From Eledone cirrhosa (Eukaryota), in the NCBI GenBank assembly GCA_964016885.1, contig CAXHJY010001552.1, positions 39,810-103,809 of the forward strand: 64,000 bases of DNA, written 5' to 3'. Each line of letters starts with the position of its first letter. The stretch's first letter is position 1. Shown one piece after another: positions 1 through 64,000 of this stretch. A program made the position numbers and the translations under genes. A model generated the notes under the pieces. The model did not search any database. It saw only the letters and a list, made by a program, of their open reading frames with translations, and was not told the origin of the DNA.

Positions 1-95
1 GTAGTTGTGGCATTACTGTCGGAGATAGTATTCATCTTAAATTTAATAAATAGTCTCCCACACCAAAATATGCGACTGATCGCTTTGACTGACTA
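1..95 (-). mobile_element. Putative 5' end of an R4/Dong-like retrotransposon copy running off the window edge
   Basis: Reverse complement of 32492-32586, which precedes the R4-type N-terminal ORF remnants; abuts a (TACA)n-type tract. Confidence 0.65.
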
Positions 96-1020
96 TATGT
101 GTATGTGTATGTATGTATGTATGTGTGTATGTATGTATTATGTGTATGTATGTATGTGTGTATGTGTATGTGTGTATGTATGTATGTATGTATGTATGTA
201 TGTATGTATTATGTGTATGTGTGTATGTATGTATGTATGTATGTATGTATGTATGTATGCATGTGTGTATGTGTATGTATGTATGTGAATGTATGTGTGT
301 ATCTGTGTATGTATGTGTGTGTGTATGTATGTTGTTATTTAATTAGTGAAAAACGCGAGAAAAATATTTGAAATAAATTTATTTGTTTTTTGTGACTGAA
401 TATTTTATTTCATCTCATGTAAATAATATACACGTGTGAGTGTATATATATACACACGTGTGAGTGTGTGTGTATATATATACACGTGTGTATGAGTGAG
501 TGTATACATATATATGTGTGCGTATGAATGTATATATATGTGTGTGTGTATGAGTGTATACATATATGTGTGTGTGCATAAGTGTATATATGTGTGTATA
601 TAAGTGTATATATATATGTGTGTATGAGTGTTTACATATATATGTGTATGAGTGTATATATATATATGTGTGTGTATGAGTGTATATATATATGTGTGTG
701 TGTATGAGTATATATATATATATGTGTGTGTATGAGTGTATATATATATGTGTGTGTATGAGTGTATACATATATGTGTGTGTGTATAAGTGTATATATG
801 TGTGTGTATAAGTGTATATATATATATATGTGTGTATGAGCGTTTACATATATATGTGTGTATGAGTGTATATCTATATATGTGTGTGTATGAGTGTATA
901 TATATATGTGTGTGCATGCGTTTACACATATGTGTGTGTTTGAGTGCATATATATGTGTGTGTATGCGTGTATACATATATATGTGTGTGTGTCTCTCTC
1001 TCTATATATATAGAGAGAGA
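96..1020. repeat. Compound (TG)/(TATG)/(TA) microsatellites
   Basis: Direct reading; short unique AT-rich stretch at ~330-420. Confidence 0.9.
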
Positions 1021-1189
1021 GGGGAATAATCGATTAAATATTTGTTTCTACTTTTGGCACAAGGCCAGAAATTACTCCAGTGTATTACTGGTACTTTATT
1101 TTATTCAATTAAATATTGAAGTAAAAGGTCTCAATAACAAATAATGTACTTAATTAGTCACCAGTGTATATCTAATGTTAGAATCGCGT

Positions 1190-2885
1190 AGATTGGTTAC
1201 TAAGATTGGTTACTATTGTTTACTACGATAGGTTACTAAGATTGGTTACTATTGGTTACTAAGATAGGTTACTAAGATTGGTTACTAAGATAGGTTAGTA
1301 AGATTGGTTACTAAGATTGGTTACTATTGGTTACTAAGATAGGTTACTAAGATAGGTTACTAAGATAGGTTAGTAAGATAGGTTACTAAGATAGGTTAGT
1401 AAGATAGGTTACTAAGATAGGTTAGTAATATTGGTTACTAAGATTGGTTACTAAGATTGGTTACTAAGATAGGTTACTAAGGTTGGTGAGTAAGATACGT
1501 TACTAAGATTGGTTACTAAGATAGGTTACTAAGATAGTTTACTAAGATAAGTTACTAAGATAGGTTACTAAGATAGGTTACTAAGATATGTTACTAAGAT
1601 ATGTTACTAAGATAGGTTACTAAGATAGGTTACTAAGATAGGTTACTAAGATAGGTTACTAAGATAGGTTACTAAGATAGGCTAGTAAGATAGGCTAGTA
1701 AGATAGGCTAGTAAGATAGGTTACTAAGATTGGTTACTAAGATTGGTTACTAAGATAGGTTACTAAGATAGGCTAGTAAGATAGGTTACTAAGATAGGTT
1801 ACTAAGATTGGTTACTAAGATTGGTTACTAAGATAGTTTACTAAGATAGGTTACTAAGATAAGTTACTAAGATAGGTTACTAAGATAGGTTACTAAGATA
1901 GGTTACTAAGATAGGTTACTAAGATAGGTTACTAAGATAGGTTACTAAGATAGGTTACTAAGATAGGTTACTAAGATAGGTTACTAAGATAGGTTACTAA
2001 GATAGGTTACTAAGATTGGTTACTAAGATTGGTTACTAAGATAGGTTACTAAGATTGGTTACTAAGATACGTTACTAAGATTGGTTACTAAGATAGGTTA
2101 CTAAGATAGTTTACTAAGATAAGTTACTAAGATAGGTTACTAAGATAGGTTACTAAGATAGGTTACTAAGATAGGTTACTAAGATAGGTTACTAAGATAG
2201 GTTACTAAGATAGTTTACTAAGATTGGTTACTAAGATACGTTACTAAGATTGGTTACTAAGATAGGATACTAAGATAGTTTACTAAGATAAGTTACTAAG
2301 ATAGGTTACTAAGATAGGTTACTAAGATAGGTTACTAAGATTGGTTACTAAGATACGTTACTAAGATTGGTTACTAAGATTGGTTACTAAGATAGGTTAC
2401 TAAGATAGTTTACTAAAATAAGTTACTAAGATAGGTTACTAAGATTGGTTACTAAGATAGGCTAGTAAGATAGGTTACTAAGATTGGTTACTAAGATAGG
2501 CTAGTAAGATAGGTTACTAAGATTGGTTACTAAGATAGGTTACTAAGATAGGTTAGTAAGATAGGTTAGTAAGATAGATTACTAAGATAGGTTACTAAGA
2601 TAGGTTAGTAAGATAGGTTACTAAGATAGGTTAGTAAGATAGGTTAGTAAGATAGATTACTAAGATAGGTTACTAAGATAGGTTAGTAAGATTGGTTACT
2701 AAGATAGGTTACTAAGTTAGGTTAGTAAGATAGGTTAGTAAGATAGATTACTAAGATAGGTTACTAAGATAGGTTACTAAGACAGGTTACTAAGATTGGT
2801 TACTAAGATAGGTTACTAAGATAGGTGACTAGGATAGGTGACTAAGATAGTTTACTAAGATTGGTTAATAAGAAATGTTACTAAG
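1190..2885. repeat. 13-bp minisatellite (GATAGGTTACTAA)n, ~130 copies
   Basis: Direct reading, with variant units GATTGG/GGCTAG/GATAGTTT. Confidence 0.95.
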
Positions 2886-2933
2886 CAGCCGAATTATACT
2901 AGAAATTAGTATCTGTTTGAGCGAAATATGAAG

Positions 2934-3525
2934 ACGTGTAACATAGTAGTTAGAATGTTGGTCTCACAATTATAGGTCGATTACCGCACCGAGGCGTTGT
3001 ATCCTTAAGCAAGACACTTTATTTCACGTTGCTCCAGTCCACTGTGTCCTTGAACAAGACACTTTATTTCACGTTGCTCCAGTCCACTGTGTCCTTGAAC
3101 AAGACACTTTATTTCACGTTACTCCAGTCCAGTGTGTCCTTAAGCAAGACACTTTATTTCCCGTTGCTCCAGTCCACTGTGTCCTTGAGCAAGACACTTT
3201 ATTTCACGTTACTCCAGTCCACTGTGTCCTTGAACAAGACACTTTATTTCACGTTGCTCCAGTCCACTGTGTCCTTGAGCAAGACACTTTATTTCACGTT
3301 ACTCCAGTCCACTGTGTCCTTGAGCAAGACACTTTATTTCACGTTGTTCCAGTCCACTGTGTCCTTGAGCAAGACACTTTATTTCACGTTACTCCAGTCC
3401 ACTGTGTCCTTGAGCAAGACACTTTATTTCACGTTGTTCCAGTCCACTGTGTCCTTGAGCAAGACACTTTATTTCACGTTGCTCCAGTCCACTGTGTCCT
3501 TGAGCAAGACACTTTTTTTTCACGT
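2934..3525 (+). repeat. Decayed tRNA/CORE-like SINE whose core is amplified into a 45-bp tandem repeat (~11-12 copies)
   Basis: Unit TGTCCTTGAGCAAGACACTTTATTTCACGTTGCTCCAGTCCACTG matches the SINE body at ~63737-63771. Confidence 0.85.
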
Positions 3526-3679
3526 ATGTGAGAGAGTCACAGGACTGCCATATTGATATACAGCGTTTCTTTGACACCTTTTACACCTTCTTGAACCCAT
3601 ATCTCCTCTCCAGGCCTGAATACAGCAGATTAGAAGGATAGAAAGAGAAAGAAAGGAAATGTGAAAGAGATATAGTGGA

Positions 3680-4250
3680 TGAATCGCCCCAGTAGTTGAC
3701 TGGTACTTTTTTATCGACCTCTAATGGAAATGTTAACCTAGAAGGCCAAGTTAATCTAGCGTGATTTGAACTCAGAGAGCAGAGCGCTGAAACGAATACC
3801 ACAACCCATTCTATCTGATGTTCTAACGACTACCATTCTATCTGATGTTCTAACGACTACCATTCTATCTGATGTTCTAACGACTACCATTCTATCTGAT
3901 GTTCTAACGACTACCATTCTATCCGATGTTCTAACGACTACCATTCTATCTGATGTTCTAACGACTACCATTCTATCTGATGTTCTAACGACTACCATTC
4001 TATCTGATGTTCTAACGACTACCATTCTATCTCATGTTCTAACGACTACCATTCTATCTCGTGTTCTAACGACTACCATTCTATCTGATGTTCTAACGAC
4101 TACCATTCTATCTGATGTTCTAACGACTACCATTCTATCTGATGTTCTAACGACTACCATTCTATCTGATGTTCTAACGACTACCATTCTATCTGATGTT
4201 CTAACGACTACCATTCTATCTGATGTTCTAACGACAATTCGCCACCTCTC
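3680..4250 (-). repeat. Decayed tRNA-SINE (second family) with 27-bp tandem amplification of its head region (3806-4235, ~16 copies)
   Basis: ACTGGTACTTTTTTATCGACC...ATTTGAACTCAGA as in other copies; unit CCATTCTATCTGATGTTCTAACGACTA. Confidence 0.7.
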
Positions 4251-4689
4251 TCTATAAATATTTCTTCACAAATGGTTTCGGAAGTGAGAGCAAACGCCGC
4301 TTGCTACCTCCCACCCTACTCACCTATCCCTCATCCTTGACCCCTTCCGCAATAAAAAAAAAACGAAACAAACAACCTCCCACGCGATACAGGGCTGATG
4401 GTGGAGGACATCACGAAGGGGTGGGGGTGGGGGTTTAATTATCGTTTTCAAATAATCGTGTGACAATTGTTGTTGTTTGGGGGTTGTCGTTGTTTTTGTT
4501 GTTGCTGTTGTTGTTGTAACTTCTGTAGTCCCAGCTACTAACAACAACAGCAACAACAACAACACAGTAAAAGGATACGCCATGTTGCCCCTAGTGATAG
4601 TTGCTACTGTGTCATTGACTCGGCCAAACAACCGGAAACTATTCCAACCACTTCCTCTGACATCTTTCCCAGAAAGGCCAGCAAATATA

Positions 4690-5060
4690 TAATAATTGTT
4701 TCTACTTTTGGCACAAGGCCAGCAATTACTCAGTACATTACTGGTACTTTATTTTATCGACCCCGTAAGGATGAAAGGCAAAGTCAACCTCGGCGGGATT
4801 TGAACTCAGATCGTAAAGGGACGTAACTATGCTGGAAAATATAATAATAATTGTTTCTACTTTAGACACAAGGCCAGCAATTTGGAAGGCGGTCCCATTA
4901 AATCGAACCCAGTGCATTACTGGTATTTTATTTTATCGATACCATAACGATGAAAGGCAGAGCTAACCTCGGTGAGATTTGAACTTAGATAATAAAGGGC
5001 CGTAACTCTATGCTGCAAAGCATGGCGTCCGAACCTCTACCGATACTGTCAAGATACCAA
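4690..5060 (-). mobile_element. Two adjacent tRNA-derived SINE copies (Meta/V-domain-like family)
   Basis: Minus strand: B-box-like GAGTTCAAATCCC, then GCCTTTCATCCTTACGGGGTCGATAAAATAAAGTACCAGT and an ATT-rich tail; recurs at 9385, 19930, 52350. Confidence 0.8.
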
Positions 5061-5124
5061 ACTAATGGTAATAATTGTTTCATATATTTACAGGAGCGAA
5101 AGATGAGCGGGAGAATAGAAGGGC

Positions 5125-5680
5125 AGGTTGTATAGTGGGGCAAGTATGGGTTATATAGTGGGACAAGTATGGGTTATATAGTGGGACAAGGGTAGGTTGT
5201 ATAGTGGGACAAGTGTGGGTTATATAGTGGGACAAGTATGGGTTGTATAGTGGGACAAGTGTGGGTTATATAGTGGGACAAGGGTAGGTTGTATAGTGGG
5301 ACAATTGTGGGTTGTATAGTGGGATAATCGTGGGTTATATAGTGGGACAAGTGTGGGTTATATAGTGGGACAAGGGTAGGTTGTATAGTGGGACAAGTGT
5401 GGGTTGTATAGTGGGACAAGTGTGGGGTATATAGGGGGACAAGTGTGGGGTATATAGTGGGAGAGTAGAAGGGCAGGTTATATAGTGGGGCAAGTGTAGG
5501 TTATATAGTGGGACAAGGGTTATATAGTGGGACAAGGGTGTATAGTGGGACAAGGGTTATATAGTGGGACAAGGTTATATAGTGGGACAAGGTTATATAG
5601 TGGGACAAGGTTATATAGTGGGACAAGGGTTATATAGTGGGACAAGGGTTATATAGTGGGACAAGGGTGTATAGTGGGGT
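5125..5680. repeat. ~19-25-bp minisatellite (GGGTTATATAGTGGGACAAG core)
   Basis: Direct reading; unit shortens toward the right. Confidence 0.9.
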
Positions 5681-6321
5681 GGATTTCCAACGATTGGATT
5701 AGTCCATTTTGTTGTTGTTTTTACACCAGACACCATAGAAAATATGTAGGATAAAGTAGGGAGTGAAATTGGTAATGAAGTAAATGTAATATATTAGTGA
5801 CGTCAGTAATAGGTCGGTGACGTCGGTAGTACATTACTGACGTCACGAAAGAATTATAAACGGCTCCAAATCATGACAGGAAACATCTCAACCCCTCCAC
5901 TAAGCCGACACCTCCCTTGGAAGGGTGTGGTTGTTACTTTGTTTCAGATGTCTTACATGAACCCTTTTGGGGGTAACTCTCCTCTCAAGGAAACGAGAAC
6001 AATTTTCAACCAATTTAATTCCATAAAGGGTGTGAATGCTCGTGGCTTAGAGGTCTAGGGGTTAGGATGTTGGTCTTACGATTTCAAAGGGTGTGTTCGA
6101 ATCTTTGACTGGACAGCACGCTGTGTTCTGGGAAGAAAAGATATTTTATTTCGATGTTGTTTCTTCTGCCAAGAGTTATAACAGGAAGTTAATAACAGCA
6201 ATGGAAGACCTTGTTTCCTCGGTCCACTACTAAGTTGCGAGACACACAGACACAGGCGTAAAAACTTACACACAAATATATACCGATAATTTCATAGTTT
6301 AACTTCGGTTATACTTATATA

Positions 6322-6369
<48 letters not shown>

Positions 6370-6374
6370 GTTGC

Positions 6375-6535
6375 GGCTGAAAGAAAAGAGTACTCAACAC
6401 CGAAGTAGAGTTTTGATATTCATTGTATTAAGGCTAAATAGTGAGTGTCGTTACTCCCGGAGTTTCGCCTGTTTGTCACAGGCTCACCAGGCGAAACTCC
6501 AGAGTAACAAGACTATTTGACCTCAATAAAATGGC

Positions 6536-6537
<2 letters not shown>
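6375..6537 (-). mobile_element. Fold-back HHR-bearing fragment (same family as 52535-52605)
   Basis: Minus: CTGGTGA-GCCTGT/ACAGGC-GAAA-CTC/GAG-TA; inverted copy of GGCGAAACTCCAGAGTAAC follows; flanked by microsatellite. Confidence 0.6.
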
Positions 6538-6569
<32 letters not shown>

Positions 6570-6575
6570 GTTGTG

Positions 6576-6672
<97 letters not shown>

Positions 6673-7049
6673 GTGTATAAACACACGTAGCGTATTATGA
6701 TGGTTTCTCAGCAACGACGTTGACGTAAGCGATATGATCTAGTGTTAAATGACAACGAGGTTGCAATCCTCACAGTATTTAAAAGACAGGGTGTGGTCCT
6801 CTACCTTGATTCGTTGATGTCAATGTTCTCCCTTTGGCACTCTTTTACAGAAAAAAAATATAGATAAAAAATCGTTAAGGCGTGGCAATTTGTTTAATAT
6901 TGTTAGGTTGTTTGCAGTTTTCACGGACACAATCTCTAGCTTCCCACATTGACTATGACTTGCAAATAATTTTGAAAATATAGAATTTTAGGGGATTTTG
7001 TAAAATAACTAACTTTCTAGTTATTAAGCTGATATTTTTTTTTTTTTTT

Positions 7050-7268
7050 TAACGATCGACTTTCGTCAAATCGGACCGAAGAAACAAGGTTTCCGCTGGT
7101 CTTTCCAGTTGTTAGTATTATCTATCGGTCGCAACTCCAGGTAGAAGGAGCAACGTGAAATAAAGTGTCTTGCTCAAGGACATAACGCATCGCCCGGTCC
7201 AGGAATCGAACTCACAACCTCAAGATTGTGAATCCAATTCTCTAACCACTCAGCCACACGTCTTCACT
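7050..7268 (-). mobile_element. tRNA-derived CORE-like SINE
   Basis: Minus: A box GTGGCTGAGTGG, B box GAGTTCGATTCC, TGTCCTTGAGCAAGACACTT core. Confidence 0.85.
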
Positions 7269-7294
7269 AAACTGATATTTAGAACATAAATAAA

Positions 7295-7930
7295 ACCTCC
7301 ATTACCATATTTCTAATGAAAGACACTGTCTATGTCATTAAACCTTTCATTACCATATTTCTAGTGAAAGACACTGTCTATGTCATTAACTCTTCCATTA
7401 CCATATTTCTAATGAAAGACACTGTCTATGTCATTAAACCTTTCATTACCATATTTCTAATGAAAGACACTGTCTATGTCATTAACCCTTTCATTACCAT
7501 ATTTCTAATGAAAGACACTGTCTATGTCATTAACCCTTTCATTACCATATTTCTAATGAAAGACACTGTCTATGTCATTAACTCTTCCATTACCATATTT
7601 CTAGTGAAAGACACTGTCTATGTCATTAACCCTTTCATTACCATATTTCTAATGAAAGACACTGTCTATGTCATTAACCCTTTCATTACCATATTTCTAA
7701 TGAAAGACACTGTCTATGTCATTAACTCTTCCATTACCATATTTCTAGTGAAAGACACTGTCTATGTTATTAAACATTTCATTACTATATTTCTAATAAA
7801 AGACACTGTCTACGTCATTAACCCTTTCATTACCATATTTCTAATGAAAGACACTGTCTATGTCATTAACCCTTTCATTACCATATTTCTAATGAAAGAC
7901 ACTGTCTATGTCTTTAACACTTTCATTACC
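7295..7930. repeat. 48-bp minisatellite, ~13 copies
   Basis: CATTACCATATTTCTAATGAAAGACACTGTCTATGTCATTAACCCTTT. Confidence 0.95.
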
Positions 7931-8147
7931 TTCTATACTATAATAAAGGGAGGAGTGCGGGACAGCGCCCGTTTTATATTTGTTAATCCCTTTGAATAAA
8001 TAATTAATGAATATTATATAATTTATCTACTAAATTTCGTAACTCATGATTTAACATAAATAATTTCATTGCTTATTTTAAGATTCACTTCGTTTAAAAG
8101 CTTCTAATTTCATTACTTCCAGTATATCACCTCCACTACCACCACCA

Positions 8148-8183
<36 letters not shown>

Positions 8184-9159
8184 ATACTTGGGGAGGGTCA
8201 TATTGTTGTAATAATATTGCCAGAAATAATAGCAGAATACACTCACTGTTTGGTTGGTTTTCGCTTCTGTATCTTTTATATCTCCATAGTTAATTTATTT
8301 GTCAATCAATCATTCATTGACCAACGGTTACAAATACAGATATATATATATATAGTCTATCAAAGTTCTTTCGTTGCACATCTGCAACATCATCAGTGGT
8401 ACTATTATATATAGATATTTATATATATATATATATATAATAAAATGGGGAGAAAAATACTGCTGGTAGCACATGGATAACATGTAATAAAATAAGTCCC
8501 TCATCAGTGATTTGCCGACGATCATAGATATTTCATTGCATTAAAAATCATATACCTCACGTCGGTGCAATAATAACTAAATTAAGTTATTAGGACAATT
8601 AAAACGCGTAAAGCGAGTGAGACAAGAAAACAACAAAGAGTAGAGCTAACCGTAGAAGGAAGGAGACAAGCTTCATAGTTATTCTGTTAGCATAAGCTAG
8701 GTGAATATATGAGCGCTTAGAAAAAAGACCTTTCACGAACGAATGCAATGTGAGAAAAGAGAGAAATTGCTTTCTTCGCGAACGGGATGAAGTGAGGAGA
8801 GGAGAAACAGTGAGTGTGTGAGTGGAAGTGTGAGGAAGAGTTAACTGACATGACAGAGGAGGCGAAAGAAAGTAGGAGAAACAGAGAGAATGGGGGAGCA
8901 GTAAGAGAGAGAGAGAGAGAGAAAAACAGAATCGCAGTTTGGGTAAATATATGTAATAAAATGGGGAATATATGTATATATATAGAGAGAGAGTGAGATA
9001 TATATATAGAGAGAGAGTGTCTGAAGAGAGAGATACAGAGGAAGGGACCATATGATATATATATATAAAATTCAAGAATTCAAGGATAAGAAATGTTCTA
9101 GACATACGTATCTTCCTATGCGCGTTTGTTACAGCAGTTATTGATCCCAATGGACGTTC

Positions 9160-9575
9160 TTCCGCCGAGGCTAAACCTTGCCTTTCATCCTTACGGGGTC
9201 GATAAAATAAAGTACCAGTCATGAGCTCGGGTCGATCTAATCGACTTTCACCTCCTCCAAAATTGCTGGCCTTGTGCCTAAATAAGAAAACATTCTTAAA
9301 TTTAACATTAGTAGCCCTGACTATACGGCGTAAACAATGGCCACTCTTTAGCACTTTGGTTAACCTTTTGTCAGACAATATGATTAATAATTGTTTCTAC
9401 TATTGGCACAAGGCCAGAAATTACCCAGTACATTACTGGTACTTTATTTTATCGACCCCGTAAGGATGAAAGGCAAAGTTAACCTCGGCGGGATTTGAAC
9501 TCAGAATAGCAAGGGCCGTAACTCTATGCATCAAAGCATGGCGTCCGACCCTCTACCGATACTGCCAATCCACCG
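9160..9575. mobile_element. Two SINE copies (partial + at 9160-9280, near full-length - at 9385-9575)
   Basis: GCCTTTCATCCTTACGGGGTCGATAAAAT domain in both orientations. Confidence 0.8.
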
Positions 9576-9712
9576 ACAATATGATTAATAATTTTACATA
9601 TTAATAAACATTTTAATATATATATATATCAACTTTTATATCAACTTTTTAAATGGAAGTTGAAGTTGTAAGGTATGTCAAATCTATCTATTTATAAGAC
9701 TGTTTATATTGT

Positions 9713-9778
9713 ATTTTGTCTGAAGAAGGCATACCATATTTTTAATATGATATCCCTGAAATATATATATAATGAAAT
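9713..9778 (+). ncRNA. Type I hammerhead motif, family B
   Basis: ATTTTGT-CTGAAGA-stem II-GAAA-(TA)n palindrome-TA-ATGAAAT; relatives at 10410-10472(-), 35003-35065(-), 44839-44901(+), 55900-55963(-), 57028-57090(+). Confidence 0.7.
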
Positions 9779-9911
9779 AAATATGGTTTTATAAATATAG
9801 TTTCCATTTATTTAATATCGTATATATATATATATAGAGAGAGAGAGAAAGAGAGAGATTTACTACACACACACACACGCACACATATATATATATATAT
9901 AAATATATCTA

Positions 9912-10071
9912 TAGGAAAAAGTATGACCCCGTCGGCAGAGCTCAAGCCGTCGAAACGGCTTGAGCTCTGCCGTCGGGGTCATACTTTTTCCTATTTCCCA
10001 CTCTACTATCCTAAGTATTGAGTACTCTGGTGCGTCATGGTCTATTTGGTTCCTTACCACAATTCCTTTGT

Positions 10072-10123
<52 letters not shown>

Positions 10124-10320
10124 AACCAGTAAGACCCCGACAGCTGAGCTCAAGCCGTTTCGACGGCTAATTCTGGACTCAGTCCAGAATTAGCCGTCGA
10201 AACGGCTTGAGCTCAGCTGTCGGGGTCTTACTGGTTCCTATTACCCACTCTACTACCCCAAGTATTGAGTACTTTGGTGCGTTATGGTCCACCTGGTTCC
10301 TTACCACATTTCCTTCGTTA
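9912..10320 (+). mobile_element. Two copies of a ~160-200-bp hairpin (fold-back) element in (TA)n
   Basis: GACCCCGACGGC.GAGCTCAAGCCGT...ACGGCTTGAGCTC.GCCGTCGGGGTC plus conserved tail CCCACTCTACTACCCTAAGTATTGAGTAC...CCTTACCAC. Confidence 0.85.
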
Positions 10321-10548
10321 TATATATATATATATATATAAATTTATAAATATATAAATATATATACAATATATTAATAAATGGAAACTATATTTATAAA
10401 ACCATAATTATTTTATTTTATATATTTCAAGGGCAACCAAGGCAATTTTGGTGCGCTTTCATCAGATAAAATACAAAATATGTTTCATAAATGTTGACAT
10501 ACCCGTAGAAAAACAACCTTGACAATTGAGGGTTCGCTGGATAACTTC

Positions 10549-10606
<58 letters not shown>

Positions 10607-10612
<6 letters not shown>

Positions 10613-10825
10613 GGAGGTGAGTTTTATTGTAGTACAATAAAGCAATAAATATGTTGATTTAAAATATGTTCATTTAAAACTGTACTATTCACCAGTGTGT
10701 TTTAACCTTCATATCATGTCTCCCTATTTTATCTGACGAATACACAAATGTTATTGTATGATGATATTTGTTTTTGAAATGCGCATAATAAAATACATGG
10801 AACTAATTTAACCATCTTTTGATCT

Positions 10826-10830
<5 letters not shown>
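10607..10830 (+). mobile_element. HHR-bearing element, family C, with an inverted 3' piece
   Basis: HHR 10726-10796: TTTTAT-CTGACGA...GAAA-TGCGCA-TA-ATAAAA; 10607-10645 is the reverse complement of ~16105-16143. Confidence 0.7.
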
Positions 10831-10863
<33 letters not shown>

Positions 10864-10864
10864 A

Positions 10865-10904
<40 letters not shown>

Positions 10905-11299
10905 ACATACTAGTGCCTGGCATACTTCCTCGATAATCCACCGTATAGAATCTAAACTAACGAACTTTCAGATTCCATCCACCTTACACGTGCACAGAAA
11001 ATTGACATATTTTTAAAATTATCTTAAAATAATTACAATAAATATATAAAATGTGAAAGTATTTAATTGTATAATGGTGTTGACATCGCTATTTAGTTAG
11101 ACTGTTTTCAGCAGTATATGCTAAAAGCTCCGTTTAAATTCTACAGCCAGCTTAATGCACGCCGCTATAATTTGCTCCTCTGACATTTTGAAAATTTAAG
11201 AAAATATATTATCATTAAAGTATTTTAGTGTCTAACGTGAGAGACAAAGTCTTTAATCCTGGAAGTTCAATGTCCTGCTTGGCTTCTTAACCGGTGTCT

Positions 11300-12606
11300 C
11301 TTATACGGATCTCTGTGTTCCGGTTTTGATTCTCACCCGAGATAAACCTCACCTTTATTACGGATCTCTGTGTTCCGGTTTTGATTCTCACCCGAGGTAA
11401 ACCTCACCTTTATTAGGGATCTCTGTGTTGCGGTTTTGAATCTCACCCGAGATAAACATCACCTTTATTAGGGATCTCTGTGTTCCGGTTTTGAATCTCA
11501 CCCGAGGTAAACATCACCTTTATTAGGGATCTCTGTGTTGTGGTTTTGATTCTCACCCGAGATAAACCTCACCTTTATTAGGGATCTCTGTGTTGTGGTT
11601 TTGATTCTCACCCGAGATAAACCTCACCTTTATTAGGGATCTCTGTGTTCCGGTTTTGATTCTCACCCGAGGTAAACCTCACCTTTATTAGGGATCTCTG
11701 TGTTGCGGTTTTGAATCTCACCCGAGGTAAACCTCACCTTTATTAGGGATCTCTGTGTTCCGGTTTTGAATCTCACCCGAGGTAAACATCACCTTTATTA
11801 GGGATCTCTGTGTTGTGGTTTTGATTCTCACCCGAGATAAACATCACCTTTATTAGGGATCTCTGTGTTCCGGTTTTGAATCTCACCCGAGGTAAACATC
11901 ACCTTTATTAGGGATCTCTGTGTTGTGGTTTTGATTCTCACCCGAGATAAACCTCACCTTTATTAGGGATCTCTGTGTTGTGGTTTTGATTCTCACCCGA
12001 GATAAACCTCACCTTTATTAGGGATCTCTGTGTTGTGGTTTTGATTCTCACCCGAGATAAACCTCACCTTTATTAGGGATCTCTGTGTTGCGGTTTTGAA
12101 TCTCACCCGAGATAAACATCACCCTTATTAGGGATCTCTGTGTTGCGGTTTTGATTCACACCCGAGGTAAACCTCACCTTTATTAGGGATCTCTGTGTTG
12201 TGGTTTTGAATCTCACCCGAGATAAACCTCACCTTTATTAGGGATCTCTGTGTTGCGGTTTTGAATCTCACCCGAGATAAACATCACCTTTATTAGGGAT
12301 CTCTGTGTTGCGATTTTGAATCTCACCCGAGATAAACATCACCTTTATTAGGGATCTCTGTGTTCCGGTTTTGATTCACAACCGAGGTAAACCTCACCTT
12401 TATTAGGGATCTCTGTGTTCCGGTTTTGAATCTCACCCGAGGTAAACATCACCTTTATTAGGGATCTCTGTGTTGCGATTTTGAATCTCACCCGAGGTAA
12501 ACATCACCTTTATTAGGGATCTCTGTGTTGTGGTTTTGATTCTCACCCGAGATAAACCTCACCCTTATTAGGGATCTCTGTGTTGCGGTTTTGAATCTCA
12601 CCCGAG
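11300..12606. repeat. 55-bp minisatellite, ~23 copies
   Basis: TATTAGGGATCTCTGTGTTGCGGTTTTGAATCTCACCCGAGATAAACATCACCTT; period 11411/11466/11521. Confidence 0.95.
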
Positions 12607-12607
12607 T

Positions 12608-13586
<979 letters not shown>

Positions 13587-13631
13587 ATTATGAAATACTG
13601 TTAGCTTCTCGTTACAACAATTTCTATACTT

Positions 13632-13678
<47 letters not shown>

Positions 13679-14360
13679 ATAATGGAGCTGCGGCGTTTCA
13701 AATGGGTTACATATGAAAAAAGTTTGTCCTTCATCAGTGATCTTCTAACCATCATAGGCATTTCATCGCTTTAAAGACCATATACCCCCGGTTGGTGCGA
13801 ACAACGACTAAAAAAAGTCGTTGGGACACGTAAATAAAGAGGGCGCGAGGGTAAACAAACAAAATGGTTAAGCAACAGAAAGTGAGGAAGGAAAAGACAA
13901 GTCCCAGATTTCTATGAATTTAAGTTCGGTGAAATCGTGAACGAGAGAATAAAGACCATCAAACCTGGTTGAAATGTGAGCAAGGAAGGAATTTCGCACA
14001 GGTCTAACGGGAGGAAGAAGAGGTCTAGTCTGCGAATTCGGTAAACATAAGTTCTGTGAAATCGCAGACGAGAGAGAAAAAATTCATACCAGCTTGGCCA
14101 GCGTGCGGGAGAAAAAGAATTACACACAGGTCAAACGGGAAGAAAGGGGAGGAGAGGTAGTGACAGAGAAAGAGTGAGTGAAGGGTGAGGAAGAGGCTAA
14201 CATATATATATATATATATATATAAAATAAAATAAACATTTGACTTATTTATTTTATTTTATTTTACATTACTCCGGAGTAACCAAACCAACCTGCGCAC
14301 ATCGTCGAGTGCTCCAATCTGCATACTAAGGTCTTGGTATACAACCAACATATACTCAAA

Positions 14361-14401
<41 letters not shown>

Positions 14402-14619
14402 ATATGTATAATAAAGCGAAAACAATGCAGGTATGGACATAGAATATAGAATGCAAATGCAAAAGATATTGTTGACAATTAATCTTTTACCTTAGATTTA
14501 TTTAAATGTCCTTAATTTTCGAGATAATATCTCTTCTTCGGAGGGAAGTAAAGCGGTTAAACCAGTGTTCTAAATAGCTTGCCAAGTCATGCTGATAGGA
14601 AATATATACACACACACAC

Positions 14620-14660
<41 letters not shown>

Positions 14661-14663
<3 letters not shown>

Positions 14664-15470
14664 TAGCAACAGTACCTAGCGTTGCCTGGGTAGGTAAAAT
14701 AATATCTGTTTTGATGAAAAGGTGTTGATCTTAGCGACTGCTTCTCGATGACTCATCTATGGCCACACACAGGCCATGCGGGGGAGGGTGATGATGACCT
14801 CTATCACAGAAACGCGGGTGACTGACGAAGGGGTATGCTGGGGGAGGGGGTTTCGAATTTGAAAGAAATCCGTTGAAAAATGTGGGAGCTAGAGCCGAAA
14901 AGGCGGGAATTTTAGCGAAAAGGTGGTATTTTCGAATATTTAAGCGGCTGCCACGCCGTTCCTGAACAAAAAATCCAAAATGTACAGCCACTTTAAAACG
15001 TGAAATAATCAGATCTAGCGTAATGTAAAATTTGAACAAAGTAGGTTGATTAATGTGGGAGATAGAGCCGAAAAGTGGAAATTTGAGTCTAAAAGTGGTA
15101 TTTTTGAATATTTAAGCGGCTGCCGCGCCGTCCCTGAACAACAAATGCAAAATATAAAGCCATTACAGGATATGCAATGATAAATTCTATTTTGCCTTAA
15201 AATATGAACGAAATCGGTGGCAAAATGTGGGAGCTAGAGCCAAAAATCTTATTTTTCGATACCTAAAAAAAGGTGACCCACCCCTATCGATTTTTATCTG
15301 CAGAATGACCCCGGAATAAAAAAAAAAAAACGATACGCTGATATATAGAAAACACTCCCCGGTGATTAATCTATGAGCCTGTAAAGTTTCATGAAAATCG
15401 GTCGTAAGATGTAGGCCCCTATAGGTAACACACAGACACACACACACACATACTTAATTTTATATATAAA
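14661..15470 (+). mobile_element. Helentron/DINE-like non-autonomous element
   Basis: TACTAGC...CCTAGCGTTGCCTGGG start, internal ~180-bp repeats (GTGGGAGCTAGAGCCGAAAA), AAAGTTTCATGAAAATCGG motif, (CA)n-ACTTAATTTTATATAT end. Confidence 0.45.
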
Positions 15471-15474
15471 CAGA

Positions 15475-15664
15475 TAACGAAGGAGGTGTGGTAAGGAACA
15501 AGATGGACCATAACGCACCAGAGTACTCAATACTTAGGGTAGTAGAGTGGGTAATAGGAAAAAGTAAGACCCCGACGGCAGAGCTCAAGCCGTTTCGACG
15601 GCTATTTCTGGACTCAAATAGCCGTCGAAACGGCTTAAGCTCTGCCGTCGGGGTCATACTTTTT

Positions 15665-15670
<6 letters not shown>
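15475..15670 (-). mobile_element. Hairpin fold-back element (family of 9912)
   Basis: Reverse-oriented copy with the same palindromic arms and tail. Confidence 0.85.
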
Positions 15671-15714
<44 letters not shown>

Positions 15715-15718
<4 letters not shown>

Positions 15719-16139
15719 GAGATCAAAAGATGGTTAAAGGAGTTCTATGTATTTTGTTATGCGCATTTCAAAAACAAACATCATCATGCAATAATATTTG
15801 TGTTTTCATCAGATAAAACAGGAGAACATGATATGAAGGCTAAAAAACACTTGTGGATAGTGCAGTTTTAAATCAACATATCTGATATGTTGATTTAAAA
15901 CTGCACTATCCACAAGTGTTTTTTAACCTTCATATCACGTCTTCCTGTTTTATCTGATGAAAACACAAATATTATTGCATGATGATGTTTGTTTTTGAAA
16001 TGCGCATAATAAAATACATGGAACTCCTTTAACCATCTTTTGATCTTATATATTATGTATACTCCAGTCCTACAAACTGTAGAGTGCTTCTTATCCGATA
16101 TCTGCATTGCTTTATTGTACTACAATAAAACTCACCTCC

Positions 16140-16143
<4 letters not shown>
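15715..16143. mobile_element. Family C HHR element as a head-to-head palindrome
   Basis: ~168-bp arms with apex at 15883; HHRs at ~15750-15818(-) and 15947-16015(+): CTGATGA...GAAA-TGCGCA-TA-ATAAAA. Confidence 0.8.
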
Positions 16144-16171
<28 letters not shown>

Positions 16172-16181
<10 letters not shown>

Positions 16182-16559
16182 TAAACAAATAATGAACAAA
16201 CAATTCCTTATATTAAACAAAAAAAGTTCACTATTTAACGATCGTTTCTAGGGTATATATGTGTTATAATTGGTATGCATATTCAACAGATCTATGTACA
16301 AAATTATACAAAATTATACAAATTATCAAGATTAAATATACATACCTAACACATATATACGCCGTCTTCAGAAATATATGTGTTAGGTATGTATATTTAA
16401 TCTTGATAATTTGTATAATTTTGTATAATTTTGTACATAGATCTGTTGAATATGCATACCAATTATAACACATATATACCCTAGAAACGATCGTTAAATA
16501 GTGAACTTTTTTTGTTTAATATAAGGAATTGTTTGTTCATTATTTGTTTAATATTTTAT
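16172..16559. repeat. Near-perfect inverted repeat, ~186-bp arms, 15-bp loop
   Basis: The + ORF 16259 and - ORF 16264 translate almost identically; loop ACGCCGTCTTCAGAA. Confidence 0.9.
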
Positions 16560-16693
16560 CTTGACTCTGTATACCGTTTATCTTTCACCGAAAGTGGATT
16601 TTCATTACATCTTTTCTTTCCATGATATCCGGAATACATTGAGTTCTTCATACGGATTGGACACTACCGTAAACTCTTGGTAGATTTATCTAC

Positions 16694-16738
16694 ATATATA
16701 TATATATATATATACATATTTATATATATATATATACA

Positions 16739-16793
<55 letters not shown>

Positions 16794-16834
16794 TTATATA
16801 TATATATATATACATATTTATATATATATATACA

Positions 16835-16872
<38 letters not shown>

Positions 16873-16878
16873 CATATT

Positions 16879-16915
<37 letters not shown>

Positions 16916-17014
16916 ATATATATACATATTTATATATATATATATATATATACATATTTATATATATATATATATATATATACATATTTATATATATATA
17001 TATATATATATACA

Positions 17015-17050
<36 letters not shown>

Positions 17051-17515
17051 CACATACACAAATATATACGCAAGCACACAGATATATAGACATATATATA
17101 TACACACACATATATATGTGCGTCTGTGTATATGTGTGTGTATGTGTGTGTGTCTATGTGTTTGTGTGTGTGTGTGTGTGATTATGTGTGTGTATGTGTG
17201 TGTGTGTGTGTGTATGTATGTGTGTGTATGTGTATGTGTGTATGTATGTCTGTATGTGAGTGTGTATGTGTGTATTTGTGTCTGTATGTTTGTGTGTATG
17301 TGTGTATGTATGTGTGTGTTATGTGTATGTGTGTGTGTATGTGTGTGTGTATATGTGTATATGTATATGTATGTATGTGTGTGCGTGTGTATGTGTGTGT
17401 GTATGTGTGTATGTGTTTCTGTATGTGTGTGTATGTGTGTCTGTATGTGTGTATATGTGTATGTATGTGTGTATATGTGTATGTGTGTGTGTGTGTCTGT
17501 ATGTGTGTATGTGTC
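16694..17515. repeat. (TA)n and (TG)n compound microsatellite
   Basis: Direct reading. Confidence 0.9.
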
Positions 17516-17889
17516 TATTAGGACCAACTAGAAGAAAAGCTGGTTTCTCTTAAAGGCGGGAAAATTGGATAAATATTTGGTTTTGCTATTTATATCTGAA
17601 GGGTGTTTTGAGAGAGGGGGAGAGGGGGAGAGGGGTGAGGGGAGATGGGGGGGGGGGTGAGAGAGGGAGATAGAGAGGGGGGCGAGAGTAGGGAAAGGGG
17701 GGAGAGAGAGAGATGGAGACACGGGAGGGGGAGAGATGTAGTGGATTAATTAACTAATTACATTGATATACGTTTATTTTTTAATTTGATTTTTTTTTAT
17801 TTAATTTTTTTAAATATATTCCTTAACAGATTTAAATTTCGTTGAAAAAACTGAATATTTCAGCGATTTTAATACGTGGGAGGGGGGGG

Positions 17890-19925
17890 GTGTTGTTGGT
17901 GTTGTTGTTACTGTTGTTGTTGTTGTTGTTGTCTCTGTTGTTGTTACTGTTGTTACTGTTGTTGTTACTGTTGTTGTTACTGTTGTTGTTGTTGTTACTG
18001 TTGTTACTGTTGTTGTTGTTACTGTTGTTGTTACTGTTGTTGTTGTTACTGTTGTTGTTACTGTTGTTGTTGTTGTTGTTGTTGTTACTGTTGTTGTTGT
18101 TACTGTTGTTGTTACTGTTGTTGTTGTTACTGTTGTTGTTGTTACTGTTTTTGTTACTGTTGTTGTTGTTACTGTTGTTGTTGTTACTGTTGTTGTTGTT
18201 ACTGTTGTTGTTGTTGTTGTTACTGTTGTTGTTGTTACTGTTGTTGTTGTTGTTACTGTTGTTGTTGTTACTGTTGTTGTTGTTGTTACTGTTTTTGTTA
18301 CTGTTGTTGTTATTGTTGTTGTTACTTTTGTTGTTGTTGTTGTTGTTACTGTTTTTTGTTACTGTTGTTGTTGTTGTTGTTGTTACTGTTGTTGTTGTTG
18401 TTACTGTTTTTGTTACTGTTGTTGTTATTATTGTTGTTGTTACTTTTGTTGTTGTTGTTGTTGTTACTGTTGTTGTTGTTACTGTTGTTGTTGTTACTGT
18501 TTTTGTTACTGTTGTTGTTGTTGTTATTGTTGTTGTTACTGTTGTTGTTACTGTTGTTGTTACTGTTGTTGTTGTTGTTACTGTTGTTGTTACTGTTGTT
18601 GTTGTTACTGTTGTTGTTGTTGTTACTGTTGTTGTTGTTACTGTTGTTGTTGTTGTTGTTGTCTCTGTTGTTGTTACTGTTGTTGTTGTTGTTACTGTTG
18701 TTGTTGTTACTGTTGTTACTGTTGTTGTTGTTACTGTTGTTGTTACTGTTGTTGTTGTTACTGTTGTTACTGTTGTTGTTGTTACTGTTGTTGTTACTGT
18801 TGTTGTTGTTACTGTTGTTGTTACTGTTGTTGTTGTTGTTGTTGTTACTGTTGTTGTTGTTACTGTTGTTGTTGTTACTGTTGTTGTTACTGTTGTTGTT
18901 GTTACTGTTGTTGTTGTTGTTACTGTTTTTGTTACTGTTGTTGTTGTTACTGTTGTTGTTGTTGTTGTTGTTGTTACTGTTGTTGTTGTTACTGTTGTTG
19001 TTGTTACTGTTGTTGTTGTTACTGTTGTTGTTGTTACTGTTGTTGTTGTTGTTACTGTTTTTGTTACTGTTGTTGTTGTTATTGTTGTTGTTACTTTTGT
19101 TGTTGTTGTTGTTGTTACTGTTTTTTGTTACTGTTGTTGTTGTTACTGTTGTTGTTGTTACTGTTGTTGTTGTTGTTGTTACTGTTTTTGTTACTGTTGT
19201 TGTTGTTATTGTTGTTGTTACTTTTGTTGTTGTTGTTGTTGTTACTGTTGTTGTTGTTACTGTTGTTGTTACTGTTTTTGTTACTGTTGTTGTTGTTGTT
19301 ATTGTTGTTGTTACTGTTGTTGTTACTGTTGTTGTTACTGTTATTGTTGTTAGTGTTGTTGTTGTTGTTACTGTTGTTGTTACTGTTGTTGTTGTTACTG
19401 TTGTTGTTGTTGTTGTTACTGTTGTTGTTACTGTTGTTGTTGTTACTGTTGTTGTTGTTGTTGTTACTGTTGTTGTTACTGTTGTTGTTGTTGTTGTTAC
19501 TGTTTTTGTTACTGTTGTTGTTGTTACTGTTGTTGTTACTGTTGTTGTTGTTGTTGTTACTGTTGTTGTTGTTACTGTTGTTGTTACTGTTGTTGTTGTT
19601 GCTGTTGTTGTTGTTGTTGTTGTTGTTGTTACTGTTGTTGTTACTGTTGTTGTTGTTGCTGTTGTTGTTACTGTTGTTGTTGTTGCTGTTGTTGTTGTTG
19701 TTGTTGTTGTTACTGTTGTTACTGTTGTTACTGTTGTTGTTGTTGTTACTGTTGTTGTTACTGTTGTTGTTGTTGTTGTTACTGTTGTTGTTACTGTTGT
19801 TGTTGTTGTTGTTACTGTTGTTGTTACTGTTGTTGTTGTTACTGTTGTTGTTGTTGTTATTGTTGTTGTTGTTGTTACTGTTGTTGTTTTTGTTGCTGTT
19901 GCTGTTATTGTTGTTATTATTGCTG
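17890..19925. repeat. 2-kb (GTT)n tract with ACT interruptions
   Basis: Direct reading; source of the poly-L/V/C/N ORFs. Confidence 0.95.
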
Positions 19926-19929
19926 ATCA

Positions 19930-20110
19930 GTAGAGCGTCAGACACCATGCTTCTCGGCATAAAGTTACGTCCCTTTATGTTGTAAGTTCAAGTCCCGCCG
20001 AGGTTAATTTTGCCTTACATCCTTACGGGGTCGATAAAATAAAGTACCAGTAATACACTGGGGTCGATCTAATCGTCTTTCCCCTCCCGCCAATTGTTGG
20101 CCTTGTGCCT
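19930..20110 (+). mobile_element. tRNA-derived SINE (Meta/V-like family)
   Basis: AAGTTCAAGTCCCGCCGAGG...CATCCTTACGGGGTCGATAAAATAAAGTACC. Confidence 0.8.
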
Positions 20111-20854
20111 CTACCAGAACTCATTATTGTTGATGTGGCTCACGACATATTTTGACGTGCAACGATCAGCGTTTAAATATTCTGTCTTCAACCGCCACCT
20201 CCCCCTCCAAACCCACAACCCCATAACACCTCTTGCTCCACCTCCACCCCCACCTCCACAACACCTCTCCTTCCCCACTCCACCCGGCAACACCTCTCCC
20301 TTGCCCTCCACCCCCACCAACCCACAATGCCACCCCCACAACACCTTCCTGCCCCGCCCGGCAACATCTCTCCCTTCGCCTCCAACCCCTGCCCGCAATG
20401 CCTCCCACCACAACACCTCCCCTCCCCCCACCCGGCAACACGTCTCCCTGCCCCCTCCACCCCACCCCCACCTCCACAATGCCTCCCCCACAACACCCTC
20501 CGCCCCTCTTATGTTACCACTAAAAATAATCTTGGGGATTAAAAGGAGAGAAGTATTTTTGGTGGGGTTTGGTACAGTGTCAGTGGCGGAATGTGTCTGG
20601 TACCTCTTAGGTAAACACAGCTGAAGCCAATTCTATCACGTATGCACAAATTCTTCGACGTTTGCAAAAATCAATTGAACTCTCTCTCTCTCTCTTTCTC
20701 TCTGTGTATAATTTATATATCTATATATATATATAAATATATATATATATGTATATATAAATATATATATATATGTATATATATAAATATAAATAAATAT
20801 GTATATATATAAATATAAATAAATATGTATATATATAAATATAAATAAATATGT

Positions 20855-20885
<31 letters not shown>

Positions 20886-20904
20886 AATATAAATATATAT
20901 ATAT

Positions 20905-22137
20905 ATGTGAGTATAGACATAGAATATTCGAAAATATTCTGTATGTTTATAATAAACATTTTGAAGACCTAATCGCTATAGAATAGAATACGTCACGTAT
21001 TACAATTAGATTCTCGATAAAAGCAAGGGAAGTAATCTACGCGTTTCATTCTTGTTAGAATTCATCAGGACTACATATCCAGTGCTTTTATCGAGAATGA
21101 CACAGCTAGAGACTTATAGAATACTTAGCTGTGTACTGGAACTGGTTTGAAAGAGCGGTTGCCGGTCCGGCAGAAATTAGAAATTGGAATAAATGCTCTG
21201 AAATAGCGATATATATGTGAGTATAGACATAGAATATTCGAAAATATTCTGTATGTTTATAATAAACATTTTGAAGACCTAATCGCTATAGAATAGAATA
21301 CGTCACGTATTACAATTAGATTCTCGATAAAAGCAAGGGAAGTAATCTACGCGTTTCATTCTTGTTAGAATTCATCAGGACTACATATCCAGTGCTTTTA
21401 TCGAGAATGACACAGCTAGAGACTTATAGAATACTTAGCTGTGTACTGGAACTGGTTTGAAAGAGCGGTTGCCGGTCCGGCAGAAATTAGAAATTGGAAT
21501 AAATGCTCTGAAATAGCGATATATATGTGAGTATAGACATAGAATATTCGAAAATATTCTGTATGTTTATAATAAACATTTTGAAGACCTAATCGCTATA
21601 GAATAGAATACGTCACGTATTACAATTAGATTCTCGATAAAAGCAAGGGAAGTAATCTACGCGTTTCATTCTTGTTAGAATTCATCAGGACTACATATCC
21701 AGTGCTTTTATCGAGAATGACACAGCTAGAGACTTATAGAATACTTAGCTGTGTACTGGAACTGGTTTGAAAGAGCGGTTGCCGGTCCGGCAGAAATTAG
21801 AAATTGGAATAAATGCTCTGAAATAGCGATATATATGTGAGTATAGACATAGAATATTCGAAAATATTCTGTATGTTTATAATAAACATTTTGAAGACCT
21901 AATCGCTATAGAATAGAATACGTCACGTATTACAATTAGATTCTCGATAAAAGCAAGGGAAGTAATCTACGCGTTTCATTCTTGTTAGAATTCATCAGGA
22001 CTACATATCCAGTGCTTTTATCGAGAATGACACAGCTAGAGACTTATAGAATACTTAGCTGTGTACTGGAACTGGTTTGAAAGAGCGGTTGCCGGTCCGG
22101 CAGAAATTAGAAATTGGAATAAATGCTCTGAAATAGC
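20905..22137 (-). mobile_element. Retrozyme-like 310-bp tandem array, inverted block (~4 units, 4 HHRs)
   Basis: Period 310 (20901/21211/21521/21831); GTAATCTACGCGTTTCATTCTTGTTAGAATTCATCAGGACTAC is the HHR reverse complement. Confidence 0.9.
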
Positions 22138-25100
22138 AGTACACAGCTAAGTATTCTATAAGTCTCTAGCTGTGTCATTCTCGATAAAAGCACTGGATAT
22201 GTAGTCCTGATGAATTCTAACAAGAATGAAACGCGTAGATTACTTCCCTTGCTTTTATCGAGAATCTAATTGTAATACGTGACGTATTCTATTCTATAGC
22301 GATTAGGTCTTCAAAATGTTTATTATAAACATACAGAATATTTTCGAATATTCTATGTCTATACTCACATATATATCGCTATTTCAGAGCATTTATTCCA
22401 ATTTCTAATTTCTGCCGGACCGGCAACCGCTCTTTCAAACCAGTTCCAGTACACAGCTAAGTATTCTATAAGTCTCTAGCTGTGTCATTCTCGATAAAAG
22501 CACTGGATATGTAGTCCTGATGAATTCTAACAAGAATGAAACGCGTAGATTACTTCCCTTGCTTTTATCGAGAATCTAATTGTAATACGTGACGTATTCT
22601 ATTCTATAGCGATTAGGTCTTCAAAATGTTTATTATAAACATACAGAATATTTTCGAATATTCTATGTCTATACTCACATATATATCGCTATTTCAGAGC
22701 ATTTATTCCAATTTCTAATTTCTGCCGGACCGGCAACCGCTCTTTCAAACCAGTTCCAGTACACAGCTAAGTATTCTATAAGTCTCTAGCTGTGTCATTC
22801 TCGATAAAAGCACTGGATATGTAGTCCTGATGAATTCTAACAAGAATGAAACGCGTAGATTACTTCCCTTGCTTTTATCGAGAATCTAATTGTAATACGT
22901 GACGTATTCTATTCTATAGCGATTAGGTCTTCAAAATGTTTATTATAAACATACAGAATATTTTCGAATATTCTATGTCTATACTCACATATATATCGCT
23001 ATTTCAGAGCATTTATTCCAATTTCTAATTTCTGCCGGACCGGCAACCGCTCTTTCAAACCAGTTCCAGTACACAGCTAAGTATTCTATAAGTCTCTAGC
23101 TGTGTCATTCTCGATAAAAGCACTGGATATGTAGTCCTGATGAATTCTAACAAGAATGAAACGCGTAGATTACTTCCCTTGCTTTTATCGAGAATCTAAT
23201 TGTAATACGTGACGTATTCTATTCTATAGCGATTAGGTCTTCAAAATGTTTATTATAAACATACAGAATATTTTCGAATATTCTATGTCTATACTCACAT
23301 ATATATCGCTATTTCAGAGCATTTATTCCAATTTCTAATTTCTGCCGGACCGGCAACCGCTCTTTCAAACCAGTTCCAGTACACAGCTAAGTATTCTATA
23401 AGTCTCTAGCTGTGTCATTCTCGATAAAAGCACTGGATATGTAGTCCTGATGAATTCTAACAAGAATGAAACGCGTAGATTACTTCCCTTGCTTTTATCG
23501 AGAATCTAATTGTAATACGTGACGTATTCTATTCTATAGCGATTAGGTCTTCAAAATGTTTATTATAAACATACAGAATATTTTCGAATATTCTATGTCT
23601 ATACTCACATATATATCGCTATTTCAGAGCATTTATTCCAATTTCTAATTTCTGCCGGACCGGCAACCGCTCTTTCAAACCAGTTCCAGTACACAGCTAA
23701 GTATTCTATAAGTCTCTAGCTGTGTCATTCTCGATAAAAGCACTGGATATGTAGTCCTGATGAATTCTAACAAGAATGAAACGCGTAGATTACTTCCCTT
23801 GCTTTTATCGAGAATCTAATTGTAATACGTGACGTATTCTATTCTATAGCGATTAGGTCTTCAAAATGTTTATTATAAACATACAGAATATTTTCGAATA
23901 TTCTATGTCTATACTCACATATATATCGCTATTTCAGAGCATTTATTCCAATTTCTAATTTCTGCCGGACCGGCAACCGCTCTTTCAAACCAGTTCCAGT
24001 ACACAGCTAAGTATTCTATAAGTCTCTAGCTGTGTCATTCTCGATAAAAGCACTGGATATGTAGTCCTGATGAATTCTAACAAGAATGAAACGCGTAGAT
24101 TACTTCCCTTGCTTTTATCGAGAATCTAATTGTAATACGTGACGTATTCTATTCTATAGCGATTAGGTCTTCAAAATGTTTATTATAAACATACAGAATA
24201 TTTTCGAATATTCTATGTCTATACTCACATATATATCGCTATTTCAGAGCATTTATTCCAATTTCTAATTTCTGCCGGACCGGCAACCGCTCTTTCAAAC
24301 CAGTTCCAGTACACAGCTAAGTATTCTATAAGTCTCTAGCTGTGTCATTCTCGATAAAAGCACTGGATATGTAGTCCTGATGAATTCTAACAAGAATGAA
24401 ACGCGTAGATTACTTCCCTTGCTTTTATCGAGAATCTAATTGTAATACGTGACGTATTCTATTCTATAGCGATTAGGTCTTCAAAATGTTTATTATAAAC
24501 ATACAGAATATTTTCGAATATTCTATGTCTATACTCACATATATATCGCTATTTCAGAGCATTTATTCCAATTTCTAATTTCTGCCGGACCGGCAACCGC
24601 TCTTTCAAACCAGTTCCAGTACACAGCTAAGTATTCTATAAGTCTCTAGCTGTGTCATTCTCGATAAAAGCACTGGATATGTAGTCCTGATGAATTCTAA
24701 CAAGAATGAAACGCGTAGATTACTTCCCTTGCTTTTATCGAGAATCTAATTGTAATACGTGACGTATTCTATTCTATAGCGATTAGGTCTTCAAAATGTT
24801 TATTATAAACATACAGAATATTTTCGAATATCCAATGTCTATACTCACATATATATCGCTATTTCAGAGCATTTATTCCAATTTCTAATTTCTGCCGGAC
24901 CGGCAACCGCTCTTTCAAACCAGTTCCAGTACACAGCTAAGTATTCTATAAGTCTCTAGCTGTGTCATTCTCGATAAAAGCACTGGATATGTAGTCCTGA
25001 TGAATTCTAACAAGAATGAAACGCGTAGATTACTTCCCTTGCTTTTATCGAGAATCTAATTGTAATACGTGACGTATTCTATTCTATAGCGATTAGGTCT

Positions 25101-25509
25101 TCAAAATGTTTATTATAAACATACAGAATATTTTCGAATATTCTATGTCTATACTCACATATATATCGCTATTTCAGAGCATTTATTCCAATTTCTAATT
25201 TCTGCCGGACCGGCAACCGCTCTTTCAAACCAGTTCCAGTACACAGCTAAGTATTCTATAAGTCTCTAGCTGTGTCATTCTCGATAAAAGCACTGGATAT
25301 GTAGTCCTGATGAATTCTAACAAGAATGAAACGCGTAGATTACTTCCCTTGCTTTTATCGAGAATCTAATTGTAATACGTGACGTATTCTATTCTATAGC
25401 GATTAGGTCTTCAAAATGTTTATTATAAACATACAGAATATTTTCGAATATTCTATGTCTATACTCACATATATATCGCTATTTCAGAGCATTTATTCCA
25501 ATTTCTAAT
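22137..25509 (+). mobile_element. Retrozyme-like 310-bp tandem array, sense block (~11 units, 11 HHRs)
   Basis: HHR at 22201 and every 310 bp to 25301; units appear identical by eye except ~24831-24835; ends in (TA)n. Confidence 0.9.
22201..22243 (+). ncRNA. Minimal type I hammerhead ribozyme (first sense copy in the array)
   Basis: Stem I GTAGTC/GATTAC, core CTGATGA, stem II ATTCT-AACA-AGAAT, GAAA, palindromic ACGCGT stem III, predicted GUA cleavage after 22237. Confidence 0.9.
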
Positions 25510-25607
<98 letters not shown>

Positions 25608-25744
25608 GGAGAGAATTTTTTTTGAATTGAGTTTGAATTATTTTCCCACAACTTACGTTAATTATTTTCCCATTTTGAAGTTATAGTCACTTATATATTA
25701 TGAAATACTGTTGGCTTCTTGCTCACATTAATTTCTATACTTTC

Positions 25745-25807
<63 letters not shown>

Positions 25808-25811
<4 letters not shown>

Positions 25812-25990
25812 TAAATAAAAGTCAAATGATTAAAATTTAGCTTCGTTTATTACTGCTATATATATTTCAGTGACAGCCATCTTTGGCTGTGACCTCTTCA
25901 GGCAGTTTGAATTAGTATGGTATAGACAAGTACATATGTTGTTTAGGTGTATAATATTGTCAATACTCTGATATGCCCAGTTCCTATATA
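25808..25990 (-). mobile_element. HHR element, family D (HHR 25852-25906)
   Basis: Minus: ACTGC-CTGAAGA-GGTCACAGCCA...TGGCTGTCACT-GAAA-TATATA-TA-GCAGT. Confidence 0.75.
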
Positions 25991-26042
25991 TATACACAAT
26001 GATATTAAATAAATGGAAGCTATATATATATATATATATATA

Positions 26043-26170
26043 TAACAAAGGAATTGTGGTAAGGAACCAGATGGACCATAACGCACCAGAGTACTCAATA
26101 CTTAGGGTAGTAGAGTGAGAAGTAGCCGTCGAAACGGCTTGAGCTCTGCCGTCGGGGTCATACTTTTTCC

Positions 26171-26172
<2 letters not shown>
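26043..26172 (-). mobile_element. Hairpin element family copy lacking one arm
   Basis: Conserved tail joined directly to GCCGTCGAAACGGCTTGAGCTCTGCCGTCGGGGTC. Confidence 0.75.
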
Positions 26173-26204
<32 letters not shown>

Positions 26205-26255
26205 AGTGTGCGTGTGTGTGTGTATATATGTATACAATGATATTAAATAAATGGA

Positions 26256-26289
<34 letters not shown>

Positions 26290-26294
<5 letters not shown>

Positions 26295-26535
26295 CGAAAC
26301 ATAAGTCAATTGCATGAACTCATAATTCTTTATTTACTGCTATATAATTTTCGATGATAGCCATTGAATGGGTATGACCTCATCAGGCAGTTAGTCAGTT
26401 CTTAGATATGTCAGCTCTATGTTTATGGTGTTGATGGTATCATAGCCTTGGGACATATATCTTCTTCGGAACTTATATCTTCGTTGAGTGGTCCCTATCC
26501 GCATACTGAAGTACTGGATTTTACCAACACTTTCT

Positions 26536-26540
<5 letters not shown>
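26290..26540 (-). mobile_element. HHR element, family D (HHR 26336-26391)
   Basis: Minus: ACTGC-CTGATGA...GAAA-ATTATA-TA-GCAGT; homologous to 53449-53612. Confidence 0.75.
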
Positions 26541-26890
<350 letters not shown>

Positions 26891-27348
26891 TATATGTGTG
26901 TAGATATCATTGTTATATTGTCCCAAACTCTCCTATAGTTGAGTTAACCAGGAGTGTATTAGCTGCTTTTTCTAGCAAATACTTTACTCGCTCACTCTCC
27001 ACCTTCACTACCACTGAATCATGTGTTAATTTCTTTTTTTAGGTGTCTCTTGATCAGCCCTATTAACTTCACAGCAATATGCACTTCTAAAGTGCATATT
27101 GCTGCAAACAGATTCGGAGAAACTGCAGTCTGCACATAGAAGAAAAAGTAGGTTTATCTTTGTCTTCATTTCCCTCGTATTTTTTATTTTATATATATGC
27201 TTCATAGAATCGAGACATATCTGAGGATCTTGCGATTTCAGAGTCAGGTTTGATCATTGCGTCGATCGTGCCTCGAGCTGGTCGCCAGAGAAACGATGGT
27301 AATATGTGTAATAAATCTTATTCGTCGCACCACTGATTCCCCGTTTCT

Positions 27349-27390
<42 letters not shown>

Positions 27391-27963
27391 AGAAACGGGG
27401 AATCAGTGGTGCGACGAATAAGATTTATTAGACATATTACCATATATATATATATATAAGTATGTATACGTACATACATATATGTATACAGACGTACAGT
27501 AGTATGTATATATATATACATACATGCACACATATATATGTACGTATGGATTCACCGAACATTTATTATAATGTTTGGTTTGTTTGTAAACAAACGGCCT
27601 GAATTACGCCGTCAGTGCTCGGCAACCATCGTTGACCTTTTGTTCAACACTGACAAAGGAACGCTGTACTAGTTTCAAGCTTATTAGCTATCGTCAGCAA
27701 CGTATACCTTCCTGCCAGATGATTGAACGTCTGAAAGTATATACTTTCCTTATGCATATTAAGGGCTGAGCAGCCTAATTTGCATATCGAGTGAGTTAAT
27801 CGGCCGGGCGCACCGAAAACGATAAACGGAAAAAATGAAACGAAATTTCATTTCTCACTCTTAGTACTTAAATATAAGTATGTATACGTACATACATATA
27901 TGTATACAGACGTACAGTAGTATGTATATATATATATACATACATGCACACATTTTTTCCGTT

Positions 27964-28039
<76 letters not shown>

Positions 28040-28042
<3 letters not shown>

Positions 28043-28280
28043 GAAAATAGAGAAATTAATGTGAGCAAGAAGCCAACAGTATTTCATAATATATAAGTGA
28101 CTATAACGTCAAGATGGAAAATATTTAACGTAAGATATGGGAAAATAATTCAATCTCAATTAAAAAAAAGTTAAGACAGAAATTTTATCCACAGATTTTG
28201 TGTAATCCAGGGAAAAAACCAATAGAGTCTTAACTCAGAATAAAATTAAGGGTAAATACTTATCCTTCAATTTTGAAAAA
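28040..28280. mobile_element. Unclassified dispersed repeat in (TA)n
   Basis: Homologous to 44130-44360 and 45215-45270 (direct) and to 25612-25750 and 13585-13640 (inverted). Confidence 0.6.
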
Positions 28281-28602
28281 TTTACAAATGCTCTATATAG
28301 TCTTTAAAAGACTATTTCACGAAACTTTTCAGTGGGGTTAGTCACGGTTGGAATCGTTCATCTATATATATATATATATTTACAGGGTGAGTCACAGTCC
28401 AACATTTATAATTCCAACATTAATACAGTGGAACCTCAGTTCACGGACAAATTTTCCGAACATTGTAGCGATTTGGTTCACGAATGGTGCTCGAGTAACG
28501 AACACACAAGCCGGCAACAACAGTTGGCGACAAGCTGGGAGTATCGGCGAGAAAGTGTCACTGTGTAGTTAGTTACTATGGTCATATCTATCGGTCTCAT
28601 AC

Positions 28603-28675
<73 letters not shown>

Positions 28676-29152
28676 ATTTCGTATGGGGAAAATAGTTTCA
28701 ACGGTATTTACATTTCTCCATGCCTATATAACATTCCTTTGGTTTCAATACTAACAGTAAAATAGGCTTTACTAGAGACTATTGTTGTTGGTGTTAAACT
28801 AACAAGGGAACATGTCTACCACTCTTTGGGGTCAGGCCGGGAATGAACCCGGAATCTAAAAAGCCGGATCAGATGCCTTGCTATATGTGTTCGGGCTCTT
28901 TACATTTTAAATTAAATCCCGGTATATTTGGGTGATAGACTGAATCTGGTACCCGGTTTAGCACAGCTTCTGGTCCTTGGGTGGTAGATTTCATCTACTG
29001 AATTTTAATTTCCCCTGACTAAACAGTAACACAAAAGGTACCCCTAGTTTGTGCTGATGATGGTGGTGACAGAGATTGGGGTAGTATCTCCTGTCGTAGT
29101 TACTCAAGACAACAATGAGAGGACGAACCGCCGGGTATCTCCACCACACGAT

Positions 29153-29545
29153 CATGAAGGCCCCTTAACCACATGAAGGCCCCTTAACCACATGAAGGCC
29201 GCTTAACCACATGAAGGCCCCTTAACCACATGAAGCCCCCTTAACCACATGAAGGCCCCTTAACCACGTGAAGGCCCCTTAACCACGTGAAGGCCCCTTA
29301 ACCACACGAAGGCCCCTTAACCACATGAAGGCCCCTTAACCACATGAAGCCCCCTTAATCACATGAAGGCCCCTTAACCACACAAAGAACCCTAAACCAC
29401 ACGAAGCCCCCTTAACCACGTGAAGGCCCCTTAACCACACAAAGGCCCCTTAACCGCGTGAAGGCCCCTTAACTACATGAAGCCGCCTTAACCACATGAA
29501 GGCCCCTTAACTACATGAAGGCCCCTTAACCACGTGAAGGCCCCA
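29153..29545. repeat. 19-bp minisatellite (CATGAAGGCCCCTTAACCA)n, ~20 copies
   Basis: Direct reading. Confidence 0.95.
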
Positions 29546-29765
29546 CTAAGCCACGTAGCCTCACAACAACGTATCAATGACGATATTACCATAAATTAAG
29601 AGGACCTAAAACTCGAAATATAAATTATAAAGTTATAAAGATTAATTCAATGGTCTCTAATTTATATTATTTGGAATATGAATCTTGTGGAGTTTTATGT
29701 GAATGGATTGGGTTTCATTAAATTGACAGAAACTATTAAACTGAGGTGGCTTTTACTGAACCACC

Positions 29766-29818
<53 letters not shown>

Positions 29819-29867
29819 TCTCTCCTCTCCCTCTCTCTCTCTATATATATATGTATATATCTATATA

Positions 29868-29918
<51 letters not shown>

Positions 29919-29966
29919 GTATATATATATATATATATATATATACGTATATATATATATATATAC

Positions 29967-30059
<93 letters not shown>

Positions 30060-30082
30060 AATATATATATATATATATATAT

Positions 30083-30120
<38 letters not shown>

Positions 30121-30208
30121 ATATACATATATTATATATTTACACACACACGCACATATATATAATGAAGAAGTATACATATCTCTACACGAGTATAGGT
30201 ACAAGTAT

Positions 30209-30816
30209 GGTGGCTGCCAACTCGTTTTCGAGTACGGCCACTACTTTATATCCATGTAGGAGAACCCCTACTGATGCGCTGAACGAGTGTGACTTTTTAG
30301 TCCAGCCAGCGACTTGAAAACTTTGGTACAAACACTACACTTGTGACAATTACTGACACATAGTGCAGGGCCCATGGTACCCTGTGATGACAAGTGCAGA
30401 GAGATCTCCAGATATAAAGCAATGCCTGTGCCGTGAAGCTTTTATAGTGAGCAAAGGCACTGCACAAAGCCAGTCCCACTCTCTTAACCAAGATGATATT
30501 TACCAAAAAGAAGAACAAGTCAACATCATTGGATACCATCAGGGTTGCAGGTGTTATATCAGAGTTTTCCTTCTCCTAGAATTCTGCCTTGACAAAGGCT
30601 AAGGGGTCATCTCTCCTGGTGGTTTTGGATGGCCATTGACTCTTAAGAGCTCCTTTGCCCTTTGACAGGTTTTGTTTTTAGTCCTGCAGGATGTCCAAAT
30701 CACCCTCCTCACCAAGAAACCTTGGCGGGGTTGCCAGTTTAGTCGCCAACGACCCGACCATGGGACAGGTTGTACTGGGATACATGTTACCAGTAGCACC
30801 AACTGGTGACCTGACC
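30209..30816 (-). mobile_element. ~606-bp bipartite RTE-derived non-autonomous retroelement with 12-bp TSD
   Basis: TSD AGGTACAAGTAT at 30197-30208 and 30817-30828; RTE-5'UTR-like GGAGAAGGAAAACTCTGAT; 3' C2H2 remnant. Confidence 0.75.
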
Positions 30817-31156
30817 AGGTACAAGTATACATACATACATACATACATACACACATATATACATAGATACACACATACATACATACATACACACATAGAC
30901 ACATACATACATACATACATACATACACACATGCATACATACATACATACACACATGCATACATACATACACACATACACACATACATACATACACATAC
31001 ATACATACATACATACATACATACATACACACATACATACATACACACATACATACACACATACATACACACACACATACATACACACACACATACATAG
31101 ATACATACATACACACATACATACATACATACATACATACATACATACATACATAC

Positions 31157-32336
31157 TCGAAAACTTCTCAGTGTTACTGGGAACTTTAACATCAATGGTG
31201 ATGTGGATAGGCTATACTTCTCACGCAAGGAAGGTGGCCGGGGTCTAAAATCAATATTAACAACATATGAGACCCGGATAGTGACACTGAAGCAACACCT
31301 TCAACAGAGGAAAAAGGTTGGCAACCATCTTGCCCAGGTTTATGACCATGAAAAAAGAAATATCATTAGAATAGCGACTGATCTGGAGGAGAGATATGGA
31401 ATAAAGCCTGATATAAATCTCTCACCCAGAGAAATCGGAAGATCCTATTCAATGTTCAAACAAGATAAAAAAATTGACCAATTTACAGAAAAAGTTGTGC
31501 ATGGATACTTGAGGCGTAAAACACAGACCATAGAGGGGATAAACCACTCAAAAAGCCTGGCATGGAGTTCCGACAAGTTTATGACATCACACCTTGCGGG
31601 ATATCTCTATGCAATACAGGAACAAGAACTCCCTACCAAATATCTGCTGCACAAAAGAGGAGGGCCAGCAGCTGACAATAAATGTAGGCTATGTAAAACA
31701 AAGATCGAGGATGTAAGCCACATTGTTGCCAGCTGCGAAAGAATGTCATCTCGCTACTACCTCCCCATGAGACACGATGGGATAGCTAGAACCATCTGGA
31801 ACGCACTTCGGAAAACAAAATTAACAACAAACGAGGAAGAATATATTGAGACAGATGGCACTAAGGAATACTGGTGGAACCTGAAAATAAAAACTGCCAC
31901 CAAATTAAAGCACAACCGGCCTGATATTGTAGTTTGGGACCACACATTGAAAACGTGTTCTGTTGTGGAGATCAGCTGCCCACTTGATGTAAACGTTGTC
32001 AGAAAAATACAGGAGAAGGAGGACATCTACGGACCATTGATGAGGAGTTTACAAATCCAGTATCCAAGATACACCTTTAGCTTCATACCCATCATTATTG
32101 GTGCTACGGGTTATATACCAACCCGCTTGGACCAAAGTATGACTGAACTTGGATTTGTGGACAAAAAGCGCAGCTCCCTAATTCATAGTCTACAAATGGC
32201 TGCGATAGCTGGCACCTTCAAAATTTGCAAAACATTCTTGCGATTCAAGGGATGACAATTTCTTTTCTTTTACAACCTTGCCACCAGGAAGGTGGCCGGT
32301 CAAAAAAATATACTCGAAATTAAGAGAAAGAGAAAA
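31157..32336 (+). mobile_element. 5'-truncated R4/Dong-like non-LTR retrotransposon in (TACA)n
   Basis: Open ORF C-terminus plus ~80-bp 3' UTR, flanked on both sides by (TACA)n. Confidence 0.85.
31158..32255 (+). CDS. C-terminus of RLE retrotransposon protein: post-RT region, CCHC knuckle, restriction-like endonuclease (no start codon)
   Basis: RKLL...DRLYFSRKEGGRGL, AIQEQ, CRLC-x8-H-x4-C, RHD, RPDIVVWD...E, EKEDIY, PIIIGATG. Confidence 0.88.
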   Translation, partial: RKLLSVTGNFNINGDVDRLYFSRKEGGRGLKSILTTYETRIVTLKQHLQQRKKVGNHLAQVYDHEKRNIIRIATDLEERYGIKPDINLSPREIGRSYSMFKQDKKIDQFTEKVVHGYLRRKTQTIEGINHSKSLAWSSDKFMTSHLAGYLYAIQEQELPTKYLLHKRGGPAADNKCRLCKTKIEDVSHIVASCERMSSRYYLPMRHDGIARTIWNALRKTKLTTNEEEYIETDGTKEYWWNLKIKTATKLKHNRPDIVVWDHTLKTCSVVEISCPLDVNVVRKIQEKEDIYGPLMRSLQIQYPRYTFSFIPIIIGATGYIPTRLDQSMTELGFVDKKRSSLIHSLQMAAIAGTFKICKTFLRFKG

Positions 32337-32491
32337 CATACATACATACACACACATACATGCATAGATACATACATACACACATGCATACATACATACA
32401 CACATACACACATACATACATACATACACACACACATACATACACATAATACATACATACACACATACATACATACATACACATACACATA

Positions 32492-33870
32492 TAGTCAGTC
32501 AAAGCGATCAGTCGCATATTTTGGTGTGGGAGACTATTTATTAAATTTAAGATGAATACTATCTCCGACAGTAATGCCACAACTACAGTCAGGTTGAATA
32601 ACTGGGTATTCTTCTAACTATATCTACTGAAGACACCTTTTATTCAAATTCGTAGAGATATCCGACTAAATACATAATTCATTCTACAAGGATTTGCTAC
32701 AAACAGCATGGCTGAACACAACATCAACAACAAAATTAAGGAAGTATCGAGGACAAATAACAAAGAAGGTAATCAAACTTTATTCAGTTGTAGCTACCGA
32801 AGAAACCGAAATTATAAATCGCATTTCTCTTGGGGTTGCGAACTTAATAGTGATTTATTTAATTGTTATAAAAGGGCAAAAAACAATCCCTCCATTGTCT
32901 ATATGAACAGAATGAAGCTACACTGGGACGAAATACACCCAGAGCTAAATTATTTCACAGCGAAACAATTATGCCAACAAGCGACGTTTGTTGAACGTAA
33001 AAATAAGATAAATATTATTAATTGTAAGTCCCTCACAACAAATATGTGATCAACAACACGTGCTACAGGTCGCCATGTTACTAGACTTCCTAGCAGCCAG
33101 GTCGAACAGCGCCTTGAAACAACTACGCCTGTAAGAAACTTGACACCACGTGTACCATCTAAGTCTACCTCGAATGCTGGGGAAAACACTATCGATAATA
33201 ATAATAATCGAAGAAATTTGACACCACGTGTACCATCCAAGTCTACCTCGACTGTTGTGGAAAATACTATCGATAATGATAATCAAAAGTATAAACAATT
33301 GAAAATTTCCCTCAACGAAATCTTCCAGAGAGAAATTAACTCACGTATAAATATCTCTCTTGCTGAACGTATTAAAACAACAATATTTAATAAAAAACCA
33401 AATAATGAAATATTACGTGTTATTGGCGAAATAGGGGATGAATATTTACCCCAACATTTTGGCAAATCAACGCCTGTTTATATGTCTTAGCAACGACAGT
33501 GAAGCATTATCTTGGTGATAGCAGAGATATTAACAAGAACAAAACACCACCAAAAATACCATCATATATGACTAAAATAGAAAAAAAAATTGCCGATCTA
33601 CGAAAAACAGGATATGTGACAATGCTCCTTACATGCAAACAAACACACAAAAAACCTCACCCCTCACCAACAAAGAGTGAAAAATAAAATAGAGACGATG
33701 TTTGGTAACAGTAGAACCAGAACTCTTCAATATAAGCTGATCACCCTCAAACAAGAATTGAGATCTGTCAGCGAAAAACGCCGATACCTGAAGTAGGTAG
33801 ATGAGAGAAAAGTGCTTAATAAAAGATTCAGACGAAACCAAACATCAGTCTATAGAGATATGAAGGGCAA
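32492..33870 (+). pseudogene. Degenerate 5' UTR and N-terminal ORF of a second R4/Dong-like copy
   Basis: W...NSDLFNCYKRAK...YMNRMKLHWDEIHP...KQLCQQA; KIEKKIADLRK; LNKRFRRNQTSVYRDMKG; frameshifts and stops; internal ~78-bp duplication 33130-33280. Confidence 0.65.
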
Positions 33871-34154
33871 AATTTCCAGCGGTGGTTTGTGCCCCCAGGG
33901 AAACCCTTGATTAAAATGAAATATACTTATCCAAGTACCCTGGGCAATGTAGTTTGAGAATATATATGGTTATGGGGGTCTATCTCCAAAACCATTGGAG
34001 GAGTTCGTGAACAAACAAACAGACAGGAACTACAACCAAAGTCAGTAGAAGTTGGACCCTCTGTATGTATGTATGTATGTATGTGTGTATGTATATATGT
34101 ATGTATGTATGTGTGTATATATGTATGTATGTGTGTATGTATGTATGTGTGTAT

Positions 34155-34462
34155 GTTCTTCTTTTTGGTAAATATCATCTTGGTTAAGAGAGTGGGACTG
34201 GCTTTGTGCAGTGCCTTTGCTCACTATAAAAGCTTCACGACACAGGCATTGCTTTATATCTGGAGATCTCTCTGCACTTGTCGTCACATGGTACCATGGG
34301 CCCAGCACTATGTGTCAATAATTGTCACAAGTGTAGTGTTTGTACCAGAGTTTTCAAGTTGCTGGCTGGACTAAAAAGTCACACTCGTTCAGCGCATCAG
34401 TAGGGGTTCTCCTACATGGATATAAAGTAGTGGCCGTACTCGAAAACGAGTTGGCAGCCACC
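34155..34462 (+). mobile_element. 5'-truncated copy of the RTE-derived element
   Basis: Matches the 3' half of 62668-63273. Confidence 0.8.
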
Positions 34463-34800
34463 ATGTGTGTTTGTATGTATGTATATATGTATGTGTGTAT
34501 GTATGTGTGTATGTATGTATGTGTGTGTGTATGTATGTATGTATATATGTATGTATGTATGTGTGTGTGTATGTGTATGTATGTATGTATATATACATAC
34601 ATAGTTGAAAAGAACAAACAAAACGCAGGAGGCTGTACACAGCTGTATTAGGTTCACGCTTGGTGAAAGTGGAGGACGTTTCAACGCTTCGGACTTAGGT
34701 CCTTCATCAAGAAAGTTAAGATAGGCGGAGAACAGGAACTCCGAAAGGGAGTAAGGAGGGGGCTTTACAAGAAAAGAGCACAATATGAAGGGAAAAATAA

Positions 34801-34840
<40 letters not shown>

Positions 34841-34850
34841 ATGCGTGCGC

Positions 34851-34920
<70 letters not shown>

Positions 34921-35429
34921 GTGTCTGTGTTTGTGTGTATATATATATATATATATAATACGATATTAAATAAATGGAAACTATATTTATAAAACCATAT
35001 TTATTTCATTATACATATTTCAGGGATACCAAATTAAAATATGGTATGCCTTCATCAGACAAAATACAATATATAAACAGTTTTATAAATAATTTTGACA
35101 TACCCTATTAAATGCAACCATTATTTTTGGAAGCTGTCTGGATAGTGAGATGTTTATAATTATTTTATTAGTTATAGTGTTAAGCACAGTTAGAAAAAGA
35201 CGGAGAGAAAGAAAAAAAAAATATATATATATATATATATAAATATATATATTATATGAACGAAAATGTCTGTCCGTATTCAGGCGATGCATTTCCTCAC
35301 TTTCCATCCGATTTTTTACAGATAATGTAGCGCTCACGGCGACGTTGGAGAGAATAAAATTGAGCTTTTCTAAACTCCAATAGTCAAGGCCTGTCATGCC
35401 ATCTATCTTTTTTGTAAAAAAAAAAAAAT

Positions 35430-37290
35430 AGCTACCACATCAAGACGTAAATTATCCGCGTATTGTTCGTACTATCCGTTAGGGTATAATGTGGGGCTGT
35501 AATACAGGAAAGTGTTATGCAATTTGTGTTTACAAGCCGAAATTGCCTCAGATATTTTGTTTAAGATGTGGTCATTGGCGTAGAGTATTTCCAGGGCTTC
35601 AGCGGCGCAAAGATCGCACGGTCTTTTATTTCCGTTATACGATCTAGCTTTAGCTAGGATCTCCCAGTGTAACCTATATTGGGCGTGGTTGTCTTTTAGA
35701 CTCCAGATATAAGCTTAAAGTGACGTCATATTCCTTCCTAAATGGTTAAGAAAAGAATGCGTGTGCATGTAATGACGCTGCTTGAATCTACTGGCGGTTA
35801 ACCCTTTGTAGGACCTGTGGGACGTGGGTGTGTCGACCTTACATTTGTAGACAATGTTACTAGAGCGGCATTTCCCGGATAGAGGGCAGTCCACCCGATT
35901 CCTACAGTTACAGTTAGTACTAGCTACAGGGATGCACGTGTTCCTACGGCTAGGTAATTTAGCTAAATTTGAAGCAGTGATATTATGTGCAAAGTTATGA
36001 GTCGTGGAGTAAGATATTTTAACGGTGTTTCTATTTAAAATGTTATTACATTTGTGTGCTGAGGGGAAATGCTTCTTAATTAGGGAGAGAAAGATCTTAG
36101 CTAATGGTGTGGCCACCTCCATGTTATATGGGGGGTTATACCATCTAATACGTCGGGATCTATCTATTTTTTCTAGGTGTATGCTCATACTTAGTATATG
36201 CTACCTTAACGACAAATCCGCTCCGAGCAAGAGCTTCATTGTAATATGTGGAATGGTCGGTGAAAATATGCTCGTTTGTAGATAGACGGGAAAACCTCAA
36301 AGAAGCGTTTCTTACCAGGTTCTTGGTTATTCTGGCAGGGTGGTTAGAATGCTTACTGATGTAATTAAGCGTCTCATTCGGCTTTCTGTACGGGTAGTGC
36401 AAGCCATTCGACAAATTGAGGCTAACGTCGAGGTAGTTTACGACCTAGAGGTTGACCTCAACCTGTATAGAGAGGTTGAAGCCTTTAAAGAAAGCTGTGA
36501 GTTCTTTTCTAAACCTGTCGCAAACGCGGAGGCCGCACTTGGTCATGGTAAAAAGACTGTCATCGCGGTACAAACCACCACCCACGTTGGGGAATTCGTC
36601 CTTGATAGAGGACAGAAGGAAAAGGCTGATAAGATCTGTAACCTCCACCAAATCGCTGGCGCCGATACTCACGTCGAATGGTGTACTATTAGATTTTTTT
36701 TATCCAAACAGAGTCGTCGAAATTAATCACCGACTTGTGGGCATTGAGGATGACATCAACTTCGAAATCCTTAACCACTGTGAGCGTTTTAGCGAAATTG
36801 ATAGCTCTAAGAAGTGGTAAAGTGATGGCGGAGTAGTAGTTATTGATGTCGAATTGAATAAAACGGCAATGTTCCTTGTTGCATATGACATTGAACCATT
36901 CAATCACCGCGAAAGAATTATTCCACAGTGTAAGAGGGGCCAAGCTTCTAATTTCAGGTATAATTCTATCTAAAATTCGTTTACTAAGTCTACATAAACC
37001 AAACTTCGTAGGGTTAATTAGCCGAATAGAAAGGTTGTTAGCGAAAATGGGTTTGTAATCGTCCAGGGTAAAGTGGGGAACGACGTATTATCTTCGTTTT
37101 TTTTCCATTCATTGCCAGGGAACGTCTTCACGAACCAAAGTATCGTCTTCCTCTTTTCCTTCGCTTGCAACGTTTTTCGAAATATTTACTTTTGCATTCA
37201 CAGATTGATCTTTTTTTAGTGTCAGAAGATCCCGTTAAGGGTGAAAGCAGCGATTCTTTGCTTAAACTTTAATCTGTTATTTTAATAAAT
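35430..37290 (-). mobile_element. Penelope-like element, 5'-truncated, with inverted terminal-repeat fragment at the truncation (37080-37290)
   Basis: RT and GIY-YIG remnants; 37080-37290(+) matches the 3' end of the second copy (45955-46155, -). Confidence 0.85.
35474..37058 (-). pseudogene. Frameshifted PLE reverse transcriptase + C-terminal GIY-YIG endonuclease
   Basis: RLINP, FIQFDINNYY (motif A), FDVSIGASD..EV (B), LYRDD (C), PYRKPN, SNHP, WYNPPY, CNCR..CPL.GKC, IVYKC..YKGLT..FKQR. Confidence 0.85.
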
Positions 37291-37428
37291 ATTTGCTCTA
37301 GGGTTCTTATAAGGATAAATATATTTGATATATATTTATCCTTATCGAGCCCTTTTGGGATTTTAGTCTGCGCATTTATTATAACTCTATATATATGTGT
37401 GTATGTATGTATATATGTATGTATATAT

Positions 37429-37942
37429 GTCGGGTCACTCTAGAGTGCTGCTGGTAACATGTAACCCAGTACAACCTGTCGCATGGTGGGTGGTCGGCGT
37501 CTAAGCCGGCAACCCCACCAAGTGAGGAGGGTGATTTTGGACACCCTGCAGGACAAAAAACAAAACCTGACAAAGGGCGGAAAAACTCATAAGGGTCAAC
37601 GGCCTTGTATGTATATACACATGTACATATGTATGTATATGTATATGTGTATATACATGGGTGTATGTATATACGCGTAGACATAGAAATAGTCGGGCTG
37701 AACACCCGATCGCGTGGTTAAACCACTGGGAGTGAAGGACCCCTAGCCTTTGTCAGGGCATTCTTCTAGGAAACTCAGGAAACTGGATTAACTCCGATAT
37801 AAAACCTGCGGCTCAGTAGTTACCGATGATGTTGATCTTTTCTTCTTTTCAGGTTATAGCTACTGTCACTCAGAGAGTGGGATTGGCTCAGTGCACAGTC
37901 TTTCCTCACTTTAAAAAATATCTTCACGCACAGGCATTGCAC
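37429..37942 (+). mobile_element. Diverged relative of the RTE-derived 5' region, interrupted by a microsatellite
   Basis: GGTAACATGTAACCCAGTACAACCTGTC...GGCAACCCCACCAAG...CCCCTAGCCTTTGTCA...GAGAGTGGGA...CACAGGCATTGC. Confidence 0.7.
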
Positions 37943-38022
37943 GGTAGAATTAATTAATAATTATTAATAATGTATATCGTGCAATGGCCATACTCTATAA
38001 CGAGGGGGCAGCCATCATGTAA

Positions 38023-38059
<37 letters not shown>

Positions 38060-38068
<9 letters not shown>

Positions 38069-38310
38069 GTGAGGTATTTTTTTACAAAATGAAAAATAAC
38101 CGAGGTGTCCTACACGAGTGAAAGTATAAAGAAAAAGAGATGAAATCGAAAATGCAACTGGAGTCTTATTCTTTGTTTTTAAATATATATATTTATTTGG
38201 TTCCTTTACCGGTTTCGCAGTTCTTCTGCTTTTCAAAAGGTGAGTTGAGATGGAGGGTCTGTGGTTTTTCTCACATCTGGTTGGTCTCTGAATGTTACTT
38301 GTTTTATATG
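38060..38310 (-). mobile_element. Element with U3-A8 variant hammerhead (38203-38240); second copy 44970-45205
   Basis: Minus: CCTT-TTGAAAA-GCAG/CTGC-GAAA-CCGG-TA-AAGG. Confidence 0.7.
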
Positions 38311-39566
38311 GAAAAAGTGGCTCGAAATGCCAGGTTTTTCGAGAAGTAATTTGATTGGTTTGTCAATAATTATAATAAATTTCACGCCAGTTCGCGTTAC
38401 AATAGTTCTTCAAATAAGAGGTGGGGGGTGTTTGTCACAGGTTGTTTTTTCATATATGAGTGTTTGAATTTCTTTTTACTTGAAAAAAGGGCCTCACGAA
38501 GGCTTTTTGGGGGTTGGTTATATATATATATATATAGTTGGTTGGTTATATATATATATATAGTGAAAAATAGAACGGGAACAAAACAGAGAGGCAGTAC
38601 GAACAAAGGTTTATTAGTTTCACGCTCTTGAGAGTGGGGGGGGGGGCGTTTCGGGCATAAGCCCTTCTTCAGGCGAAAAATCGGTGGGAAGAGAGTTCCG
38701 AGGGTCCGAGGGTGTGTAGGGGAGTGGAGGAGAGACATTTAGAAAAAAAGGGGGGTAAACAGTGGAAGGGGTACAAATAAAAATAAACATGAAGATAAAC
38801 GAGTGGTGGAAGCGTGCGGGGCGTGTAGGGATGGTGGAGAGTGGAGTGGGGAGAGGGAGGCGGGGTGTCCGAGCGGGGAGGGCTGAAAGTGGTGTGTGGG
38901 CTGAGGGCTGAGTGTGTATATATGTGGGGGTACGCACGTGTGTGTGGTGTTTATACGTTTTGTGGATGTAGGTGGCGTGGTTCGAAAAAAATTGTTTTGA
39001 GTGTATGTCCGTGGGTAAGTTCCTAAGGTAGTTCCGTAGAAGGTGTGGTGAGCTGCCGGATATTTTTCCATATGATGGAGTAGATAGTGGGATAGTGGGA
39101 ACGGTATCTCGAATTAGTACCATAGAACAACAATTATATTGTAGACACCCTATATATCTCAGTGTGTACTTAGTGCTCAATGAGATATTTACCTCATTTT
39201 TATATATTCTCCAATCTATGTAGAGAAAAAATTCGTTGTTGCTTACTGCTACTTTTTTAGTAGCCAAGCCATCAACAAGTCTATAATATTCCCGCTTGCT
39301 CTAGTGGCCAGGTCACGTACGGGTCACTTTAACGGCTATAGTCCATACGTGCTGGTAGTTAGCATTATATTTGCTGACCGTGGGACAAATGTCCTATAGA
39401 ATGGAAATAGCTATCTGAAGAAATCTACTTTCCGTTGGAAATTCTCCGAATTTCTAATCTTTTGTAAATGGAAACCGCCGGTAATAGCATTGTGAACAGG
39501 TAGATATTTAAATTATTTTTTAATTTATTTAAAGGATTGTTTAATGTTTGTTTGTTCTGCTCATCA

Positions 39567-39622
<56 letters not shown>

Positions 39623-39809
39623 ATGTGTGTGTGTGTATGTGTGTGTGTATGTGTGTGTGTATGTGTGTGTGTGTGTGTGTATGTGTGTGTGTATGTGTGT
39701 GTGTGTGTGTGTATGTGTGTGTGTATGTGTGTGTGTATGTGTGTGTGTGTATGTTGAACTCAGGTAACGTAAGCCAGTGTCTCAGTAACAAGACATTGAA
39801 TACCGACTG

Positions 39810-42695
39810 CTACAACAACCACCACAACACTAACACCACAACACTACCACTACAACCATTGCCATCACTGCCACCACTACCACCACCACCACTACCACCC
39901 CAACCACTGCCAACACTACCATCACCACCACTACCACCACTACCACCACTTCCACTGCCAACACTAGCCACACTACCACCACAACCACTTCTAACACTAC
40001 CACCACCACCACCACTACCACCACTTCCACTGCCAACACTACCAACACTACCACGACCACCACCACCACCACTACCACCACTTCCACTGCCAACACTACC
40101 AACACTACCACCACCACCACCACCACCACTACCACCACTTCCACTACCAACACTACCACCACCACCACCACCACCACTACCACTGCCAACACTACCAACA
40201 CTACCACCACCACCACCACCACCACTACCAACACTACCAACACTACCACCACTACCAACATTACTACCACCATCACTGCCAACTCTACTACCGCCACAAC
40301 TACCAACACTACCACTACCACTACAACCACTACCACCACTACCACCACTACCACTACTACCACTACCACCACTACCACCACTACCACTACCACTACCACT
40401 ACCACCACTACCACCACTACCACCACTACCACTACCACCACTACCACCACTACTACCACTACCACCAGAACCACTACCACTACCAACCACTACTACCACT
40501 ACCAACACTACCACTACCACCACCACCACTACCACCACCACCACTAGCTCCACTACCACCGGAACCACTACAACTACCAACCACTACCACCACTACCACC
40601 ACTTCCACCACTACCACCACTACCACTACCAACTACTACCACCACCACAACTACCACCACCACCACCTCTACCACCACCACCGCTGCCAACACTACTACC
40701 ACTACCACTACCAACACTACCACCACCACCACTACCACCACAACCACTTCTAACACTACCACCGCCACCACTGCCAACATTACAACCACAACCACCAACA
40801 CTACCACCGCAACCACTACCACTACCACCACTACCACCACTACTACCACTACCACCAGAACCACTACCACTACCAACCACTACTACCACTACCACCACTA
40901 CCAACACTACCACCACTATCACCACAAACACTACCACTACCACCACTACCAACTCGACCACCACCATCACTACCACTACCACCACTACCAACACTACTAC
41001 CGCCACCAACGCACCACTACCAACCCTACCACCACTACGAACACTACCACTACCACCACCACCACTACAACCACTACTACCACTACCACCAGAACCACTA
41101 CCACTATCAACCACTACTACCACTACCAACACTACCACTACTACCACCAGAACCACTACCACTACCACACTACCAACATTACCACTATCACCACCACCAC
41201 CACCACCACCACTAGCTCTACTACCAGCAGAACCACTACAACTGCCAACTACTACCACCACCACCACCACCACTACCACCACCACCACTACCACCACCAC
41301 CACTACCACCACTACCAACTACTACTACCACCACCACCACCACTACCACCACTACCAACTACTACCACCACCACCACCACCACTACCACCACCACCACTA
41401 CCACCACCACCACCACCACCACTACCACCACTACCAACTACTACCACCACCACCACCACCACTACCACCACTACCACTACCAACTACTACCACCACCACC
41501 ACCACCACTACCACCACCACCACCACCACCACTACCACCACCACCACCACCACCACTACCACCACTACCACTACCAACCACTACCACCACCACCACCACC
41601 ACTACCACCACCACCACCACCACCACTACCACCACTACCACTACCACCACTACCACCACCACCACCACCACTACCACCACCACCACCACCACCACTACCA
41701 CCACTACCAACTACTACCACCACCACCACTACCACTACCACCACTACCACCACCACTACTTCCACTACCACCACTACCACCACTACCACCACTACCACTA
41801 CCACCACTACCACTACCACCACTACCACCACCACCACCACCACTACCACCACCACCACCACCACCACTACCACCACTACCAACTACTACCACCACCACCA
41901 CTACCACTACCACCACTACCACCACCACTACTTCCACTACCACCACCACCACCACTACCACTACCAACTACTACCACCACCACCACCACCACCACTACCA
42001 CCACCACCACTACCACCACCACCACCACCACCACTACCACCACTACCAACTACTACCACCACCACCACCACCACTACCACCACTACCACTACCAACCACT
42101 ACCACTACTTCCACTACCACCACCACCACCACTACCACCACTACCAACACTACCACCACTACCACCACCACCACTACTACCACTACCACCACTACCACTA
42201 CCAACCACTACCACTACTTCCACTACCACCACTACCAACACTACCACCACTACCAACACTACCACCACTACCACCACCACCACTACTACCACTACCAACC
42301 ACTACCACTACCACCACTACCACCACTACCACTACCACCACTACCACCACTACCACTACCACCACCACCACCACCACTACCACTACCACCACCACCACCA
42401 CCACCACCACCACTACCACCACCACCACTACCACCACTACCACCACTACCACCACCACCACCACCACCACTACCAACCACCACCACTACCACCACTACCA
42501 CCACTACCACTACCAACACTACCACCACCACCACCACCACTACCACCACTACCACCACTACCACTACCAACACTACCACCACTACCAACTACCACTACCA
42601 CCACTACCACCACTACCACTACCACCACTACCACCACTACCACCACTACCACCACTACCACTACCACCACTACCACTACTTCCACTACCACCAGA
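39810..42695. repeat. 2.9-kb (CCA/CTA)n trinucleotide tract
   Basis: Direct reading; source of the poly-P/T/H ORF. Confidence 0.95.
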
Positions 42696-42924
42696 ACTAT
42701 ACAATTTCTTTCCGAAATCCGGGAAGAAATTCTAGCTAGTTGTTTTGTCGTCTGTTTTGATTGGTTGTCAAAGATGACGTCATACCGGTATCCGGCTTCA
42801 GCCATGTTGGCACCATTCTACACCTTCTTCTTTAATGACGATTCTCATCTATTGTCTGTCTGTCTGTCTCTCCGTTTGTTTATTGATTCGTAGATATGTA
42901 TACTTAGATATATGTCGGCTGACA

Positions 42925-42962
42925 TATTTATATATATATATTTATATATATGTCGGCTGACG

Positions 42963-43000
<38 letters not shown>

Positions 43001-43582
43001 TCTGTGTGATATGTTTATATATATATATGTGTGTGTGTGATATGTTTATATATATATATGTGTGTGTGTGATATGTTTATGTATATATGTGTATGTGTGA
43101 TATGTTTATATATATATGCGTGTTTGTGATATGTTTATATATATGTTTGTGTGTGTGATATGTTTATATATATATGTGTGTGTGTGTGATATGTTTATAT
43201 ATATATATGCGTGTTTGTGATATGTTTATATATATGTTTGTGTGTGTGATATGTTTATATATATGTTTGTGTGTGTGATATGTTTATATATATGTTTGTG
43301 TGTGTGATATGTTTATATATATATATATATGTGTGTGTGATATGTTTATATATATGTGTGTGTGTGTGATATGTTTATATATATGTTTGTGTGTGTGATA
43401 TGTTTATATATATGTGTGTGTGTGTGATATGTTTATATATATGCGTGTGTGTGTGATATATGTATATATATATGTGTGTGTGTGTGTTATGTTTATATAT
43501 ATATATATATGTGTTTGTGATATGTTTATATATATGTGTGGGTGTGATATATTTATATATATATGTGTGTGTGCGATATGTT

Positions 43583-43616
<34 letters not shown>

Positions 43617-43655
43617 ATATGTTTATATATATATATGTGTGTGTCTGTGTGATAT

Positions 43656-43695
<40 letters not shown>

Positions 43696-43790
43696 ATGTG
43701 TGTGTGTGTGTGATATGTTTATATATATATATATGTGTGTGTGTATGTGTGTGTGTGTGTGATATGTTTATATATATATATGTGTGTGTG
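42925..43790. repeat. Compound (TA)n(TG)n-GATATGTT minisatellite
   Basis: Direct reading. Confidence 0.85.
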
Positions 43791-44021
43791 TGTTGATTGT
43801 CATCGTTTTAACGTCCACCCTGCCCTGCTGTCTGTGATAGGCCAGTTTTAACAGGCCGTTCTTGAGCCCAGCCTTTACGACACATGAGAGTGCTGGGGTG
43901 GCCAGTATTTATGGTATTACTGTAACCATGGGGAGAGTGGCAGATGCAACAAGTCTTTCAGGGGTGTTCACTACATACCTGAAAGTCTTACTCAACACAC
44001 CCTGGCGCCTGGTCTTGATTT

Positions 44022-44134
<113 letters not shown>

Positions 44135-44369
44135 GAGAGGTATAGAGATTGTTTTAGCAAGAAGCTAACGGCATTCTATAACATATATGCGACTATAACG
44201 TCAAGATGGGAAAAGTAGTTAACGAAAGATTTAGGAAAAATAACTCAAACTCATCTCAAAAGAGAATCAGGATATAAATTCATCCACAGAATTTAGTAAA
44301 ATCCAGGGAAAATCTATAGACCTTTAACTCATGATATAATAAAGTTTGAAACACTTATCCTTCACTTAT

Positions 44370-44465
<96 letters not shown>

Positions 44466-44468
44466 GTA

Positions 44469-44506
<38 letters not shown>

Positions 44507-44650
44507 ATTTAAAGGTTAAACAAGGTTCAATGAATAAATCAAAGAATGAGTTTTACAATAGATTGGAAGCACTCAACAGGAATGGTTTTCCGGAGTTATT
44601 AATATTAATTCAAAATATTAACAAAAATAGACATTCGTGTGATCAAGTAT

Positions 44651-44715
44651 ATTTTATTATACATATTTCAGAGGTACTGAGCTATCTTCAACAGTACGTC
44701 CTCATCAGATAAAAT
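44651..44715 (-). ncRNA. Type I hammerhead motif
   Basis: Minus: ATTTTAT-CTGATGA-GGACGTACTG...CAGTACCTCT-GAAA-TATGTA-TA-ATAAAAT. Confidence 0.7.
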
Positions 44716-44943
44716 AAGATGATGCATGACATACCCTGACTTATATATAAATATATATATATATATATATGCAAAAGTTTTATTTAAAATGTTGGGTTAC
44801 AACGAGTAAATATTTTATAACTGATATAAAAGCACTGTATTTTGTCTGAGGAGGGCATACCATATTTTAATATGATATCCCTGAAATATATATAATGAAA
44901 TAAATATGGTTTTATAAATGTAATTTCCATTTGTTTAATATCG

Positions 44944-44978
<35 letters not shown>

Positions 44979-45274
44979 GTGAGGTTTTTTTTACAAATTG
45001 AAAAATAACCGAGGTGTCCTACACGAGTGAAAGTATAAAGAAAAAAAGATGAAATCGAAAATGCAACTGGAGTCTTATTTTTTTTTTAAATATATATATT
45101 TATTTGGTTCCTTTACCGGTTTCGCAGTTCTTCTGCTTTTCAAAAGGTGAGTTGAGATGGAGGGTCTGTGGTTTTTCTCACATCTGGTTGGTCTCTGAAT
45201 GTTACTTATATATATAAATGAAAAGTATAGAAATTGTTGTAGCGAGAAGCTAACAGTATTCCATAACATATAAT

Positions 45275-45337
<63 letters not shown>

Positions 45338-45805
45338 CATTTAATTTTATTTTTATTCACCTTATCTTATTCTAATAATACATTTTAATAAAACTTTTTC
45401 GCACATCTTAATAAATCCTTCGGTATATAAACCCTAAATAAATAGCATACTTAATTTCTATATCTGTAATCATAAACATCATCAATCATAAACCTCATTA
45501 ATTTTTTTATTTTTTTATTTATTTATAAATTTACAACCGTTATTCAGTTAGTTTTCAATGATGACAGCGTTTTTCAATTTAAATGTTTATCTCTCTCTCT
45601 CTCTCTTCTTTCTCTTTCTCTCTCCTCCTTCCTTCTTATACTCTGCCTCTTTTTTCATTTTTTCCTTTCTTCCTCTTGCTTCCTTTTTTCCCCTTCCTTC
45701 CCTTTTTTCCAATCTTCTATATCCTTTTAAATTTATTTATCATATGTTGACTAGACACTTCCTTGTTCACAAGTATTTTTTTTAGGCATCATATCATGTT
45801 TTCCT

Positions 45806-45874
45806 ATTTTATCTGATGAGAACGCAAATATCGTCCCAGGATGATATTTGTTTTTGAAATGCGCATAATAAAAT
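45806..45874 (+). ncRNA. Type I hammerhead motif, family C
   Basis: ATTTTAT-CTGATGA...GAAA-TGCGCA-TA-ATAAAAT. Confidence 0.75.
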
Positions 45875-45908
45875 ACCTGGAACTTTTTTAACCATCTTTT
45901 AATTTCTT

Positions 45909-45951
<43 letters not shown>

Positions 45952-45955
<4 letters not shown>

Positions 45956-47890
45956 TAAAATAACAGATTAAAGTTTAAACAAAGAATCGCTGCTTTCACC
46001 CTTAACGGGATCTTCTGAAACTAACAAAGTCAATCTGTAAACGCAGAACTGGATATTTCAAAAAACGTTGCAACCGGAGGAAGACAGGAAGACGATACTT
46101 TGGTTCGTGGTAACGTTCGCTGGCAAAGAGCGGGAAAAAACGAATAATACGTCATTAATAGGAGCGGTGAAAAGCAATTACGCGCAAAGACAAAACCACG
46201 TTTATGGTATAAAAGAGGTCGTAGACTAATGTTCTCTTAGGTGGTGCATAGAGACGTTCTCTGGCAATGAACGAAAAAACGAAGGTAATGAGTCATATGT
46301 GGAGCGTGGAGAACAATAGCACGCAAAGACAAAACCACGTAAATGGTATAGCAGAAATCGTAGACTAAAATTCTAACTAGGCGACCAAATGAATCTCCGC
46401 TACAGAGTTAAGAACAAAGTAAATAAATACAATACAGAAGTAATAGAAACAAATAAATACATACATGCAAACAGATACGTACATACACAAGCATACGCAA
46501 AACCTTACCATAGGTATACAAAACCACGTACATATAAATATGTGTGTGTGTGTGTATGCTTGTGTACAAATAAATAAATAATTATATCAACGTATATAAA
46601 TAAATAAATACGTATATAACAAGCGCACTCGCATACCTACATATAAATACACGAATGTTCGGAGACGTAAGTCAACTAAAACAAGAAGTACACATATACA
46701 CACACCCACCATACGTACGAACCTGCATACTCACGCAGACGCAAAACTCCCGTATACACATAGCCAAACCCTAAATACCAGACTATGTAAAAATGATACG
46801 CCATAACAGTCAAATATACGTACGAGAAAGTATACATACCTTCACAAAACATACGGGTAATATATACTTACCTATGCAAATAAGTAAAGGAATAAACAAA
46901 ACATATACTTAGCTCCCACACCAAGACGTAAAATATCCACGTATAGGTCGTGCTATCCGTTAGGGTATAACGTGGGGCTGTAATACAGGAAAGTTTTGTG
47001 CAATTTATGTTTACAAGCCGAAATTGCCTCAGATTTTTTGTTTAAGATGTGGTCTGTAGCGTAGAGTATTTCCAGGGCCTCAGCGGCGCAGAGGTCACAT
47101 GGTCTTTTATTCCCGTTATACGATCTAGCCCTAGCTAGGATCTCCCAGTGTAACTTATATTGGGTGTGGTTGTCTTTTAGACTCCAGATATAAGCTGAAA
47201 GGGACGTCATATTCCTTCTTAGAGGGTAACGAAAAGAATGGGTATGCATGTAAAGACGCTGCTTGAAACTATTGGCGGTTAACCCTATGTAGGCCCTACG
47301 GGACGTGGGTGTTGCAACCTTACATTTGTAGACAATGTTACTAGAGAGGCATTTCCCGGATAGGGGGCAATCAGCCCGATTCCTACAATTACAGTTAGTA
47401 CTAACTACAGGGTTGCACGTGTTCCTACGGCTAGGTAGTTTAGCTAAATTTGAAGCTGTGATGTTATGTGCAAGGTTAGGAGTCGTAGAGTAAGAAATTT
47501 TAATAGTATTTCTATTAAAAATTTTACTATATTTATGTGTAGGGGGAAAATGCTTCGTAATAAGGGAAAGAAAGATCTTAGCTAATGGTGTGGCCACCTC
47601 CATATTATATGGTGGGTTAAACCAACAAATGCGACGGGATCTATTTCTTCTAGGTCTATTTTCGTTCTCTGTATATGCTACCTTATCGACAAATGCACTT
47701 CGAGCAAGAGCTTCATTGTAGTATGTGGAATGGTCGTTGAAAATGCGCTCGTTGGTGGAAAGACGGGAAAGCCTCAACGAAACGTTTCTTACCAGGTTAT
47801 TGGTTATGCTGGCAGGATGGTTGGAATGCTTACTTATGTAATTAAGCGTATCATTCGGCTTTCTATACGGGTAATACAACCCATTGGATT
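45952..47890 (-). mobile_element. Penelope-like element, 5'-truncated, ~1-kb 3' UTR ending in a variant-HHR terminal segment at (TA)n
   Basis: Open EN-region ORF; terminus shared with 37080-37290 and 50192-50360. Confidence 0.85.
46953..47879 (-). CDS. PLE RT thumb + GIY-YIG endonuclease (5'-truncated)
   Basis: YRKPN, SNHP, WFNPPY, CNCR..CPLSGKC, IVYKC...YIGLT..FKQR..H, CDLC..E, LNKKSE..CKH. Confidence 0.88.
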   Translation of the reverse strand: MYYPYRKPNDTLNYISKHSNHPASITNNLVRNVSLRLSRLSTNERIFNDHSTYYNEALARSAFVDKVAYTENENRPRRNRSRRICWFNPPYNMEVATPLAKIFLSLITKHFPPTHKYSKIFNRNTIKISYSTTPNLAHNITASNLAKLPSRRNTCNPVVSTNCNCRNRADCPLSGKCLSSNIVYKCKVATPTSRRAYIGLTANSFKQRLYMHTHSFRYPLRRNMTSLSAYIWSLKDNHTQYKLHWEILARARSYNGNKRPCDLCAAEALEILYATDHILNKKSEAISACKHKLHKTFLYYSPTLYPNG

Positions 47891-47917
47891 TTAGTCTTCA
47901 ATTTTATTATTATTACA

Positions 47918-47980
<63 letters not shown>

Positions 47981-48167
47981 GTGAGGGTAGGTGGGGTGGG
48001 GTAGGTAGGTGGATGTGTGGAGGGAAGTTCCACAGCCACGTGTACCCTAGAGATTTAGCGTGGCGCAACATATTCCGTTGATCGAAGAGGAACGCGCATC
48101 GTCGAAACCGACATAGAACCCTCACATATATATATAATATATGTATGTATATATATATATATATATA

Positions 48168-48303
48168 TAGGAAAATGTTTAACCCCGACGGCAGAGCTGA
48201 AGCCGTTTCGACGACTATTTCTGGACTCCAGAAATAGCCGTCGAAACGGCTTGAGCTCTGCCGTCGGGGTTGAACATTTTCCTATTACCCACTCTACTAC
48301 CCT
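48168..48303 (+). mobile_element. Hairpin fold-back element (family of 9912), short tail
   Basis: Arms GGAAAATGTTTAACCCC / GGGGTTGAACATTTTCC. Confidence 0.8.
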
Positions 48304-48314
48304 AATCACACACA

Positions 48315-48358
<44 letters not shown>

Positions 48359-48367
48359 CACGTTTAT

Positions 48368-48418
<51 letters not shown>

Positions 48419-49345
48419 TGTGTGTGTGTGTGTGTGTGTGCGTGCGCGTTTATGTGTGTGTGTGTGTGTGTATCTATCTATGTATATATATATAAGGGAT
48501 ACGGATATTGCTTTCTCACTGTCACCAAGCTTCTCAATTCATTCGTTGCTACTAAGTATTTTATATTACTACGAGGTATATTATTTTGCAAGGTACTATT
48601 TTTCCCCTGAGTTTGTGATTTCAGAGAAAGGTAAGAAATTTTTCATATTTTGCATCTTTTGTATTTTGACTTTACAGCTCCAATTGTAGAAATGTCTATC
48701 CACTCAAAATATTACAACAGCTAACAGTGAAACATAGAATTTAAAAAAAAAAGCTTTTTCGACTGAGATTAAATCTTTTTTTTATAATTTCAAAAATATA
48801 TCATTTCAAATAGCTTGCTTTTGTTTTGGACTGAAACTTTTTTGTATTTAATTCGTACGAGTATTTTTTAAAGATTCTAAGATAACTTGATTTGGCCCAG
48901 TAATCTACTGATATCAAAATCAGTAGTATATTGAAAAATGGAAAAATAAGGTAGGCGGGCGTTTCGTGATTTCGAGGGGCGAAATGGGTTGAGAACCTTT
49001 GAATTAAACGAAGCTAAGATTAAAATGTAAGTTTGAAGAAATAATAGATAAATATTTACCGATATTCCTCTAGTCGTGACTGTCGACAGTTTAGCTTGTT
49101 CTATGTGAAAATGTCTAACCGTAGCATTATCCATCAGGCTTCAAGCTTATCAAGAGTTCCCTCAGTTAGGACCGATTTTTTTCAAAGTGATCGCTGCCAG
49201 TAACAAATTCAAAAGGGGTGAAAATTATCACGTGGCCAGCAGTCAAGATAGAAGTGTTGTGAAGGGTAGACTGGTGGCCAGTAAGTTCATTGCTAAAAGA
49301 AGCAGTTATTTCCAGCCTAAATTTACTCAATTGTAAGGGAGTTAG

Positions 49346-49387
<42 letters not shown>

Positions 49388-49391
<4 letters not shown>

Positions 49392-49576
49392 TAAGTAAGA
49401 CCCCGACGGCTGAGCTCAAGCCGTTTCGACGGCTAATTCAGTACAGAATTAGCCGTCGAAACGGCTTGAGCTCAGCCGTCGGGGTCTTACTTACTCCTAT
49501 TACCCACTCTACTACCCTAAGTATTGAGTACTTTGGTGCGTTATGGTCCACCTGGTTCCTTACCACTTTTCCCTCG

Positions 49577-49578
<2 letters not shown>
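49388..49578 (+). mobile_element. Hairpin fold-back element (family of 9912)
   Basis: Arms GAGTAAGTAAGACCCC / GGGGTCTTACTTACTC plus conserved tail. Confidence 0.85.
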
Positions 49579-49624
<46 letters not shown>

Positions 49625-49629
<5 letters not shown>

Positions 49630-50146
49630 AGGGTGTTAAAGTTTGCTTGAAGCATTGTGAAATGTGTAAAATATGTAGTTTAGAAAGCCACAACAATGCA
49701 GATGGGAAATCTCGAGGTAGGAAGTGAGTGAGAAATAGGAGAAAAGTGAAAATTGAGAGAAACGAAAATGAAAACAAAACAAAGGTAGAAGGGTTACCGT
49801 AGTGGAGATTTAATCCCAATATTTCGGGCTTACGCCCATCAACGGGGGAAAGTTCCAAAAGGGGGGGAACAGGCTAAGCCGGAGAAAGTTGTATTGTCGT
49901 TAAAACATAGGAATGCCGTTATGGGGAAAAATTCAAACGAGGGAAAGAATGCGCGTGCGCGTGATAGGCTGTGGCAAAAGCTACTGTGTAAGCCCGAAAT
50001 ATTGGGATTAAATCTCCACTACGGTAACCCTTCTACCTTTGTTTTGTTTTCATTTTCGTTTCTCTCAATTTTCACTTTTCTCCTATTTCTCTCTCACTTC
50101 CTACCTCGAGATTTCCCTTCTGCATTGTTGTGGCTTTCTAAACTAC

Positions 50147-50153
<7 letters not shown>
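49625..50153. mobile_element. Inverted-repeat element (~165-bp arms 49668-49833 / 49988-50153) with a degenerate HHR
   Basis: Shared translation KPEILGLNLHY... on opposite strands; minus TTGATG-GGC-GTAA-GCCC-GAAA. Confidence 0.7.
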
Positions 50154-50191
<38 letters not shown>

Positions 50192-50199
<8 letters not shown>

Positions 50200-50360
50200 A
50201 CAGATTAACGTTTAAGCAAAGAATCGCTGCTTTCACCCTTAACGGGATCTTCTGAAACTAAAAAAAGTCAATCTGTGAACGCAGAAGTAAATATTTCAAA
50301 AAACCTTGCAGCCGAAGGAAGACAGGAAGGCGATACTTTGCTTCGTGGAAACGTTCCCTT
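50192..50360 (-). mobile_element. Solo PLE terminal fragment
   Basis: Homologous to 45955-46120. Confidence 0.75.
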
Positions 50361-50368
50361 CACAAAAC

Positions 50369-50445
<77 letters not shown>

Positions 50446-50628
50446 CAAACTCGAGCTGATCGATACAGAAACAATTGTAATATGAAATGAAGTTTACAAA
50501 AAGCTGCAATTCTTATTGTCACTTTATATATATATATATGTATATATATATATCATACTCTGCTCTACCAGGGCACTGAGTGCTCATACGACCTACCGCA
50601 TACGGACGCTTTCAGCATCCAACACCAA

Positions 50629-51771
<1,143 letters not shown>

Positions 51772-51995
51772 CAGGTTTGAGGTTCACCACTGTATAGAGC
51801 TGGGATCGACGTTAACCTATGCTCCCATCTCTTTCTGTTTTCGTTCATCTGACCGGTAGTAGCATACTATAAAATTTAGCCACGTCACTCCAGGGCGACC
51901 GGCTGAGGTTGAAGGAACAGAATAGCGGTCGCCCTCGGGTCTCGATTTTCAGCCCCATGGAATTTTACCTATTACATTCACGTATTATATTTCGA

Positions 51996-52053
51996 ATACC
52001 TGATGATATCACCGGATTCATACGGAACCCGGTCATTGAAATGATCATAGTAT
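51996..52053 (+). ncRNA. Type I hammerhead motif
   Basis: ATAC-CTGATGA-...ACCGG...CCGGT...-GAAA-TGATCA-TA-GTAT, palindromic stem III. Confidence 0.7.
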
Positions 52054-52099
52054 AATAAACCTTTCAAGGATTTACACAAATCCAGCCTCCTGTCATTTC

Positions 52100-52136
<37 letters not shown>

Positions 52137-52267
52137 AACTTACTGGTAATTAACTTACTGGTAATAAGGTAGTAATATATTACTGCCTACCACTATTTAG
52201 GGTTTATAAAAATATATATAACTACAAAAGGTTTTTGTATTTGCATAACCATAAATAGTATACTTAA

Positions 52268-52349
<82 letters not shown>

Positions 52350-52535
52350 GGCTTTGGCAGTATCGGTAGAGGGTTGACGCCATGCTTTCTAGCATGGTTA
52401 CGTCCCTTTTACAGTCTGAATTCAAATCCCGCCGAGGTTAACTTTGCCTTTCATCCTTACGGGGTCGATAAAATAAAGTACCAGTAATGTACTGGGTAAT
52501 TTGCTGGCCTTGTGCCTAACGTAGAAGCAATTATT
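52350..52535 (+). mobile_element. tRNA-derived SINE (Meta/V-like family)
   Basis: TGGCAGTATCGGTAG A box, TTCAAATCCC B box, GCCTTTCATCCTTACGGGGTCGATAAA. Confidence 0.85.
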
Positions 52536-52550
52536 AAGGCTGAATAGTGA

Positions 52551-52603
52551 GTTTTGTTACTCTGGAGTTTCGCCTGTTTATCACAGGATCATCAGACAAG
52601 AAC
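52551..52603 (-). ncRNA. Type I hammerhead motif
   Basis: Minus: TTGT-CTGATGA-TCCTGT/ACAGGC-GAAA-CTC/GAG-TA-ACAA. Confidence 0.7.
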
Positions 52604-52923
52604 ATACGGATGTATATATATAATGTATGTGTATTCCTACTGTGTTTATGTAAATATATATCTATTATATAACATCTAATGAGGTGACAAAGTATTATTT
52701 TAAAATAACCTTCCTGCTACTATGTTTAACATACTCTTAATAAATAACTTCCTGTTAGTCTATAAAATATATCCTCGTTATACTGACTCGGCTGGACCTC
52801 TTACTGGGTCGAGGGTGCGTCGTAGTAACATGACTAAACCTCATGGTGCCCGTCAATGCTGACTGAGTCGTAAGAGCGCCCTAATGACATACGGTGTGTC
52901 TTGTTCCAGCGCATGTGAGTGTG

Positions 52924-52967
<44 letters not shown>

Positions 52968-52969
<2 letters not shown>

Positions 52970-53206
52970 TCGTCAACAGTCGAACGACAAGATCCCAGGT
53001 TAACGAGGGAGATGGTAATCGGACCGACGAAGCGATGTTTCCATTGGTCTTTCCAATTGCTAATCGGTCGCAAATCCAGGTAGGAGGAGCAACGTGAAAT
53101 AAAGTGTCTTCCTCAAGGACATATCGCATCGCCTGGTCCAGGAATCGAACTCACACCCTCACGATTGAGAATCCAATTCTCTAACCACTCAGCCACGCGC
53201 CTCCAC

Positions 53207-53207
<1 letters not shown>
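52968..53207 (-). mobile_element. tRNA-derived CORE-like SINE
   Basis: Reverse complement of 63651-63890. Confidence 0.85.
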
Positions 53208-53268
<61 letters not shown>

Positions 53269-53356
53269 TATATATATATAATATATATATATATATAATA
53301 TATATATATATATAATATATATATATATATATAATATATATATATATATAATATAT

Positions 53357-53424
<68 letters not shown>

Positions 53425-53509
53425 TATAATATATATATATATATATGTCCCAAGGCTCTAAAACCATCAACACCAAAAACCCAGAGCTGTCATATCTAAG
53501 AGCTTACTA

Positions 53510-53565
53510 ACTGCCTGATGAGGTCATAGTCATACAATGGCTATCATCGAAATATATATAGCGGT
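53510..53565 (+). ncRNA. Type I hammerhead motif, family D (mirror copy 57842-57897, -)
   Basis: ACTGC-CTGATGA-GGTCATAGTCAT..ATGGCTATCATC-GAAA-TATATA-TA-GCGGT. Confidence 0.75.
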
Positions 53566-54039
53566 AAATAAAGGATAATGAGTTCATACAATTGACTTAT
53601 GTTTCGTCACTATATGTGTGTGTGTGTGTGTATGTATCTATGTATGTGTGTGTGTGTGTGTATGTATGTATCTATGTATGTGTGTGTGTGTGTGTGTGTG
53701 TTAAGTAATTCCGAAGAAAAAGGAAGGGAAAAAAGAGTGCTCTATGTATAGAACAGAGCTATTTAATTAGAAAGTGAACAACACAATATATAACTAATCC
53801 ATTACCAAAGGTTTCTGGATGCCAGACAATATTAATATACGTCTGGATCGGTCATCAGACAGAGATGTTATCGATAGAGAATATGAAATGAGATTTAAAA
53901 TCTGTTAAAAATTGGAAGTGAGGCTGGAGAAATAACGGAAAATATACATAAGAAAAGATATATAAAAAAAAGTAAGCAAAATAAAATATAAATATATGTG
54001 TGTGTATGTCCGTGTATATGTATGTATATGTTTTCGTAT

Positions 54040-54110
<71 letters not shown>

Positions 54111-54167
54111 TATATATTTATATATATGTAAATATATATATATATTTACATATATATATATATGTAT

Positions 54168-54770
54168 GTCTGGTCACCAGTTGGTGCTACTGGTAACATG
54201 TATCCTAGTACAACCTGTCTCATGGTCGAGTCGTTGGCGACTAAACTGGCAACCCCACCAAGGCTTCTTGGTGAGGAGGGTGACTTTGGACATCCTGCAG
54301 GACTAAAAACAAAACCTGTCAAAGAGCAGAGGAGCTCTTAAGAGTCAATGGCCATCCAGAATCACCGGGAGAGATGACCCCTAAGCCTTTGTCAAGCAGA
54401 ATTCTAGGAGAAGGAAAACTCTGATATAACACCTGCAACCCTGATGGTATCCAATGATGTTGACTTGTTCTTCTTTTTGGTAAATATCATCTTGGTTAAG
54501 AGAGTGGGACTGGCTTTGTGCAGTGCCTTTGCTCACTATAAAAGCTTCACGGTACAGGCATTGCTTTATATCTGGATATCTCTCTGCACTTGTCGTCACA
54601 AGGTACCATGGGCCCAGCACTATGTGTCAATAATTGTCACAAGCGTAGTGTTTGTATCAGTTTTCAAGTCAATGGCTGGACTAAAAGGTCACACTCGTAG
54701 GGGTTCGGTAAGGGTTCTCCTACGTGGATATAAAGTAGTGGCCGTACTCGAAAACGAGTTGGCAGCCACC
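54168..54770 (+). mobile_element. RTE-derived bipartite element
   Basis: Full-length homolog of 62668-63273. Confidence 0.8.
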
Positions 54771-54819
54771 ATATATATATATATGTATGTATGTAAATAT
54801 ATATATATGTATGTATGTA

Positions 54820-54851
<32 letters not shown>

Positions 54852-54852
54852 A

Positions 54853-54885
<33 letters not shown>

Positions 54886-54974
54886 AATATATATATATAT
54901 ATGTATGTATGTATGTATGTAAATATATATATATGTATGTATGTAAATATATATATATATATATATGTATGTAA

Positions 54975-55005
<31 letters not shown>

Positions 55006-55725
55006 AATATATATATATATGTATGTAAATATATATATATATATATGTATGTAAATATATATATATATATGTATATAAATATATATATTTATATATGTAT
55101 GTATATATATATATGTATGTAAATATATATATATATATATATATAAACATAAATTATCGAGATTCGCATTTCGGCCCACGAAATAACGAAAAACATCCTC
55201 CGAGATGTGAGGCAAGTGCTCAATGATTCAGATGAACCAGAGCTATAACAAACGTTAAAAGCCAAACACACTGAGACGATGGTTAAACAATCATTCGCAT
55301 AGCCAAAAAAACGATCAAGTAATTCGGGTATTGAAAATTTACGCGGACCCCTGGAAGGTTGGTAAAATCCAGTATATGGGTTTCTGCGGCTCCTAAATCA
55401 AGTACCGTCCGCTTACATAAATAATGTCAGGCTTCTGGTAAGATGATTGAACAAGGAAGCCGCTTTCTCAACAGGTTTTAGTTCAATGTTAATACAAGGA
55501 CTGACCATTGCTGACCCCACGTGGGGATCGGCAAGGGAGGCAACCCCTATATCAGGCGAATGAATTCAGTTGTGTATATTTTTGCAAGAATGCAAAAACA
55601 TCACAAATCGAATAGAGTTCTCAACAGAAGGGTTAAAATTAACATAAGCTATTCATCAGTCAATAGAATCAACTATAAAATCAAGAAAATTAATTGGTCA
55701 ATATATATATATATATATATATATT

Positions 55726-55769
<44 letters not shown>

Positions 55770-55772
<3 letters not shown>

Positions 55773-57111
55773 AAAGTTCTATTTAAATTGTTGGGATACA
55801 ACAAGCAAATATTTTTATAACTGATATAAAGCACTCAACAAATATTTGGAGTAAAAATACGATATTAATAAATGGAAACTATATTTATAAAACCATATTT
55901 ATTTCATTATACATATTTCAAGGACACCAAGTTAAATTATGGTGTGCTCTCATCAGATAAAATATAATATAGAACAGTTTTATAAATAAATATTGACATA
56001 CTCTTGTATAGTGATTATCCCAAGATTCGTGACAAATAGACATATAATAACAGCCATAAATACATAACAGGTAATCTTATAAAACTTATATAAAAAAAAA
56101 GAAAATTTTGTTTAATAACATAAAGTATGTATAACATAAACTTTCCTTTAATATCTTAACAATTGTAACATTGATATAACTATATAACACGGTTATTGCC
56201 AATATGGTTTGTTTTTACTGATTTATTATTTTAAATCGAGACAGGCAAACTATATTTATTTGAATTAGTTTATTTCATTCTAGCTAACTTCGTCTTTTAC
56301 AATACAAACACTTATGTGTTTATCATATATTAATTTATATTAACTTGTATAACTATATAACATAATTTTCCTTCTCTGATTTTATAAAATTCATATATCT
56401 TAAATTAAAGAATACTTTATATTTTGTATGTATATATTATATCCGTAGTTAGATATGCATATATATTTTTATATTTTTATAGGTGTGTATATATATTTAT
56501 ATGTATGTATTTTTGCGTGTGTATACGTGTTATATAATATATAGATCTTTAACAATATAATAATATATATAGATTTCTTAATATATAGATCCCAATTTTT
56601 AATATATTGATCTCAATATTTAACTGATTAACTAAACATCTAATCATATTTAAACAATGGTTAAATCTCTCATATTATATATGTATATTTCATTCATGAT
56701 TATTAACATTTCTAATTTTATTTATTCATTTCATCTCAATTGTTAAGATAACTCAACAAGATATGACATAGAGTTTTTCGTTCTCTCTCCTTTCTCTGTC
56801 TCCTCTCTCTCTATATATCTTTCTTTCACTCTCTGTTGTTCTGCTCTTTCTCTTTCCTTCTCTATCTTTCTCTGTCTCCGTAACTCAACGGATTATTTTA
56901 AAAATATCCTATACTAACTTACCTAATAATTAAAGCTACAACTCCACTATCCGGGAGCTTCCAACAGTAATGGTTGCATTCTTTAAGAGTATGTCAATAT
57001 TTATTTATAAAACTGTTCTATATAATATATTATCTGATGAAAGCACACCATAATTTAACTTGGTGTCCTTGAAATATGTATAATGAAATAAATATGTTTA
57101 TTAATATCGTA
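55770..57111. mobile_element. Family B element: inverted HHR-bearing ends (55860-56005 -, 56984-57111 +) around ~1 kb AT-rich DNA
   Basis: CTGATGA-AAGCACACC...GGTGTCCTT-GAAA-TATGTA-TA on opposite strands. Confidence 0.7.
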
Positions 57112-57152
57112 TAAATATATATATATATAATGTATATGTTTTCGTATGTATA

Positions 57153-57239
<87 letters not shown>

Positions 57240-57250
57240 AAATATACATG

Positions 57251-57302
<52 letters not shown>

Positions 57303-57481
57303 TATACATACGAAAACATATACATACATATACACGGACATACACACATATATTTATATTTTATTTTTCTTACTTTTTTTTATATATCTTTTCTTATGTA
57401 TATTTTCCGTTATTTCTCCAGCCTCACTTCCAATTTTTAACAGATTTTAAATCTCATTTCATATTCTCTATCGATAAGAGA

Positions 57482-57547
57482 TCTGTCTGATGACCGATCC
57501 AGACGTATATTAATATTGTCTGGCATCCAGAAACCTTTGGTAATGGA
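57482..57547 (+). ncRNA. Type I hammerhead motif (mirror copy ~53798-53856, -)
   Basis: TCTGT-CTGATGA-..CCAGAC...GTCTGG..-GAAA-CC-TTT-GG-TA-ATGGA. Confidence 0.65.
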
Positions 57548-57671
57548 GTAGTTATGTATTGTGTTGTTCACTTTCTAATTAAATAGCTCTGTTCTATACA
57601 TAGAGCACTCGTTTTCCCTTCCTTTTTCTTCGGAATTACTTAACACACACACACACACACACACACATAAT

Positions 57672-57797
<126 letters not shown>

Positions 57798-57955
57798 TGA
57801 CGAAACATAAGTCAATTGTATGAACTCATAATCCTTTATTTACCGCTATATATATTTCGATGATAGCCATTGTATGACTATGACCTCATCAGGCAGTTAG
57901 TAAGCTCTTAGATATGACAGCTCTGGGTTTTTGGTGTTGATGGTTTTAGAGCCTT

Positions 57956-62667
<4,712 letters not shown>

Positions 62668-64000: not shown

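Follow-up and report, generated by a model that had tools for sequence, protein, structure and literature searches.

Layout of the Array

The array occupies positions 20899-25509 of the window, the 64,000-nucleotide stretch of Eledone cirrhosa contig CAXHJY010001552.1 analyzed here, and is built from a non-coding unit of 310 bp (GC 0.345) in which the longest ATG frame is 30 codons and an open frame for a reverse transcriptase and GIY-YIG endonuclease is absent. Sequence inspection recovers both the 15 identical hammerhead cores (CTGATGA-ATTCT-AACA-AGAAT-GAAA-CGCG-TA in 15/15 copies) and the (TA)n at both ends that a sequence-only reading of this DNA had described. The single head-to-tail 15-mer of that reading gives way to an array inverted at 22137, composed of two arms pointing apart with 4.0 units on the minus strand and 10.9 units on the plus strand.

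The left arm (20899-22137, minus strand) consists of 4.0 perfect units with its inner end at unit position 242, where unit position 1 is window position 22137. Its four hammerheads lie between 21032 and 22004 (21962-22004, 21652-21694, 21342-21384 and 21032-21074), with cores starting at 21998, 21688, 21378 and 21068. The outer end of this arm (20899-20909, minus strand) is the short end, at unit about 232-240, and would mark where reverse transcription began, inside the (AT)4 of the unit itself, which is microhomologous to the target. A single C at 22137 is common to both arms at the inversion junction, where their RNA-sense 5' ends meet. The right arm (22137-25509, plus strand) has 10.9 units with 11 hammerheads and runs from an inner end at unit 1 to a long outer end at unit 273. 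The last part of this arm, unit 241-273 (25477-25509, plus strand), is missing at the left outer end and corresponds to the "tail" of Penelope-like element (PLE) insertions as defined in sections of PMC8557442 and PMC11167929. The only two substitutions within the array, T>C at 24832 and T>A at 24834, fall in the same plus-strand unit and pin down a variant noted earlier near 24831-24835, the units being otherwise identical.

A (TA)-rich target tract (20714-20898) adjoins the array on the left and a (TA)n tract (25510-25606) on the right, neither having a strand, and the flanks on either side are unrelated to each other. No meaningful DNA similarity is found between the unit and the rest of the window. 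Pfam did not detect the PLE fragments of the window, and a promoter scan of the window with bacterial models, unsuited here, was at chance level.

Hammerhead and Predicted RNA Fold

All 15 copies contain the type I hammerhead core (C3UGAN7GA9 ... G12AAA, U16.1-H17) with an open-ended stem I. In the first plus unit the hammerhead spans 22201-22243 (plus strand) and recurs each 310 bp; stem I pairs 22201-22206 with 22238-22243, the core occupies 22207-22213 and is followed by stem II (22214-22227) and then GAAA, and the predicted cut site is after 22237. The place of a stable helix III is taken by the palindrome ACGCGT. The earlier description of the ribozyme as minimal holds for helix III only, as stem I in the predicted fold is prolonged by 3 bp of helix beyond an internal loop. 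Stems I and II have pair probabilities of 0.85-1.0 in the predicted circle, where the 16-bp helix, the ACACAGCTA hairpin and the GCCGG hairpin that had been proposed from the sequence also form; the 16-bp helix (22177-22192 with 22250-22265, plus strand) is predicted to close the ribozyme domain in the first plus unit. Folding is stronger than in shuffled sequences for both the linear form (z -3.5) and the circular form (z -4.6, 60 shuffles). Helix III is unformed in the predicted monomer, and the palindrome can pair over 6 bp between copies (-9.5 kcal/mol). An Rfam scan, suggested earlier as a check, gave no match at the gathering score, the only match below threshold being Hammerhead_HH9 (23 bits, E 0.0049, cut-off 52). 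No ribozyme core is found on the antisense strand of the unit.

Paired changes in sister families and the lack of fixed core hits suggest that the unit RNA is functional. Covariation supports stem II together with the 3-8 pair in a set of 7 sequences representing about two deep lineages, with 97% of cells paired, both sides changed in 5/5 pairs tested and a covariation score reached by 0/500 shuffles; stem I is left out of this count because of an alignment offset. Fixed changes at the 11 core positions number 0/36, a result that is weak on its own. A hairpin with a TTCG loop at unit 199-218 (22335-22354, plus strand), located just upstream of both outer-end sites, is retained in the sister families with paired changes and a GCAA loop and is a candidate enzyme-binding site. 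The sister matches in 1.3 Mb of genomic DNA are other retrozyme copies or short fragments.

Insertions across the Genome

Genome-wide there are at least 1,237 insertions in (TA)n, as found by the long outer end, which bears out the young dispersed retrozyme family proposed from the sequence. The two-armed layout, minus arm then plus arm, is present at 127/140 loci chosen by the long end and at 17/20 best-match loci picked independently of the ends. One outer end is short and the other long in 123/128 pairs, with about 36-41 nt between them. The commonest positions are unit about 230 for the short end and 266 or 271 for the long end; among the 123 sampled pairs, 71 short ends fit about 230 and 32 extend to 240. 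(TA)n directly adjoins 224/246 outer ends, and target-site duplications are unreadable inside it. Hallmarks of PLE insertions are inversion of the 5' part, a tail of 30-40 bp confined to one end, and (TA)n targets (PMC8557442, in the sections on insertion structure), and the first two of these are found in the 123/128 pairs. No LTR layout is seen at the dispersed copies. The inversion and the fixed placement of the outer ends at two sites are indicative of a Penelope-like enzyme, with priming from the two strands of the DNA.

The inner ends, by contrast with this fixed placement of the outer ends, are scattered at fractional unit positions. They coincide with the ribozyme cut site in 5/246 cases versus 5.6 expected, and therefore no RNA 5' end is placed at the inner ends. 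Junction overlaps of 0-6 bases occur in 71/123, and the median arm is about 1.2 kb. The longer arm is the long-end arm in 62/123; neither end is favored, and neither arm is thus explained as a plain copy of its partner. Fold-back copying of one arm from its partner was also considered and is ruled out, as either arm may be the longer. The insertions are very young, because only 133 singleton changes occur in 361,030 bases.

Unit Variants and A>G Excess

The two arms carry a matching unit variant in 92/98 fully covered pairs (shuffled mean 11.4, maximum 24 in 20,000), because of which one RNA template per insertion is proposed. The fixation of one unit variant across both arms of each insertion upholds the earlier suggestion of a recent reverse-transcription origin from a template of monomer length. 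There are 33 distinct unit variants, 22 of them seen once, and at 17 loci private changes, 18 in total, are fixed in every unit of the two arms. A>G accounts for 13/36 fixed changes versus 9/133 singletons (p 3e-5), and 11/13 of the A>G fixed changes fall at paired sites. The excess is probably an RNA-level scar, with some monomers A-to-I edited; the strand test for editing is non-significant (A>G 11, T>C 6, p 0.15).

Two points count against these readings. Tolerance of G-U wobble could itself favor A>G in stems, and a homogeneous young master array, transcribed linearly, would equally yield matching arms. Sequencing run X1, which may be DNA or RNA, covers the unit at a summed depth of about 1e5-3.6e5; variants are numerous, and the TA junctions are of low depth. 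None of the listed data sets containing the unit is recorded as RNA, which counts neither for nor against its expression. Runs X4, X5 and X6, from three other organism codes, give one 340-base contig each (310+30, closed loop); these contigs are set aside as evidence of RNA circles, since tandem DNA at trace depth gives the same.

Penelope-like Elements in the Genome

Young PLEs with open frames are present in the genome, including Hydra-type PLEs (CxCx5C, DKT), whose open frames encode 713 aa, as well as Neptune-type families. The unit shows no DNA similarity to 20 Hydra-type loci (best E 0.14), and among the matches listed against 24 Neptune-type loci there is only an adjacent retrozyme array. 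No PLE family similar to the unit was found in a comparison with two families of Hydra type and one of Neptune type, which are a few of the many present. The 3' ends of these PLEs, by eye, differ from those of the unit, the two ends being about 86 nt and about 60 nt apart rather than 36-41.

Proposed Insertion Cycle and Alternatives

The array is a very young insertion of a 310-nt non-coding hammerhead retrozyme, probably produced by a Penelope-like reverse transcriptase-endonuclease copying one circular monomer RNA from both nicked strands. In the proposed cycle the hammerheads would cut read-through transcripts, probably as dimers via the ACGCGU palindrome, and the monomers would be ligated into circles, some of which are probably A-to-I edited. 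The PLE enzyme would nick both (TA)n strands, with reverse transcription beginning on one of them at unit about 230-240 and on its partner at 266-273; each cDNA would round the circle a few times and stop at random, and the two cDNA ends would be joined through microhomology. A linear multimer would probably be the template for a minority of insertions. The stricter form of the proposal, in which both nicked strands prime on one A-to-I-edited 310-nt circle and lap it independently, leaving the insertion as a DNA record of the circle, is given slightly less than an even chance.

An unlikely explanation that nevertheless carries some weight retains the same PLE enzyme and double priming and takes as the usual template a linear multimer that is transcribed from homogeneous master arrays and stays uncut, with circles, if made, as by-products. 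Unprocessed RNA is the chief substrate of the anole PLE in the in vitro work of PMC11167929, and long precursors may stay uncut owing to the weak helix III. At loci L130 and L112 both arms carry in-register mosaics; in L130 the outer two units carry one variant and the remaining units another, and these loci therefore fit an ordered linear template, unlike a monomer circle. New mutations arise in single units, and therefore linear copying should transmit such mosaics, whereas they are found at 2/123 loci against the 17 loci with a private change fixed throughout both arms. Minority calls are not mirrored between the arms in 86/100 testable cases, and the 33 homogeneous variants need a monomer bottleneck somewhere in the genealogy. 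An improbable alternative places the growth at the DNA level, a short PLE-type insertion being later expanded and homogenized by slippage, unequal crossover or gene conversion between arms. Local DNA amplification of this kind is discussed for tandem growth by Li et al. (10.64898/2026.07.22.740005), one locus (L050) is a local duplication, and variants recur at 5-21-unit spacing in four long arms (L063, L067, L068 and L235); DNA-level duplication may therefore add units later. Expansion accounts poorly for singletons that stay unhomogenized although whole variants are fixed across both arms, for the fractional positions of the inner ends, and for outer ends fixed at two sites, of which the long one recurs in no fewer than 1,237 insertions.

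The high variant diversity despite very low age and the well-formed predicted fold of the 310-nt circle would suit a circle that also replicates RNA-to-RNA in the manner of a viroid, the genomic variants being samples of that population. This is very improbable, as the antisense strand is without a ribozyme core, antisense RNA is obtainable from the inverted arms without replication, and single-unit mutation in an estimated total of roughly 15,000 genomic units, with possible editing, matches the diversity. The term "replicon" used in the sequence-only reading thus finds no support in its viroid sense, as genomic copies can account for the RNA. 5' inversions with microhomology are a hallmark of L1, and a LINE enzyme could have made the inversion through classical twin priming on linear RNA; this is extremely improbable here given that a poly(A) tail is absent, that both outer ends are fixed internal sites, and that long-arm inner ends fall at 236-270 in 10/123 cases versus 13.9 expected, without clustering beside the second priming site. 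Chimeric long reads can create perfect inverted repeats, and the window lies on a small contig (C1579). The chance that the inverted array is an assembly artifact of fold-back reads is nonetheless close to negligible, as the arms are of different length and end differently, the sequences on either side are unrelated, and the two-end rule is obeyed at the 123 loci sampled from the largest contigs, with a separate junction at each. The earlier interpretation is partly supported; the inversion escaped it, as did the fixed positions of the two outer ends.

Significance and Comparison with Known Systems

Copying of retrozyme circles into tandem DNA by Penelope-like enzymes was proposed in 2020 by Cervera and de la Pena in the cycle outlined in PMC7229834. 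No insertion-level evidence for this proposal, and nothing on two-armed retrozyme insertions or the 310-bp family, was found in the main texts covered; the retrozyme class and the circle-plus-PLE idea are already published. The 310-bp family bears on how the inverted ends and tails of PLEs arise, as it offers a large number of almost undecayed events in which two start sites, a single template for each event, the scatter of the stops and an A>G excess can be measured. The 310-nt substrate is small enough for direct testing, and an enzyme able to copy an RNA circle repeatedly and insert the product at (TA)n would have appeal as a tool. Should independent lapping of one edited circle be correct, the insertions would provide genome-scale evidence for circular RNAs as genuine retrotransposition intermediates, with RNA edits written back into the germ line and more than a thousand fresh events with a defined two-site start signal.

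From its sequence the family is best read as an animal non-LTR retrozyme, with tandem non-coding units within 150-450 bp that stay below 50% GC and each contain one type I hammerhead, and with autonomous PLEs in the same genome. It resembles the coral, mussel and axolotl retrozymes (Cervera and de la Pena 2020, PMC7229834), which are described there as low-GC tandem units of 150-450 bp in dispersed multimers. Circular RNA and cleavage are demonstrated for those examples, whereas the 310-bp family is known here from DNA. The insertions differ from those in PMC7229834 in that each consists of a pair of diverging arrays whose two outer ends are fixed and sit in (TA)n; the words "inverted," "microsatellite," "octopus" and "cephalopod" are all absent from the main text of that paper. 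Helix III is, as in axolotl HHR_Amex1, one pair with a palindromic tetraloop cap, and the HHR_Amex1 monomer has a reported cleavage of 6%. Among predicted Xenopus retrozyme dimers, only 1/9 is reported as cleaved in vitro in the results of Li, Clavereau and Pollet 2026 (10.64898/2026.07.22.740005). That study also treats animal retrozymes as non-autonomous PLE derivatives, on phylogenetic evidence consisting of co-occurrence and pLTR homology; its full text has "tail" 0 times and "inverted" once, within a reference. For the 310-bp family, unlike the retrozymes described there, no pLTR homolog is found among the few PLE families compared, and the footprint is PLE-type.

Purified anole Poseidon PAc is reported to cut and extend both strands (Frangieh et al. 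2024, PMC11167929), to begin synthesis from two neighboring positions inside the RNA, which set the tail, and to use uncut RNA as the dominant substrate, ribozyme mutants still being inserted. The 310-bp family would likewise have two adjacent internal starts, with cutting and extension of both strands. It differs from autonomous PLEs in having neither a reverse transcriptase nor an endonuclease frame, and further in that both arms are multi-unit with neither tending to be longer. Multicopy head-to-tail copies are described for non-autonomous Chlamys such as MRC1 (PMC8557442, in its account of these elements), and the family shares with the PLEs Hydra, Neptune and Naiad (Craig et al. 2021, PMC8557442, their insertion descriptions) the inverted 5'-truncated copy, the 30-40 bp tail at one end and the (TA)n bias.

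Structure of the Array and Fold of the Unit

The 15 hammerhead cores of the array are identical and recur every 310 bp, but in two orientations, with four on the minus strand and 11 on the plus strand. Tandem Repeats Finder places a left block at 20899-22137 (minus, 4.0 copies) and a right block at 22137-25509 (plus, 10.9 copies), and the single C at 22137 is common to both arms. With 22137 as unit position 1, the left arm follows the reverse complement without a mismatch, from its inner end at the inversion junction (unit 242) to its outer end at unit ~240, and the right arm spans unit 1 (inner) to 273 (outer) with two substitutions, at 24832 and 24834. (TA)n adjoins both outer ends, which are RNA-sense 3' ends. 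The sequence-only reading of a 310-bp array with 15 hammerheads was correct in the motifs and overlooked the inversion.

The unit is non-coding (GC 34.5%, longest ATG frame 30 codons), with no ribozyme core on its antisense strand. The circular fold has an energy of -67.2 kcal/mol and, in a comparison with 60 shuffles, a z of -4.6; the linear fold has a z of -3.5. Predicted stem I, of 6 bp followed by an internal loop and 3 bp, is well supported, and predicted stem II (5 bp) and the 16-bp helix have good support in the circular fold. Helix III is one A-U pair with a CGCG cap, unformed in the predicted monomer, and its palindrome is predicted to be able to pair between two unit copies. The predicted one-pair helix III with palindrome follows the same plan as axolotl HHR_Amex1, a ribozyme with poor cleavage as a monomer and good cleavage as a dimer (PMC7229834). 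Rfam gave no match to the array at gathering score and, below it, only Hammerhead_HH9, at 23 bits.

The fold is maintained in sister families at ~93% (L043; L-numbers are loci sampled from the same genome) and ~76% identity (L032, L056, L118, L139, and L150). Both sides of stem II and of the 3-8 core pair (C-G versus U-A) are changed in 5/5 pairs, in a set of seq­uences numbering seven and representing about two deep lineages. In the sisters the stem of the hairpin at unit 199-218 is conserved, with GCAA replacing TTCG in the loop. These sisters are older retrozyme families: the ~93% one lies at L043:1677-2537, and the ~76% ones, which have ~318-bp units, U3-A8 in the core, and an extended helix III, lie at L032:9342-9901, L056:1277-1809, L118, L139:5749-6552, L143, and L150:3024-3519.

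Size and Age of the Family

The retrozyme family is real and very young. Perfect matches to the unit are numerous on the largest contigs, confirming the dispersed copies expected earlier, and the exact 37-base ribozyme of the window occurs 2,738 times in the genome. Of two exact patterns that join a unit end to TA, one has 1,013 matches and the other 224 (none for the controls), and the 783 forward matches of a looser end pattern suggest ~1,500 insertions, which at a mean of 9.9 units each would give roughly 15,000 units. The burst is very recent, as singleton changes number 133 in 361,030 bases, and the youth proposed earlier is thereby borne out. In X1, a sequencing run with contigs covering the unit (on window 22137-22756), the whole counted depth at 22364 is T, and the C variant of the window is present in ~8/92 concordant sampled loci; the difference hints weakly that variants turn over between individuals or species.

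Insertion Footprint

Among 20 loci taken from the best BLAST hits regardless of their ends, 17 have a minus arm then a plus arm, each with one short outer end and one long outer end carrying an extra stretch. In a second sample of 140 loci on the three largest contigs, picked by the long end, a diverging arm pair is present in 127, and a short end is matched with a long one in 123/128 pairs; five odd pairs and 15 single arms were left out of the pair analysis. The short end fits unit ~230 in 71/123 and extends to 240 in 32/123, the long end is at unit 266 or 271 in 120/123, the offset between them is ~36-41 nt, and TA immediately follows 224/246 outer ends. Of the 123 arm junctions, 71 overlap by 0-6 bases, 23 overlap further, and 29 show a gap. 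Classical L1 twin priming would place the inner end of the long arm beside the second start, whereas this is observed in 10/123 pairs (expected 13.9).

The minus-then-plus layout also occurs in sister loci L043, L056, L139, and L150. At L068:4533-4804 the inversion junction holds 272 foreign bases, 88% identical to sequence in L070, likely a template switch to another repeat during insertion. The insertion at L051:4660-9393 has four pieces (minus, plus, minus, plus), and its junctions return to the same two positions.

Template of the Two Arms

The arm comparison used the 98 pairs in which each arm spans the complete unit (25/123 lacked cover), after trimming 45 inner and 22 outer bases. The same variant occupies both arms in 92/98 pairs (20,000 shuffles: mean 11.4, maximum 24), although 22 of the 33 unit variants are seen once, and 18 private changes, in 17 loci, are fixed throughout both arms. 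Both arms of each insertion therefore derive from one template, and every event went through one single unit sequence. Fold-back copying of one arm from the other is ruled out because the long-end arm is the longer in 62/123 pairs and arm lengths are weakly correlated (rho 0.25). Inner ends fall at the predicted cut site (after 22237) in 5/246, versus 5.6 expected.

A monomer RNA circle as template would account for the arm agreement, the scattered inner ends, and the independent arm lengths. Agreement between the arms, taken by itself, is also what a homogeneous master array would give, so we infer the circle from the ratio of 17 private-fixed loci to two in-register mosaic loci. Those two speak against the circle and fit an ordered linear template: in L130 the outer two units are one variant and the remainder another, in register across both arms, and in L112 one change is in register in both. 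Minority calls are unmirrored in the other arm in 86/100 testable cases. Variants recurring at multi-unit spacing in four long arms indicate that later duplication at the DNA level may add units.

With the window's unit as reference for direction, 13/36 fixed changes are A>G versus 9/133 singletons (p = 3e-5), or 11/34 fixed (p = 2.5e-4) without two sites where the older sister has G. Paired sites hold 11/13 of the fixed A>G changes (p = 0.04), and sites 50, 67, and 121 are recurrent on several backgrounds. The excess fits A-to-I editing of the retrozyme RNA, although the strand test was not significant (11 versus 6, p = 0.15) and some of the excess could come from wobble tolerance or polymerase error. 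Loci L079 and L084 are out-of-register mosaics, both A/G at unit 67.

Penelope-like Elements and Other Features

The genome contains young Penelope-like elements (PLEs), namely a Hydra-type family (CxCx5C, DKT, open 713-aa frames), further Hydra-type families, and a Neptune-type family, and none of those examined resembles the unit. PLEs followed to the 3' end terminate in (TA)n, and the two measured sets of paired 3' ends are ~86 and ~60 nt apart. Hydra-type fragments with a CxCx5C linker lie at 46956-47897 and 35475-37087 (both minus). Their family has 96-99% protein identity at 126 scored places and open 713-aa frames in L093 and L106, has two (TA)n-bounded end sites ~86 nt apart, and has no canonical hammerhead in its 3' end by pattern search. 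Hydra-type L095 is without one GT-AG-bounded stretch, as if spliced.

About 20 more solo hammerhead-like cores stand next to (TA)n in the window, including 9720, 10465, 10733, 15812, 15954, 25901, 26386, 35058, 44708, 44846, 45813, 52000, 53515, 53858, 55956, 57034, 57487, and 57892, with diverging pairs 15812-/15954+, 10465-/10733+, 44708-/44846+, and 55956-/57034+. Another Hydra-type family (L052, L042, L115, and L153) has a 3' ribozyme that the 15954 core matches. A 384-aa open frame with a zf-RVT match (31101-32252, plus) is likely the end of a non-LTR retrotransposon.

Comparison with Known Systems

At the DNA level, the size and GC content of its unit, the type of ribozyme, the dispersal as tandems, and the presence of PLEs in the same genome place the family among the animal non-LTR retrozymes. 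Cervera and de la Pena (PMC7229834) proposed that a PLE makes tandem cDNA on a circular template, and Li et al. 2026 (10.64898/2026.07.22.740005) argued for a PLE origin of retrozymes. The main texts of both contain no description of inverted arms or tails in retrozymes, and literature searches listed no paper on these features. In purified form, one PLE cuts both strands, extends them, and starts reverse transcription from two adjacent internal sites, which define the tail (PMC11167929). PLE hallmarks are an inverted 5' copy, a 30-40-bp tail at one end, and (TA)n targets (PMC8557442); the retrozyme insertions are like PLEs in the inverted arm, the one-end tail, and the (TA)n target, a footprint that makes the published but unshown mechanism directly testable.
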